A DNA stretch of 64,000 bases, taken from Candidatus Bathyarchaeia archaeon (GTDB taxonomy: Archaea; Thermoproteota; CALKCG01; B24). The notes below the pieces were generated by a model. That model did not search any database. It saw only the letters and a program-made list of their open reading frames with translations, and had not been told where the DNA came from. The stretch covers positions 1-64,000 of the forward strand of contig JAVZJD010000001.1 in assembly GCA_038870975.1 (NCBI GenBank). The letters are read 5' to 3'. Position numbers and translations under genes: made by a program. Below, piece by piece: positions 1 through 64,000 of the stretch (the first letter of the stretch is position 1; each line of letters opens with the position of its first letter).

Positions 1-151
1 GGTTGAGGAAATAGGTAGGAAGCTTGATGAGTTAAGAGATTTTCTTGAAGATGTTTTTCTAACCACTGAAGAGTACGTATTGCTGAAAGAGGTTGATGAG
101 ATAATCAAGAAGAAGCGTTTTAACGAGTTGAAATCTCTCGATGAAGTTTAG
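1..151 (+). CDS. Putative antitoxin, 5'-truncated by window edge
   Basis: Open frame VEEIGRKLDELRDFLEDVF...LDEV* ends TAG at 149-151; short and acidic; overlaps relE start by 11 nt. Confidence 0.6.
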   Translation, partial: VEEIGRKLDELRDFLEDVFLTTEEYVLLKEVDEIIKKKRFNELKSLDEV

Positions 152-401
152 AGTTCTCCTCCATAAAAAGGCAGATGAGTTTTTAAAGAGAATCAGCCTC
201 AAAGACAAGCAACGCATAGTTGACAAGCTCAGACAGCTGGAGGATTTTCCAGCCGTCAAACTTGACATAGTTAAAATTGCAGGCGAGGCAAACACCTTCA
301 GGCTACGCGTAGGAAAATACCGAGCACTATTCAAAGTCTACGAACAAGAAAAAATAATAGTCATCGCCAAAATAGACACCAGAAAAAAGATTTATCAATA
401 G
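141..401 (+). CDS. relE: RelE/ParE family mRNA interferase toxin
   Basis: 86 aa basic protein with FRLRVGKYRALF and DTRKKIY motifs. Confidence 0.9.
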   Translation: MKFRVLLHKKADEFLKRISLKDKQRIVDKLRQLEDFPAVKLDIVKIAGEANTFRLRVGKYRALFKVYEQEKIIVIAKIDTRKKIYQ

Positions 402-560
402 CAACCTAATTCAAAGATTCCATCATGAACGTTGGGACATAATACATCAAATTGTAAACTAACATTTTCGATTTGTTGCAGACGAAAATAAAGCAATATC
501 ATTATCTAAATCTAAAATAGAAAAAGAGGGGATTTTTGCGGGAGAATTCGCCACATCACG

Positions 561-586
561 GTGGGTTCAAATCCCACTCCCGGCGT
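561..586 (+). repeat. tRNA-Ser 3'-end fragment (att-like scar)
   Basis: GTGGGTTCAAATCCCACTCCCGGCGT matches the T-arm/acceptor end of the tRNA-Ser at 7669-7757 at 25/26 nt; no 5' half upstream. Confidence 0.7.
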
Positions 587-862
587 GACGACTTTAAAGC
601 TTAAATTTCACGGATATCGATGTAACCAAGGATGGAGACTCTGCAAAGTTGAGCATTCTGATCTATAGCTTATCAGCGATTAACACGAAAGCAAAATACT
701 TCAAAAAATAACGCTTGAACAATTCCTGAAAAACATGCAGATAGGAAGATAAAGCAATCACATTCAACGTCTTAACCTCTCGTAAATGAAAATTGGAAGT
801 TATAACAGGTTTATATCTTATGGAAAAAAGCAGAGGGGGTCTCTGAAAAAAAAGATTAATAA

Positions 863-1822
863 TTGAACGAGACCATAGATAAGTCGATGTATAATCTAAG
901 AGGCAGAATCCTGGAAAAAACCATTACTTTTGCCGCAATATCATACGTTATCGCATTCATCTTAGATGTACTTGCCACATATGGACCACTACCACTTATG
1001 CTATGGGGCTTTCTAAGGATGTGGAGCGTTACAATATCCACAGCAGTATGTTTAACGCTATTCAAAGAGAATGCTTCCTCACCAATCTGGAAGTATTTAA
1101 AGTTCTCGATTAAAACGGTTAAGCTCTATCTACTTTCACCGTTCATAGCTTACTTAGCTCTAGGAGTCTACATACCCATAGCATTATCACTTGGCTTCTT
1201 CGACTTCTCAGCATACGTAGAGTTGATAGCCGAAGAGATTGCTAAAACCTCAAGTTTAACCAAAGAACAGGCGATAAACCTAGCTACTTCTTCAGCTTTT
1301 ACTCAAATTGCTTCAGCATACTTCGCCGCGATAACCGTGAACACCATATTCGCTTTAGGTGAAGAGATCGGTTGGAGAGGCTATCTCTTTAATCTCCTCG
1401 GCTCTAAACCCACGTTTAAAACCACGCTGATAGTAGGGACTGTATGGGGTCTATGGCATGCATCAGCGACTGTTCTCCTAGGGTACAACTATCAAATTAA
1501 CAGACTGGCTGGAATAGTATTCTTCACAGTGCTTACCATACTTTTCACATACCCCCAGCTTTTGCTAACATATTGGGCTGGAGAAAACGTTCTACCAGCA
1601 TCATCCATACATGGAGCGATAAATGCACTATGGGGGTTAACAGTAATCGCAACTAGACTGCCAAAGGAATTCGGAGAAATAGTACTGGGTCTTGGCATTA
1701 CAGGCATCATTACGTGGATAATCATAGATTTAACCTTTTACATAGTAGTGAGAAAAGTGTTATCAAACCGAAACCCAAGTCAAATAGCTTTTCATCCTCT
1801 AAGCAAAAAAGAAACTGAGTAG
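863..1822 (+). CDS. CPBP/Abi (CAAX-protease-like) intramembrane metalloprotease
   Basis: EEIGWRGYL, WGLWH and HGAIN motifs; multiple TM helices. Confidence 0.9.
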   Translation: MNETIDKSMYNLRGRILEKTITFAAISYVIAFILDVLATYGPLPLMLWGFLRMWSVTISTAVCLTLFKENASSPIWKYLKFSIKTVKLYLLSPFIAYLALGVYIPIALSLGFFDFSAYVELIAEEIAKTSSLTKEQAINLATSSAFTQIASAYFAAITVNTIFALGEEIGWRGYLFNLLGSKPTFKTTLIVGTVWGLWHASATVLLGYNYQINRLAGIVFFTVLTILFTYPQLLLTYWAGENVLPASSIHGAINALWGLTVIATRLPKEFGEIVLGLGITGIITWIIIDLTFYIVVRKVLSNRNPSQIAFHPLSKKETE

Positions 1823-1865
1823 CAGAAGAATTATTGCAAAGTAGCCGATTCTATTCTCAGAAGCT

Positions 1866-2939
1866 TCAGTCTTCTCCTCCTGAACTAGGTACATCAGCAT
1901 TCTCTTTGAACACAATCCTTTCCATGACCTTTCGAGACGACTTTATTCCTCCAGCTATTGGGAAGGGTTTCTTTAGCGAGTAAACATATGGTATGGCTAT
2001 GTCGACTTTATCACTTTCTTGTACAGCTTTAATTATCTTCTTCGTCAACTCATATATTATTCTCGGTCTTTCTGTAGCAATTGTCATAAACCGTAGCCTC
2101 ATGAATACGCCGTACCAATCTGATACATCGGCACGGATATAAGGCTCTTGCCCAGTTGCTTTAATGATATCTGCCGTTACTTCTTTAGCCGCATCAAGAA
2201 GTATTCTTTCAGCCTCATCCCAATCCGAGTCAAAAGTAATCCTTAAAACAAATTCATCGAGTATATATGCTGGTCCTGTCTTCTCATCACTTTTTTCAAA
2301 CCTCTTACGGAAGAGCTTAATTAATTCCTCCTGTTCCTTAGGCGTATAGTTGATGATCAGCGTACTGAAGAGTAAAGCATTAGGTATAAGTATGGTTCTA
2401 TTCGCCGGCTCTTCGCTTCCAACACTTCCACCGACTTGGTTAAGCACGGTATAGAGTGGTGAAACAGCTATTACGTCACCTACTAAACCATACGAGGGCA
2501 GTTGTACTCGGTCACCAACGCTAAAAGGACGAATAATTGATATAAGTAGCCAGCCAGCTAACCCACTAACAGGACCCTGTAAAGACCATCCGAGGAACAT
2601 TCCCCCGAAAGCTGCAAATAATGTTCCAAGCGCTCCAAGCGAGAACCAATAACTTATGATAGCGATAACCCCAATGAGTATGAGAGCTGCTTTTACAACT
2701 CCGTTAACCATAACAACTTCCCCCTCTTTCGCTCCAGCCTTAAGCATGGCTGATTTCACTATCAGTGAAATCACTATATATGCAATGGTTAGCCCGGCTG
2801 ATAAAATAAGCACATAGATGAACCTCGTGGCGTAGCCACGTGTTAAGGCTTCGAGAGTTTCCGCACCTCCAAATAGATAGTACCATAATCCTATTACTAA
2901 GACTGTAACTATGAAAATCCAAGAAGTCTTACTATGCAT
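1866..2939 (-). CDS. mscS: Small-conductance mechanosensitive channel (MscS family)
   Basis: N-terminal TMs; RPFSVGDRV and IPNALL motifs. Confidence 0.85.
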   Translation of the reverse strand: MHSKTSWIFIVTVLVIGLWYYLFGGAETLEALTRGYATRFIYVLILSAGLTIAYIVISLIVKSAMLKAGAKEGEVVMVNGVVKAALILIGVIAIISYWFSLGALGTLFAAFGGMFLGWSLQGPVSGLAGWLLISIIRPFSVGDRVQLPSYGLVGDVIAVSPLYTVLNQVGGSVGSEEPANRTILIPNALLFSTLIINYTPKEQEELIKLFRKRFEKSDEKTGPAYILDEFVLRITFDSDWDEAERILLDAAKEVTADIIKATGQEPYIRADVSDWYGVFMRLRFMTIATERPRIIYELTKKIIKAVQESDKVDIAIPYVYSLKKPFPIAGGIKSSRKVMERIVFKENADVPSSGGED

Positions 2940-3083
2940 TTAAAACAACCTCCCAGGTAATAGTAGAACTCTCACATATTTATATGATTCTCTCTAAAAA
3001 GTACTACGGAAATAAATGGTAAGCCGACCATATTTAAACCTGAAGTCTTCTCAACCTTAGGCCTAATAGCAGTCTAAGAGTTT

Positions 3084-3713
3084 TCATGCCACCCCAAGCC
3101 ATACACCTATCTGCCCTCCAAAGTAGACTAAAATAGTGAAAAGGATGAGTCTTGTAGTGAAAGTTAGTACTAGAAAAATATCAAAACGTGCTTTCAAAAG
3201 TCCGCAGAGGAGGGATAATAACTCTACGGGTAGGACTGGAATAACTCCGAAGAATACGTAGATGATCCACCCCCATTTAGCCCACATGTTTGAGACGTCT
3301 TTAAGTTTCTCCTCACTTATCTTTTTCAAAACATATGGTCTACCAAGCTTACAAGCTAAACCGTAATTTATCACCATACCTATTGTAAATCCAGTCGTTG
3401 AGACGATGATTAATGTCAATGGATGGAGACCGAAAGAAGCGGCTACAGTTACGAGAACTGGACTCCCCAGAGGTATTACAGTACCTGCGAGTATTGTTGA
3501 AATGAAAATACCTATAATGCCGTAGCTTTTAAAGAAAGACTTCGCATTTATTAGAATCTGGTTTAAATCAAAACCTAGGGTCTTCAGTATTAAAACGATA
3601 ATTAGGCTTATAACAGTCGCAACTACTCCTAAAACAACTGATTTCCTAACCCATGGTATTCCAATGACGCTTGAAAGCTTCTTCTCAGTCTTCCTACCGT
3701 CAATTTTAGACAT
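3084..3713 (-). CDS. DedA/VTT (SNARE-associated) membrane protein
   Basis: GMVINYGLACKLGR and IPVLPVELLSLLCG pattern; hydrophobic. Confidence 0.8.
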   Translation of the reverse strand: MSKIDGRKTEKKLSSVIGIPWVRKSVVLGVVATVISLIIVLILKTLGFDLNQILINAKSFFKSYGIIGIFISTILAGTVIPLGSPVLVTVAASFGLHPLTLIIVSTTGFTIGMVINYGLACKLGRPYVLKKISEEKLKDVSNMWAKWGWIIYVFFGVIPVLPVELLSLLCGLLKARFDIFLVLTFTTRLILFTILVYFGGQIGVWLGVA

Positions 3714-3804
3714 GTAAACACCTCGGTTTATAACCGTGAGGTTTCACCGTTGATTTTGTCTTATAACATTAAAAAAGGAAGGCCGTCGATGGATTTCAAA
3801 TTAG

Positions 3805-4044
3805 TCATCCGGGTAGTCGAAGCAGGATTTGCACGATCATGAATATGGTGAAAGCTATGAGTATTGCTATCCATATCTTCCTAAACCTCTCCATGGATTT
3901 TCTCTCTTTAACGGCTTTCTCTTCACATTTGGGAGAACAGTACTTTTCATTGGGTGGGACGACTCTTCCACAGATTTCACAGTGCCTATGATCTGGAATG
4001 TCAGCTACTTCAACCTCTCTACGCTTTTTAGGTTTTTGCGCCAA
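3805..4044 (-). CDS. DUF2116-type Zn-ribbon membrane protein
   Basis: PDHRHCEICG...YCSPKC plus C-terminal TM. Confidence 0.8.
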   Translation of the reverse strand: MAQKPKKRREVEVADIPDHRHCEICGRVVPPNEKYCSPKCEEKAVKERKSMERFRKIWIAILIAFTIFMIVQILLRLPG

Positions 4045-4097
4045 GGTTACACCTAAAGTTTAATTTTTTCAAGCTCCTTTTAAATTAAACGTTAACA

Positions 4098-5015
4098 ATG
4101 GGTTTAAAAAAATTCAGCTGGTGGGGTTTTGAAGTAACAGTACCAGACAACTGGGACATAAGTATAGATAGAGGTGGTCAAAATAAGGGGTATATTCGAA
4201 TAGATGACCCTAAAGCGCCTAGAATGGAGATTTCATGGGAGCCATATAAGAAGGACAAAATCAAATCCCTTGATGAAATCTCTGAAAATATCAAGAAAGA
4301 ACTACAGAAGAAGAGTAAAGATGTTAAGTTTGTAGGTAAAGGTGGTTCTGCGAAGATTGCAAAACACACGGCGAAATACCTTCATTGGAGGATAAACGAA
4401 TTCGAAGGATACATTGTTTTCTGGTATTGTGATGAAAATTTGAAATTTTATCGTATTCAACTCTTATTTAAACGTGATGAATACTGGAGTTTTAAGAAGA
4501 CAATTCTAGATGTTTTAAAATCTTTTAAATGCCATGTTAAAAGCGACGTATATAGTTGGACTGTATTAGACTTCAATTTAAAGCTTCCCAAAGATTTTAA
4601 ACTAATCAATAGAAGCTATAAACTAGGAAACATTACGCTAGCCTTTGAATCTAAAGATTCATACGTATTCATAAACAGAATAAGCGTCGCCGATGTACTC
4701 CTCGAAGAGAAGTATGAAGGTGACCTTATGAACGTATTGGAAAGCGAGCACCTACCTAATGTTAGAACGAGGCTTAAAATACCTAAATTTAAATCCTCTA
4801 GGAGCTTTCAAGACGAGTTTCACACGGGGCTTGTAACTGGCACATCCTATAAGATCGGCCTTATAATGCCCAAAGAGTATACTGTAAAAACGAGGATATG
4901 GCTCTGCAAGAAAGCCAACAAGATATACGCTGTTACAATAGCTGTTAGAAAAAGCCAAGAGTCGGATAAATTCCGAAGAAGACTGGAAACTTTATTATCT
5001 ACGTTATGCCCTTAA
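4098..5015 (+). CDS. Hypothetical protein with two internally repeated domains
   Basis: 305 aa ORF; halves share W-x-F-x-L-P-x-W/F and W-x-C motifs. Confidence 0.6.
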   Translation: MGLKKFSWWGFEVTVPDNWDISIDRGGQNKGYIRIDDPKAPRMEISWEPYKKDKIKSLDEISENIKKELQKKSKDVKFVGKGGSAKIAKHTAKYLHWRINEFEGYIVFWYCDENLKFYRIQLLFKRDEYWSFKKTILDVLKSFKCHVKSDVYSWTVLDFNLKLPKDFKLINRSYKLGNITLAFESKDSYVFINRISVADVLLEEKYEGDLMNVLESEHLPNVRTRLKIPKFKSSRSFQDEFHTGLVTGTSYKIGLIMPKEYTVKTRIWLCKKANKIYAVTIAVRKSQESDKFRRRLETLLSTLCP

Positions 5016-5034
5016 CTATATTGAGGTCCCTCTT

Positions 5035-5466
5035 TTGAAGCTTCCAGGCGTTTTCTCTAAAATTCTAGGTAGGAAAAAGCCTGAGGAAGTGCCGAGTGTA
5101 GATAAAGACGTCGTACTAAACTTGGCGCCAATACGAAACCCAGCTATAACTTGGAGGAAGTATAAGAGCGGTGAAGTAGCCTTAATAGTGACTATTAAAA
5201 AGAAGGGTTTAATGGCGCGTATGGATAAATCTGAAAGAGAGAAAAAGATAATACTCGATAAGATAGGTTCCTACGTTTGGACTCTTTGCGATGGAGAACA
5301 TACGTTTAAAGAAATAGTCGACGCTCTCGTTGAAAATTATAAGCTACATAGGAGAGAGGCTGAAATATCTCTAGCAAAATACTTAGATACTCTCTCTAAG
5401 AAGGGCGTGATAAGCTTCATGCCTAATAAGCTCTCTCTTCTTAAGGAGGAGAAACCGGAGTCGTAA
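5035..5466 (+). CDS. PqqD-family protein
   Basis: LDKIGSYVWTLCDGEHTFKEIVDAL...YLDTLSKKGVI. Confidence 0.85.
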   Translation: MKLPGVFSKILGRKKPEEVPSVDKDVVLNLAPIRNPAITWRKYKSGEVALIVTIKKKGLMARMDKSEREKKIILDKIGSYVWTLCDGEHTFKEIVDALVENYKLHRREAEISLAKYLDTLSKKGVISFMPNKLSLLKEEKPES

Positions 5467-5531
5467 AGCTTTTAAAGCCAGCTAAAATAGCTGTAGTATC
5501 TTGACGTCTTTTAAATAATGAGTCTTTTTCT

Positions 5532-6452
5532 TCATCTAAAGATTTTAAACAGTGGGTGGTTTCTATCTATTTGAACCTGTTTAAAACGCATATTGTAGGC
5601 TACGTAGCTTGATACAACTGCACAGGCTGGATACACGTATTTAGCGTGTGAAATAGGCCCGTAGAGTATGAAATTAGCACCCATAATTATCGGTAGTATT
5701 TGCGAAGCAGCATTGCAACATTTGAATACTTCTGGCTGAAGGTCTTTCACTTTTTTCCACAGTGAAATAGCGTTAGCTGGACCACAGCCAACTGGTAAAC
5801 CTGTTTCAGCCTTGACATTATAGACGGTTTGACTCGCTAAACCTATATCTGGCATATCGAGGACGCATACATCTATAAGCATCTTTTCAGCACCGGCCTT
5901 CATAGCGGCCTCAATCAAACCTGATTTACCGTTTAACTTGGTTAGGGTTTTCAACCTTCCTCTAGGCGTAGGGTCTCTAGGATTGAATAGTTGGAGGACG
6001 ACGTTTTTTATACCAGACTCTCTTATCGTAGTGAGCTCTTCCTCCTTATAATTCACGTCTAGAGAGTTGTATATGGCTCTGCTTGATAGACCAACCTCAC
6101 CTATGTATTTGGCGGCTTGTACTCTAACGTCGGAGGTTACACCGTCTAGTAAAAACGGACTGCTAGTTTTATCCGCTACGAATTCTACGAATCTTACAAG
6201 TGCTTCAGCAGTATGTCCTACGACGTCTATAATCCTCGGAAGACCATACTCGTCGGATATTTCAGCTTCTTCGTTGAGTAGTTTTTCAGCTCTGGCTTTA
6301 TCGAATATTCCTTTAGCTTCATCTAAGACTATCTTATGACCCTTGTAGAATATGCTTCCAATCATAACTGGTGGTAGCTGACCTGGTTGACCACCTATTT
6401 TAACGCCACCTATCTCGTAAATCACCTGCTCCTTCTCAAATTTAAACATCAT
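5532..6452 (-). CDS. mtrH: Tetrahydromethanopterin S-methyltransferase subunit H family (stand-alone)
   Basis: MFKFEKEQ..IGGVKIGGQPG..P.VMIGSIFY.GHKIV; GANFILYGPI; C-terminal HPLFKIF. Confidence 0.9.
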   Translation of the reverse strand: MMFKFEKEQVIYEIGGVKIGGQPGQLPPVMIGSIFYKGHKIVLDEAKGIFDKARAEKLLNEEAEISDEYGLPRIIDVVGHTAEALVRFVEFVADKTSSPFLLDGVTSDVRVQAAKYIGEVGLSSRAIYNSLDVNYKEEELTTIRESGIKNVVLQLFNPRDPTPRGRLKTLTKLNGKSGLIEAAMKAGAEKMLIDVCVLDMPDIGLASQTVYNVKAETGLPVGCGPANAISLWKKVKDLQPEVFKCCNAASQILPIIMGANFILYGPISHAKYVYPACAVVSSYVAYNMRFKQVQIDRNHPLFKIFR

Positions 6453-6528
6453 ACTCCCTCCATCTTATGGAATGAGAATAGGTTAAATTAATATATTAAG
6501 TTGCTGTAGGATATACCTATATTAACTG

Positions 6529-6849
6529 GTGGTGAGCGAAGACATGCGTTCCTATCCTAAGGTTAGGAAGCTTCAGGGGATAGTTGAATCAATTGAACGT
6601 ACAGGTGAGAAGAAAGTTGATGAAAACGGCGTAGAATGGGAGAAGTGTATTTTCACCGTTAGACTTGTAGGGTTTTCTAAGAGGACTCCAGATGAAGTGC
6701 TTCCTGAGCATCTTAAAGATAAGCTTGTTAAACTGGTTCGGTGGGCTGCTTTCGACTGGCATTTTAAAACAGGTGTCAGAAAAACACTAGAGCCGGATGA
6801 GACGGAAGCGGTCTTAGAAGGTAGGAAAACCGAGACCGTTTACTGGTAG
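6529..6849 (+). CDS. Hypothetical protein
   Basis: 106 aa ORF, divergent from mtrH with AT-rich TATA-like spacer. Confidence 0.6.
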   Translation: MVSEDMRSYPKVRKLQGIVESIERTGEKKVDENGVEWEKCIFTVRLVGFSKRTPDEVLPEHLKDKLVKLVRWAAFDWHFKTGVRKTLEPDETEAVLEGRKTETVYW

Positions 6850-6943
6850 ATTGTAAAACCGTGAAAAGCATTAACCCTGGATAAAACTACGCAACTACGG
6901 GAAGATTTATATCTTCAATCAAAAGTTCTTCCATCTAGAGACT

Positions 6944-7417
6944 ATGAGTGCTTCAACATTCGAGAAAGTCTTTCTAAATGCTATGAGGAAAACGGTAAGT
7001 GAACTCGTAAAAAGCGATAAGGATTTTGAAGAGGCGAAGAATGAGCTTAAGAAGCTTATAAAGTCCAACCGCATCGATGCAAAGAGTATTCAACAGGTGA
7101 TGGATCAAATACCGTCTTATGTATTCGGGTCGCTTGTAACAGATATAGCTATAGGTGCTATATTTGAAGGCATTTCAAAAGAAATGAAGGTTCAGAAGAT
7201 GATAGCAGACGTCTTCGTTAAAGTTTTTGAAGAGAAGGGTGTTCAAATTCTTCTAAGCCACTGTAATATAGAAGCCGCTAAGAACATTCTCGGAGAAGAG
7301 AAAGTCGAAGAAATAGCTGAGAAAATAACGACTGAAGACGTATTTCAAATAGAAGAGTACGAGAAATTCTGCAGTAAAATCGTTAAAATCCTAGAGGAAA
7401 CACTTAAAGCTAAATAA
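6944..7417 (+). CDS. Hypothetical protein
   Basis: 157 aa helical ORF preceded by TTTATA box. Confidence 0.6.
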   Translation: MSASTFEKVFLNAMRKTVSELVKSDKDFEEAKNELKKLIKSNRIDAKSIQQVMDQIPSYVFGSLVTDIAIGAIFEGISKEMKVQKMIADVFVKVFEEKGVQILLSHCNIEAAKNILGEEKVEEIAEKITTEDVFQIEEYEKFCSKIVKILEETLKAK

Positions 7418-7668
7418 AAACCATTCAAAAGCGGTGTAGCCGACCACTCAGAAACTACAGTTTTAAGGGCAGACTTGTAGAAAAATAAAAACCTACAGGT
7501 AAATGCGATTAAAACTGTCTAAAAGGACTTTTAAGAACGACGTAGGAGTATAGCTCCTATACCGCCCAAGCCTCTCCTCATAGCCGTAAATCCAGCCCTT
7601 CCACGCCAAACTCAACCCCACGAAGCTTAGAAAGAGAGCATGGAAAGAGGTTTGACCTGATGCGCCGA

Positions 7669-7757
7669 CGCCGGGGGTGGGATTTGAACCCACGGGGGCC
7701 CGGAGGGCCCACAGGCTCTCAAGGCCTGCGCGTTTGTCCTAGCTCCGCAACCCCGGC
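7669..7757 (-). tRNA. tRNA-Ser(TGA)
   Basis: GCCGGGG/CCCCGGC acceptor stem; anticodon arm CAGGC-CTTGAGA-GCCTG; long variable arm; GGTTCAAATCC T-loop; G discriminator; no intron. Confidence 0.95.
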
Positions 7758-7897
7758 TAGTTTTTAGACTTCAGCTAATAGTTTGATGTTTCCTCTGTTA
7801 AATATTTCTTTAAGGATTGCTGTATGATGTTCGATTGAAGCCATGCTTTATACATGGTAGCTGTTTGTTTAAACCCTACGATGGTTTTCTTACGTCG

Positions 7898-8818
7898 TTA
7901 AACTCGTACGTGGTCGATTAACTCGCTTAAGCACACCTCTTTTGAGTTTTCTATGGCAGATTTTAATGAGGCCTCTAGAAAAGCGATTATTTCAATAGTT
8001 TCTTCTGGGTTTATTGGCATCCTACGGTTTTGAAACATTTCAACCACCTTCTTTAACAACTCCCTGTAAATGTACCGTGTATCTATACTGGAAGAGACTA
8101 TAGCTTTTTCGCAGAAGGCCGTGAAACCATAGTTATGTGGGCCTCTTCGCATTCCTCTGAATACCCCTATACGTTCGTCACACCATATACCAATGGCGAC
8201 GTCCCATTGGCCTTTGTGGAAGCATCTAACAGATTCGCATCCAATTCCCATGATTGCGTAGAGCATTTCTACACCGTGAATACCATAGTTAAATAGCCCA
8301 GGGTTTCTCGGATGTAAAATCGCTGGTGAGTACGTTTCAGCTCCTAGAACCTCACCTAGATCGCCTCTAGACTTTAAATCTTGAACCTCGAGAGCATATC
8401 GAAGGGATGATGATGAGAAAACTGGTGTATCATATGAATGGGCTAACTCGAAAATCTTCTTTGCATCGGCTACGCTACAAGTGAATGGTTTATCTATGAA
8501 CAATGGTATTCCCTCTTCTATGAAGGGCTTAGCGACCTCAAGATGTAGACCACCCTCCTGCTGCTCCAACATTATCGCATCAACCTTGCCGATCATTTCT
8601 TCAGCTGAATCAACGATTTCAACTCCAAACTCTTTAAGAAGTTGTATTCGTTGTGTAATCGTATCACTATCAGCAAAACTTGAAGGCCTACCTGGATAAC
8701 CCATAATCACTTTTGCATCATAAACCCAGTGTTCTTCAGATATATCTACATGGTTTAAACGCTTGGTGAATTCCACGGCATGTGAACTATCGAAGCCTAT
8801 TATTCCAACTTTTATCAA
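7898..8818 (-). CDS. Gfo/Idh/MocA family oxidoreductase
   Basis: IKVGIIG, FIDKPF and YGIHGVE motifs. Confidence 0.85.
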   Translation of the reverse strand: MIKVGIIGFDSSHAVEFTKRLNHVDISEEHWVYDAKVIMGYPGRPSSFADSDTITQRIQLLKEFGVEIVDSAEEMIGKVDAIMLEQQEGGLHLEVAKPFIEEGIPLFIDKPFTCSVADAKKIFELAHSYDTPVFSSSSLRYALEVQDLKSRGDLGEVLGAETYSPAILHPRNPGLFNYGIHGVEMLYAIMGIGCESVRCFHKGQWDVAIGIWCDERIGVFRGMRRGPHNYGFTAFCEKAIVSSSIDTRYIYRELLKKVVEMFQNRRMPINPEETIEIIAFLEASLKSAIENSKEVCLSELIDHVRV

Positions 8819-8930
8819 GGATTTTCACCGTAATAGCTGAGTCTAATCCCTACTCTAGAAAAGCATTTCGCGTCTTCTAAAGAAAGTTGGAAGAAAAGCC
8901 TTTATCCTTTCAGCATCTTAATCTTTAAGA

Positions 8931-11078
8931 GTGTTAGATTTGAGTAAGCCAATCTTAAATATGGGAAACGTAAAGTTGAGCATAGCATCTGTTACGGTTA
9001 CATTTGCCGATAAATCAAGCTCTCTCTGTGAATACGAAGGTCTACGTAAGGATGATATGTATGAAGTCCATAGGTATAGATGTAGAGACGCGGTAGTAGA
9101 TATATATGTATCATCTGACGGTAGATCGTGTATCATCGGCTTCTCAGCAGCTTCCCTGAAAAATCTAGACTCTGAAAGACCATTAGAGGTGGAACTTGCA
9201 TTCAACAGTCCAAGGAAAGCTTTAATATTAACAACCCATAAGGACGTTGCTAAATGTTATTCAAACGCCTTTGGATACTACAATCAAATTGCCATAGGGA
9301 AAGAGCCAAAAGCTTCCAAACCACCAGATGACCCTGAATACCCCCCTAAGTTAAGCTACATTGAACATGATGAGTATGTCCGTGGCTATCCATGCTGGTC
9401 GTATCCGATAATATCTGAAGACTTCGATCAAATACCGTACTATAGTATTTTCCTACTGGCAGACTATGGTAGCGAATACTTAGCGTTACTTACGCTTACA
9501 AGCGGTCATATTACAACATACGTCGAACCCGGATTAAAGCTCAGAGCTTTCTTGGGTGAAACTATGAAAAACGTTGAATTAAGTTGGATGGCGTCGATTA
9601 GCATCGATTGCGATCCCTATAATGCCGTAAAAGACTGTGTTGAATATGCCTCCTCATACGTCATTTTTAAGCCTCGAAGGTTGAAGAAGAAACCCGTATT
9701 CATAGATAGTATTGGCTGGTGTTCATGGAATGCTCTATTGACAGAGGATTTATCCCATGATAACGTTATCAGAATAGTTAAAGGACTGCTGGAGAGAGGG
9801 TTGAATTTAGGTTGGGTTGTGATAGATGATGGATGGCAGGATGAAGTTAGAAGAGAGGGGTGGCCTCTTAGAATCTTAAGAAGATTGTCTGCTAACGAGA
9901 GATTCCCCAGAGGTTTGAAGGGTACTGTTGAAAGCCTGAAGAAACTTGGCGTGGATTTAGTGGGATTATGGCATACGATTAACGTTCATTGGAGTGGTTT
10001 TGACCGCAACCTATCCGAAGAACTGAATATTAAAAGCTACTTCTCCAAGTTTAATGAGAGCTATGTTCCACCATACACATTGAATGAAGCAGTTGAATTT
10101 TATGAAAAGTTCTATTCCTGGGTGAGAACTAATGGATTAGACCTCGTTAAAGTGGACAACCAATGGGTTATTCACGTGCTGTACGATGGCGACTGCTCCA
10201 CGGGTAAAGCCTCTAGAAACGTAGAGCTTGCTTTACAATCAGCAGCCTATGCTAAAGGCCTAGACATTTTAAACTGTATGTGTATGGCTCCTGAAAACTA
10301 CAGCCATTTTCTATTCAGTAATGCTATGAGAATCTCTATGGATTATATACCGTTCTGGAAGGCTGACGCTAAACTCCACACGATTTTCAGCGTGTATAAT
10401 GCTTTACTCTTCAGCCATATAACGTATCCAGACTACGATATGTTCATGTCGTACGACCCATATGCGAAGGTACATGCCGTAGCCAGAGTACTCAGCGGCG
10501 GTCCTATCTATATAACGGATAGAGAGCCAGCTAAGACAGACTTAGACCTGCTTAAACGCTTCATACTTCCCGATGGAAGGCTTGTTAAAGTAGATGAACC
10601 TGCTCTACCTACGAGAGATGTACTGTTTAAGGATCCATACAATGAGCCCATACTATTGAAAATTGCTTCAAAAGCTGGGGGAAGCATAGTAGTTGCGGTG
10701 TTTAACGTGAATAAAAGTGGGGAGCGGATAGAAGATTCTCTTACGCTTGAGGTATTGCCGTTTACGGTTGAACGTGGAGAGTACGTTTTCTATAAGGTGT
10801 TTGGAAATGAATATGGTCTATTGAAGACTGGTGAAAAGCTGAACATACCACTTAGGGAGCTTGAAGTTGAAGTCGTTACGTTGACTCCAGTTGAAAACGG
10901 TAGAGCAGTAGTAGGGTTGAAAGAATACCTTCTACCATCAGCCCTCATAAAGGTCTTAGAGACGGGAGACGGGAGGCTTTTCGTTAAAGCCGACGCTTCA
11001 GGTACCCTCCTCTACTATTCTAACGGTGTGTTTAATGAGGTGAAAATCGAAAAAGAAACTCTAATCGAAATAAGCTAA
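8931..11078 (+). CDS. Sip1/raffinose-synthase-like alpha-galactosidase (GH36)
   Basis: GWCSWNA, VIDDGWQ, VKVDNQ, PDYDMF and SGGPIYITD motifs. Confidence 0.9.
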   Translation: MLDLSKPILNMGNVKLSIASVTVTFADKSSSLCEYEGLRKDDMYEVHRYRCRDAVVDIYVSSDGRSCIIGFSAASLKNLDSERPLEVELAFNSPRKALILTTHKDVAKCYSNAFGYYNQIAIGKEPKASKPPDDPEYPPKLSYIEHDEYVRGYPCWSYPIISEDFDQIPYYSIFLLADYGSEYLALLTLTSGHITTYVEPGLKLRAFLGETMKNVELSWMASISIDCDPYNAVKDCVEYASSYVIFKPRRLKKKPVFIDSIGWCSWNALLTEDLSHDNVIRIVKGLLERGLNLGWVVIDDGWQDEVRREGWPLRILRRLSANERFPRGLKGTVESLKKLGVDLVGLWHTINVHWSGFDRNLSEELNIKSYFSKFNESYVPPYTLNEAVEFYEKFYSWVRTNGLDLVKVDNQWVIHVLYDGDCSTGKASRNVELALQSAAYAKGLDILNCMCMAPENYSHFLFSNAMRISMDYIPFWKADAKLHTIFSVYNALLFSHITYPDYDMFMSYDPYAKVHAVARVLSGGPIYITDREPAKTDLDLLKRFILPDGRLVKVDEPALPTRDVLFKDPYNEPILLKIASKAGGSIVVAVFNVNKSGERIEDSLTLEVLPFTVERGEYVFYKVFGNEYGLLKTGEKLNIPLRELEVEVVTLTPVENGRAVVGLKEYLLPSALIKVLETGDGRLFVKADASGTLLYYSNGVFNEVKIEKETLIEIS

Positions 11079-11193
11079 TCCACCACATTTTACTCCACCG
11101 AATTATGTAGATAAATATACAACTGTTCTGAATTTAGAGGATGACCCACGATATCCTTATAAGCATACTTAGCGTAGATAGTGGACGCTAACG

Positions 11194-12015
11194 TTGGAGA
11201 GAAGCCAAACACAATGGGGAATCTATCCGTCGATTAGTAAGATGTTGACCACGTTCTGCCTAGGATTTTTATTAGGTTTTGCGGCTGGATTGATAGGTGT
11301 AGGTGGAGGAGAATTTAGAATTCCAGTGCTACTCTACATTCTTAAGTTTCCAGTCGTGGCTGCAATCACCGTAAACTTACTCGTAGGACTGTTAACGGTA
11401 ATAGCATCGTTTCTAAGACGTTTTCAACTTGGACTGTTGAGTGGACACTGTCTAACGATTGCGATGGTAATGTCACCAGCCTCAATAATCGGAGCCTACA
11501 TAGGAGCGGCATTAACTGAGAGAATCCCGGAAAAACCTTTGAAGAAAATACTGGCGGTTTTCTTGATAACTGTAGGATTGAAAATCGGGTTGGAGTCCTT
11601 TACCGGGGGGACGGGTGTATCCTACTTAACGTTGGGGTTTATAGAGGAGTCTGCTCTAGCCGCTTTGGTTGGTTTAGCCATAGGAGTAGTATCTGGACTT
11701 TTAGGGGTCGCAGGCGGCGAGTACAGAATTCCAATTTTAATGTATATCTTCAGCTTAGATATCGTTTTAGCTGGAACCACGAGCCTCTTTGTGTCCATAC
11801 CGACGATGGCTTCAGGCCTTCTAAAGCATCAAACTATGGGCCATATGAACAGAAATACTACGATGATAGCAATTGTAATGGGTTTAGGTTCGATTCTAGG
11901 GGCATTACTCGGGGCGTCCTACGTGGAGGCTGTTGAAGAAAGCCTCCTCAAAATGCTCCTAGGTATAATCCTCATCATCGCAACTGTAAGAATGTTTACA
12001 AACCGTGAGAAATAG
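11194..12015 (+). CDS. TauE/SafE sulfite exporter family
   Basis: Duplicated GLIGVGGGE / GLLGVAGGE motifs; multiple TMs. Confidence 0.85.
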   Translation: MERSQTQWGIYPSISKMLTTFCLGFLLGFAAGLIGVGGGEFRIPVLLYILKFPVVAAITVNLLVGLLTVIASFLRRFQLGLLSGHCLTIAMVMSPASIIGAYIGAALTERIPEKPLKKILAVFLITVGLKIGLESFTGGTGVSYLTLGFIEESALAALVGLAIGVVSGLLGVAGGEYRIPILMYIFSLDIVLAGTTSLFVSIPTMASGLLKHQTMGHMNRNTTMIAIVMGLGSILGALLGASYVEAVEESLLKMLLGIILIIATVRMFTNREK

Positions 12016-12248
12016 AATATTTCAACACCACGATTTTACTTATGGCCTCTATGGTAATTGGAAGAGGTTTAACACTACGTTGTAAAATATTTAAGTTCAA
12101 TCGTAGATTTTACCCTCCTTTTAGAGATAGGGAAATAGATGTCTTAGAAGATTTACGTAGAAACGATTTGAAGAAAAATCCTACAACCACTACGATTCAG
12201 ATTTTAACCTTTTTATTCTATCTCATCTCTCTACTTATGTAGAAGTAG

Positions 12249-15116
12249 TTGACTGAAGAAAACGTCTATGAGCTTTTATCAAAACCTATTAGAGACCTAT
12301 TAAAGGAGAGGGGCTTCCATAAGCCTACGGAGCCGCAAGCTAAAGTCATACCTAAGGTTCTGGAGGGTAAAAATGTTCTACTCATAGCTCCCACTGGTAC
12401 AGGTAAAACGGAGGCAGCTGTCCTACCAATTCTAGACATGCTTATAAGATATTATAGAGAGGAGCCCGGTATAAAACTCCTCTACATAACTCCTCTTAGA
12501 GCATTGAATAGAGATATGCTCGACCGATTCCTATGGTGGTGTAGGAAGCTGGATTTAAACGTCGCCGTTAGACATGGCGATACAGAATCTAAAGAGAGAG
12601 TATCGCAAGCCAAGAAACCGCCCGATATTCTGATTACAACACCTGAAACGCTTCAAGCCGTTTTAACAGGCAGGGTTTTAAGAAAACATTTGAAAACAGT
12701 CCGATGGGTTGTGGTAGATGAAGTTCATGAGCTTGCTGAAGATAAAAGAGGTAGCCAGCTTTCAATAGCCTTGGAGAGGCTTAGATGGCTTAAACAGGGT
12801 GATTTTCAAATAGTGGGTTTATCCGCTACGATAGGTAGTCCTGAGGAAGTCGCAAACTTTCTAGTTGGCGTGGGTAGACCGATTGAAATAGTTCGAGTCC
12901 CAGTAGCTAGGATGATGAAACTGGAAATAGTCTACCCCGCTCCTGAAACAGAAGACTACGAACTTTCTACGAAACTCTATACGCATCCTGAAGTTGCATC
13001 CAGGTTGAAGTTTATGAGAAATCTTATAGAGAAACACCGCTCAGTACTACTGTTTACAAACACCAGGCCTATAGCCGAGGTATTGGCAAGTAGATTTAAA
13101 GTCTGGGATGTTGATTTCCCAGTCAGTATCCACCATAGTTCGCTTGCCAAGCCTGCTAGAATAGCTGCTGAAAGGGGGCTAAAAAATGGAGAATTGAAGG
13201 GATTGGTATGTACCAGCAGTCTCGAACTCGGCATAGACATAGGCCATATAGACCTAGTGATTCAGTATATGTCGCCTAGGCAAGTCACAAGACTCGTTCA
13301 GAGAGTCGGTAGAAGCGGCCACGGGGTGGGTAGAGTTGCTAAGGGCGTTATAATCACTATGGATTCGGATGATACATTGGAGGCTACTGTGATAGCCTAT
13401 AGAGCGAAGAAGGAGATGCTTGAACCAGTGAATATTCCTGAGAAGCCTCTAGACGTTTTAAACCATCAAATAGTAGGACTTCTAATACATAAACGAAGAT
13501 GGGAGTTTCAAGAGATACTCGACCTTGTAAGGTTAAGCTACCCGTATAGAAATTTATCCAAGGAGGAGCTCGTAAGAGTTTTAGACTACATGCATAATAG
13601 GTATCCTAGGCTTGCATGGGTTTCATTTGAAGATGAAGTCGTATTAAAGCCTGCTAGAGTTAGAAAAATGTATGAATACTATTTCGAAAGGCTTTCTATG
13701 ATACCGGATGAGAAGCAGTACCTTATTATAGATGAATCTACTGATACAGCGGTTGGAGTACTTGATGAGGCTTTTGTAGCAGAGTTCGGCGAACCTGGCA
13801 CTAAGTTCATATGCCGCGGAAGCCCATGGAGAATAGTGGGTTTAATGGGTGATAGGATATACGTTAAACCTATTGATTCACCTACGGGCGCCATACCCAG
13901 CTGGGTTGGAGAAGAAATACCTGTACCCTTTGAAGTAGCAGTTGAAGTCGGAAAGATAAGGAGAAAATGCGAAGAAATGTTTAGAAGAGGTTTAAACTTG
14001 GAGGAGGTTGCTAGAAAGCTTTCTAAAAAGTATCCTGCTGATGTTGAGACGTTTACTAGGGCTCTCAGTGAGGTTTACGAGCAGTGTAAAATGGGTCTAC
14101 CAGTTCCAAGCGATAAGACGATAACAGTAGAAGACTGGAATAACTTTATAATAATAAACTGCTGTTTCGGTACACTCGTTAATAGGACTCTGGCTAGGCT
14201 CTTAGGGTTTCTACTATCTGAGCAGTATGGTGTAACTATAGGTGTCCAATACGACCCGTATAGAGTGATCCTCGATACAGGCGGTAACTTCTCGGTGGAA
14301 AACGTCTACGAGCTTCTTATGAAGCTATCCGATATGGATGTTGAACAGATTACGGTTAAAGCCGCTGAGAGAACCGGTCTATTTAGGAGGAGGCTTGTGC
14401 ACGTGGCTAAAAGGTTTGGAGCTTTAGAGAAGCATGCCGATTTAACCTCAGTAAACTTGAAGAGTTTAGCTGAAAGTCTTCAAGGTACTGTAATCTACGA
14501 GGAGGCTTTAAATGAAACTATGAGAAACGACATGGATGTTAAAAATACCTTAAGAGTTTTAAATGATATAAAAACTGGGGTTTTAAAAGTGGTTTTAATA
14601 GAGGGGTTAAATGAATCTTCGCCTATCTCTAGGTTGGGTATGGAACGCATAGGACGTAAGACTGACATAATTCCACCCGAGAAAATGCATAGACTCCTAA
14701 TAGAATCTACGAGGGCTAGGCTTATGAACGAGGTTGAAACGCTAGTTTGCCTTGAAAAGAACGACTTTATAGGTTCTGTTAGAGTGAGAGATTTAGCTGA
14801 TGGAGTTAAATGCCCAGTGTGTGGTTCAACAAAGGTTGGTGTAACGCATGAAGATGCTGAAGTCGTAAGGAGGATTCTCCTTGAAAAATCTAACAGACGA
14901 CTATCAAAACAGGAGATGCATATCGTCGATTATATCAAAGAGTCTTCTAGGGTTTTAGAGCGTTATGGCTTTACCGGACTAGTTGTCATGGCAGGTAAGA
15001 GACTTAGTGTTGATGATATCTGGCGTATATTATCCGAGGAGTCTAAACTCTCAGATAGACTTATAGAGCTTATAATAGATGCTGAAAAGAAAGCATTGAT
15101 GAAGAGTTTCTGGTAG
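12249..15116 (+). CDS. lhr: Lhr-family ATP-dependent helicase
   Basis: APTGTGKT, DEVH, SAT, SLELGIDIG, QRVGRSGH; C-terminal CPVC. Confidence 0.92.
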   Translation: MTEENVYELLSKPIRDLLKERGFHKPTEPQAKVIPKVLEGKNVLLIAPTGTGKTEAAVLPILDMLIRYYREEPGIKLLYITPLRALNRDMLDRFLWWCRKLDLNVAVRHGDTESKERVSQAKKPPDILITTPETLQAVLTGRVLRKHLKTVRWVVVDEVHELAEDKRGSQLSIALERLRWLKQGDFQIVGLSATIGSPEEVANFLVGVGRPIEIVRVPVARMMKLEIVYPAPETEDYELSTKLYTHPEVASRLKFMRNLIEKHRSVLLFTNTRPIAEVLASRFKVWDVDFPVSIHHSSLAKPARIAAERGLKNGELKGLVCTSSLELGIDIGHIDLVIQYMSPRQVTRLVQRVGRSGHGVGRVAKGVIITMDSDDTLEATVIAYRAKKEMLEPVNIPEKPLDVLNHQIVGLLIHKRRWEFQEILDLVRLSYPYRNLSKEELVRVLDYMHNRYPRLAWVSFEDEVVLKPARVRKMYEYYFERLSMIPDEKQYLIIDESTDTAVGVLDEAFVAEFGEPGTKFICRGSPWRIVGLMGDRIYVKPIDSPTGAIPSWVGEEIPVPFEVAVEVGKIRRKCEEMFRRGLNLEEVARKLSKKYPADVETFTRALSEVYEQCKMGLPVPSDKTITVEDWNNFIIINCCFGTLVNRTLARLLGFLLSEQYGVTIGVQYDPYRVILDTGGNFSVENVYELLMKLSDMDVEQITVKAAERTGLFRRRLVHVAKRFGALEKHADLTSVNLKSLAESLQGTVIYEEALNETMRNDMDVKNTLRVLNDIKTGVLKVVLIEGLNESSPISRLGMERIGRKTDIIPPEKMHRLLIESTRARLMNEVETLVCLEKNDFIGSVRVRDLADGVKCPVCGSTKVGVTHEDAEVVRRILLEKSNRRLSKQEMHIVDYIKESSRVLERYGFTGLVVMAGKRLSVDDIWRILSEESKLSDRLIELIIDAEKKALMKSFW

Positions 15117-15167
15117 TGGAAAACTCTTTATCTCCGAATTTAACATGTAATAGAATTTAGAGAAATA

Positions 15168-16838
15168 ATGGATTCTAACGACACTTTAGACGTTTTAAAG
15201 CTCGCAGATGAACTCTCGAGTAAAATTGCGTCTGAATATGGCTGTCGTATTGTAGCTTCAGCTCTCTATGGGTCTAGAGTTGCTGGATATGCAAAACCCT
15301 CCAGCGATGTAGACGTCCTACTGATTCTTGAAAACTACGACAAGGGTATACTCTACTTGTACAGAGAATACTGTGGCTATTTATTTGCGGTTTTAACAGT
15401 TGACAAGGCTCTCTTCGAGCTTGATCTCGAAAAAGGCGCTCTAGGAGAATTCGTAGTTGGTAGACTTCTAACACCTTTCATACCTATGGTGGGGAGAGAA
15501 TACCTTAAGGAGAGTTCGTTTAGATTCAAGACGAGAGTCATACTGGAGAGCCTTGCAAGCTTACAGTTCGAGTACCCTGAAGCTTATTCGAATTTCAGAA
15601 TTAAGCCAGAGTTCTTCCTCTATGAAAAACTTTGGAAGAGGGCTAGTATCTATCCACCAGTGAAATACAGCTATAGTCGAATGCTTTCGAATGAACTTAA
15701 ACAAAGAAACCTTCCAATCATGATGGAGGAGTTCATAGAAGCTTTAAAAAAGCTTGAAGCTGAGGGCGTGGTGAAATTTGAAGACGGATACGTAATTCCT
15801 GTTAAAACTCTAAAAGTAAAGTCTTCGGAAAAGGTTTTATCTATATTTAAGGAAGTGGAGCGCGCTACGAAAGCCTACGTTATTCACGGCTATGCGGGTA
15901 GACGTGTAAGCCCCATGAAGGTTGCTTGGGAATTTGCATCTAAAGCTTTTAGGGGGACTGGGTTTAAAAGACACGAGGAACTTGAACCGCCAGAGCGTTA
16001 CCTATACTTGCCATCTTCCGTCGGATATATAAGCGTTTTAGAGAACTTCTCCCCTGAGGCTCTTACGGAGAAGGTTCAATATTTTAAAGAGTTTAAAATA
16101 GAGTCTATTGAAAAACTCGGTGGAACTTTAAATTTCGTAGACCTCATAACCTTACGAAAAAACAACGAGACGTATAGAATCGTTCTTAAAAGGTTTAAAG
16201 ACTGGTACGGCTTTAAATGGTTTCCACTAAGTATATGGACTTTGGGCGTTCAAAAGTTTGCTCTAAGAGGGAAAACCAGGATGCTAAAAGAGTATTCCGC
16301 CCTAATGAGGCTCTCAAATTGGAATCTGCCGAGTCCAAAAGTCGTTTACATAAGCCTAGTGGATAAACTGTTGCTTACCGAATACATTCCAGGACAGACA
16401 TTCAACACGATACTTCTAGAGTTCTTTTCAGCAAGAAGTATCGATTCTTCCATGTTGGAGGCATGTAGAAGCGTTGGAAAATCTATGGCTGAAATACATA
16501 AGCGTGGAATGGTCTTAGGTGATCCAAAGCCTGAAAATATAAAACTCTTCAACTCTAAGGTTTATTTCTTAGACCTCGAGCAGTCGTCTATGGATGGTGA
16601 TCAAGCTTGGGATTTGGCTGAGCTTCTATATTTTACAGGACATATGACGTTAAGTGGTAAGAAAGCTGAGTTATTCGCGTCATTAATCCTCGATGGATAT
16701 CTGGAAGTTGGAGAGAGGGAAATCGTAAAGAAAATTGCAAGTGTAAAGTATCTTAGAGTTTTCACTACGGTGGCTCCTCCCAACGTTCTCTTGGCTATGT
16801 CTAAGGTTTGTAAAAACTACTCTACCCGTATGTTATAA
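15168..16838 (+). CDS. Nucleotidyltransferase / Bud32-RIO-like kinase fusion protein
   Basis: N-terminal YGSRVAG..SDVD (Pol-beta NTase); C-terminal LGDPKPEN...FLDLE...AWDLA kinase motifs. Confidence 0.75.
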
Positions 16839-17385
16839 GCCCTTCTTCCTCAAGCTTCTTCTGAAGCTTATAAACTGCTTGTTTGACTTCCTCTTCTCTC
16901 TTAGCACCAGTACACACTAGTTTGCCACTCGCGAATAGGAGGATTACAACCTTAGGGTCATCCATCCTATAGATTAACCCGGGAAATTGCTCAGGCTCAT
17001 ACATGGTTCTTCCAAGTGTGAAGACAGCCTTCTCAAGGTCTATTCTACCACCCATATTGGCTGAGGCAACAATATTTTGAATTTTAATCTCAGGTTTACC
17101 TATTAATACTATTCCGCTCCGTTTAAGCTCTCTAATTACCCTCTTAACAGCTTTTATGGCTAAGTCTTCAGATTTAGCCCCTGTACATACCATTCTACCG
17201 GAGTTGAAGATTAGAGTAGCTGTCTTAGGCTTCTTAAGTCTGAATATCAAGCCAGGAAACTGTTCAGGCTCATATTCAACAGTGTCTGGGAGAGCTTTAA
17301 CGACCGACATTAAATCGAGGGATTGATTTAACGTGACAGAAACTACGACATTTTCAATCTGTATGATCGGTTTAACTTTAGACAT
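16822..17385 (-). CDS. tbp: TATA-box-binding protein
   Basis: Two [10 protein letters not shown] repeats; start placed at MSKVKP (ORF track start 17412). Confidence 0.97.
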
Positions 17386-17831
17386 AATAATTCCCCCAAT
17401 GCTTAAAAACATTAAAGAAAGCTCAAGTATATATGTGTTAACATTTCCGTAGATTATTCCATCATAAGACTAGTAGCGCCTTTAAAACATCCCTAAGGTG
17501 TCCATTTACAATCAGACTTTTAGCAAACGCTACTATCGAAATATTCTACAGTTTTCGCATCTACATTCTCAGTATACAAGCGACTAAAATCCCTCCCCAC
17601 ATACGCATCGTTTAAAACTATCACAGCTAGATTGGTTCCACCACCTCTACGGATTAATTAAGCACCTCTACACGTATTCGAAAATAGTTTCAAGAAAGCC
17701 ACTTCGTTAAACGATGCCCCTATTTGAATAGTATCAACTTGAAAAGCCCAAAAATGCGATCTTAACATGGCTAGATATAAACTGGAAAAAGGCTGGAAGC
17801 ATATAAAAGCATGACGGCCAGTCTTCCAAAT

Positions 17832-19073
17832 TTAACATACGGTGAATAATCCCTTAGCCAAGTTTAAACAGAACTCCTGAATGTGATCTAATTCATCCAT
17901 TATTATTGCCTCAATAGGTTCTTTGACGGTTTTAACTTTCAAACCTTTCTCTGGAACAACTTGAACCGCGGCGACTCTAGGTCTATTTATAGGCTCACCT
18001 ATGTGGCTTAGAAGCCACACGTATACTTCTTTAAGCCCTGAAACCTCTCTATGGATTCTATCGGCCATCTTATAGGTTAGTACATTGTATATCTTTCCTA
18101 TGTGAGAAACCGGGTTTTTACCTGCAGCAGCCTCACTACTGATAGGTCTATTCAGTGGTATTATACCGTTGACTCTATTCCCTCTACCTACTTGCCCCGA
18201 GTCTGAGTCGTCAGCACAAGTCCCTAGCACCGTAAGATATACGCCTTTAACACCCCTGCCTCTTCTATCTAGCGTGTTGAGAAATACCTTCACTTTTCCA
18301 TCTGTATACCTCTCAGAAACCCATCTATTTATTTCTTCGAGGACTTCCTCCTTATGTTTAAAGTAGGCATTTTCAGACTCTATAAACCTATCTACGAAGG
18401 CCATTGCTACCGTTAATTCGAGAGAATTCCCCCTTCTAAACCCCATCACTTTAACATCTTCACCAGTCTCAGGATGCTCACGTTTGAACTCTTTAGAGTT
18501 TAAAAACCTCTCCGTTTCTAAAACTATTCTCTCGGTAGTAGTCATAGGGGCATATCCAACGGCGGCTGAAGTATCATTAGCACCTAAAACCTTCGTCTTA
18601 CGCTCAAATATGTCTCTTAAAGCCTCAGAGCCCCTTTTAAGCTCGATTTGGTATTTTACGTGAAGATCTGGATTTACAAACCTAAGGTTTTCTCTAAACC
18701 ACTTCTTAGCCGTGTTTATAGCTATCTCATCAACAGGTATGTACTCTTCACCTACTTCATAGGTAGCTCTGTCTCCGAATATGAGCACCATAGCCTTCTT
18801 TAAAACCCCACCTCCAAACCTATGTTCAGCCTCACCAGCGGCTAGTAAGGCTTTATCTATATTATGGTGGGCAATTGTATTGAGGCGTTTGAGGTATTCG
18901 AGGCTTAAGTTTACTGAGACAGAATCCATAATAGCGTCGCATATATAGTCTGGATGCCCAAGCCCTCTGAGGGCTGAACGATACTAATACCGTTCAGCTT
19001 TCCTCTCAACTATCTCCACAGCCTGCTCAGAGACAGACTTACGATTAAGCTTTTCAATCGATATTATCGTCAT
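17832..19073 (-). CDS. mat: Archaeal S-adenosylmethionine synthetase, interrupted by a 33-nt putative intron (exon 1 19073-19000, exon 2 18966-17832; 402 aa spliced)
   Basis: MTIISIEKL...VEIVERK | GLGHPDYICD, ANDTS, GEDVKVMG, GQVGRGNRVNG, EAAAGKNPVSHIGKIYN; the ORF-track call 17832-18929 lacks the GHPD motif. Confidence 0.93.
18967..18999 (-). other. Putative bulge-helix-bulge(-like) mRNA intron in mat
   Basis: mRNA GAGG-AA^A-GCUGAACG(GUAUUAGUAU)CGUUCAGC-CCUC-AG^A-GGGCUU; in-frame UAG at 18984-18986; excision yields GAG AGG AAA GGG CUU = ERKGL. Confidence 0.85.
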
Positions 19074-19151
19074 AGTGCATCTAGTCTTAAGGATATCAGA
19101 GATTCAAATTAAGGTTTGCGGTTGAACTTTTTATTACTAAGGGTAATTTTA

Positions 19152-19385
19152 CTAAGCCCTAAGCTGTATATACAACACGTTATTTCCCCTTATGAATATA
19201 TTCCCATAGTGAGCTGACGGATCGTTGCCTTTATACTCATCGGCATCTGTCAATATGAGGTTCATATAACTGTCACATGTCAACATTCTACCCACGTATT
19301 CGTAGTCATTCTTCAGTTTAATCCTTATTACGGAGTTTCTATAGCGCACCAATATGTTTAAGGGCTTCTTGCTAGGTTCTACCAT
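19152..19385 (-). CDS. Sm/Lsm family RNA-binding protein (SmAP)
   Basis: Sm1 GRMLTCDSYMNLIL and Sm2 IFIRGNNVLYI. Confidence 0.93.
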   Translation of the reverse strand: MVEPSKKPLNILVRYRNSVIRIKLKNDYEYVGRMLTCDSYMNLILTDADEYKGNDPSAHYGNIFIRGNNVLYIQLRA

Positions 19386-19400
19386 CGACTTACACCTCCT

Positions 19401-19970
19401 CTACTGTGGAGTAGAATAAAAAGATTTCTTTGAGCAAGTGTATATATAATCATTAGTTTTATCACTCGAACGGTCGACTACTTCAAACCCGCTCTCGTTT
19501 AAAAGGGTTTCTGCAGTTTCCCTCGTAAAAGTTTTCTTCAGGAAGCTCACAATTAAATACCCCCTATCTTTTAAAACCCTCCGGGCTTCATACAAAGCCT
19601 GAAGCGGTTCAGGTATATTATTAAGCACGGTAAACATGAAGACGGTATCAAAAGCATTGTTTTTAAGAGGCATGTTTTCAACATCCCCAATAATAAACTC
19701 TACGTTTTTCAACTTAATTTTGCTTTGAGCCATTTTAACCATTCTCTTAGAGAAATCTAAGCCCACAGCTAAATCTACTAAGCCTTTCAATCTTTCAATA
19801 AGAAGACCTGAACCGCAACCCGCATCTAAAACGATCGAATTGCTCGGAAGTGGAGTCATTCTCAAGCCTTCTACATGTTTTGCCGTCTGCTCTTCACCGT
19901 AAAGCTGGTCATAAACAGAGGCCGATGTATTGTATTCTTCCATTAACCTTCGCTTAAGATGCCAACACAT
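19401..19970 (-). CDS. Class I SAM-dependent methyltransferase
   Basis: VLDAGCGSG, GLDFS, GDVENMP and EARRVLKDRG motifs. Confidence 0.9.
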   Translation of the reverse strand: MCWHLKRRLMEEYNTSASVYDQLYGEEQTAKHVEGLRMTPLPSNSIVLDAGCGSGLLIERLKGLVDLAVGLDFSKRMVKMAQSKIKLKNVEFIIGDVENMPLKNNAFDTVFMFTVLNNIPEPLQALYEARRVLKDRGYLIVSFLKKTFTRETAETLLNESGFEVVDRSSDKTNDYIYTCSKKSFYSTPQ

Positions 19971-20813
19971 TCATTGAACCTGTTCAGTAGGCTTCTCTAT
20001 AAGCTTTCTCTTAGCAAGTATGGCTCCTGTTCTACTGTGCGGAGACCTGTATACACTGTCATTAGCCTTTTCGAGTTCTCTAGCTTCATCAGCTAGTTTA
20101 GCAGCATATTTCATCATTTCATGAGCCGCAGCTACTATGGTTGTATAATGCTCCCATTCTTTAACTATGAAGCAACCTTCAACGGTTAAATCTGCTACAA
20201 CTCTAGCTATTTCGAAGCTTGCCATGGCTTTAGCTTTAGCATATGGATTACTGAATTTTGCAGCCTCAACAGCATTGTCTTTCGTGATTACGACTGCTGG
20301 TAGAGTTGGCTTCACGCCTTGCTTTAAAGCATCTATGATTTTATCCAATTCCACTTGAATTATGTTGAAAACCCCGGTGATGGCTAAAACCTTTATCAAG
20401 TCTGAATTGAATAGAGCCATTTCAACTGGGTCTAAAAATTCCCTCCTAGCACCAAGCATAGAATCAGCCATTACGATTATGTAGCCAAACCCTCTGCTTT
20501 GAAGGTCTTTGATTATCTTCTTGGTTGGCGCATCTGAAACTACTACTACCGGAATGTTCTTTTCAGCTAGCTGTTCACGTAGCCTTGTTGGTCCAGGTAG
20601 AGACGCATTTGGACTTGTGACGATCACGACATCTGGTTTAAACTCCAGTAGTCTAGCTGCTACTTCTTCAGCCTGTTCAACGCCCATTTTCGCTCCTGAA
20701 GACACTACTCTCACGTCTATATCGTTACGGTCAGCTCTTTCATCCAGTAGGAACTCTATCATAGGTGCAGACCCTATGTTACCTATTTTAGCAAATCCAA
20801 CTTTAACCACCAA
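19971..20813 (-). CDS. mtd: F420-dependent methylene-H4MPT dehydrogenase
   Basis: KIGNIG..LLDERADR.DI.VRVVSSGAKM; SPN..LPGP; GARREFLDPVEMALFN. Confidence 0.95.
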   Translation of the reverse strand: MVVKVGFAKIGNIGSAPMIEFLLDERADRNDIDVRVVSSGAKMGVEQAEEVAARLLEFKPDVVIVTSPNASLPGPTRLREQLAEKNIPVVVVSDAPTKKIIKDLQSRGFGYIIVMADSMLGARREFLDPVEMALFNSDLIKVLAITGVFNIIQVELDKIIDALKQGVKPTLPAVVITKDNAVEAAKFSNPYAKAKAMASFEIARVVADLTVEGCFIVKEWEHYTTIVAAAHEMMKYAAKLADEARELEKANDSVYRSPHSRTGAILAKRKLIEKPTEQVQ

Positions 20814-20941
20814 AATCGAACACCTCCAGTATAGTGTTTTTGTAACTGTTTTTAGATTTTTCTAAATCCTTTTAAAATACCTTGAAGCCAATGATTTTAC
20901 ATACTTATCCTGTTTTCCAAAAGCGAAAACGTTAAAAGAAG

Positions 20942-21946
20942 ATGAAGACGAAATCAAAACCGGGTTTAAATATGTCGCAGAGTGGACTGTTTGAGTTTTC
21001 AGAGGATAAGGAGACTGGAAACCTCGTAGTTAAACATCTCCCTACGGGTAGGGTTTTAACGGTTGTTAACACTTTCACCGAGATGTTTCCCATGTGGTAT
21101 ATGAGGTTTCTAGTGACTGCTGAAAACTATAAGTGGGCTTTAAATTCCGCTAGAGCAGTTGTTGGATTCGGCACTTCGATAATAATGAGCCCCGCCGAAT
21201 GTGGAATAGAAGCCTTGGTTCCAGCAAATAGGACTCCAGATGGCAGACCTGGAGTTCTCATCCAGATCTACCATTCTGACAGATTCCTGCTTAAAGCACA
21301 GTTTCTATCTAGAGTAGGCCAATGCGTATTAACCTGTCCCACAACGGCTGTGTTTGATAGTCTAACGAAGACTAAGAGAAGGGTTAAAGCTGGTAAGAGC
21401 TTGGCAACTTTTGGAGATGGATTTCAGACGAAGGATAGGATGTTTGGTAGAGATGTCTGGAGAATACCGGTTATGGAGGGGGAGTTTATAATAGAGGAGA
21501 GCTTTGGAATTATGAAGGGTGTAGCTGGCGGAATGTTTCTAATTCTAGCGGAAAATTGGAAAAGTGGTTTAGAAGCGGCTGAAAGAGCGGTAAAAGCGAT
21601 TAGAAAGGTGAAAGGTGTGATAACTCCATTCCCAGGTGGGATTTGCAGATCTGGGTCTAAAGTTGGTTCTATGAAGTATAAGCTTAAAGCTTCAACAAAC
21701 CACCTCTTCTGTCCATCGCTTAAGAAAGTTGTTGAGAAGAGTATGATCCCTGAGAATGTGAACAGCGTATATGAAATCGTTATAAACGGTGTAAACTTGG
21801 ATAGTATTAAGAAGGCTTTAGGCGTTGGAATAAAAGCAGCGATCGAAATACCTGGGGTTGTTCAGATAACTTCTGCAAACTATGGGGGGAAATTGGGTCC
21901 TTACAACCTGTATCTTAAGGAGGCTTTAGCCTCCGTCGGGCTTTAA
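20942..21946 (+). CDS. ftr: Formylmethanofuran--H4MPT N-formyltransferase
   Basis: TPDGRPG, RVGQCVLTCPTT, FGDG, PFPGGICRSGSKVGS, NYGGKLG. Confidence 0.95.
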   Translation: MKTKSKPGLNMSQSGLFEFSEDKETGNLVVKHLPTGRVLTVVNTFTEMFPMWYMRFLVTAENYKWALNSARAVVGFGTSIIMSPAECGIEALVPANRTPDGRPGVLIQIYHSDRFLLKAQFLSRVGQCVLTCPTTAVFDSLTKTKRRVKAGKSLATFGDGFQTKDRMFGRDVWRIPVMEGEFIIEESFGIMKGVAGGMFLILAENWKSGLEAAERAVKAIRKVKGVITPFPGGICRSGSKVGSMKYKLKASTNHLFCPSLKKVVEKSMIPENVNSVYEIVINGVNLDSIKKALGVGIKAAIEIPGVVQITSANYGGKLGPYNLYLKEALASVGL

Positions 21947-22008
21947 CGGCAGTAAATGCTCATCTAATTCGTCCGAGTCCCTTAGAAGACTATAATTTTT
22001 ACTTCTAC

Positions 22009-23838
22009 TTATGGGTTTAGGTATGTCCAATCCGGCTCTGAGATGAAGCCTCCGTAGAAGGTCTGATTGTAGAGTTTACGTTTAGGAGTGAATATTTTAA
22101 TGCCGCTGAAGCCTCTATCCTGCGTATAAATGGATAGAAGCTTATCGTTCCAAACGACTACCTCATCCCGTCTATCTCCACAGATGTCGTATACCCATAC
22201 CTTCCCAGGGTGCGGGTCTGGGAATTCAACGACCAATCTACCGTAGCCATCGTAGAGGCCGTAGGCTGAGCCTATGAGTTCAACTCCATCCCCAGACCAA
22301 TTAACGGGAACCCAGCCGTAAACATCGGTGAAGTCTGCGTGTAGAATATCACCTTCTAAACTAAGAATAAACCAGAAAGCTCCACCCCAGAAAGTATTCG
22401 CTGCAATAGCTAAACCACTAGGTTGATCGGGTCTGTAGCTTGCTAGGTTCACCCCCTGTCCATGCCCCAAATGCCATTCTCTTAGAATATCACCAGTTAA
22501 AGCATCCAGAAAGTAGAATCCTCCATCCTCATACGCGAGAGCGAGTATTAAACGACCATCCTTATTCCTGTAGAAGATTGAACTATCACAGTGACCATAG
22601 AGGTCTATACGCCATAAAACCTCCCCGTTTTGATCTATTAATGCATCTCCCGAGAATACTTCATCAAATCCATCATTGTCTACATCGTATATTTGAGCGT
22701 AATGTGCCATTTTACCAGTGTAAGACCATAGCCTACTAAACTCGCGATCGTAAGCCCAGATGTTGTTATACCGGTCTTTGAGGAGAAAATCGCCTGGATC
22801 ATGCCCTGTTAGATTGCATATGGTTATAGAGTCTCCTAGAATTCTCGGAAACCCATCTTCAGGTCCCTCACCCCATTCTTCACCAGGGTTAGACTCCGGG
22901 GTATCTGTTTCAACAAGAACTTTCCCTGTGGCTCCGTCTAAGAGCATTATTTTGAAGTCTTTACAGCAGAGTACTTCCATTTTCCCGTCTCTATTGAAGT
23001 CGAAGACCTGCACTGGAAGGTCTGACCACACTTCGTAACCTGATGGATCTGGTTCACCAATCTGCCACAGAATGTTTCCATCGAGGTCGATGGCCGTAAT
23101 ACATCTTAAAGCCACGTAGTTTACACCGCTCAGTTTAATAGGCTTAGGACTTACTCTCTGCGCAAATATAAACTCAACCCTACCATCGCCGTTTAAATCG
23201 CCAAGTCTTAAAACCTTTCCCGCATATTCACCTAATTTCAGCCTCTTATAAAGCACAGCTCTAGGATACTCTGGAATTTGAGGCGGTTCTACTGTTTTTA
23301 CCACTGAGTAGAAGTTTCTATAGAGTCCCACTCCAGTCACCCAAACATCGCCAGGACCAGCTCCATACAGGGTTAAATTTATCTGCGATCCACCGTCTGG
23401 TATCATGAAGCCTCCGTTCATACACCTCCATCCCCATTTACCAGAGGCGCCAATTATACCACCCCTCCATAAGCCTAGGTCTTCTACGAAAAATGGCTCA
23501 CCGCTGTCGCCCACCCACTTTTTCTTTATGGCTTTAACCCTCCCGCCGTTTGCATCTAAAATTTGCGGTTCTAATACAATAGAGGCTCTTCTACTCTCAA
23601 GCTTAAGCATCATATAGACATTGAGCATATATGTTTCCCCAGGCTTCACTTGCAACTTCTCACTGTACGCCAGACGCCATTCACTCCATCCGGAGCTTTC
23701 AATTTTAAGAGAATCCTCCACTCCAACTGGTGTTTGAACTCTATCTGGAAAAATTTTAACCTCTTCCGGCTTCGATTCGATTCTCCAAAGACCCAATGTA
23801 AAGTATGGATCTTTAATGAGATTCTCCAAATAAACCAC
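22009..23838 (-). CDS. Carbohydrate-binding module + FG-GAP/rhamnogalacturonan-lyase-like beta-propeller protein
   Basis: Repeated DxNxDGxxE motifs; DLPVQVFD, KDRYNNIWAYD, GHGQ. Confidence 0.65.
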   Translation of the reverse strand: MVYLENLIKDPYFTLGLWRIESKPEEVKIFPDRVQTPVGVEDSLKIESSGWSEWRLAYSEKLQVKPGETYMLNVYMMLKLESRRASIVLEPQILDANGGRVKAIKKKWVGDSGEPFFVEDLGLWRGGIIGASGKWGWRCMNGGFMIPDGGSQINLTLYGAGPGDVWVTGVGLYRNFYSVVKTVEPPQIPEYPRAVLYKRLKLGEYAGKVLRLGDLNGDGRVEFIFAQRVSPKPIKLSGVNYVALRCITAIDLDGNILWQIGEPDPSGYEVWSDLPVQVFDFNRDGKMEVLCCKDFKIMLLDGATGKVLVETDTPESNPGEEWGEGPEDGFPRILGDSITICNLTGHDPGDFLLKDRYNNIWAYDREFSRLWSYTGKMAHYAQIYDVDNDGFDEVFSGDALIDQNGEVLWRIDLYGHCDSSIFYRNKDGRLILALAYEDGGFYFLDALTGDILREWHLGHGQGVNLASYRPDQPSGLAIAANTFWGGAFWFILSLEGDILHADFTDVYGWVPVNWSGDGVELIGSAYGLYDGYGRLVVEFPDPHPGKVWVYDICGDRRDEVVVWNDKLLSIYTQDRGFSGIKIFTPKRKLYNQTFYGGFISEPDWTYLNP

Positions 23839-24747
23839 CTAGAGTTCAGCACCAATCTTTATAAGTTCATCTAAATTTATTGGGAGGATGTTTTTAGGTA
23901 TTTTAATCTTCACAGTTTTCTTCGGATTGACTATTTGAGAGACTCCAAGGTTTGATGTAAGGCTTAACAGAGTAAGAGCCGTCTGTTCATCTAATTTAAA
24001 GGCCTTCTGAAGGAGCTTCTTAGCTGCACCCAACACGTCTTCAATAGCCTCCTCTAAATTTTTCGAAGAAGATAGAACAGTTAAACTTCCATTATAATCA
24101 ACGAGGACCTTATCTACAACACGTCCACGGTGAAGTTTAATCTTTACCTCGACTTCAGCTGGAACTTCTAAACCTTGACCTGAAACTTCACCATCCCCTT
24201 GGACTGCATGTACATCTCCTAAAGCAAAAAGCCCTCCTTCAACCCATACTGGTAGGAAGACCTTCGAACCTACAGTTATCTCTGAAGTATCTAGATTCCC
24301 GCCGAAGTCGCCCTGCTCAATAGTGGAGACTTCACCCTCAGGTGGTGCAACGCCGATTACACCTATCACTGGTTTTACAGGTATTTTGAAGGACTCTGCT
24401 TCAATCGTATTATCCAATATTTTAAACACCCTCCGACCTATGAAGCCTCTGTCTCCAACCTTTACGCTCAATATTTCAACTTCAATCGTGTACCCAGGTT
24501 TAGCTCCTTCAACCCAAACTGGCCCAGTTGCAGGGTTAACTCTACTCCTATCAACTGTATCAACATTTGAAAGGTATTCACCACTTAAATCCAATTGTCC
24601 ATCGAAAGCATCTTTAACCTCAAATACGATCAAACTATTCGGTTTAACTTTTAAGACTGGTTTATGAGATGCTGAGAAGCTATAAACTCTGAGATTTGAT
24701 GGGATTCTTAAAATCAAAATCTTCAACCTCTTAAATCGAACAAGCAC
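23839..24747 (-). CDS. Acetamidase/formamidase family
   Basis: NPATGPVWVEGAKPG, GGNLD, GDVHAVQGDGE. Confidence 0.9.
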   Translation of the reverse strand: MLVRFKRLKILILRIPSNLRVYSFSASHKPVLKVKPNSLIVFEVKDAFDGQLDLSGEYLSNVDTVDRSRVNPATGPVWVEGAKPGYTIEVEILSVKVGDRGFIGRRVFKILDNTIEAESFKIPVKPVIGVIGVAPPEGEVSTIEQGDFGGNLDTSEITVGSKVFLPVWVEGGLFALGDVHAVQGDGEVSGQGLEVPAEVEVKIKLHRGRVVDKVLVDYNGSLTVLSSSKNLEEAIEDVLGAAKKLLQKAFKLDEQTALTLLSLTSNLGVSQIVNPKKTVKIKIPKNILPINLDELIKIGAEL

Positions 24748-24770
24748 TTATGAGGAGCTTAGCAATCAAG

Positions 24771-26750
24771 TTAGGTTTCAAATACTACATGTGCATGGCC
24801 TTTAATCGTTGGAATAATTGTACTCGTATAGTTTCCCGATTGTTCCACTGCAAGTTCGCTTTTACTGGGAATTAAGTATGCATTCCTAGCGTATGTACGT
24901 ATTGCTACGTTAACGTCGTTTATGGGAAGTGCTTCTTCAACTATGTCTATTCCTTCTGCTCGACGCTGTGGAACATAGTGAAGTATATGAACAATGTAGT
25001 CGCCTTCTAGGCGGCGTACTACGACTTCAGCTGTAGATGGTAAATTGTGTTTCAATATTGGCTCAGGCATTAAATGGTTTATAGCATTTCTAAGGAGGAA
25101 CTTATATACCGGAAACCCATGTATTTTATAAGCTCTAAATATTGGAAAGGCAAAGTACACGATTCTAGATGTCCTCACAATAGCCGGATAGTTGCTGTCT
25201 CTATCGGGGGGTGTTTGACGGTGGGAGCAGAAGTGTGCAGCAGTACGGTCAAAATACGGCTCTACGACTTTAGCAAGTACCTCAGCCCCTGGAACCGCTT
25301 CCACGTATGCAGCAGGCTCGTAGAGAGCGTAATCGTATACTTCGACGTCTAATCCAAGTTTATCTGCAATCGGTCTTAGATAGTTTAAAGAGTAGCGACT
25401 TCTTCTAATGGATCGAATCGGCCAATCTCTCAAAATGGGTTCGCCTGTTTTCTGGGATAAGCCTGAGAAGTAACTTGCGATTATTTTTCCACCAACCTCT
25501 AGAAATCTTTCGAGTTTATCCGTTAAGTCTTCAGATAAATATACGTGGTCTGGGAGGATTAAGAGTTTAAACTTTGAAAAGTCATCCCATTCATCGAGTA
25601 TTAGAAATTGATGCCCAAGTTCCATGAGAATCCGCATAGCTCCTTCTTCAGAACTTAAATCTGTACCGAGTACTCCTTCTGGACCTGTTCCATTAGCTAT
25701 TAGTATCCCGATGTCTGCAACGGGCTCCGTGTCTTTAAGCCATGGCTCAAGCCTCTCTATTTGGCTGTACACGTAGCCGATTAACCTATATGTTGCTTGA
25801 TCTAATCGACCCCTCGGATGAAGTTGGTCGCCAACACCAACTCTGATACCTCTAACTGCTACCCGTAGGCATTCATATTCTAAAGCAGCTTTACTTTTAA
25901 GCCCTCCAAAATCACCCCAGGATTTATGGAATCGACCAGTGAGAGATTGTAGAGGAATGCCTTTATTCATTAAGTAGTGTGCTATGAGGGGGAAGTGGTT
26001 ATAGCCCCATCCGCCTGTTGGAAGAGATTCTATGGAGACGTAACTGTAGTACTCTAGGTCTTTTCTCAGACTTGCATCTGGGTTTGCTGAGAGAATCCAG
26101 CTACGGTTGAAGTATACAGCTATCTCAGGGTCGTATTCTTCTACAATCGATTTTATACGTTTCATAAATCTTCTTTGAACCTGTATCGCCTGTATGTGCC
26201 GATCGGATGGGTTTTCAGGGTTAAGCATACTCTTCTCCATATCCGACAGACAGTAGTCGCATATGCATCCGTCAAACCACTGCATTACTATATCTATGAA
26301 AAACCTGTCAAACTGGTAGTTTGACAGAAGCTCTCTAATGTGTGCTTCAACCCAGTCTGCGTAAGGAGAGTTTAAACACAACCATTTCCAGTATCCTGTT
26401 TCAACGAGGCTTTTATCAGGTTTAACCTGACGCCACTCTGGATGAAGCCGAGCGTTTAATTCATCCCAAGCTACTGTAGTGTAAACACCGACGCTAATTT
26501 TGTGGGTTTTTAATACCTCTATCATTTCACCCAGTAAATCTTTACGTTTTAACCCTGGGTGAACTACACCGACTTTTGTTGGGTAGTAGCAGTAGCCGTG
26601 GTGGCATCTAGCGAAGATGCATATCGTGTTTACATGGGCGTTGATAAGTGTATGTGCAAACTCCTCTGGATCGAAGTCCACACCAACGTCTCCAATGAAT
26701 TCGCTTGTATGGAAGTCTAAATGGACATCTCGGAAAGGAATGGGCTTCAT
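24771..26750 (-). CDS. Glycoside hydrolase (GH151-like alpha-L-fucosidase / beta-galactosidase trimerisation domain)
   Basis: VHLDFHTS, FARCHHG, ESLPTGGWGY, RFHKSWGDFGG, GDQLHPRG. Confidence 0.8.
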   Translation of the reverse strand: MKPIPFRDVHLDFHTSEFIGDVGVDFDPEEFAHTLINAHVNTICIFARCHHGYCYYPTKVGVVHPGLKRKDLLGEMIEVLKTHKISVGVYTTVAWDELNARLHPEWRQVKPDKSLVETGYWKWLCLNSPYADWVEAHIRELLSNYQFDRFFIDIVMQWFDGCICDYCLSDMEKSMLNPENPSDRHIQAIQVQRRFMKRIKSIVEEYDPEIAVYFNRSWILSANPDASLRKDLEYYSYVSIESLPTGGWGYNHFPLIAHYLMNKGIPLQSLTGRFHKSWGDFGGLKSKAALEYECLRVAVRGIRVGVGDQLHPRGRLDQATYRLIGYVYSQIERLEPWLKDTEPVADIGILIANGTGPEGVLGTDLSSEEGAMRILMELGHQFLILDEWDDFSKFKLLILPDHVYLSEDLTDKLERFLEVGGKIIASYFSGLSQKTGEPILRDWPIRSIRRSRYSLNYLRPIADKLGLDVEVYDYALYEPAAYVEAVPGAEVLAKVVEPYFDRTAAHFCSHRQTPPDRDSNYPAIVRTSRIVYFAFPIFRAYKIHGFPVYKFLLRNAINHLMPEPILKHNLPSTAEVVVRRLEGDYIVHILHYVPQRRAEGIDIVEEALPINDVNVAIRTYARNAYLIPSKSELAVEQSGNYTSTIIPTIKGHAHVVFET

Positions 26751-26795
26751 ACAAGTCTAGAATTCTACGTCAATTTGATTTAAGCTTAAAGCTTT

Positions 26796-28007
26796 TCACG
26801 TAGAGACCTTCTCCAGTGTAGAATGTACCAGCAAACTTCCAATTGTTTTCAAGACGATTGCAGAGATCGATGGATACGTATTAGGTTTTCCAAGAGCCGT
26901 CCAAATTTTTCGAAAAGAGCCTTCAATGGTTTTAGAATGATAATCGAAGTCTTTAAGAGTATTCCAGCCAATATTCTTCAGCAGAGTAACAACATGCTCT
27001 AATAATTCATCATCCAGTGTTTTGAATAGCCGCCTGTAGAAACGTTGCATCTTAAATTCATACCCTAAAAGTCTTCTCCAAGTCTTCTCGTAGAATTCAG
27101 GCGCATATATAAAGCCCTCCTCTGCCTTCTTTGCAATAGCTAAGCCTGCAATTAAACCGCATAAAGTACCTGTAAATATTCCTCCTCCAGTTATAGGTTT
27201 AGATTGACCAGCCGCATCACCGACTGATAGGAATCTGCTGTTGAAGGTTTTAGGCAGTGGTCCACCAGTAATAATAGGCCATTTAGTGACGCCGTATAAC
27301 TCCTCAACGTTCAGTTTTTTAAGTAGATTTCTTAAGAAAGACAATGGATTTCCATGTTCACATGCCAGTCCGATTCTCGCCCTATTAGAATTTAACGGTA
27401 TAACCCACCCGAAAAAGCCTGGTGCAATACGACGCCCTAAGAAAACGTGGACTTCATCTTCATTTAAACCGTTAACCTTTACTTCGGCTTGAGCTGATGG
27501 AATAGGCCTTCTAAGGGAAGGATTTAAACCCAATACTGCTGGTGTGAAAACACTTAAAGCCCCGCTGGCATCTACGGCTATTCCACTTTTAAAGACGCCG
27601 CTGGTTGTTACGATTTCAACGTGGCTTTTGTAGAAATTGAGTTTCTTAACCTTAACCCCCGCGTATATCTCTGCATCGTTGTTTAAAGCTTTTAAAGCTA
27701 GAGCTTTTTCAAATGCAACTCTATCCAAGATGAAGCATTCGCCTCCGAGTTTAACCGTTAATAGTGAACCGCTAGGTGAATGTACGACTGCCTCTGAGAC
27801 TCTATTCAGTACGTATTCTCCCTTAAAGCTGAGGTTGAGGTTTCTAATGCATCTTCCACTAACTAATCCTCCGCACCTCGCGTTTAAAAGCCCAACCTCT
27901 CTATGCTCTTCAAAAACAGCCACTCTAGCCTTTCTCATTGAGGCTGATAACGCTGTCGATAGTCCTGATGGACCAGCTCCTATTATACAGGCGTCGTACA
28001 CTGGCAA
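26796..28007 (-). CDS. Geranylgeranyl reductase family FAD oxidoreductase
   Basis: IGAGPSG, PGFFGWVIP, VGDAAGQSKPITGGGI. Confidence 0.88.
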   Translation of the reverse strand: MPVYDACIIGAGPSGLSTALSASMRKARVAVFEEHREVGLLNARCGGLVSGRCIRNLNLSFKGEYVLNRVSEAVVHSPSGSLLTVKLGGECFILDRVAFEKALALKALNNDAEIYAGVKVKKLNFYKSHVEIVTTSGVFKSGIAVDASGALSVFTPAVLGLNPSLRRPIPSAQAEVKVNGLNEDEVHVFLGRRIAPGFFGWVIPLNSNRARIGLACEHGNPLSFLRNLLKKLNVEELYGVTKWPIITGGPLPKTFNSRFLSVGDAAGQSKPITGGGIFTGTLCGLIAGLAIAKKAEEGFIYAPEFYEKTWRRLLGYEFKMQRFYRRLFKTLDDELLEHVVTLLKNIGWNTLKDFDYHSKTIEGSFRKIWTALGKPNTYPSISAIVLKTIGSLLVHSTLEKVST

Positions 28008-28075
28008 GGTTTAAACTCCTCTAAAGTATTTCTCAGTAGGTTTAAATTTCAGTCTACCTCTTAAATTAGAAGATT

Positions 28076-28441
28076 ATGGCTGAGGATGACTACATAGACG
28101 TTAAACTCGCTTTGAAAGACTTCCTCAGAGATAACGATTTAACTCTAGATGATATTCTAACGGCTATGGATGAAGATAAGGAAGGCACTATAGAAGCCCT
28201 ACGTAAGAGAACGCTTTTAAGCGAATACGAGCTTAAACAGCTTGAGCGAAAAGCGACAAGCCGCCAGCTTAACACGTTACTCTTTGTGATCCAGCTTTTC
28301 TACTTAGCAAACCCCTCCGGTTTATACAAAGATAAACTGATCTATCCGTGCAGAGAGGACGTTGTAAGAGATGGAAAAATTACAGCCGAATCTGTGAAAC
28401 AAATCCTCAAAATCCTAGGTATACACATCGACTGGGAATAG
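28076..28441 (+). CDS. Hypothetical protein
   Basis: 121 aa ORF, divergent from the GGR gene. Confidence 0.6.
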   Translation: MAEDDYIDVKLALKDFLRDNDLTLDDILTAMDEDKEGTIEALRKRTLLSEYELKQLERKATSRQLNTLLFVIQLFYLANPSGLYKDKLIYPCREDVVRDGKITAESVKQILKILGIHIDWE

Positions 28442-28958
28442 TACCTGCAGAAGCGTAGAATGACTATTTGCTTCCTATAGTGCTGGAGAAATTTAGGTAT
28501 GTAGTGAAAACTGCCAACGCTATGTGTAAGGACTCTGTAGGCAATGTAACAGTCACTACGCTATATTGTTATATGTTTAAGCTTAAAACCGATGTAGGGT
28601 TGTCGCATTCTCCACAGGAAGGCTTATTACATCGAAGAAGATCTAGCTATCCTTAAGCTCCATCCCTCTCCATTTTCAATCATCTTCCAAATATGGAGGT
28701 TAGAATCGCAAACATGGCTATGAGTAGTCTAACGGTTTCTAAGAGGGCTCCAATGAGTTGGGTGCTGTATACATCTAAAACGTATAGGTCGATTCATAGG
28801 TAAGACGTATTTCCTGGGGAAGTTATTCTACTTCAACGTAATACGTTCAATTTAAACGTATTAAACGTAGAGGGAGAAATCATAGAATACATTTCCAATA
28901 AACGGATTCCTCTTTGGGAAAAGGAAACGGTTAATAAGATGTATTCAATCCTCTGAAA

Positions 28959-29315
28959 TTGGTGTCCACTATGAAGATAGAGATTTCAAGACCTAGAGTT
29001 GTAAAAATCTTAGGATTCGATTCAAGAGGTAAAGATGACTTGGTGTGGTGTTCGCTCTCCATGGAGGTTTCAAGACTCTTCTGGATAGATGGCCTTCTAA
29101 TTTGTATGGAGGTTCCTGAGAAAAGCTTCGACTATGAGTATAAAGATGGAATATATGTGGTCAGTCAACTATGTTACGCTGAGTATCCTAAGTACAATAA
29201 GTTTGAAGACGTTGGTAGGGGTATTCAAATACCCATCGTAAACGTTAAAGGTATGACGGTCTTCGAATCTATAGCTAAAGCCATACGGGAGAATGATAAG
29301 CGTTTAGATGTGTAG
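28959..29315 (+). CDS. Hypothetical protein
   Basis: 118 aa ORF with typical codon usage. Confidence 0.6.
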   Translation: MVSTMKIEISRPRVVKILGFDSRGKDDLVWCSLSMEVSRLFWIDGLLICMEVPEKSFDYEYKDGIYVVSQLCYAEYPKYNKFEDVGRGIQIPIVNVKGMTVFESIAKAIRENDKRLDV

Positions 29316-29332
29316 AAAAAGGAGCTTTAACT

Positions 29333-29902
29333 CTATTCAGGTTTCGACCGGAGTATGAGGTTTAATAGAAGTTTTCTATCTATTTCTACTTCAGCCCTCC
29401 ATCCGAGCGTTAAGACTCCTCCACTTTCTCTCTTTAGATACCCTCTGCCTATGAATTTGGATATTGAGTATTCGACAAACCACCTTGGAAACTTCTCCTC
29501 TAGAAACTCTTCAAGCTCCCGCCTCTGAACCTTGCCATGCTTTGAAACTATGAAAGCTACTGAAGCGGCTAAAGCGGCTATTTCATCGATCCTCCAACCC
29601 GAAGACATAGCATCTCCGATTGTCAAAGGCTCTTTGACTGTTACCATGAAACGGGCTTTATCTAAATCTTCTACGTCTTTAGGTTTAACCATTTTAACCT
29701 GTAAACCTATCTTTTCAAGCTCGGAATCTAAAACCTCTAAAACCTTCATGTAGTTTTTACCCAGGGCTCTTTTAAGCTCCCAACCTTTAACGCCGGGCTC
29801 TCTGTGCCTCTGGAACAGTAGAAGTTGAGCAGCTCGCCTAACTTTTACGCGCATGGCTTCCGCCAAAAGATCCACCTCCCGATAGCTCCCTCCAACGTTC
29901 AT
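29333..29902 (-). CDS. Kite (ScpB/Nse1-Nse3-like) tandem winged-helix subunit
   Basis: Last gene of SMC operon; two wHTH-sized domains; GYLKRE..LTLGWRAEVE resembles MAGE/Nse3 C-terminus. Confidence 0.6.
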   Translation of the reverse strand: MNVGGSYREVDLLAEAMRVKVRRAAQLLLFQRHREPGVKGWELKRALGKNYMKVLEVLDSELEKIGLQVKMVKPKDVEDLDKARFMVTVKEPLTIGDAMSSGWRIDEIAALAASVAFIVSKHGKVQRRELEEFLEEKFPRWFVEYSISKFIGRGYLKRESGGVLTLGWRAEVEIDRKLLLNLILRSKPE

Positions 29903-30668
29903 AATCTACCGATATTGGCAACGACTCAGATGGGGCTTTGGATTCAATACGTTCTCTAGGTGCTATAGTATAGTCATCTCGAAGCGGGATCTTTTTAAGC
30001 TCTGCATAGCCGTATGTCAATAGGAAGCTCAACATGTATGCTCTTTTAACGGTTTCTTCAAAGCTTTCACTCGATATGAAGCTCCAGTAGGATACAGACC
30101 TTTGGGTTTTACACGCTTCTTTAAGCTCGTTTAAAATCTTCTCAAGATTGCTGTAGAAGGTTTCATCTACTATTATGCCTTGCCTTTTAAGCTCTTCAAA
30201 ATCTACGTATTCTCTAGGCTTATAGCCTCCAGTAAACTTGCTCCACCTAGATTCTAAAGGTTTTAAATGGTTCCAGTATTCTATAGCTTCTATAAGCTTT
30301 TCCCTAGATATTTCCTCCAAACATGCTATAGGCCTCCAAGTCCTCATGAATACATCGACAATGGCTTTAGTAGACATCTTCCTGAGCTTATACTCAATAA
30401 ACGCTGGATCTGCATAGAATACTGAAGCTTCTTCAGAAAGCCAATCTTTCTGGGCTTTCACTACTTTAGTAAGCATGTTGACCGCTTCTACATCTAAGCA
30501 GAGTTCTTCGTAAGATTTCAATTCATCCAGTTGGTTGTCGAGTGTTTCAAGCTCCTCTCTAACTTCTACATTGAATGGGTTTAAACCCCTCTCTTCAACC
30601 ATGCGGCAAGTATGGATTATCCTTCTAACCCTCTCGATGGATCTTCCTCTACGCTTCGGCAACTTCAA
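29838..30668 (-). CDS. Kleisin (ScpA-like) subunit
   Basis: LNPFNVEV..L near N-terminus; C-terminal wHTH VKRAYMLSFLLTYG; overlaps smc 3' end. Confidence 0.65.
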   Translation of the reverse strand: MKLPKRRGRSIERVRRIIHTCRMVEERGLNPFNVEVREELETLDNQLDELKSYEELCLDVEAVNMLTKVVKAQKDWLSEEASVFYADPAFIEYKLRKMSTKAIVDVFMRTWRPIACLEEISREKLIEAIEYWNHLKPLESRWSKFTGGYKPREYVDFEELKRQGIIVDETFYSNLEKILNELKEACKTQRSVSYWSFISSESFEETVKRAYMLSFLLTYGYAELKKIPLRDDYTIAPRERIESKAPSESLPISVDYERWRELSGGGSFGGSHARKS

Positions 30669-32553
30669 CCACCTCCGAACTACCCTGAAGGTTTTGAACG
30701 ACTATTACGTGTATGTCTTCACCAACTATGGGTATTTGATTTGGAGTTATTATCAAGTATTGGGCATCCTTAGTCTCCTTTAAGACTTCAACAAGCTTCA
30801 GAAGAAAGGCCTCTCTATTTCTTACATCCATATGGACTTCAAATTCGTCGACAGCTCTAAAAGGCGACTTTATATACCTCTGTAGAGCCAGTAGGAAGGT
30901 CGCCACAGCTACACTTCTCTCCCCTCCACTTTGACTGTAGGGATTTAATGGAGTCGGTTCCATACCTCTAAATCCTATGAAAAGCTCTAATCCAGCAGTA
31001 TCTATGTTATCTGGGTTTGTAAGCTTAACGTATCCTACGGCTCCTAAAGCAGATAATATGGTTGAATAGCTTCTATTAACTTCTTCCAGAAGCTCTTGAA
31101 TCTTCCTTCTCCATAACGTCATACGGTTTCTAAGCGACTCTTCAGCCGCCTTCCTATTTTCACGGACCTTTACAGTTTTCTCCTCTAGGTTCTTCAAAGT
31201 GTTTAACTGTTGCTCATACATCTGTCTAGTGTCTTCAGGTATATCACCTATCGTTTCAATTTTAGCTTCCACTACTCTAATCTCGCTTTGAATATCCTGC
31301 GGGTTTCTATCGGTTTTAACTTTTTCACCTGATTTAGAGGCTTCTAGTAAAGCTTCTTTAAACTCGTTTTCAGCCTCTGTAAGCTTGCTTTCAAGTTCTC
31401 TCAACTCTAGAAGCATTCTATTTAACTGGTCTTCTGCAAGAGCCTTCTCGACTGAAAACTGTAGAATCCTACCGTAGGATTCATCTAGATTATTCTCAAG
31501 CTCCTCAAGCCTATATCTAGCAGAGGAGATGCCCCCCCTCAACGCTGGAAGATCCTGTGAAAACCTATCGGCTTCAGAGTTTAAGGCTTCTAAGATTCTA
31601 GCATCAACCTTCGATCCGTCAAGCAGGTTTAAAAGTCTAGATATTAGGCTTAGAGAAGCTTCAGCAGTTATACGTTTCTCTTCAAGATGGAGGAGCTTTT
31701 CCAGGCTTTGCCTGTAGGATTCTTTAAACTCTTTAAGCTTCTTATTCTCGTAGCCTATCGAGGTATGAAGTTTGGAAACTTTATCCTCAAGTCTCTTAAC
31801 CCTTAAAGCTAGACTCTCTATCTTAGACTTGAGGTTTTCTAGGTTTTTCTCGGCTTTATACGCTTGAGCCCATAGAAGTTCGTTTTTCAGGGATTCCAGA
31901 ATCTTCTGAAGTTTAAGCTTCTCGAGATAGCGTCTATACTCCTCATCCCAATACTCCAAGTTTCTCTTAGCCTCTTCAACAAGTCTGTCTAGTGTTTTCT
32001 CTTCTTCAATAAGTTTTGCAAGTCTATCTCTAGCTTCAAGCACGTTCTTACGGTAGCTACTTAAACCTACGGCTTCTTCAAGCATAGACAGCTTCTCGTG
32101 AGACGGAACATATGCGAAGGATGCCACCATGCCTTGATGCATTATGAGAAGCATATTGTCCGGGTTTATTCCGAAGTTTCCGAGGATATCAACAACATCG
32201 GCTTTTGAAACAGGCTTATTATTCGCGTAGAAGCGGTATTCTCCGTCAACTCTTAAAACTCTTGAAAGTCTGAAAACGTCAGATTTCCAGCTAGGTATAG
32301 GCCGAACCCCTTCCTTGGGAGAATTATCCAAGACAACTGTAACCCTAGCTGTATCTTTCCCTCTGCGGATTAAATCGCTAAGTCTTCTACCGCGCTCTGT
32401 ATACGCCTGTCCAAGCGCGATAGAGATTGCGAGTAGAATGCTAGATTTACCTGCTCCATTTGGACCGCAGACTATGTTAAGCCCGGGTTTAAGTCTAACT
32501 CTACCATACTCATAACTCATGAAATTTTCAAGTATAACCTCTCTGATTAGCAA
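30649..32553 (-). CDS. Short SMC-family ATPase (SMC5/6-like, coalescin/ClsN-type)
   Basis: LENFMSY, GPNGAGKSS, coiled coil, QSGGERS, PFRAVDEFEVHMD; only 634 aa. Confidence 0.85.
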   Translation of the reverse strand: MLIREVILENFMSYEYGRVRLKPGLNIVCGPNGAGKSSILLAISIALGQAYTERGRRLSDLIRRGKDTARVTVVLDNSPKEGVRPIPSWKSDVFRLSRVLRVDGEYRFYANNKPVSKADVVDILGNFGINPDNMLLIMHQGMVASFAYVPSHEKLSMLEEAVGLSSYRKNVLEARDRLAKLIEEEKTLDRLVEEAKRNLEYWDEEYRRYLEKLKLQKILESLKNELLWAQAYKAEKNLENLKSKIESLALRVKRLEDKVSKLHTSIGYENKKLKEFKESYRQSLEKLLHLEEKRITAEASLSLISRLLNLLDGSKVDARILEALNSEADRFSQDLPALRGGISSARYRLEELENNLDESYGRILQFSVEKALAEDQLNRMLLELRELESKLTEAENEFKEALLEASKSGEKVKTDRNPQDIQSEIRVVEAKIETIGDIPEDTRQMYEQQLNTLKNLEEKTVKVRENRKAAEESLRNRMTLWRRKIQELLEEVNRSYSTILSALGAVGYVKLTNPDNIDTAGLELFIGFRGMEPTPLNPYSQSGGERSVAVATFLLALQRYIKSPFRAVDEFEVHMDVRNREAFLLKLVEVLKETKDAQYLIITPNQIPIVGEDIHVIVVQNLQGSSEVVEVAEA

Positions 32554-32938
32554 GTATGTTCCTCCGAACAGAGTCTTGGACTGTCAAGTATACAGTCAAG
32601 GTAAGATTGTCAACACCTATAAGCATATCTCTAATAAACATTTACTATTCAATAGAGTGAAAATGGGATATTTTCTCTATTTTTGAAGAATTTTAAATGA
32701 ACAGTTTTTAATTCTCCACGCCGCTACCATAGATATCTCAAAGGTTATCTTAAGAGTAAGACGTAATAAGTATAGATTTAGGTGGGAGTAGCCCATCAAG
32801 TAGAGGAGGTAAAGGGGCATGGTATTTTACCTCAACGCAAGTAACCTAAGTTTAGTTCATATGTTCTAGGCGTTAGAACAGACATTCTAACATTTAGCAT
32901 TAAAGGGATGAAGGTGTATCAATTAATTTGATGATTTC

Positions 32939-34873
32939 ATGGTAAGCTGGAGAATATTTAAACCTCAAACCAAGAAAAAATTGGCTTTAACTCTTCCAAT
33001 TGCTCTTCTACTGAGTGTGTGTCTATCGTCAACATACCTAAACGTGAAAAGTAATACTTCGTCAAGTAATCCATGCCAAGGTGTACAAGCTCACACGGCT
33101 TTGAGAAGATTCTCATCCTATGAAGAATTTATAAACTTCATAAATAGGAGCTTAAGCTTTCCATGGTTTCTGGGAAATGGGGAAAGAATCGTTATACTTC
33201 CAGCTACTGGGATCGAAGCTAAATCTACGGCTATAGGCGTAGACTATTCGAGGACGAATATTCAAGTTGAGGGTGTTGATGAAGATGATGTTGTGAAGAC
33301 TGATGGAGAGTACATATACTTAGCTCTTGGAAGAAGGGTTTTAATAATTAAGGCGTATCCACCTGAAGAAGTGAGTTTTTCGGCGGAGATAAATGTAGAT
33401 GGTGTAATTTCAGGGATCTTCGTGAGCAATAAGAGGCTAATCGTAATTTCTAGTGGTGTTCATAGCTATGTGAAAAACGCGAAGAGCGATTCTATGGAGA
33501 GGAGGGAAATGTTGTTTGTGGAGCCAAGTGTATTGGTGCTTATTTACGATGTGGAAAACGCTGAAACCCCTATACTAGTTAGAAATGTCACAATGAGCGG
33601 TGTATACTTCAGCTCTAGGGTGATCGAAGATTACATCTATGTTCTAACGTTTTTCCCAATATATTTAAGGGATAGGGAGCCTATTCTTCCAGAGGTAGTT
33701 GACGGTAGACGTATAATAAGGGTTGAGCCGACATCGATCTACTACTCAAATAGGTCGGATTTCTATAACACTTTCACCATTATCGCTGCCATAAACATCC
33801 AAGACGTAAGTGAACCCATTACATATGAGACTTTTCTATTTGGATACGCTAGTTGCATATACGTCTCTTTAAACAACATATATGTTGCTATACCAAGCTA
33901 TTCCGAAAGCGGTGGAATTACTGAGATTCATAAAATTCGCATTGAAGGTGGCAAGGTAAGATATGAGGTAAGTAGCTCAGTTCCAGGTATGGTTCTAAAT
34001 CAGTTTTCAATGGATGAATTTGGCGGTTATTTTAGGATAGCCACCACGGTGAATACATGGGTGTTTAAAGGTTTGAAATCTACGATTGCTTTACGTAAAG
34101 ATGAGAATCCAATAATTAGCAATGTCTACGTATTAAACATGAGCTTGGCCGTTATTGGTGGAATTGAAGGGTTGGCACCCGGTGAACAGATGTATTCGGC
34201 TAGATTCATCGGTGATAGATGTTACTTGGTGACCTTCAAAAAAGTTGACCCACTATTCGTCATAAGTCTTGAGAACCCGACTAATCCAAGAGTGCTTGGT
34301 AAGCTTAAAATACCCGGTTACTCGGATTACCTCCACCCCTACGATGAGAACCATTTGATAGGTATAGGTAAGTGGACTATTGAAGCTGGAGAGGGGGATT
34401 TCGCATGGTTTCAAGGTGTGAAAATATCGCTTTTTGATGTAAGCGATGTTGAGCATCCAAAGGAAATAGACAGCATTATAATAGGTGATAGAGGGACAGA
34501 CTCACCAGTTTTACACAATCATAAGGCTCTACTGTTCGATAGAGACCTTAATCTTCTTGCGATGCCAATCCTATTGGCTGAAATAGATGAATCTAAGTAT
34601 CCAAACGGTATTCCTTTGAACACCTATGGAGATTACGTTTGGCAGGGTTTATACGTCTTCAACGTAACTGAGAACAGTATAAGCCTAAGGGGTAGAATCA
34701 CACATATAGAGAATCCAGAGGATTTCTTTAAGAGTGGATACTGGTTCTACTCCGAGTATGCAGTTGAGCGGGCGCTCTATATTGGTGGCACTCTCTACAC
34801 GGTCTCGAATAGGATGATAAAGATGAACGATTTAAGAAGCCTGGAGGAGATAGGTAGCATAAAATTTCCTTAA
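32939..34873 (+). CDS. Secreted beta-propeller domain protein
   Basis: Signal/TM; YSRTNIQVEGVDEDD.VKTDG, LNQFSMDE, VDPLFVI, KIPGYSDYLHP. Confidence 0.88.
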   Translation: MVSWRIFKPQTKKKLALTLPIALLLSVCLSSTYLNVKSNTSSSNPCQGVQAHTALRRFSSYEEFINFINRSLSFPWFLGNGERIVILPATGIEAKSTAIGVDYSRTNIQVEGVDEDDVVKTDGEYIYLALGRRVLIIKAYPPEEVSFSAEINVDGVISGIFVSNKRLIVISSGVHSYVKNAKSDSMERREMLFVEPSVLVLIYDVENAETPILVRNVTMSGVYFSSRVIEDYIYVLTFFPIYLRDREPILPEVVDGRRIIRVEPTSIYYSNRSDFYNTFTIIAAINIQDVSEPITYETFLFGYASCIYVSLNNIYVAIPSYSESGGITEIHKIRIEGGKVRYEVSSSVPGMVLNQFSMDEFGGYFRIATTVNTWVFKGLKSTIALRKDENPIISNVYVLNMSLAVIGGIEGLAPGEQMYSARFIGDRCYLVTFKKVDPLFVISLENPTNPRVLGKLKIPGYSDYLHPYDENHLIGIGKWTIEAGEGDFAWFQGVKISLFDVSDVEHPKEIDSIIIGDRGTDSPVLHNHKALLFDRDLNLLAMPILLAEIDESKYPNGIPLNTYGDYVWQGLYVFNVTENSISLRGRITHIENPEDFFKSGYWFYSEYAVERALYIGGTLYTVSNRMIKMNDLRSLEEIGSIKFP

Positions 34874-34895
34874 ACAGCGAATGAAGTAGTCTTTC

Positions 34896-34929
34896 AGTAC
34901 TACTATTTTTAAAAAAAGTAATATTTATA
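34896..34929 (+). promoter_or_regulatory. Imperfect palindrome overlapping TATA box of cbiM (candidate metal-regulator operator)
   Basis: AGTACTACTATTTTT|AAAAAAAGTAATATT has 12/15 complementary pairs; TTTATA at 34924-34929. Confidence 0.4.
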
Positions 34930-34961
34930 TTTGCGGCTTGCAAATAATTGTAGGGTTTTCT

Positions 34962-35603
34962 ATGCACATACCCGATGGCTTCCTAGACCCCGCAGTGATT
35001 ATACTCACTTATGCTATGCTTGCAGTATATGGATTTTTTGCATTTAAGAGGATTAAAAACTCGTTGAATACTGAGAATACTCCATTGGTATCGGTTTTAT
35101 CCGCCAGTATATTCGCAGCTCAAATGTTAAATTGGCCTCTACCCGGTGGAACTAGTCTTCATTTTGTTGGAGGTGCCTTAGCTGGGATAATGCTTGGCCC
35201 ATGGCTTGGCTTTCTAACAATTTTCATAGTGCTTGTCGTTCAATGTTTGGTTTTTCACGATGGCGGGATAACTGCTCTCGGAGCAAACTCTCTAAATATG
35301 GCTATAATAGACGTCTTAGTTGGTTATGCAATCTATCAGTTTACGGTTAAAACCTTTAAAGCTAAAGATTTCCCTCGCATAGTGGCTGCTTTCCTCGGAG
35401 GCTGGCTGGGAATAACGCTTGCTGGCATAGCATGTGGACTTGAAATAGGGTATTCTCAAACCTTCCCCTATGGTGTGTCTATAACTGTACCGATTATGGC
35501 TGGATGGCATGCAGCACTTGGTGTAATCGAAGGCATTATAACAGCTTTAACAGTAGCCTATTTGAGGAAGAGAGCTCCCCATATAATGTTCATGGAGAGG
35601 TGA
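34962..35603 (+). CDS. cbiM: Co/Ni ECF transporter S component
   Basis: Invariant MHIPDGFL N-terminus (start 34962); GGTSLH; HDGGITALGAN. Confidence 0.93.
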   Translation: MHIPDGFLDPAVIILTYAMLAVYGFFAFKRIKNSLNTENTPLVSVLSASIFAAQMLNWPLPGGTSLHFVGGALAGIMLGPWLGFLTIFIVLVVQCLVFHDGGITALGANSLNMAIIDVLVGYAIYQFTVKTFKAKDFPRIVAAFLGGWLGITLAGIACGLEIGYSQTFPYGVSITVPIMAGWHAALGVIEGIITALTVAYLRKRAPHIMFMER

Positions 35604-35609
35604 ATTTTA

Positions 35610-35912
35610 ATGGATTCTTCAAGATGGGTCTTTCATAAGAAGGCTTTGACGTTGATTTTAGCGCTAATAGCGATCAGCCCAATATTTGGAGTGTTATTGG
35701 CAGATATAGTCGGTTACCATGAGCCGCTCGACGTCGCTGCTGAGGCTTTAAATCTCCCAGACTTAACTGAGTTGATAAATTGGACCCCATTCCTAGATTA
35801 CACCATCCCCGGGTTGCCCGCTGAAGTTGGTTATATTATAGCTGGATTTATCGGCGTCTTAATAATATTCGGCTTAGGTGTTTTATTAAGTAGAATGGTA
35901 AGGAGAACTTGA
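35610..35912 (+). CDS. CbiN/NikN-like (PDGLE-type) auxiliary subunit
   Basis: Two TMs; EPLD..AE...PFLDYTIPG; lies between cbiM and cbiQ. Confidence 0.75.
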   Translation: MDSSRWVFHKKALTLILALIAISPIFGVLLADIVGYHEPLDVAAEALNLPDLTELINWTPFLDYTIPGLPAEVGYIIAGFIGVLIIFGLGVLLSRMVRRT

Positions 35913-36748
35913 AATCTAAAAGTTTAACATTCAGATTTTTAGAGGAACTCGCAGAAGCGTTCAGATCGTTAGACAATGTTCAAAGCGATTTACCGTTTAA
36001 TCCAGCAACTGCTACGCTTTCAGCTTTAATTTTAACTGGGACAGCCGCTCTCAGCTACAACTTAAAAATTCTAATAGTTATACTGGCTGTAAGCACAGTG
36101 TTACTATTCATTTTAAACCGTCAATCTCTAGGCTCGTGGATTAAAACTATACTATTCGTCTTAATCTGGGCCTCTATAGTTTCAGCTCCTCTACCGTTTA
36201 TAACTACTGGGGAGGTTTTAGCGGAACTTACCATCGGGTCGGTGGCTTTAAAAATTAGCTTTGAAGGAGCACGTTTAATGGTATTCTTCACGGCTAGAGT
36301 TGTTACTTCAGTAGCAGTATTTACTAGTTTCATCATAGTCATGGGTTGGAGGGGGATAATCGCTGGGTTTGAGGAGCTACATATACCTAGGGAATTTTCT
36401 TTTATGCTCAACCTGTCGATCATAAGTATACCCGTATTTTTAAGGGAAGCTTTGAACATGCTCTTAGCAAGGGAAGCACGTATGATGAGAAGGAGTAGGA
36501 TAAGGAGTGCTTGGAGTGCACTGGCAACTGTTATTGGAGAACTCATGCTGAGAGGATATGAACGGGCGTGGAGACTCGATAAATCGATAAAAGCTAGAAG
36601 TTTTAATGGAGCAGGAAAGTTTAAAACAGTTTACCCTCATTTAAGGGCTAGGGACGTGGCGCTATTTTCACTTGCCTCAACAGTTCTCCTGTTGACGATT
36701 CTAGAGGGGTGTAACGATGTTGTTAAAATTGGAGGGTATCTACTTTAA
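35909..36748 (+). CDS. cbiQ: ECF transporter T component
   Basis: TMs; AREAR and IKARSF motifs. Confidence 0.85.
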   Translation: MKSKSLTFRFLEELAEAFRSLDNVQSDLPFNPATATLSALILTGTAALSYNLKILIVILAVSTVLLFILNRQSLGSWIKTILFVLIWASIVSAPLPFITTGEVLAELTIGSVALKISFEGARLMVFFTARVVTSVAVFTSFIIVMGWRGIIAGFEELHIPREFSFMLNLSIISIPVFLREALNMLLAREARMMRRSRIRSAWSALATVIGELMLRGYERAWRLDKSIKARSFNGAGKFKTVYPHLRARDVALFSLASTVLLLTILEGCNDVVKIGGYLL

Positions 36749-37445
36749 ATATCCTGGAGAAGTTGAGGTTTTAAAGGGAGCATCTCTCTCAGTAGACAGA
36801 GGTGAAGCTGTAGCACTCATAGGACCTGTTGGAAGCGGTAAAACCACACTTCTGATGATTGCGGCTGGTCTTCTTGAACCTGAAAGGGGAACAGTTCTTC
36901 TAGACGATAAACCTCTGAAAGACCAGTTGCCAGAGGCCCGTGAGAGGATAGGATTAGTCTTCCAGAACCCTGACGACCAGGTTTTTAATTCAACGGTTTA
37001 CGATGAATTAGCATTTGCCTTACGCCAGATACACGGCTCTACTAGTGAAGTTGATAGGATTGTTAGAAAAGTTGCTGAGAGGTTTAACATGACACATTTG
37101 TTGAATAGACCACCGTATAGGTTGAGTATGGGTGAGAAGCGTATAGTTACATTGGCTTCGATAATAGCCTACAACCCAGATGTTCTACTACTCGATGAGC
37201 CAACTGCTAATGTAAGCTTAAAAATCATAGAAAGTATTAAAAGCGTAGTAGAAGAGTTTAAGCGGTCTAATAAAGCCGTAGTTATAGCCTCACATGACGC
37301 AGAATTTATCGCTGAAACATCCGACCGCATATATGTAATGAATAATGGTGTTACAGTAGGCGGCTTAAATTCCAAAACGATCCTATCCAATGATGAGTTG
37401 CTCACGATGGCCGATCTGAAGGTCAATCCATCTAAAAGGGTTTAA
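36717..37445 (+). CDS. cbiO: ECF transporter ATPase
   Basis: GPVGSGKTT, FQNPDDQ, LSMGEKR, LLLDEPT. Confidence 0.9.
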   Translation: MLLKLEGIYFKYPGEVEVLKGASLSVDRGEAVALIGPVGSGKTTLLMIAAGLLEPERGTVLLDDKPLKDQLPEARERIGLVFQNPDDQVFNSTVYDELAFALRQIHGSTSEVDRIVRKVAERFNMTHLLNRPPYRLSMGEKRIVTLASIIAYNPDVLLLDEPTANVSLKIIESIKSVVEEFKRSNKAVVIASHDAEFIAETSDRIYVMNNGVTVGGLNSKTILSNDELLTMADLKVNPSKRV

Positions 37446-39197
37446 TGATGCGCTTATCTAGAAGCGTTAAGTTAGAGGCTGCATCGGTAACACTTCTATC
37501 GTTTATCCTAAGCTTTTACTTGCCTTATTTAAATACGCTTGAGGCAGAATATCCCCCGCTTTCCATTGAATTCCTCCAGCCCACGTTGATTGTTCCTTCC
37601 GTTGGAGGCTTGCCTGTGGCATATCAAAATGGAGTGCCATTCCCCTCGTTTGAAATTCAAGAGTCCAGGATATACTTAGACCTTGGAGGTGTTTGGAAGG
37701 CGTATTATGAGGGGGAAGGTAGTTACTTGTGGAGCTTGTTTCAGAGGACTCCTGAAGTTTTAAGTAAACTTGAAGCCTACGGATTCCATACACTAGAGTT
37801 TAACGATTCTTCCTGGGAGGATGAAAATATACCTTCTAGCAATAACGTTCGAGGGGGTAAGCATGAAGGTTATCAGGGTGTAATTTGGTATCGGAAGCGG
37901 TTCTCCATCCCTGATGGGTTTAAAGGTATGTACGTTGGATTGGTATTTCAAGGTTGCAATTATGTGGCTGACGTGCGGGTTAATGAGGCCTATCTAGGAT
38001 ATCATGAAGGCGGCTTTACACCGTTTGTTTTTGATGTGACTGATAAGCTTAACTATGGCGGTGTAAACCTTATCACGGTTAGAGTCCACAACGTAGCATG
38101 GGATACTACAAACATTAGAGTCCCGTATAGAAGATGTGATTGGTGGAATTATGGAGGCATATACAGAGAGGTTTACCTTGAATTTCTGCCAATAGTGCAT
38201 ATAGCTAGGGTAGATGTGACACCGTTTAAGGTGGAGCCGACTTATGGTTCACCCCCTAACCTATATATACGCAGATAGACTGGGGCTTATGGTTTGGGAG
38301 GAGATACCAGTTTACTGGTTTGACGATGAGGCTTATAGGGTTCAGCTTGAGAGGGGGATAGCCAAACAGATGTTTCTAGAGATGGTTTTAAGAGATTACA
38401 ATAGACCTTCAATTATATTCTGGGGTTTAGGTAATGAAGGGAGTGGATACGATAATAGAGTGAAGTTTCTCAGAGACCTATCTGAAGCGTTAAAACTCAT
38501 AGATGATCATAGACTTAAGTCTCAAGCCCACGTGTGGAATCCATGGGATACGTCTTGGATTGATGGAGGTTTAGATATCCCAGGCTTCAACCTTTACTTC
38601 GGAGTTTTCTACGGTTCATTGAATGACTTAGAGTACGCATTAGATATGTTCCATCAGCTAAACCGTGAAACGGCAATCTTAGTGACGGAGTTCGGTTTAT
38701 GGTCTGGTGGAGGTGTAGGAGAAGAAAGGCAAGCTCGATATTTCGAGGAGGCTTGGGTTAAAATAAGCTCTAAACCATACGTTGCTGGGGTCTGCTGGTG
38801 GACGGCTTTCGACTACGATAGCATGATAAATTTTAACACTTTCGGAGCCGTCGACTGGAGTAGAAGTAACACTAAGCTTTTGTATAAGGCTATCGGTGAG
38901 AGGTATAGAAGATGTAGAACTGTCATTGAATCCAATGAATTCTTAAGGGACTTAAGCGTAAGTTTAGCGTTAGCTTTTACTACAACCCTCATTCTAAGCG
39001 TAGTTTTCCATTTAAAGTTTAGAGTGGAATTACGAGAAAATGGCAGTATTTACTTTTTAATAGCTGGAGTTTATCTTCTCTTAAGCATTGTAAGTCTATC
39101 TTTAGCATTTCTCTCCTTCCTAGCCTCAGCTTGGATTCGTCAACTTGTGATAATAGCTGCAGTTTTTCTGGCAATAGGGGTATCATCCTTATTTTAA
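37445..39197 (+). pseudogene. Membrane-anchored GH2 glycoside hydrolase, split with internal deletion/frameshift near 38244
   Basis: ORF1 is the GH2 sugar-binding domain (HEGGFTPF, NYGGIYREV); ORF2 starts mid-TIM barrel (HPLTYIYADRLG, WGLGNE, TEFG); intervening Ig domain and RTxHYP missing. Confidence 0.7.
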
Positions 39198-39265
39198 GCC
39201 TCCTAATAATACTTGGAAGAGTCAAACGTAGGAAACATAGCGACCCTACTCCGCTTTTTAAAGCT

Positions 39266-40333
39266 TCATGGAATTACTTCAACTGTATTATTAAAAGCTG
39301 GGTATAGAAGCTTATCCTTATCCACCAGCCCATTGACTACGAGCTTTTCAATAAATGGTTTAACCTCTATAATTCTCCCGACAAGACACTCAGTGGCTTC
39401 GCATATGCCTTTAAACCCATCAATCCCCCATAGCCTCTCAATATGTGTATATAGACATCTACCTCCGCATGCCTGAAAGATGTGGCAACTTGTACAAGGC
39501 TCACCTATGGTTACTTTATTTGGTAAATTCTCAGGCTTTGAATTGTAGATATCCCCAAGTTTAGCCCATGCGACATCTACAGCTATAGGACAGGCTAATA
39601 TGGTGCCGTCGGTTAATATGGAGAAGCTTTCTACGCCTGCACCGCATGGGGGGTTTGAACCGTTTAAAATAAGCCTCTTCAATATTCCTTGGAAAGGTGC
39701 CAGTCCAGGTATTCTACCTTCAGAGAGTTTTTCAATCCAGAGCTTCACTAGAGCGTTTAAACCTGGTTTATAATTCTCCTCTAGCCACCTTCTGAAGTTT
39801 TTCCATCTGGGGCTCCAAACCACGTTGAGTTGCCAGTGTATATGGTCGAATATATCTAAACCTATTAGATGGGTTACCTCCCTGTATATGTCGCTCTGTT
39901 CTGTAACAGTCATTCTCGCAACGATGTCTCCTTTAAATCCAATATCTCTAAGCCATCTAGCAGTTTTTAAAACCCTCCTATAAACACCTCGTCCCCTATA
40001 TGCATCCGTGACACTTTCAACACCGTCTATTGAAAGCAATATGGTGTTAAATTCTCTCCAATAGACTGGATCGAGGCTTTCAGCCAATAAACCGTTGGTT
40101 TGAATAATATAAATTGCATCCAGACGATCCATAAGCTTAACTATGAATTGCCAATTCAATAGCGGCTCTCCACCGTAAAATGCTACTACTGGGCTGGAGT
40201 CTTGAGATAGGAAATCTACAAGTCGTTCAACCCTGTATTTAACCTCCCATGGGACGAGATGTTTCGGAAAGCTCCCTCCACAGTAGGAGCATTTAAGATT
40301 ACAACGACCAGTTGTGAAGACTATGTAAAGCAT
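39266..40333 (-). CDS. Radical SAM/SPASM protein (TIGR04084-like)
   Basis: CNLKCSYC, YGGEPLL, SPASM CGAG...CP...CTSC..CGGRC. Confidence 0.88.
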   Translation of the reverse strand: MLYIVFTTGRCNLKCSYCGGSFPKHLVPWEVKYRVERLVDFLSQDSSPVVAFYGGEPLLNWQFIVKLMDRLDAIYIIQTNGLLAESLDPVYWREFNTILLSIDGVESVTDAYRGRGVYRRVLKTARWLRDIGFKGDIVARMTVTEQSDIYREVTHLIGLDIFDHIHWQLNVVWSPRWKNFRRWLEENYKPGLNALVKLWIEKLSEGRIPGLAPFQGILKRLILNGSNPPCGAGVESFSILTDGTILACPIAVDVAWAKLGDIYNSKPENLPNKVTIGEPCTSCHIFQACGGRCLYTHIERLWGIDGFKGICEATECLVGRIIEVKPFIEKLVVNGLVDKDKLLYPAFNNTVEVIP

Positions 40334-40580
40334 CCTAGGGTTTAAATTAAAAAAGACTGAAGTTTAAGGTTTCACTGGCGTTTATAAATGGTCATGTCTG
40401 ATGGATGGTTCCATCTTTGAAACCCATTGGCTACAATGGTGGAGCATAACTTTAAACCATATGAGTAGCCGATATCTACGGGTCGTTTAAGATGGAGTAG
40501 AACAAACCTTCTGAAGAGTTTCGCCTAAATTTTCCCTTGAGGGATACTACTGGGACTGTGAAAGAAGTTTGGAAATCGAA

Positions 40581-41813
40581 TTATACGTATTTCTCCGCAG
40601 CTTGGGAGGTTATCTTTGCCCATTCCCATAGACGTTGAGGCTGATATTTTACAGTGCTTATGTCTTTCATGTGTATTTCCACTATACAGTTGAACTCCCT
40701 AGCCTTCTTCAACTTCCTCTCCATATCCTTTTGTATTTCTTCAGGGTCCCAGTCTGAAGCTGTTAGAACGGCTGGATTCGGCTTCCAAGCGAATACGAAT
40801 TCGTCTCGAACGTTTTCAACAGCTTTATCGAAGTCTATGAATGGGCTCATTGAAATTTTACGTAGCCTGGGAATATTCCTCTTCAGGATATCTACTCTAT
40901 TATGTAGCGGCTCGCAACAACCGTAGTAGTTCAACCCCCACTTCTCATACCAGCGTTTCTCATGTTTTAATGCAAACTCCTCGTGCATAGCTGGAGATGC
41001 AGCTGCGAAAACTTGAGCAGCACCAACACCCCATAAATTCATCGGGTCATCTCTTAAAAGACCGAGCTTTTCATACTGCTCCAATCTATGCAACCAGGCG
41101 TCGATCATTCTATCGACGAGCTTATGTACGTAGTTTGGTCTATGGTATATATCTATGAGTATTTCTTTCACACCAGTCCATTGTACGAGTTCATCCCAGG
41201 GTGCAAACCAGAAGGAGGAGATGCCGCGTCTTTCGACCGGTACAATGTCTTCGAAAATGTCGCATAGTATTTGGAATTCTCTCTCGGCTCTATCGTAGTC
41301 AAACGCTACTTTAGGCATTTTAATCTTCTCAATATCTTCTTCGCTTTTAATCTGTACGTGGAATCTGTGGGAAACCACGGGGTTTCTCTCATCTGTTTTC
41401 ACGACATCCTCCTGCACGTAGATGCCGAAGCCCGTATCGTAGATATAATCTTGCATGGGCTGTACAATTACGGGGTCTAAACCGGGATATTCAAATCTAG
41501 GGTCTTCCACAGGTACGCCAAGCCTATGATTCCACTTGTAGATTATACGTCTAAGCCTCTCTTCATACCTCCGGCATAGGGGATGCTTCGTCTTAAGTTT
41601 GAGTTCACCGTAGACGTCCATCTCATGCCAAGGCATCTCGTAAATGTACACGATCGGTTTAACCAGCTCTAGATTGTTTATCCTCTTCTGCAATTCCACG
41701 TACTCCTCGTTAATGGGTGATGTAGCGATTTCAACGATCTGTCTCCCAAGCCCTCTTAAAACCTCTTTATCACTCTGCGGGATTTCCTCATACTTCTCCC
41801 GGCGATTCACCAA
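40581..41813 (-). CDS. UroD/MtaA-superfamily protein
   Basis: SPAMHEEF, YYGCCEPLH, RKISMSP, WKPNPA. Confidence 0.7.
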   Translation of the reverse strand: MVNRREKYEEIPQSDKEVLRGLGRQIVEIATSPINEEYVELQKRINNLELVKPIVYIYEMPWHEMDVYGELKLKTKHPLCRRYEERLRRIIYKWNHRLGVPVEDPRFEYPGLDPVIVQPMQDYIYDTGFGIYVQEDVVKTDERNPVVSHRFHVQIKSEEDIEKIKMPKVAFDYDRAEREFQILCDIFEDIVPVERRGISSFWFAPWDELVQWTGVKEILIDIYHRPNYVHKLVDRMIDAWLHRLEQYEKLGLLRDDPMNLWGVGAAQVFAAASPAMHEEFALKHEKRWYEKWGLNYYGCCEPLHNRVDILKRNIPRLRKISMSPFIDFDKAVENVRDEFVFAWKPNPAVLTASDWDPEEIQKDMERKLKKAREFNCIVEIHMKDISTVKYQPQRLWEWAKITSQAAEKYV

Positions 41814-41976
41814 AATCCACCTACAATCCTCTACTTTCCTCTGATTTTTAAACTTCCGCTTTGAATCTACCTCTATTAGTGTGAGGAAAATACCGGTAGA
41901 AGTTTACATATTTGGTTGTGAATGGGCCGCGGATTCCGCAAAGCTTACATGCTTCTTGGGAAGAAAGCGAAATTAT

Positions 41977-42482
41977 TCACGTATATGTCTTCTCGATGCT
42001 CGATAAGAGCTTTTTCACCTTTTCTATAAAGCTTTCGGTGTCTTCGATGACACCCTTAACGTGCTTTTCGGTAGCCCAACCTTCATAGAAGTTTACATGC
42101 ATGGAGCTGACTGACCTCCAAAGCCTACCCAGCTCCTCGTCGTGGGTTTCTTCTACGAGCTTACTCACGTATTCCTAAAGCTCCTTATGGCTTGAAAGTC
42201 TTAAACCTTCTCTCTTGTAAGCTAAACTTTTCAATGCAAACGCCGCAACACCCCAAGTCTTTTCTCCAGCCTGCATTAAATCCCCTTTAGCCAATTCATC
42301 CCTGGCCCGCCTCATCAAGTTCTTTGAAGCTTCCCAGTAGGATTCAGCCAGACCTGTTGGATCAACTAATTCGGCTATCAAGTTCAACACGTACCATTCG
42401 ACTGAGACACCTTGTGCTTCAGCTACGTTCCTTAACTTTTCATAGATTTTTCTGGAACGTCTATAGTAACTATTCTACTTAC
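41977..42482 (-). pseudogene. PaREP1-family (HEPN-like) pseudogene
   Basis: GDLMQAGEKTWG...SHKEL*EYVSKL...SMHVNFYE; TAG at 42175-42177; frameshift in A5 run at 42447-42451 separates N-terminal IDVPEK from IYEKLR. Confidence 0.8.
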
Positions 42483-42752
42483 GATGTTAATGAAGCGTAC
42501 TCATGTATCAACTTTTAGAAGAATTCATCCATTTATAATAGAATCGTTTATGGGGGTCAAGTGTATGGGCTTTGTATATAACTCTTATATTTTAATATCC
42601 TCAAGAGGCTACGATGGTGCTGGCATCGTCATATATGTTACTGGGCGGTTGCCTATTGCGTCGATTTCTCTGACATCTAAAATCAAAATATGCACGTCTG
42701 TTAATAAATTCTAAATATACTTTATTATAGATGGTTATGTATAAACTCCTGT

Positions 42753-43910
42753 ATGAGTCAGAATAGCAGTGTGGTTGAACCAGTAGATGTTCTTGAAATC
42801 CTCTGGAAGACGTTAAAAGACAATTATCCGATGATGGAGTACGCTGGTGTTTTAGATGATAGTTGGCTTGACGAATATAGGAGGAAAATCGTGGAAGTGT
42901 CTGACTGGGCTTCGGCGTACAGGCTTATGGAAGAGCTTGTGAATAGGCTGAATGATTATCATACGCGTCTTGAATGGCCTGGGAAGCCGACTCTATTGAC
43001 GCCACCTGTTAAACTTGCATTTGTAAAGGAAGGACTTATAGTTGTCGCTGAAGCTGATTCATCAACATCTCTTAAACCCGGGGATATTGTTTTGGCAGTT
43101 GACGGTATAGATGCTATGGTTTTGTTTCGAACGCTTCTGAAGAGAGCCTTTGGTGCAACGGTTTATGCGAAGAGAAATTGGGCTTTAAACCAGATGTTGA
43201 TAGGTGACCCTGAAAGCCCTGTAGAGCTGACTGTTTGTAGGCATTATGAAGGGGTTTTTAACGTTAGGCTTGTGAGAAGGAAGGAGTTGAGAGAGGATAG
43301 CGTAGTATCCTATAGAATGCTTGATGGAGGAGCTGGCTACATTAGAATCGCTGCTTTCACGGAGGGAGCTGGTTTTATAAAAATTTTTGATGACGCGCTT
43401 GAAAACCTCAGAGAAGCCAAATGTCTAGTGATAGATGTTAGAGATAATGGGGGTGGCTCAGATGGGCTTGCTGAAGCAGCTATAGGTCGGTTCATAGATC
43501 GACCCGTCCTATGCAGTATAAACTTTCAGAGGAGACCTGGAACAGACGTGTATGATAAGTTCATAGCTATTGCCAAGCCTAGAGGACCCTGGCAGTATAA
43601 GGGTAGAGTAGCAGTTCTCATAAACGCTGGTTGCTGTAGTGCATGTGAACATTTTGTCTCAGGTATGAAGGAGGCTGGTGCATTACTCGCTGGAGAACCT
43701 ACTACTGGTGCATGTGGTTGGAGTAGACCTATAGATCTGCCTGGAGGAGCCATATTATACGTCTCTAAGACCTTCCCTATACATGGAAAAACCCCGTCGC
43801 CGTTAAATGGAATAAAACCTCATATAAAAGCTACACCCAGGCTAAAAGACCTTCAAGCAGGTAGAGATGTAGCATTAGAGGCGGCCTTAAAGACGCTGCT
43901 GAGTTCTTAA
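42753..43910 (+). CDS. S41 family peptidase
   Basis: PDZ-like domain, IDVRDNGGG, CSACE, GEPTTGA. Confidence 0.88.
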   Translation: MSQNSSVVEPVDVLEILWKTLKDNYPMMEYAGVLDDSWLDEYRRKIVEVSDWASAYRLMEELVNRLNDYHTRLEWPGKPTLLTPPVKLAFVKEGLIVVAEADSSTSLKPGDIVLAVDGIDAMVLFRTLLKRAFGATVYAKRNWALNQMLIGDPESPVELTVCRHYEGVFNVRLVRRKELREDSVVSYRMLDGGAGYIRIAAFTEGAGFIKIFDDALENLREAKCLVIDVRDNGGGSDGLAEAAIGRFIDRPVLCSINFQRRPGTDVYDKFIAIAKPRGPWQYKGRVAVLINAGCCSACEHFVSGMKEAGALLAGEPTTGACGWSRPIDLPGGAILYVSKTFPIHGKTPSPLNGIKPHIKATPRLKDLQAGRDVALEAALKTLLSS

Positions 43911-43999
43911 AATCCCCGTTTAGATACGTAAGTTTTCTAGTAGTAGTTAGCAAATCTTTAGCCCTTAATGATTTTTTATTAGTATATTGCAAGAGCCCA

Positions 44000-44097
44000 G
44001 CCTCAGGCTCTCCGTATGACCTCGCTCCCGTTTACTCCCACTTCTTTAGTCTCTCTTTAAACTCAACTGAAATCTTACTGATGACTTTTAACAAGCT
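44000..44097 (-). pseudogene. Degenerate RHH antitoxin remnant
   Basis: Broken frames read VISKISVEFKERLKK / GVNGSEVIRRA; boundaries approximate. Confidence 0.3.
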
Positions 44098-44318
44098 TAT
44101 CCATATAGTGACAGCGAAAATAACACCTTGACAACAGTACATATATTTAAAGGAAGTAGACTCTTCCTTCTAAGAAAGATCTTTACGTGGGTAATTTGAG
44201 GTTTCTTCACTTAATATTCAACATGACAAGTTAATAGCATATGAAAAATGTGTAGATGGTTTCTTCAAGTGGGAGTACTTATACAAGTCCGTCCATGTTA
44301 GACTCTTCTAAAGATGTG

Positions 44319-45392
44319 CTATCTTCTGAGGGGTCTGCGACCGTATTTGTTGACGAGTTGAAAGTATGCTTCGAGGTTTTCTATGGGGACGTTGTCTGGG
44401 ATTGAGCCTGATACGTTTATGAAGTATCCTGGGTGTGAGCCGGCTGCTGTTAGACATCGTTTAACCTCCTTCTCTACGTCTTCTACTGTTCCGTATGTGA
44501 GAGTGCTTATATCAACTCCGCCTATTATAACCTTATCGTTACCGTATTTTTCGGCGATGTGTTTTAAGTCGCAGCACTCTTCTATTATGAATCCGTCTGC
44601 ACCTGCTTCAGCGATGTCGTCGACTATACTGGTCATATTTCCATCTGTGCAGAAGAGGATTATAATGCCTTTTGATTTGAGTTCGCTCCAGAGCCTCTTG
44701 TACCATGGGAATATGTGTTTACGCATCCACTCATGTGGGAAAAATGGGCCTTGAGTTCCACATATATCGTCGTGGCTTATGAAGGCTTTTATGTCTGTTT
44801 GAGCCCAGGCTTTTGCTTGAATTAGGCTGAGTTCGCCGAATCTGTCTAGGAGCTTTTTGAATCGTTTGGGTTCGTAGTATGCGGCTTTAATGGTCCATTT
44901 GAGTCCGAATAGCATTATGAGCCACATGAGACATGTGAGGTATGTTCCTCCGGGTACTAGTTGGCTTTTGTATGTGGTTTGCATTCGGCTGTGTGTTTTC
45001 TGGAAGTGTTCAATCAATTCGTTTATGTTGGGTATTTCCCATGTTTCAAAGGGGTTGAACTCTAACACTTCGTCGATGGTTTTGACTGTGAATGTTTCAT
45101 GCCAGGTTGTCGGGAATGCTTTAGACCATGAGTCTGCTCTTACTGTGAAGTGGTCGCCTCTGTTCTTTGCTGAGCTCCATGGGTGGAGTGGGTCGTATGT
45201 GAACCATATCATGTCTAGGTCGAGCTTATGGTAGGTTTTGCTTAAAGCTTCTTCTGGGTGTTTGAGGGGGTTTAAACCGGAGAGTTTGGCGATGAAGTCT
45301 GTATGCTGTATGAATTCGACTTGTGCTACTCTATCGCTCTCTTCGAGGTTTAGGGTTGAGATGGCGCGTTCGTAGCACATGTGTGTAGGCAA
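44319..45392 (-). CDS. Uroporphyrinogen decarboxylase/MtaA family protein
   Basis: HDDICGTQGPFF, FCTDGNM, GGVD, PGYFINVSGSIPDNVP.EN. Confidence 0.82.
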   Translation of the reverse strand: MPTHMCYERAISTLNLEESDRVAQVEFIQHTDFIAKLSGLNPLKHPEEALSKTYHKLDLDMIWFTYDPLHPWSSAKNRGDHFTVRADSWSKAFPTTWHETFTVKTIDEVLEFNPFETWEIPNINELIEHFQKTHSRMQTTYKSQLVPGGTYLTCLMWLIMLFGLKWTIKAAYYEPKRFKKLLDRFGELSLIQAKAWAQTDIKAFISHDDICGTQGPFFPHEWMRKHIFPWYKRLWSELKSKGIIILFCTDGNMTSIVDDIAEAGADGFIIEECCDLKHIAEKYGNDKVIIGGVDISTLTYGTVEDVEKEVKRCLTAAGSHPGYFINVSGSIPDNVPIENLEAYFQLVNKYGRRPLRR

Positions 45393-45762
45393 TTCTGTTG
45401 GTTTGATTTTATTGTTTATATGTTTTTCCTCGGTTTATGTGTTTGAAGGTTTTGGGTGTGTTAAGCTTCTTTTTTTTCTGTTTTTCTTAGCCTACCCCCT
45501 CTAGTTTTTTCCATTATATATAAGGCTGTTATATCCATTGTGTGTTTTGTAATTTTCTTGTGGGGTATTGTGGTTATTTCAGTTCATTGGCTTGTGATAC
45601 TTGGTATTTTACGCTATCTGGTGGCTGTTGGAGCTTGTACTTAGTGTTCTACGCGGTGTTGAGTTGCTTCGGATTATTTCCGGCCTACTTCGTCTTAAAT
45701 ACTCATAGGTTTAAATTATAAACAATATCTTTATATCGAATGTTTAGAATAGAAACTAAGGA

Positions 45763-46197
45763 ATGTCTGAAGAGGTTTCATGTAAAGCGCCGCAGAAAAT
45801 GCTACCGGTATGCGGGAAAGAGGCGGAAAACCTCTATATAATCTTAGCCTGTGGAGGTGCGGCTAACGTAGGGTTGATAGGCTACCTTGCTGCAGTGGAA
45901 TTGACTAGAGAAGGGGAGGCTAGGATGTGTTGCATTACTCCTGTAGGAGCTGGGATACCATACTATGTAGATATAATGAAGAGGGCGAAGAAGTTGATAG
46001 TTGTAAATGGATGTCAAAATCAATGTGCTAGAAAAGTAGTTGAGCAAGCTGGGATTGATAAAATAGATTACAATTTTACTGTCGCAGATATTATAAAGAA
46101 ATCTCCTACATTTGATATTAATAATGAAGACGTTAAGCTTGTTATGGATAAAATAAGAAAAGAAGCATTACATAATGATGTTAAAAATAATAGCTGA
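45763..46197 (+). CDS. DGC-domain putative zinc-binding protein
   Basis: ACGGAANVG, MCC, VNGCQNQCARK; AT-rich. Confidence 0.82.
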   Translation: MSEEVSCKAPQKMLPVCGKEAENLYIILACGGAANVGLIGYLAAVELTREGEARMCCITPVGAGIPYYVDIMKRAKKLIVVNGCQNQCARKVVEQAGIDKIDYNFTVADIIKKSPTFDINNEDVKLVMDKIRKEALHNDVKNNS

Positions 46198-46358
46198 TAT
46201 AAAAACTAAAAGTTAAACATAATATTTTAAATGAATTTCTAAATACAAGTAAAAATTGAAAAATAAAAATATTAGCTCTTAGCAATTTAATTATTAACTT
46301 TGAATTATACATAGCTTACACTTCCAATCACATATTTCTTAAATAGAACTTTCTATCT

Positions 46359-46877
46359 ATGTATTCAGACGGAGCAAAACCTAACACTTATTATTTACCT
46401 AGTGAAAATTGCATTTTGATGCTTGTTTTGCGTTTTCCATGGTCTTATTGGTCTCCACGTAGGGAGGCTGTGGTGCTTATACTGTTATTTGCATTGTTTA
46501 TAGTTGGGCTTAGGTCTTACTTTGCGTTCTGCGACTATGTGTATGATACTTTATACGATGCTCTAGAAGATACGGCGGCTACGCTTAAGGGCTTCTGGCT
46601 CGGCAACTTCACACTACCAGCCGTTACTATGCCTCCAAGATACGGCTTCAACATGACGTACCAATTCCAGGTGAACGAGACTCAGGCGGAAATGCTTAAA
46701 CAGTGGGGCTACAGGGCTAGAGTACTATTCTGGGGCGGCTGCACACTGCAAGGCACGTTTCACTTTCTAGAAAACTACAGAATCAACATCTCAACCAAAC
46801 ACCACTTTTCTCTTGAGTACTTCCCGATAATAGACATAAAAGTAGTCTACGTAGCCTACATATGCTCGGGACCTTAA
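46359..46877 (+). CDS. Hypothetical membrane-anchored protein
   Basis: ORF with one TM segment; start uncertain. Confidence 0.5.
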   Translation: MYSDGAKPNTYYLPSENCILMLVLRFPWSYWSPRREAVVLILLFALFIVGLRSYFAFCDYVYDTLYDALEDTAATLKGFWLGNFTLPAVTMPPRYGFNMTYQFQVNETQAEMLKQWGYRARVLFWGGCTLQGTFHFLENYRINISTKHHFSLEYFPIIDIKVVYVAYICSGP

Positions 46878-47185
46878 AGACGTAAAAGCATAAATCGAGA
46901 ACATAATCGCCCGAGATGAAAATGTGAAAGCACTGGCAGACTACTCGCAGTACACAGACGCGTAGCACCCACTGGCGGAAGCATTAGAATAAACGTGTTC
47001 AGTGATGAACTTTAACAATGTTCAGATAGTTATTTTACTACTCTGATTTTTTACGTTTTGAGGGGGCTCGACGAGCATTGCCTGTTTTCTACAATCTTCT
47101 TCGTCTTCACTTTTGTTTAGTTTCCTTTAACCAGAGCGATGTTGCTTATAAAAAAATGATGAGAAATTCATTTGTTAAAGTGCTT

Positions 47186-47692
47186 CTAAGTTGCATCAGC
47201 AGATGTTTGCTTGAACCTTTCCTCTAACCCATATTTTACTGATGATGGTCCCAGCATTTTATCAAATTTCACGTGCATTACTTGTCCAGGTATCTTGAAG
47301 CCAGCCGCCGATTTCACAATTGCCTCGCCAGGTGGTAGGGCCCCGAGAAGGCTGGCAAAAGTTTCCCCTAAATCTTCAATGATCCTCTTTCTATCAACGT
47401 CTTCAACGTTGAAGCATACAAAGTTCTGCTAAAGCTCTGTTGTTACGGCCTTGCTTACTAAGCTTAACCTTCTTGCCACAAGCCATAGTGGGCAGCCATT
47501 TCTTCCTCCCTCCGTCGCCAATCTCATCCAAACTGGGTCTATTTCCCCTCCATAAAACTTCTCAGGCGCTATTCTATGGGCTTCATCTGAGACAACTATA
47601 CAGCCAAACTCTTTATTCTGCGTTGCCTCCTCCCATATACATTTAGCTAAATATATGCCCATCCTCTTTTTGATTTTCGAGAAACAGTCATA
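47186..47692 (-). pseudogene. HerA/FtsK-like ATPase C-terminal remnant
   Basis: VVSDEAHRIAP (Walker B), ATEGGRNG, LPPGEAIV; in-frame TAG at 47429-47431; no Walker A. Confidence 0.7.
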
Positions 47693-48211
47693 CTACAGGC
47701 CCTCTGTGGATTGATGCAGCATATGGATCTGTTTAAGAAACTCATTAACATTATCCGTTGAGAGGACTTTTTCAGATGATATGATAAGGATCAATTGATA
47801 TGGCATCATTGCATTTTGCTGGAACTCTATTTTCAAACCAAATTGCCGTCCAGTTTGCTTCAATTTTTTGATCACTAGATTAAGGTCGTCATAGTTGAAT
47901 ACGTTAAAGGATGTTATAAAAATCATTTTTTCTGCCTCCAATCTTAGATCGCCCTGCACCAGACCCCTATCTATAACAATTTTTATGGCTTTAACAGGTC
48001 CAAGGAACCAGAAATGACCAACATTTGCCGCCCATTCAAGTTGACTCAGGTCAAGTCCATCTCGCCCATATGATCTACCACATGGCGCGATATCTGGATA
48101 ACCCTCCCTCTCGAGTAAAACATTCTCTGGATTTGAGGAAAAAACACCCTTCCGGCAAAGTTCACTAATTACGGAATAAACGACTTTTGGATTCAAACCT
48201 GAAGTGCTCAC
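47693..48211 (-). CDS. Hypothetical protein in integrated element
   Basis: 172 aa ORF with GGAGG RBS. Confidence 0.55.
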   Translation of the reverse strand: MSTSGLNPKVVYSVISELCRKGVFSSNPENVLLEREGYPDIAPCGRSYGRDGLDLSQLEWAANVGHFWFLGPVKAIKIVIDRGLVQGDLRLEAEKMIFITSFNVFNYDDLNLVIKKLKQTGRQFGLKIEFQQNAMMPYQLILIISSEKVLSTDNVNEFLKQIHMLHQSTEGL

Positions 48212-48576
48212 ATGTCCTCCCTACTTTAAACTGTTATTTAAATAAATAACATGACGCACGGGTGGCAAATGATTGAAAGCAGGTATGTGAATCCCGTGAA
48301 ACTATACATCGTTGATTCAATCGGAGAGAGAAGTTGCGAGCACGAGTTTGACACATCACTTAGCCAGAGAGTTACTAGTGGGATTAAGGAGGTTGACAAT
48401 GGGGTAGATGAAGTACTGCGCTTTAAGAGCTATTATTCGAGAAGATTCTGCATTTTAAATATTCCAGATGTTGGTAAAAGGTCTGATAGTGCCGTGAAAG
48501 AGGCTACTTAAGGGTTGCTCTAATAGCGGAGTACGCCTATAAGTATCGTATGAAGAGGTAATGGAGGAGGATTGAC

Positions 48577-49613
48577 GTGAGCCTGTATGAAAAGCTTTTG
48601 TTTAGAAACATGCCGAAGCCTGAAGAATTTATTCTGAAGACTGGTAGAGACTACTGGATCCCAGGTAAGGGGCGTGGAAGTAGCTACAACATGCTTTTGA
48701 CACCTGAAAACTTCAATGAGTGGTATAGCACGGTTAAAGAACGGGGTAGAGCGTGGATATCGGTATGTTACTACGCGGCTGAAACGGACAGCAAGATGAA
48801 TTTGACTTGTAAGCCCAGCACATTTGACACAGTAGTATACGACTTCGATATACCTCTTCCTAAAGAGCAGTGCATAAGGCTTAGAGAGGAAGACCCTGAC
48901 CGCTTCAACAGTCTTCTCGAGAAGGTTAGAATCGAAGCTTTAAGACTATACTGGCACCTCTCTAACAGGTTCAACTGTACGCCTATGCTTGTATTCACGG
49001 GTAATAGGGGATATCAAGTGTGGCTACTACTTGAAAAACTCTACCAGCCATATACTACAAGATGGCCTTCCGCTATTATCTCACGGGTCTAACTTTCGAT
49101 AAAGAGCTTGATACTCAAACCGCAGACCAGGCTAGACTTATTAGAGTCCCATACACTAGGCATGAGCATGGAGGATTGGCCGTACCTTTAAACCCTAAGA
49201 CGTTGAAGCCTCTGAAGCTTGAAGAGGTCGTCTCTGAGCTTAAGCCAGCAACCACACAGACTCTAGAGGAGCTGATAGGTGTAGAGCCTCTCGAAATACC
49301 TAAGCCGATATCGATTGATGTGAAGAGAGGTAGTAAAATACGTCCATGTATTGCATCGGCTTTAAAACAGCCCCTACATGGTGGAAGTGGACATTTAATG
49401 AGACTTGCCATAGCGGTCGAATACCTCAGCATGGGATATCACGTAGATCAGGTCGTTGAACTATTCAAAAGCCAGCCAGACTTCAGTGAGAAACTCACAC
49501 GTTACTACATAGAGCATGCTAAGAAGAAAGGGTATAAACCCTTCAAATGTATGACCATACGTAGACTAGGCTATTGTCTAAGCGAATGCCCAATTGGAAA
49601 GAAGGAGGTGTAA
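48577..49613 (+). pseudogene. Fused AEP primase (PriS-like) + PriL C-terminal-like domain, frameshifted at 49034-49038
   Basis: VYDFD, FTGNRGYQVW, D...RLIRVPYTRH; then RPC..H..R..DF...T.Y.I.H..Y.PFKC..C..C. Confidence 0.8.
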
Positions 49614-49622
49614 AGCTAAGGT

Positions 49623-49808
49623 TTGACGAAGCTCCAATGCTCCAATAGAAGCAGACGAAATAAGAGTTCAAACTACAGGATAGAACTTACCGTAAAGAAG
49701 CTTCTACTTGAAGCCTTGGAGGAAAAAGACCCTGAAAGAGCTGTCGAATTATTTTTAGCGGCTAGACTTATCAAGACATCGCATGAGAATATGACTGGAT
49801 CTTCTTAG
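49623..49808 (+). CDS. Small hypothetical protein of integrated element
   Basis: 61 aa ORF following the primase; overlaps integrase 3' end. Confidence 0.35.
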   Translation: MTKLQCSNRSRRNKSSNYRIELTVKKLLLEALEEKDPERAVELFLAARLIKTSHENMTGSS

Positions 49809-50736
49809 TTAATTCCTTCAAGTACCGTGTGTACTTGGGATAATGTTGGTCGGCCTGTTCTCTGAGCCACATGTAGTGTCTACCTCCTATGGTTCTAGGT
49901 TTACGTCCGTTTATGAAGTCTGCAACGGTTTCGGGAATTCCTGAGAGAACCATCTTGTTGTATGCGAATTTCCTTACATATTTCAGTTTCACGAGTTCCA
50001 CATGCCTATGAATGAAACTTTTAACGGTATTTCTGCACGGCACGTTCCCACTTTCAGCTAATTCTCTAACCATTTTAGCTGTTTCATCTCTCATATACAC
50101 ATATAACCCAGACTTAGTACCTCTCTCCAGTCCAAGTGTATACCTCGAAAACCCTCTCAGACTTTCAAGCCTGTCAGGGTTAAATACTCTAAGCATATGC
50201 AATATGTGAGCTTGTCTGAGGCCACTATCAAGCGTAACCTGGTATAAGACGTAATATTTGAACTCATAATTCTTAAGTTTGATAAACGTTTCGATGAGTT
50301 CAGGCTCCTCAATCTCTTTGTAATCCACTCCCGTTCTAATTTTAGGTATAGCTTTCCTTAGTCTATTCAGAAAATCCTCAGGATAACTTTCCACGACTTC
50401 GTAGAAGTTGAATAAGTTTCTAAGAGCTTTATCTAGGTGGTCTCTTCCTCTTTCACATGAGCTGAATAATTTGATTACATCTTCGGGACATGATATGATG
50501 CTCACGTATTTGTCTAGATAGCTCATCATGTCTCTAATGTACTCCCTACTCCTGCCCTTAGATTCCATGAACTTGATAAACCTGTCCTTAACATCCTCAC
50601 CCCATCTAATAGCTAAGTCGGCTTTTAGAGGCAAACCTTTAAGAGCCCTCTCAGCTATCCCATACGCCTTTATCAGCCGCTCCACGGTAAAACCACCGTT
50701 TAAATCGAAGGACGGTCCTAGGACCGTCCCATCCAT
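49771..50736 (-). CDS. int: SSV1-type tyrosine integrase, C-terminal fragment Int(C)
   Basis: SGLR, KYVRKF, FINGR, RHY catalytic motifs; frame stays open upstream through the tRNA-Gly 3' half (HGGVRGFESRPPH). Confidence 0.88.
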   Translation of the reverse strand: MDGTVLGPSFDLNGGFTVERLIKAYGIAERALKGLPLKADLAIRWGEDVKDRFIKFMESKGRSREYIRDMMSYLDKYVSIISCPEDVIKLFSSCERGRDHLDKALRNLFNFYEVVESYPEDFLNRLRKAIPKIRTGVDYKEIEEPELIETFIKLKNYEFKYYVLYQVTLDSGLRQAHILHMLRVFNPDRLESLRGFSRYTLGLERGTKSGLYVYMRDETAKMVRELAESGNVPCRNTVKSFIHRHVELVKLKYVRKFAYNKMVLSGIPETVADFINGRKPRTIGGRHYMWLREQADQHYPKYTRYLKELTKKIQSYSHAMS

Positions 50737-50779
50737 AGAGTTAAAATAGCCCAGATTTAAGCTTATTTCGTCAGAAAGA

Positions 50780-50853
50780 TGCGGTGGGCGGGATTCGAAC
50801 CCGCGAACCCCGCCGTGGCAGGGCGGTATCTTACCAGGCTAGACCACCACCGC
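50780..50853 (-). tRNA. tRNA-Gly(GCC)
   Basis: GCGGTGG/CCACCGC acceptor stem; CCGCC-CTGCCAC-GGCGG anticodon arm; GGTTCGAATCC; 74 nt, no intron. Confidence 0.96.
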
Positions 50854-50903
50854 ATCTAGAAGGAAGAAAGCTTAGGGGGAGATATAAGCTTTAATTTTTA
50901 AGT

Positions 50904-51119
50904 TTATTCAGTTAAAAGCTCCACTTTCATCGTATCTTTCTGATATCTTGTGACTCTGACTATTCCATTTACTTCGAGTTTAAGAAGTATCTTCATAAGC
51001 TGGTTGAAGCTGAGCTCTTCATATTGTTCTTTGAGTTTTTCAAAGAGTTCTTTGTCTGTTAGACCGCCCGGGTTTTTGATTAAAAGCTCTACTACGGCTG
51101 TGTGCAATGGAATCCTCAT
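50904..51119 (-). CDS. Small winged-helix protein
   Basis: LTDKELFEKL...LMKILLKLEVNGIVRV; directly downstream of cdc48. Confidence 0.65.
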   Translation of the reverse strand: MRIPLHTAVVELLIKNPGGLTDKELFEKLKEQYEELSFNQLMKILLKLEVNGIVRVTRYQKDTMKVELLTE

Positions 51120-51123
51120 GTTT

Positions 51124-53307
51124 TCACGTAACCGGAGTTGCTGGTCTAGTTAGTTTGATTTGCTGCTGGAAGATTGACCTATACCATTTATCTAAGTCTG
51201 GAGTTATTGAGGGCTTGATAACTTCCATAACCTTTCTGAAGTCCTCCATTTTAACTTTCCCACCGGTTTCGGGGTTTCTCCTGATAGCGTTCATAGCAGC
51301 TTCCCTACATATTGCTGCTATATCAGCACCAGTATAACCCTCTGTCATAGCAGCAAGTTTTTCAAGGCTTACATCATCGTCTAGAGGCATGTTCTTAGTA
51401 TGTATTTTTAAAATTTGAAGCCTAGTCTTTTCGTCCGGGGGAGGCACGTATATCAACCTGTCGAATCTACCAGGTCTTAAGATAGCCGGGTCAACCATGT
51501 CAGGCCGGTTAGTAGCAGCTAAGACTACTACGTTCTCAAGTGTTTCAATACCATCGAGTTCTGTTAAAAGTTGGCTTATAACGCGTTCAGTAACCCCTGA
51601 ATCTCCAAATCTAGCCCCTCTCGGAGGGACAAGAGAATCTATTTCGTCGAAGAATATTACGGCTGGAGCAGCCATCCTAGCCTTTCTAAAGATCTCTCTA
51701 ATGGCTCTCTCCGACTCTCCAACCCACTTGCTGAAAACCTCAGGTCCTTTTATACTGATGAAGTTTGCTTCACTTTCAGTGGCTACTGCTTTTGCCAGTA
51801 GTGTCTTACCACATCCTGGAGGACCGTAGAGTAGAACACCCTTAGGAGGCTTAATACCCATGTTTTCGAAAAGTTTAGGATTCTTTAAAGGCCATTCCAC
51901 GCTCTCCCTAAGCTGTTGTTTGACGTCTTCTAAGCCTCCTATTTCATCCCAGTGCACTGTCGGAACTTCAACTTCAACTTCCCTCATCGCTGTAGGAGTT
52001 ATCTCTCTGTATGCCTGCATGAAGTCACTCATGTTTACAACCATCTCCTCTAAAACCTCTGGTGGTATTGTAGGCTCTTCCAAGTTTATTTTTGGGAGAT
52101 ATCTTCGAAGGGCTTTCATAGCTGCTTCTCTACATAATGCTGCTATATCGGCACCAGTGTATCCATGTGTTATTTCAGCCAGTTTATTCAAATCCACGTC
52201 TTCAGCTAGAGGCATTCCTCTAGTGTGTATTTGGAGGATTTCATAGCGGCCGTTCTTATCTGGTATTCCGATTTCAATCTCTCTATCGAATCTACCTGGT
52301 CTTCTCAAAGCAGGGTCTAGTGCATTGACTCTATTCGTAGCACCTATGACTATGACATTTCCACGACTCTCTAAACCGTCCATCAACGCGAGTAGTTGCG
52401 CTACAACCCTACGTTCAACTTCACCTGTGACTTCTTCACGTTTGGGAGCTATAGCGTCGATTTCATCTATGAATATTATGCTAGGCGCATTCTCCTGAGC
52501 TTTTTGAAAGATCTCTCTAAGTCTAGCTTCAGATTCACCGTAAAATTTACTCATGATCTCAGGTCCATTTATACTGAAGAAGTTTGCTTCACTCTCATTT
52601 GCTACTGCTTTTGCCAGTAGTGTCTTACCACATCCTGGAGGACCGTAGAGTAGAACACCCTTAGGAGGCTCTATACCAAGTCTCTGGAAGAGCTCTGGAT
52701 GTCTAAGCGGTAGTTCAACCATCTCCCTAATCTTCTGTATGGCTTCCTTCAATCCACCTATATCTTCATACGTGACCCGTATGAGGCCAGTCTTCTCAGG
52801 AACTGGTTCAGATAGGACTTGAACGTTTGTCCTAGAAGTAATTATAACAATACCATGTGGAATCGTTTTAGTTACACGGAAGTGGACTGCACTTCCGAAT
52901 ATTGAAACTTGAATAGTGTCTCCTGCGACTAATGGCGCTTCGAGAATACGATTTTTAACGAACTCGTAGAAACTCTGGTCTACGCCAGGAATTGTCACAT
53001 TAACGGGTGCGAGGGTTACAGATTGAGCTTCTCTAACAACAGCCTTCCTAACAGATACATACTCATTTATGGAGACCCCTGCGTTCTTCCTGGTTATCCC
53101 ATCCATACGTATTATGTTTTTGCCAGCATCCTCTGGATATGCAGGCCATACAACGGCTGCGGTCGACCTCTTACCCTTAATCTCTACGATATCTCCAGGA
53201 GTCACTTCTAAATACTCCATTGTTTTCGCATCTATCCTAACCTTCCATCTTCCAACATCCCTCTGATGACTTACTTCTGCAACTCTAAGTTTAATCTCCT
53301 TAGCCAT
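51124..53307 (-). CDS. cdc48: CDC48/VCP AAA+ ATPase
   Basis: N domain plus two AAA modules ([19 protein letters not shown]); start placed at MAKEIK (ORF track start 53334). Confidence 0.96.
51782..52670. repeat. 70-bp exact direct repeat between CDC48 D2 (51782-51851) and D1 (52601-52670)
   Basis: gctactgcttttgccagtagtgtcttaccacatcctggaggaccgtagagtagaacacccttaggaggct occurs twice. Confidence 0.9.
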
Positions 53308-53552
53308 AATCTCACTCTTTTTAGGGTTTTCCAAAGCAAAAAGTGCTTTCGAATTATTTAACTCTATCGGAGAGTCCTACATCTAAGACTAGCTGCTAAG
53401 GCTAAGTTGAATCTTCTATAGAATTACGATTGCGTAAAAGCTCTACTATCAATCACCATTTAAGCGTCAAGTACGTTTAAATCTTATGCGGTAGACCATG
53501 TTTACTTTAAAAGTTTTGTGGCTTAAAAGTATATATGGTGTATGCGAAGTGA

Positions 53553-54056
53553 ATGTATAATGTGAAGTCTAAAGTCTTAGTATTGCTCGTTCTTTTGGTC
53601 GCAGGTTTTCCAGTTGGTCTCTACGGTTATGGCTATGTGAAGACAGCTGAAGTCTTGAATAAGTCGCTAGAAACCATGGATGTGACGAGTTTTAAAGTCT
53701 TAGATGTATCACTACTTCCTCCAACGGCAGAGGTTGAAGTGATGCTAACTATTGAAAACCCTACGGATACATCCATCACTCTCAAATCAGTCTACTTTGA
53801 AGTATTTTTAGAAGATGTTAAGCTTGGAGAAGTAGTAACCGTTGGCAAACCTCTCCCGTCCAAAGGCGTTGCAACATTGGAAGGCGTGATGCGTATAAGA
53901 GCAAGTGTAATTCTAACGGCGATTAGAGACTACATGGAGCGTGGAAGTATAACTCTGAGGATTACTGGAAGCGTGACAGCATCTGCGACTTATCTATTCG
54001 TAACCGTAAGTCGTGACGCCTCAGTAAACTTGACGCGCGAATATAAACGTTATTGA
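53553..54056 (+). CDS. LEA_2/WHy domain membrane-anchored protein
   Basis: N-terminal TM; LTIENPT...L..V.FEV...LG. Confidence 0.75.
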   Translation: MYNVKSKVLVLLVLLVAGFPVGLYGYGYVKTAEVLNKSLETMDVTSFKVLDVSLLPPTAEVEVMLTIENPTDTSITLKSVYFEVFLEDVKLGEVVTVGKPLPSKGVATLEGVMRIRASVILTAIRDYMERGSITLRITGSVTASATYLFVTVSRDASVNLTREYKRY

Positions 54057-54299
54057 AATGATTCTAAACTAAAGGCACAACCTCCACTTCTCACCTTGAG
54101 AATCGACCATTTTACTTAGGAAGGATGCCACACGGCCTTAGAATACAGCTTTAAGTGTTTGTCTTAAGTTTCTGAAGGTGTTTTCTCGGGTCTATATTAT
54201 ACCTCCTTAGGTTGAGTTTATCCACTACAGTTTACTCTGACAAGTTTATAAGTTGATGACGTGTTATTCGGTTTGATGTCTTAGGAGTGTGTTGAACCT

Positions 54300-54551
54300 A
54301 TGTCTGAAGATAAAATCCCTACATCCGAGAAGTTGAAGGTTTTAGATAGTATTACAATCTATAAGACGGCTAAATGGTGGTCCGCAGTGGTCTTAGTTGA
54401 ATCCTTCGGTAGAAGGCAAATAGCGATGTATGTCTGGTTAAATAGGAACGGCAGGTGGAGGCGTAACCAAAAGTTTACAATTCACAGTAAGGCGGAGTGG
54501 AGTCAGGTTAGAGAAGCCATTGAAAAATTCATTCCTCAATTAGTTATGTAA
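54300..54551 (+). CDS. Small hypothetical protein (possible PC4-like fold)
   Basis: 83 aa, Trp/Arg-rich beta strands plus C-terminal helix. Confidence 0.6.
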   Translation: MSEDKIPTSEKLKVLDSITIYKTAKWWSAVVLVESFGRRQIAMYVWLNRNGRWRRNQKFTIHSKAEWSQVREAIEKFIPQLVM

Positions 54552-54635
54552 ACTTCTAGCTTCATAGTCATAACCTGTAGAAGGGGTTTTGAGGATTTTT
54601 CCTCGAATCCCTGAAGGTGCATCAGAATGGGGGTA

Positions 54636-55352
54636 TTAGCTTAAAAGTTTGGCTACGAATAACACTATGAAGCTACTCAGTGGGACTGTTATGTTGTCGT
54701 CTATTACGTATTCACCGATTTTCTCGAAGTGTTCTATTAGGCTTGCTATTGAGGCTGCCACTAGTCCTGATATTGGGCTACTTATGTTGCTACTTAGGAA
54801 GTAGCCTATTGGAGCACATATTAGAAACATTGCTAGGTTTCCACTCCAATGCTTCGTCCTCTTCTTAAAGAGGAAGTTTCGAACTATTCCTGTTACTCCG
54901 TCACCCCAGCTCATGAAGAGTAGCGGTATTGCTGGTAGCCAGAAGCTTCCACCTGCTAAAACCCAGCCTATACCTATCATTAAAGCCCACATTAAGCTGA
55001 AGTTTACCTCGTATATGTTGCTCGGGTCTTGAAACCAGTACATGAGTTTTCCTGTTTTATGGGGTATGTAGCATAACAGGGCTAGTACTAGTCCTAGGGT
55101 TGATGGGATGATGGGTGTTTTGAAGATGTTAAACATCGGTATTAGGAGCGCTACGAGCCCTCCGGCTAGTATATGTATGATCTTCCTGGCGAAGTATACT
55201 CCGACGTAGTGGGCTTTTTCGTCGATGCCTAATTTTGATTCTGCTTTCCTCTTCACCATTTCATAGGATTTCTTAGATATTACTAGGACTACTGTTAAAA
55301 CCCATGCGAATAGAATTGAAGCGTATAAAATTTCATCTAGCATTTTCCCCAT
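54636..55352 (-). CDS. Dolichol/phytol kinase-like (CTP-dependent polyprenol kinase)
   Basis: RKIIH, GDG, K.WSG, DDNITVP. Confidence 0.85.
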   Translation of the reverse strand: MGKMLDEILYASILFAWVLTVVLVISKKSYEMVKRKAESKLGIDEKAHYVGVYFARKIIHILAGGLVALLIPMFNIFKTPIIPSTLGLVLALLCYIPHKTGKLMYWFQDPSNIYEVNFSLMWALMIGIGWVLAGGSFWLPAIPLLFMSWGDGVTGIVRNFLFKKRTKHWSGNLAMFLICAPIGYFLSSNISSPISGLVAASIASLIEHFEKIGEYVIDDNITVPLSSFIVLFVAKLLS

Positions 55353-55452
55353 CTCTATCTATAGTTTGAACATATTAAAAATTTCTATGGTTGTTTGCCT
55401 GTTTAAAGCGAAATTGTTAAATCTGAGGATATTTACCATTTTCACGGGTTTG

Positions 55453-55848
55453 ATGAGCAACGATGTTTTGGATCGTATAGCTGTGAGGAATCCAGATTTA
55501 GAGTGGAGTATTGAGCCCACTGGTGAAACTGCTGTAACAGTTAAACGGAGGGGTTTCTTTGGAACTAAGGCTAAGAAGTATGTTTTCGATGAAATTGGCT
55601 CCTACGTTTTAAGGCTTATGGACGGGAGGAGGACACTTAGAGAAATCGCTCAAATACTCGCTTCTGAGAAGAATATGGACATTAGACAGGCTGAGGCCAG
55701 CTTGGTAAGTTACGTTAACCAGCTTCAGAGTAGGGGTGTGATAAAACTTCTACCAGCAGGTGGAAACGTTAAAATATGTCGAAGTTGCGGGAGGGAAATA
55801 CCTTTAGAGGCCATCTACTGTCCATACTGCGGTATCAAACAGTTTTAA
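55453..55848 (+). CDS. PqqD-family protein with C-terminal zinc ribbon
   Basis: DEIGSYVLRLMDGRRTLREI; CRSCG...CPYCG; start placed at MSNDVL (ORF track start 55366). Confidence 0.8.
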   Translation: MSNDVLDRIAVRNPDLEWSIEPTGETAVTVKRRGFFGTKAKKYVFDEIGSYVLRLMDGRRTLREIAQILASEKNMDIRQAEASLVSYVNQLQSRGVIKLLPAGGNVKICRSCGREIPLEAIYCPYCGIKQF

Positions 55849-55893
55849 ACAGTTATTAGCCTGTTAATCGGTTTTCATAGTAGAGGCGTATCT

Positions 55894-57504
55894 ATGCCCA
55901 GGCTAGATTGGAGAGAGTACCTTTCTATGCTTGAGAAAAGCCCTTCTTCGCTGAGCAGAACCATTAACAGCTTAATGCCGCGAGACCCACTTAGAATACC
56001 GAGGAGTATTCAAATTTTCAAATTGAACTATTCTCTCTGGAACTTCCAAGAGGAGGTTTTAAACCGTATAGCAGGTTCGACTCTAATACTTGGACTTCCC
56101 ACTGGCCTAGGTAAGACCTATATTGCCGGTGCTTATCTTATGAGAGAGTCTCAAGTTAAACCAATTAGAGTGCTTTTTCTAGTACCTTCAATACCTTTAG
56201 GTGTCCAACAGACTCTTTTCGCGAGAAGTATGCTCGAGGTTAAACACGCATACTTCATATCTGGAGCCATGCCCCCTGAGAAAAGGCTCAAACTTGGTGT
56301 TTGGAATTGGGAGTTCATAGTTTGTACACCTCAAACCGTTTACAACGACCTGCTTACACCGTTTCAAGATTATTTTAATGAGGCTAGGAAGACTAGCGAC
56401 CCAGTGAATTTTCTTAGAGGTGTGTTTCAAAAGCCTCCCCTATCTTTTGATGTGGTCGTTGCAGACGAATGTCAGAATTACATAGGTGAAACCGATGGCT
56501 ACAGCATACTCCTTGCGGCTAAAGCCTGCAACCTTAAAATATTGGCTTTAAGTGCTACGCCCCATTTACACTCGACTAAGAGGCTTGAAGAGCTTAAGAG
56601 GATTTTCGAAAAGATTGAAGTAGTTTCCGTTGAAGAGGATGCCGTAAAAGCCATTATACCTAGAAGGGCTTTAAAAATCATTAGAGTGGATTCTCCTCCA
56701 TCTCTTCTCGAACTTTACAAAGCATTGGGTTCTATTGTTGACTCTTATAGGAGTAGGATTTTGGAAATCTACGGTGAGAATCACCTTAACGAAGTTTGCA
56801 GGAGGCATGGGATATGTTTGAATATGCGTATTCTTGAGAATCTCAGGAAGCGTGTCGTAGAAGATGGAGCTAGTAGTGTTTTGGGCTATAGGGCTTGGAG
56901 GAATACCGACCTGCAGAAGCCTCTTAAGGAGTTTAAGGAGGCTTCTACTGTTGAGCTTTTCAGGAGGGCTTTAATGGAGTGTAGAAATCATAAGCATGAT
57001 GCTGTTTTAACGCTTCTTGAAACCGTAGATTACAGTAAGGCTATAGTATTCACGGAGTCTATAAGGGCTGCTAAACAGCTTGGTTTGAAACTCATCGAAA
57101 AAATGGGTTTTGAAAACGTCTCCATACTTGTCGGTAAGGAGGATATGAGCCCCGAGCATCAAGCTTCAGCTCTACTACATTTCAGTAAAACTGCTAGAGT
57201 GCTTGTAGCTACTTCTGTTGCCGAAGAGGGGCTTGATATTCCATCGGCTGATGTTGAGATTTGGGTTGACCCTCCTAGTAATCCTAAGAAGTGGATTCAA
57301 AGATTTGGTAGAGTACTTAGACAGCCTAAAGGTAAGAAGGAGGCGCGCGTCTATGCTCTAGTTACTAAGGGTACTCATGAAGAGGCTAAGCTACGTAGAG
57401 TCCTTAGAATTTCTGAGAGAGTTTACGGTTTTACCCAGAGAGTTTCAGTTGAAACCCTTAAACTTAGGTCGAATTTTCAAAAGAGTTTAAAAGGATTTAC
57501 GTAA
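55894..57504 (+). CDS. Hef/FANCM-like SF2 helicase lacking nuclease domain
   Basis: LPTGLGKT, DECQ, SAT, ATSVAEEGLDIP, IQRFGR. Confidence 0.8.
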   Translation: MPRLDWREYLSMLEKSPSSLSRTINSLMPRDPLRIPRSIQIFKLNYSLWNFQEEVLNRIAGSTLILGLPTGLGKTYIAGAYLMRESQVKPIRVLFLVPSIPLGVQQTLFARSMLEVKHAYFISGAMPPEKRLKLGVWNWEFIVCTPQTVYNDLLTPFQDYFNEARKTSDPVNFLRGVFQKPPLSFDVVVADECQNYIGETDGYSILLAAKACNLKILALSATPHLHSTKRLEELKRIFEKIEVVSVEEDAVKAIIPRRALKIIRVDSPPSLLELYKALGSIVDSYRSRILEIYGENHLNEVCRRHGICLNMRILENLRKRVVEDGASSVLGYRAWRNTDLQKPLKEFKEASTVELFRRALMECRNHKHDAVLTLLETVDYSKAIVFTESIRAAKQLGLKLIEKMGFENVSILVGKEDMSPEHQASALLHFSKTARVLVATSVAEEGLDIPSADVEIWVDPPSNPKKWIQRFGRVLRQPKGKKEARVYALVTKGTHEEAKLRRVLRISERVYGFTQRVSVETLKLRSNFQKSLKGFT

Positions 57505-57529
57505 TGAATGTTCTTTTAGATGTAATTCA

Positions 57530-58429
57530 ATGTCTATGGACGAGTTTCTCACAGGCGTCTTCAGAAGATTGGAGCCTGAGGATTTTAGAGTTTTAACAGC
57601 TGTTGAACTCGGCATGGTCAGCCACGCTTACACGCCTATTGAAGACATTATAAAGTACTCTTCCCTTCCTAGGGAGGAGGTTTTATACAGGGTTAAGAGG
57701 CTTAACGGATTTAGGCTGATAAGGGGGATCGTCAGCCCGTTTAAAGGTTACGTGTTGAACTACTACGGTTACGATTTCCTAGCTTTAAATGCGCTGGTTA
57801 AAGCTGGGAAGCTTGAGGCTTTAGGTAAGCCAGTTGGAATCGGTAAGGAGGCTGATGTTTTCGAAGGTTTAACACCTAATGGTGAGAGAGTAATAGTTAA
57901 ATTTCACAGAGTTGGTAGAGTGAGTTTTAGACAGACAAGGAGGGTTAGACGCTACATAGCAGATAGAAGACACATATCTTGGCTCTATCAAAGCCGTAAG
58001 GCAGCTGAAAAGGAGTATGAAGCTCTCGAAACGCTCAACTGTATAAACGCTAAAGCCCCTAAGCCTATCGCTCAGAATAGGCATGCAGTCGTTATGGGTT
58101 TTTTCCACGGCGTTGAACTTGTAAACGTTAAATTCATCGATGAGCCTCTACCACTCTTTAAAGACATCGTTGAAGAGGTTAAACGCATATACTTTGAAGC
58201 CGGTTTAATACATGGGGATTTGAGCGAGTACAATATCATCGTCAAAGAAGATGGAGACTTCATGCTCATAGATTGGCCTCAATTCATTAGAAAAAGCGAC
58301 CCAGAGTCTGAACGCTACTTAGAGAGAGACGTAGAGAAAATAGTCGGCTTTTTCAATAAACGCTTCAACCTTAAGTTAAATGCAAACCGTGTTTTAAAAT
58401 TCATTCTCGGTTTGACTAATAGCTTTTAA
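57530..58429 (+). CDS. rio2: RIO2 serine/threonine kinase
   Basis: wHTH N-terminus; GIGKEADV, VKFHRVGR.SF, IHGDLSEYNI, IDWPQ. Confidence 0.94.
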   Translation: MSMDEFLTGVFRRLEPEDFRVLTAVELGMVSHAYTPIEDIIKYSSLPREEVLYRVKRLNGFRLIRGIVSPFKGYVLNYYGYDFLALNALVKAGKLEALGKPVGIGKEADVFEGLTPNGERVIVKFHRVGRVSFRQTRRVRRYIADRRHISWLYQSRKAAEKEYEALETLNCINAKAPKPIAQNRHAVVMGFFHGVELVNVKFIDEPLPLFKDIVEEVKRIYFEAGLIHGDLSEYNIIVKEDGDFMLIDWPQFIRKSDPESERYLERDVEKIVGFFNKRFNLKLNANRVLKFILGLTNSF

Positions 58430-58713
58430 CATTTACACTTCAAAACCATTCAATATGCAACTGCTATAGATTAACATCTTTTACATTAAATCTCTGTAGA
58501 TCATAATCTCAGATTGCATAGAGCTTTACAAGACCCAAGAATTCTCACTTATTCACCATCCTCTCATCGCGTTCTCCAATAAACCAAGTATTAATCAATT
58601 GTTTGACCAAGTCTTGACCGGCTCAAACATACTGTTTGAGCTTTACTGGCTTATGCACGAGTGGTTAAAATTTTAAAAGAAGTGGAGACTGCTGAATTTT
58701 CAGCCGCCTCTTT

Positions 58714-59283
58714 TCACGGGGAAATTACCGTCGTTTTGAATTGTGGGTTAAGGTTGGCTGGTTTGCCTGAGGCGGCATTTTCAGCTATTTGGATTTTATC
58801 TACATCTATGTCTATTATGAGTTTTGTAGTTTCGCCTCGTTTAACTTCAAAATGGACTTGTATGTCTATATGTTCAGGTGGGACGTTTAAAAGTATCACA
58901 GTTCCATCATCTAGCGTGGCATTAGCCTCAACTATATGCATTCTAATTTTAGAGTAATTTCCAGGTTCAAGTTCTCCAATAGCTAGAGAAGAGGTAACGT
59001 TTTGAAGCTTTAAAAGGTCGAAAGATGAATTGCATATTTCAAGCTTTATCCAGCCTCCAGCCTCTTTCTGAACTTCAACGTCGTCTATGGATATATTTAA
59101 ATGTGCGAGACTATGGATTGGTGCATCTGTAACCTCCACTATAAGAGTCCCAGTCTTTGGCGGAAATATTAGTCGCTTCAAAGTTGGAAACATGTAAACC
59201 ACCACAACGGTGAAAACCACTACGACCAGTAGTATGGAAGCCATGGTGATAGGCGATACTCCTCTAGCCGCCAAATTCAACAC
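58714..59283 (-). CDS. DUF4382-type secreted protein
   Basis: TM; GTL.VEVTDAP; FDLLKLQ; G.YSKIR. Confidence 0.78.
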   Translation of the reverse strand: MLNLAARGVSPITMASILLVVVVFTVVVVYMFPTLKRLIFPPKTGTLIVEVTDAPIHSLAHLNISIDDVEVQKEAGGWIKLEICNSSFDLLKLQNVTSSLAIGELEPGNYSKIRMHIVEANATLDDGTVILLNVPPEHIDIQVHFEVKRGETTKLIIDIDVDKIQIAENAASGKPANLNPQFKTTVISP

Positions 59284-59658
59284 CTCTACAAGTTTAGTAG
59301 GGGCTTCAGGCTTATATAGAATGCTAACGGGAAGACTGTTTCAAATTTTGAACTAAATATCTTCTTGAGTTTTCACACGTGTATTTCTTATGAGCCAAAA
59401 AATATTGGTATGCTATGGTTTTCATCTGCATGAAGTTGAACCTCTTACATATCTTTGTTAGAAAACTACATTTACTGAAAACTGTGTTAGCGTTCAAGTG
59501 GATGCACAACTATAAATGACCAGCACGCGGTTTTAAATGGCTTAAACCTCATTTTTGGAGATTGAAATTTTAACTCCAAATCTAAGCCGTAATTCTCTTC
59601 AGCCTTACTTCAATACCTGAAAACTTATCGAAAAAGAAAGAGAGATATACGTATGTCT

Positions 59659-59949
59659 CTACGCTTTAGTTTTCATAAGCATTTCTATAGCTTTTGAACT
59701 ATCAATCAAAGGTACAAACTTGATTTTGAACTCAGGTGTTACGGCAAGTATATAGCTGATTAGTTGCTCCTCATTGTCAGCCTCTAAGATGCTGATGCCT
59801 TTAAACAGCTCACCTATTCCATATGGTGGAAGAATGTATCTAGGATACTTCCCTGGGTTCTTCTTCATTTCTTCAAGCAACTTAAGGAATTTTGGAATTC
59901 CCTTATCCATATCCTCTGGACAGATCTCCCAAAATTTTACAAACTTCAC
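59659..59949 (-). CDS. DUF3303-like small protein
   Basis: KF..FWE...KGISILEADNEEQL...KFVPLID. Confidence 0.65.
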   Translation of the reverse strand: MKFVKFWEICPEDMDKGIPKFLKLLEEMKKNPGKYPRYILPPYGIGELFKGISILEADNEEQLISYILAVTPEFKIKFVPLIDSSKAIEMLMKTKA

Positions 59950-60279
59950 ATTTTCGCCTCCTTTAATTTACTGTCCCCAACATCGGAGTAGGGCTTCACT
60001 AGCAAGTAAAGAGAACTACCTTACGCTCGCCTCACAAAACTAGTGAAACTTGATGTATTATAATTCCCCCTCTAATAAGTATTGCTGTAGAGCGAACAAC
60101 AATGACCTCTGTATTCTTATCAGCTTTACATGAACGAAAAAATAATGATTAGTTATTCATGGTTTCTATTTGTCTTCCCTTTTTAGAGGGGATATATGGG
60201 AGAAAGGGCTTGGGGTTAAATTTTTACTTTCCTGCTTAGAACTATTCAGGGGTGTAATTTGGGAATTGGGGGGTTATAG

Positions 60280-61293
60280 ATGACTGTAAGGGTATTGATG
60301 GTTGGATATGCGCATGGACATGCATTAGGCTATACTGAACATCTTTTAAAGAGGAAACTGGAAACTGGAGATGTTGAAGTATTAGGTGTTTATGATGATA
60401 ATGAGGAGAGAGGCAAACACTACGCAAATAGATATCGTCTGAAGTTCTTCGGGAGTATTGAGGAGGCCGTTAGAAAAAGACCAGATGTTTTCGTAATAAA
60501 TACGGAGACTGTGAAACACTTGACGTATGTTAAATTAGCTGCTGAGAACGATATACATTTATTCTGTGAGAAGCCAATAGGTGTAAACCTCAAAGATGCA
60601 TTAAACATAAGAAGTATAGTAAAGAGTAGCAGGGTGAAATTCACAACAGGTTTTAACGCGAGGTTTAGCCCTGAAAATACCAAGGCGAGGGAGATAGTAT
60701 CCAACGGTGAACTCGGTAGAATAAGTATGATTAGAGTTAGAGTTGCCCACTCCGCATCCATAGACCATTGGTTTAAAGGATGGAGCGAGTGGTTTGCTAT
60801 TAAGGAATTGGCTGGAGGTGGAGGCTTCCTCGACCTGTGTATTCACGGAGCCGATTTGCTCAGGTATATCCTCGGGGATGAGCCGCTGGAGGTTACGGGT
60901 TTTGTAGGTAATTTCACCTCGACCTATGAAGTAGACGACCAGGGTGTTGGAATTGCGAGGTTTTCTAGGGGAGCTTTAGGTATACTTGATGGTGGTTGGA
61001 CACAGGTAGTTGAAGGCATCTCCTGGTCTCCGCTAGAGATATATGGAGATAGAGGTTCGTTGATGAACACGCCTGTTGGATTAATCTACTACACTAGGGG
61101 TTTAAAGGGTTGGATTAAACCGAACCTTGAGAGAATAAGCAGAAATTCTCTTGATGAATTGATAGATGCTGTAAAAAGCGGAGGTGAAACCTCTATAACT
61201 GTTGATGACGCTGTTAAAGCACAGGAATTAATTGAAGCTATCTATAAAAGCAGTAACGAAAGAACAACTGTAAAGCTACCGCTGATGGAATAA
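60280..61293 (+). CDS. Gfo/Idh/MocA family oxidoreductase
   Basis: FCEKPI, GGGGFLDLCIH. Confidence 0.9.
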   Translation: MTVRVLMVGYAHGHALGYTEHLLKRKLETGDVEVLGVYDDNEERGKHYANRYRLKFFGSIEEAVRKRPDVFVINTETVKHLTYVKLAAENDIHLFCEKPIGVNLKDALNIRSIVKSSRVKFTTGFNARFSPENTKAREIVSNGELGRISMIRVRVAHSASIDHWFKGWSEWFAIKELAGGGGFLDLCIHGADLLRYILGDEPLEVTGFVGNFTSTYEVDDQGVGIARFSRGALGILDGGWTQVVEGISWSPLEIYGDRGSLMNTPVGLIYYTRGLKGWIKPNLERISRNSLDELIDAVKSGGETSITVDDAVKAQELIEAIYKSSNERTTVKLPLME

Positions 61294-61374
61294 TCTACGC
61301 TGAAGAGACAACACGGCGTAACTTTTCGCAATTAGTGGTAAAAGTTATATTCCATCTACATTTTACTTTCCTCC

Positions 61375-62148
61375 ATGAAAGCCCTAGAGGTTAAAGAGTT
61401 TATAGAGAGGAGTGCTGGAAGTTTTGGGTCTGAAGAGGGTTTTCGATTCGGCAATCCAGATGTAGAAGTTAGAGGCATATTGGTATCTTGGATGGCTACT
61501 TTGGAGGCTGTTAAGAAGGCTGTAGAAGAAGACTGTAATCTTATGGTGGTTCACGAGGACCTTTTCTATCCCTATAGCTTCCAGAGGAGTGTTGAGTTTG
61601 AGACATGTTTAACTTGGAATGTCAACCGCATGAGACTTAAAATGCTTTCAGAACACGATATAACAGTCTTCAGAGCGCATGGAACTCTAGACAGACTATG
61701 CATCTTAGATGATTTTGCTAAAGCTTTAGGATTACCTCAACCTTCAGTAAAGCATGGTTATGTGAGAATTTACGATATACCTGAAACCACTGTAGAAAAG
61801 TTATCCTTAGACATCAAGAGGAGACTCGATTTGAAAACTGTGAGGGTTACAGGTGTGAGAGATGGTAGAGTAGGGAGAGTAGGATTAGCATGGGGCGGTC
61901 TAGGTTTAAGCCTCAACATAGGATTCGTAGAAACCCTCATAAGCTATAGACCTCAGGTTTTAATAGCAGGCGAAATGGATGAATACTCTGAATATTACGT
62001 CTTAGATGCAGGCGTAAATATGATAGAAGTAGGTCATAGCGTGAGCGAGAATATAGGGCTTAAGAACTTCACTAAAATGCTAAATCAACGTTTTCCAGAG
62101 GTTAAAGTGATATTCTTTGAATGTCCAAAACCATGGTTCACATTATGA
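61375..62148 (+). CDS. NIF3-like dinuclear metal protein
   Basis: MVVHE, RAHGTLD, EVGHSVSE. Confidence 0.85.
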   Translation: MKALEVKEFIERSAGSFGSEEGFRFGNPDVEVRGILVSWMATLEAVKKAVEEDCNLMVVHEDLFYPYSFQRSVEFETCLTWNVNRMRLKMLSEHDITVFRAHGTLDRLCILDDFAKALGLPQPSVKHGYVRIYDIPETTVEKLSLDIKRRLDLKTVRVTGVRDGRVGRVGLAWGGLGLSLNIGFVETLISYRPQVLIAGEMDEYSEYYVLDAGVNMIEVGHSVSENIGLKNFTKMLNQRFPEVKVIFFECPKPWFTL

Positions 62149-62222
62149 ACAACTGGTTATAAAATTAAAAATGATTGAACAGATAAATCTACTCATCTAT
62201 GGAAGATTCATATCCCCGCTGT

Positions 62223-64000
62223 CTAACCCTTAACAACGGCTATTGGAACTAATCTAGCGACCTTCGTAGCTATACCCACTCTATGGCTTACTTCAGCAAC
62301 CAAGTCACATGGTTTGTATGCCCCAGAGGCTTCTTCGCTTAAAACGCTTAAACTTGCCGCTTCAACTACTATGCCTTGACGTTCCATTTCACGTTTAATC
62401 GCTTCTCCTCTCCAACGTTCTTTAGCTTTAGCTCTGGATAGTAGTCTTCCAGCTCCGTGGGCTGTAGAGCCGAATGTAAGCTCCATTGATTTAGGCGTCC
62501 CTACTAAAACCCAGCTTGAGTCTGCCATAGAGCCGGGTAGTAGCACTGGTTGACCTACGTTTCTATACTTGGCTGGAATTTCAGGTCTACCAGCTGGGAA
62601 AGCCCGAGTTGCACCCTTCCTATGTACGTAGACTTTTCTCTTGGTTCCCTTACTGTCCACTAAATGTTCTTCAAGCTTAGCTATGTTGTGTGCTACATCG
62701 TAAATTAAATGCATATCTAAATCCTCTGGGCTTCTCTTGAAAACGCTACTGAAGCTTTCTCTAACCCAGTGCATGATAGCTTGTCTATTAGCAAATGCAT
62801 AGTTTATGCCACATTTCATGGCTTTCACGTAGTCTTCACCTTCTCGGCTTGACGCTGGTACACAAGCTAGCTCTCTGTCTGGAACTCGAATCCCATATTT
62901 ATGCATGGCTCTCTCCATAACTCTAAGGTAGTCTGAACATATCTGATGACCGAACCCTCTAGAACCAGTGTGGATAAGTACCATTATCTGCCCCTCCTGT
63001 TCAATACCGAATACCTTCGCAACCTTAGGGTCCTCTATCCGATCTACGACGTCTATCTCCAAGAAGTGGTTACCAGACCCTAGAGTACCTATCTGAGGCT
63101 CTCCACGACTCCTAGCGGTGTTTGAGACTTTACTCGGGTCAGCACCCTCTATACTACCTCTCTCTTCACAGTACTCTAAATCTTCATCCCAGCCTAAACC
63201 GTGTTTAACAACCCATCCAGCACCTTCAACCATAAGCTCATCCAAATCTCTACTCGTAACCCTCAGGTCCTTCCTACGGCTTCCGAGACCACTTGGAACA
63301 TTCCTGAAAAGCGAAACGGTAAGCTGTTTTAAAACGGGCTTAACATCCTTCACCGTAAGATTTGTTTTAACGAGTCTCACTCCACAGTTATGAACAACTA
63401 TGCCGTTAGCTATGAAATTGTGCGCATCATGGTAAACTCCTATATCGTAGAACCTTGTGTAGCTAGGCTTGATGTATTCAACTCTTACAACTTTGTCGGA
63501 GACAAAACCGCCTTTATGGTAGAATTTTGATGCGAATTCTTCGAATGTTGGAAAGTCTTGGGCTATTCTGACGCCAGATGATGTCCCATATATGTTTCTT
63601 TCGACAAGTCTTCTGTTTATATGTTTCCCGGCAACTGCTTCATATGTTTTACTAATGCTTTCTGTACTCGCGTAGACTTCCATTGCCTTTTCAACCGCCT
63701 CCTCACGCATCTTTTTAACTGCATACTTCCTCTTCAGATATTCGTAAGCGATGGACGCCTGAGTCCTCTTCTTAGGTGAGTATTCGTAGCTAATGTAACC
63801 GAGGAAGTTTCTTATAGAGTCCTCATCTACTATTGAAAGCCTATATGTTATACGCCCTTCGAGAGATTTAACCTTGTAGATTATGCTTTTAACGTTAAAT
63901 TCGCGAAGAATTTTTGAAACTTCTTCGAGGAACAGTGTTAGATTGTCTTCGAGTTCTTTCTTCTTAGACTGAGTGAAATTTATCGGTAGTGGTGTATAAC
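62223..64000 (-). CDS. rtcB: RtcB RNA-splicing ligase, intein-containing, 5'-truncated by window edge
   Basis: CGVRL, GTLGSGNHFLE, HTGSRG, HNIAK, HRKGATRA, HGAGR; frame open to 64000. Confidence 0.95.
   Translation of the reverse strand, partial: YTPLPINFTQSKKKELEDNLTLFLEEVSKILREFNVKSIIYKVKSLEGRITYRLSIVDEDSIRNFLGYISYEYSPKKRTQASIAYEYLKRKYAVKKMREEAVEKAMEVYASTESISKTYEAVAGKHINRRLVERNIYGTSSGVRIAQDFPTFEEFASKFYHKGGFVSDKVVRVEYIKPSYTRFYDIGVYHDAHNFIANGIVVHNCGVRLVKTNLTVKDVKPVLKQLTVSLFRNVPSGLGSRRKDLRVTSRDLDELMVEGAGWVVKHGLGWDEDLEYCEERGSIEGADPSKVSNTARSRGEPQIGTLGSGNHFLEIDVVDRIEDPKVAKVFGIEQEGQIMVLIHTGSRGFGHQICSDYLRVMERAMHKYGIRVPDRELACVPASSREGEDYVKAMKCGINYAFANRQAIMHWVRESFSSVFKRSPEDLDMHLIYDVAHNIAKLEEHLVDSKGTKRKVYVHRKGATRAFPAGRPEIPAKYRNVGQPVLLPGSMADSSWVLVGTPKSMELTFGSTAHGAGRLLSRAKAKERWRGEAIKREMERQGIVVEAASLSVLSEEASGAYKPCDLVAEVSHRVGIATKVARLVPIAVVKG
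63387..64000 (-). mobile_element. Intein in RtcB (C-terminal part, with homing-endonuclease-like region)
   Basis: Block F/G FYDIGV..HNFIANGIVVHN followed by +1 Cys (CGVRL); upstream region resembles the end of a LAGLIDADG domain. Confidence 0.92.

What the first reader, a model, noticed from the sequence alone, without database searches (positions are those of the whole stretch)
18967..18999. Candidate tRNA-type (bulge-helix-bulge) intron inside the SAM synthetase mRNA
Seen: mat begins at ATG 19073 (MTIISIEKLNRKSVSEQAVEIVERK). Then 33 extra nt with an in-frame TAG (18984-18986) separate it from GLGHPDYICD, splitting the conserved ERKGxGHPD motif. The transcript reads GAGG-AAA-GCUGAACG-GUAUUAGUAU-CGUUCAGC-CCUC-AGA-GGGCUU. 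That gives a perfect 8-bp intron stem (11 bp with one G-U), a 3-nt AAA bulge, a 4-bp GAGG/CCUC helix and a 3-nt AGA bulge. Known: archaeal splicing endonuclease EndA cuts after the 2nd nt of each bulge and RtcB ligates. Applying that rule (AA^A, AG^A) removes exactly 18999-18967 and gives GAG AGG AAA GGG CUU = E-R-K-G-L, a 402-aa MAT with no other lesion. The outer exon-exon helix is weak (AGUU/GGCU after an internal loop), so the motif is a relaxed HBh'/BHL form of the kind accepted by TACK heteromeric endonucleases. The established precedent for archaeal protein-gene introns is crenarchaeal cbf5. I know of no described mat intron but cannot search. An automated annotator would call a truncated gene or a pseudogene here.
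Basis: partly seen in the sequence, partly recalled or inferred. Interest (0 to 1): 0.95.

Follow-up and report, generated by a model that had tools for sequence, protein, structure and literature searches.

The report
tRNA-type intron splitting SAM synthetase gene
The only SAM synthetase gene found in this hot-spring archaeon is broken by a 33-base insert shaped like the introns archaea cut out of tRNAs; relatives keep it at the same codon with compensating changes, so the messenger RNA almost certainly has to be spliced, which the papers I could search confirm for only one archaeal coding region (cbf5), though splicing itself was not seen here.

Summary
Observation confirmed. A 33-nt insert (18999-18967, minus strand) with an in-frame TAG splits the Lys codon of ERKGLGHPD in the genome's only mat; cutting after the 2nd base of each bulge gives a 402-aa MAT. 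It is in DNA contigs from other studies. 21 distinct inserts of 29-40 nt sit at exactly this codon in relatives (Bathyarchaeota B24 group, 12 of 14 assessable genomes). All break the frame or carry a stop. The motif covaries: 104/105 outer stem pairs and 83/84 central-helix pairs hold while arms and loops diverge. Both exons are under strong purifying selection. The genome has a two-subunit EndA with the loop lysine needed for relaxed motifs, RtcB, and the classic cbf5 intron. The motif is relaxed (HBh'), not canonical. No RNA read covered the junction, so splicing is inferred (about 93%). Two short contigs with Aenigmarchaeota-like mat carry the same intron, and one carrier clade is rejected (AU p 3e-7): transfer or repeated loss. 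No paper found. This scan already noted a mat intron in another genome and sister introns here (EF-2, pcm, amrS, endoQ, Lrp). New member of a known kind.

The parts
19000..19073 (-). mat exon 1: 24 codons plus the first two bases (AA) of the Lys25 codon
   Evidence: Pfam PF01941 model positions 3-23, weak on its own (E 0.045); dN 0-0.04 against dS 0.7-2.4 within the genus
19002..19005 (-). 5' strand of the 4-bp central helix H (GAGG), exonic
   Evidence: GAG AGG AA in all 21 carriers; GAG AGG AAA in only 4 of 156 intronless mat genes
18999..19001 (-). 5' bulge AAA; predicted cut between 19000 and 18999
   Evidence: AAA in 21 of 21; cut position from the EndA rule (PMC2738675)
18967..18999 (-). 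33-nt intron with in-frame TAG at 18986-18984; no ORF, no second copy in the genome
18973..18998 (-). Intron hairpin h': arms 18998-18988 and 18983-18973 (11 bp, one G-U), loop 18987-18984
   Evidence: covariation
18969..18972 (-). 3' strand of helix H (CCUC), intronic
   Evidence: CCUY in 20 of 21, CCCC in one
18966..18968 (-). 3' unpaired AGA; predicted cut between 18967 and 18966; the last A completes the Lys codon
   Evidence: Third base A in 21 of 21, first two vary: AAA 9, AGA 7, ACA 2, AUA 2, GAA 1
17832..18966 (-). mat exon 2: rest of archaeal SAM synthetase, including GHPD with the catalytic His, and the stop codon
   Evidence: PF01941 positions 25-394, E 3.6e-153; dN about 0.03-0.05 against dS 1.1-1.6 within the genus
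19152..19385 (-). Sm/Lsm gene 78 nt upstream of mat on the same strand (neighbour; no role in splicing shown)
   Evidence: PF01423 E 7.8e-20; same neighbour in L262 and L265
62226..64000 (-). Part of rtcB (inferred ligase), intein-containing, runs past the window end
   Evidence: PF01139 E 7e-149; 986-aa frame with intein ends

Best explanation
The insert is a small, non-coding, endonuclease-removed intron in the mat mRNA. In the pre-mRNA the exon bases GAGG pair with intron bases CCUC, between a 3-nt AAA bulge and an unpaired AGA, closed on the intron side by the hairpin (relaxed HBh' motif). The host's (alpha-beta)2 EndA cuts after the second base of each bulge, RtcB joins the exons, the Lys25 codon is rebuilt and full-length MAT is made. 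Splicing is obligatory, because the unspliced message stops after 29 residues. SHOWN: the DNA, the break, frame restoration, structure conserved by covariation, selection on both exons, presence of the enzymes. INFERRED: folding in vivo, cleavage, ligation. The intron is most likely a tolerated insert kept because it is removed efficiently, not a regulator.
For: Sole mat in a 93%-complete genome, no bacterial-type MetK found. Same-codon inserts in 12 of 14 assessable genomes of the class, across three families whose MATs are only about 66% identical; 21 distinct inserts in all. Lengths 29-40 nt; 16 shift the frame and all five of length 3n hold an in-frame stop, yet the EndA rule restores a full-length protein in every one. 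Stem pairs 1-5 hold in 104 of 105 cells with alternative pair types; own arms give 4.67 of 5 Watson-Crick pairs against 2.46 for crossed arms, 0 of 10,000 permutations (kin are not independent); slid controls fall from 99% to 35-51% paired. Exon 1 is under purifying selection although it would be useless unjoined. EndA alpha aligns to A. pernix EndA with the catalytic Tyr/His/Lys and Lys40 opposite loop Lys44, the residue tied to cleavage of relaxed HBh' introns (PMC5829648); the loop is present in all 16 alpha subunits read from the class. All 17 genomes of the class have an insert in cbf5 after the first base of the catalytic Asp codon, the published cbf5 intron site.
Against: No spliced read or contig, and no full-length protein of the carrier lineages in the protein searches. 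The motif lacks the exon-exon helix, so cleavage of the 3' site depends on relaxed specificity. The ligase is assumed. Four of the 21 homologues came from a pattern that demanded AGGAAA, so their exon bases are not independent evidence.
Confidence: 0.93

Rival explanations
1. Translational bypassing: the ribosome hops the insert, as in T4 gene 60, and the RNA is never cut.
For: A hairpin with a stop inside a short gap resembles a bypass element; it would also keep both exons under selection.
Against: The codon before the resuming Gly matches the Lys take-off codon in only 9 of 21 homologues; the stop is several codons downstream and varies in place; a hop does not explain the fixed 4-bp helix and 3-nt bulge geometry, nor the cbf5 insert at its known spliced site.
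Confidence: 0.03
2. The gene is dead, or is expressed as a shortened exon-2 protein from an internal start, as annotated.
For: Public annotation gives 365-aa and 386-aa products, e.g. KYH38137.1 for B24. The genome is 93% complete, so another mat could be unassembled.
Against: The first in-frame start after the stop here (18929) lies past the catalytic His of GHPD (His33 in TkMAT, PMC3853416); only 4 of 21 homologues have any exon-2-frame start in the insert; no other lesion in 21 copies; dN/dS about 0.03 in both exons; one mat match in each relative that has any.
Confidence: 0.02
3. Add-on to the best explanation: splicing of this intron is a SAM-responsive feedback switch (methylation or SAM binding blocks cleavage), like eukaryotic MAT2A or sams control.
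For: The host gene makes SAM; an Sm/Lsm gene lies upstream; the idea was raised in an unchecked scan note, e1-5640134.
Against: Arms, loops and the first two bases of the 3' bulge vary freely, so no ligand or methylation motif is conserved; no Rfam match; unrelated genes in the same genome carry inserts of the same design; family f3 has no mat intron.
Confidence: 0.07

Closest known systems
cbf5 pre-mRNA intron of Desulfurococcales and Sulfolobales (Watanabe 2002; Yoshinari 2006; Yokobori 2009, PMC2738675)
   Same: Short ORF-less insert (16-44 bp there, 29-40 nt here) that splits a codon in an active-site motif; relaxed BHB borders; cuts after the 2nd bulge base restore the frame; (alpha-beta)2 EndA; present or absent by lineage; missed by annotation.
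   Different: Different gene (a central metabolic enzyme, not an RNA-modification enzyme) and lineage; stability comes from the intron hairpin (HBh'), whereas this genome's own cbf5 insert leans on an exon-exon helix (hBH); one of at least seven such inserts in one genome; splicing not yet shown.
HVO_1309 5'-UTR BHB intron of Haloferax volcanii (PMC7714728; PMC10485636)
   Same: An mRNA cut by the tRNA-splicing endonuclease.
   Different: That intron is in the untranslated leader, is cut by an alpha2 enzyme and does not break a reading frame.
Non-canonical HBh' tRNA introns cut by loop-bearing (alpha-beta)2 EndA (PMC5829648)
   Same: Same motif class and the same enzyme type.
   Different: Here the substrate is an mRNA with no tRNA body.
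IRE1/RtcB splicing of XBP1 mRNA (own knowledge)
   Same: A short insert cut from an mRNA by a protein endonuclease and ligated by RtcB, restoring a frame.
   Different: Different nuclease and motif; stress-regulated there, no regulation shown here.

Membership tests
Archaeal EndA-removed (cbf5-type) mRNA intron | BHB or relaxed BHB motif at the exon-intron borders | tested here: met
   HBh' form in all 21 homologues, covarying
Archaeal EndA-removed (cbf5-type) mRNA intron | Cuts after the 2nd base of each bulge restore the conserved protein | tested here: met
   402 aa here; full length in all 21
Archaeal EndA-removed (cbf5-type) mRNA intron | Short, no encoded protein, removal obligatory | tested here: met
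   29-40 nt; frameshift or in-frame stop in every copy
Archaeal EndA-removed (cbf5-type) mRNA intron | Host encodes a heteromeric EndA with catalytic triad and specificity-loop Lys, and a ligase | tested here: met
   By sequence only: two subunits, triad and Lys40 opposite A. pernix Lys44, RtcB
Archaeal EndA-removed (cbf5-type) mRNA intron | Spliced mRNA detected in cells | tested here: inconclusive
   The RNA run had pieces of exon 2 only, none listed across the junction; no spliced-form protein found
Archaeal EndA-removed (cbf5-type) mRNA intron | Cleavage by the cognate EndA in vitro | not testable with these tools
   Bench experiment
Canonical hBHBh' motif | Exon-exon helix directly closing the 3' bulge | tested here: not met
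   0 of 21 pair at the two adjacent positions; only a weak helix beyond a 2x4 internal loop
Translational bypass element (T4 gene 60 type) | Matched take-off and landing codons, with a stop next to take-off | tested here: not met
   Matched in 9 of 21; stop not adjacent
Group I/II intron, riboswitch or other Rfam RNA | Catalytic or aptamer core matching a described family | tested here: not met
   33 nt; no Rfam match at E up to 5
Mobile palindromic repeat (MITE/REP-like) | Further copies in the genome | tested here: not met
   No second match over 12 nt

The most novel reading that the evidence does not exclude
This lineage routinely splices mRNAs of core genes with its tRNA machinery, and the ORF-less mat mini-intron has itself crossed between distant archaeal groups: two short contigs whose mat clusters with Aenigmarchaeota carry a 30-nt intron at the same codon among intronless neighbours. 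That would be mobility of a tRNA-type intron between mRNAs of different phyla without a homing endonuclease. Deep common origin with many losses, or independent gain, is not excluded, and the hosts of the two contigs are not firmly known.
Probability: 0.3. Interest if true: 0.85.

Novelty: new member of a known kind. Interest (0 to 1): 0.72.

Why it matters
For over twenty years cbf5 has been the only confirmed intron inside an archaeal coding region; a 2023 review counts two EndA-spliced archaeal mRNAs and expects more (PMC10485636). An obligatory intron in the SAM synthetase of a whole order would tie the cell's methyl-donor supply to the tRNA-splicing enzymes, show that the mechanism extends to ordinary metabolic genes, and mean that public annotation of these genomes is systematically wrong at such genes (365-aa and 386-aa products with missing or invented N-termini). 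The 21 natural variants are a ready substrate panel for the rules of relaxed-motif cleavage, and the patchy second occurrence makes the open question of how such introns arise and spread testable.

Tried and rejected
RNA evidence: one metatranscriptome (X16, small share) gave two near-identical exon-2 pieces and no joint or listed piece across the insert; this says nothing either way. Searches for a full-length or junction-spanning protein of the carrier lineages found none among the top 120 hits, the listed cluster members or short fragments; exon 1 alone was too short to search. I did not type a joined sequence as a query. The motif by itself was rejected as proof (23 genome hits against 2-8 in shuffles). 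A canonical exon-exon helix was rejected. Sigma-70 promoter and terminator scans gave nothing above chance and do not suit archaea. Pattern hits outside the class in 401 Thermoproteota genomes (4) lack the GAGG-AAA...CCUY geometry on reading and were set aside. Thirty mat genes from the phylum of the Aenigmarchaeota MAG are intronless. 'Loss in family f3' is not shown: a tree with f3 outside the carriers is not rejected (AU p 0.71). The careful tree did not finish; quick trees were used. Literature searches found no mat intron and no mRNA introns in Bathyarchaeia; the library lacks most subscription journals, and unconfirmed predictions of other archaeal mRNA introns exist (cited in PMC2738675).

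Full report
Observation. On the minus strand mat starts at ATG 19073 and reads 24 codons to ...VEIVER, then Lys, then 33 extra bases with an in-frame TAG at 18986-18984, then GLGHPDYICD. Deleting 18999-18967 gives a stop-free 402-aa protein; two downstream-shifted deletions give the same mRNA. Exon 1 matches PF01941 positions 3-23 and exon 2 positions 25-394; solved archaeal MATs have the uninterrupted ERKGxGHPD. The RNA folds as described: GAGG/CCUC helix, AAA bulge, 11-bp intron stem, 4-nt loop. It is the only archaeal-type mat in the 1.85-Mb, 93%-complete genome, and no bacterial-type MetK was found. Single contigs from a 2017 and a 2024 hot-spring study carry the whole stretch with three differences and no gaps, so the insert is real DNA.

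Chance. The hairpin shape alone is not enough: 23 perfect look-alikes occur in the genome against 2-8 in shuffled sequence. The case rests on position and conservation.

Relatives. The nearest named relatives are Ca. Bathyarchaeota B24 and QZM_A2_bin_24. Of 17 genomes in the class, 14 have this part of mat; 12 carry an insert at exactly this codon (families f1, f2, f4) and two (f3) do not. Metagenomes added nine more distinct inserts, 21 in all, 29-40 nt. Sixteen shift the frame and the five with lengths divisible by three all contain an in-frame stop, so no unspliced copy can give MAT; the EndA rule restores a full-length protein in every one. The 5' bulge is AAA in 21 of 21; the third base of the 3' bulge, which completes the Lys codon, is always A while the two intronic bases vary. 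Helix H pairs in 83 of 84 cells and the first five stem pairs in 104 of 105, switching among G-C, A-U, U-A and C-G; crossing the arms between sequences halves the pairing. On the 12-genome alignment 99% of cells pair, with 19 double-sided changes, against 35-51% for slid partners. Related sequences are not independent, so these are not probabilities, but the switches fall between families. Synonymous positions are constrained as the helix needs: all carriers use GAG AGG AAA, against 4 of 156 intronless genes (four carriers were found with a pattern that required this). Within the genus dN is 0-0.05 and dS 0.7-2.4 in both exons, so exon 1 is used as protein. Gene callers give 365-aa products without the catalytic His, or 386-aa products whose N-terminus is read out of the intron (His role from PMC3853416).

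Machinery. The genome has two EndA genes. The alpha subunit is closest to Sulfolobus and Aeropyrum enzymes, with Tyr123, His131, Lys162, and Lys40 opposite A. pernix Lys44 in the crenarchaeal loop; the other lacks the catalytic His. That loop is what lets A. pernix EndA cut relaxed HBh' introns (PMC5829648), and it is present in all 16 alpha subunits read from the class. This matters because the mat motif has no exon-exon helix next to the 3' site. RtcB is present, with an intein. As an internal positive control, all 17 genomes have an insert in cbf5 after the first base of the catalytic Asp codon, the published intron site (PMC2738675). Earlier scan notes report the same set and say that two were seen spliced in RNA; I did not test those RNA claims.

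Mechanism. Most likely the pre-mRNA folds into HBh', EndA cuts after the second base of each bulge, RtcB ligates, and the Lys25 codon is rebuilt (0.93). DNA anatomy, frame restoration, covariation, selection and enzyme presence are shown; folding, cleavage and ligation in vivo are inferred. The one RNA run held exon-2 pieces but did not cover the junction. Ribosomal bypassing fails the matched-codon test in 12 of 21. A dead or truncated gene conflicts with selection on exon 1. SAM-feedback control is possible, but no sequence is conserved beyond the cutting signal.

History. Nineteen carriers lie in one well-supported MAT clade with f3 (SH-aLRT 98-99); whether f3 lost the intron or branched before its gain is open (AU p 0.71). 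Two carriers, L261 and L263 (30 nt, AT-rich contigs of 1.7 and 2.4 kb), fall in another clade among intronless genes; L261 is 81% identical over 1.5 kb, downstream gene included, to an intronless Ca. Aenigmatarchaeota MAG. One clade of all carriers is rejected (AU p 3.5e-7; with f3 added 1e-7). Thirty other mat genes from that phylum are intronless. So the intron was transferred, gained twice at the same site, or is older than both clades and was lost many times. The hosts of the two contigs are not established.

Comparison and novelty. It works like, and on every sequence-testable feature belongs with, the cbf5-type EndA mRNA intron; the defining experimental feature, spliced RNA, is untested. 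Papers from 2020 and 2023 list only cbf5 and the Haloferax HVO_1309 leader intron (PMC7714728, PMC10485636). I found no report of a mat intron, within a library that lacks most subscription journals. This scan had already noted a mat intron in another genome and sister introns in this one. Verdict: real, almost certainly a spliced intron, a new member of a rare known kind; interest 0.72.

Noticed in passing
G000 C2:281656-281640 (-), L131; L333-L348: cbf5 carries a 17-nt hBH-type insert at the published crenarchaeal intron site; all 17 genomes of the class have an insert there, longer in families f3 and f4. This lies outside the two orders for which the cbf5 intron was reported in 2009.
   Followed up: partly
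G000 C1:642258-642288 (+) EF-2; C2:34559-34531 (-) pcm; C1:783508-783537 (+) amrS; C2:705064-705085 (+) Lrp/AsnC type; C2:729926-729944 (+) mtnA-like; C1 about 609050 (+) endoQ: Further short BHB-like inserts (19-31 nt) whose removal by the same rule restores recognisable protein motifs. Gene names are from motif recognition and earlier scan notes.
   Followed up: partly
G000 C2:619787-619762 (-), L135: A 26-nt candidate of the same design (AA^A ... UA^A) joining two coding-like frames; gene not identified, conservation not checked.
   Followed up: no
L261:286-357, L263:203-274: Same-site 30-nt mat introns in Aenigmarchaeota-like contigs (ERR14790940, ERR15087788); they resemble each other with compensatory changes, and the 5' arm of L261 looks like that of the genus-g1 introns.
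   Followed up: partly
window 62226-64000 and beyond (-): rtcB, the presumed ligase, contains an intein of about 480 aa in a 986-aa frame, so RNA splicing here would depend on protein splicing.
   Followed up: partly
L018 (G028:C44): A mat gene with an 828-aa open frame, interrupted just after the GHPD motif by about 430 residues; probably an intein.
   Followed up: no
L124 (Bathyarchaeota bin1445, CP070791.1): mat match stops at residue 310 of 402; possibly another interruption.
   Followed up: no
window 19152-19385 (-): Sm/Lsm gene directly upstream of mat, also in L262 and L265.
   Followed up: no
G000 C1:795023-795139, C1:383175-383347, C1:222658-222758, C1:629995-630103: tRNA genes that ARAGORN miscalls, apparently because of introns, some at non-standard positions or multiple; several anticodons are not called at all.
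   Followed up: no
L273 (G401:C2): The only EndA found in the 0.6-Mb Aenigmarchaeota MAG does not match the crenarchaeal loop pattern.
   Followed up: no
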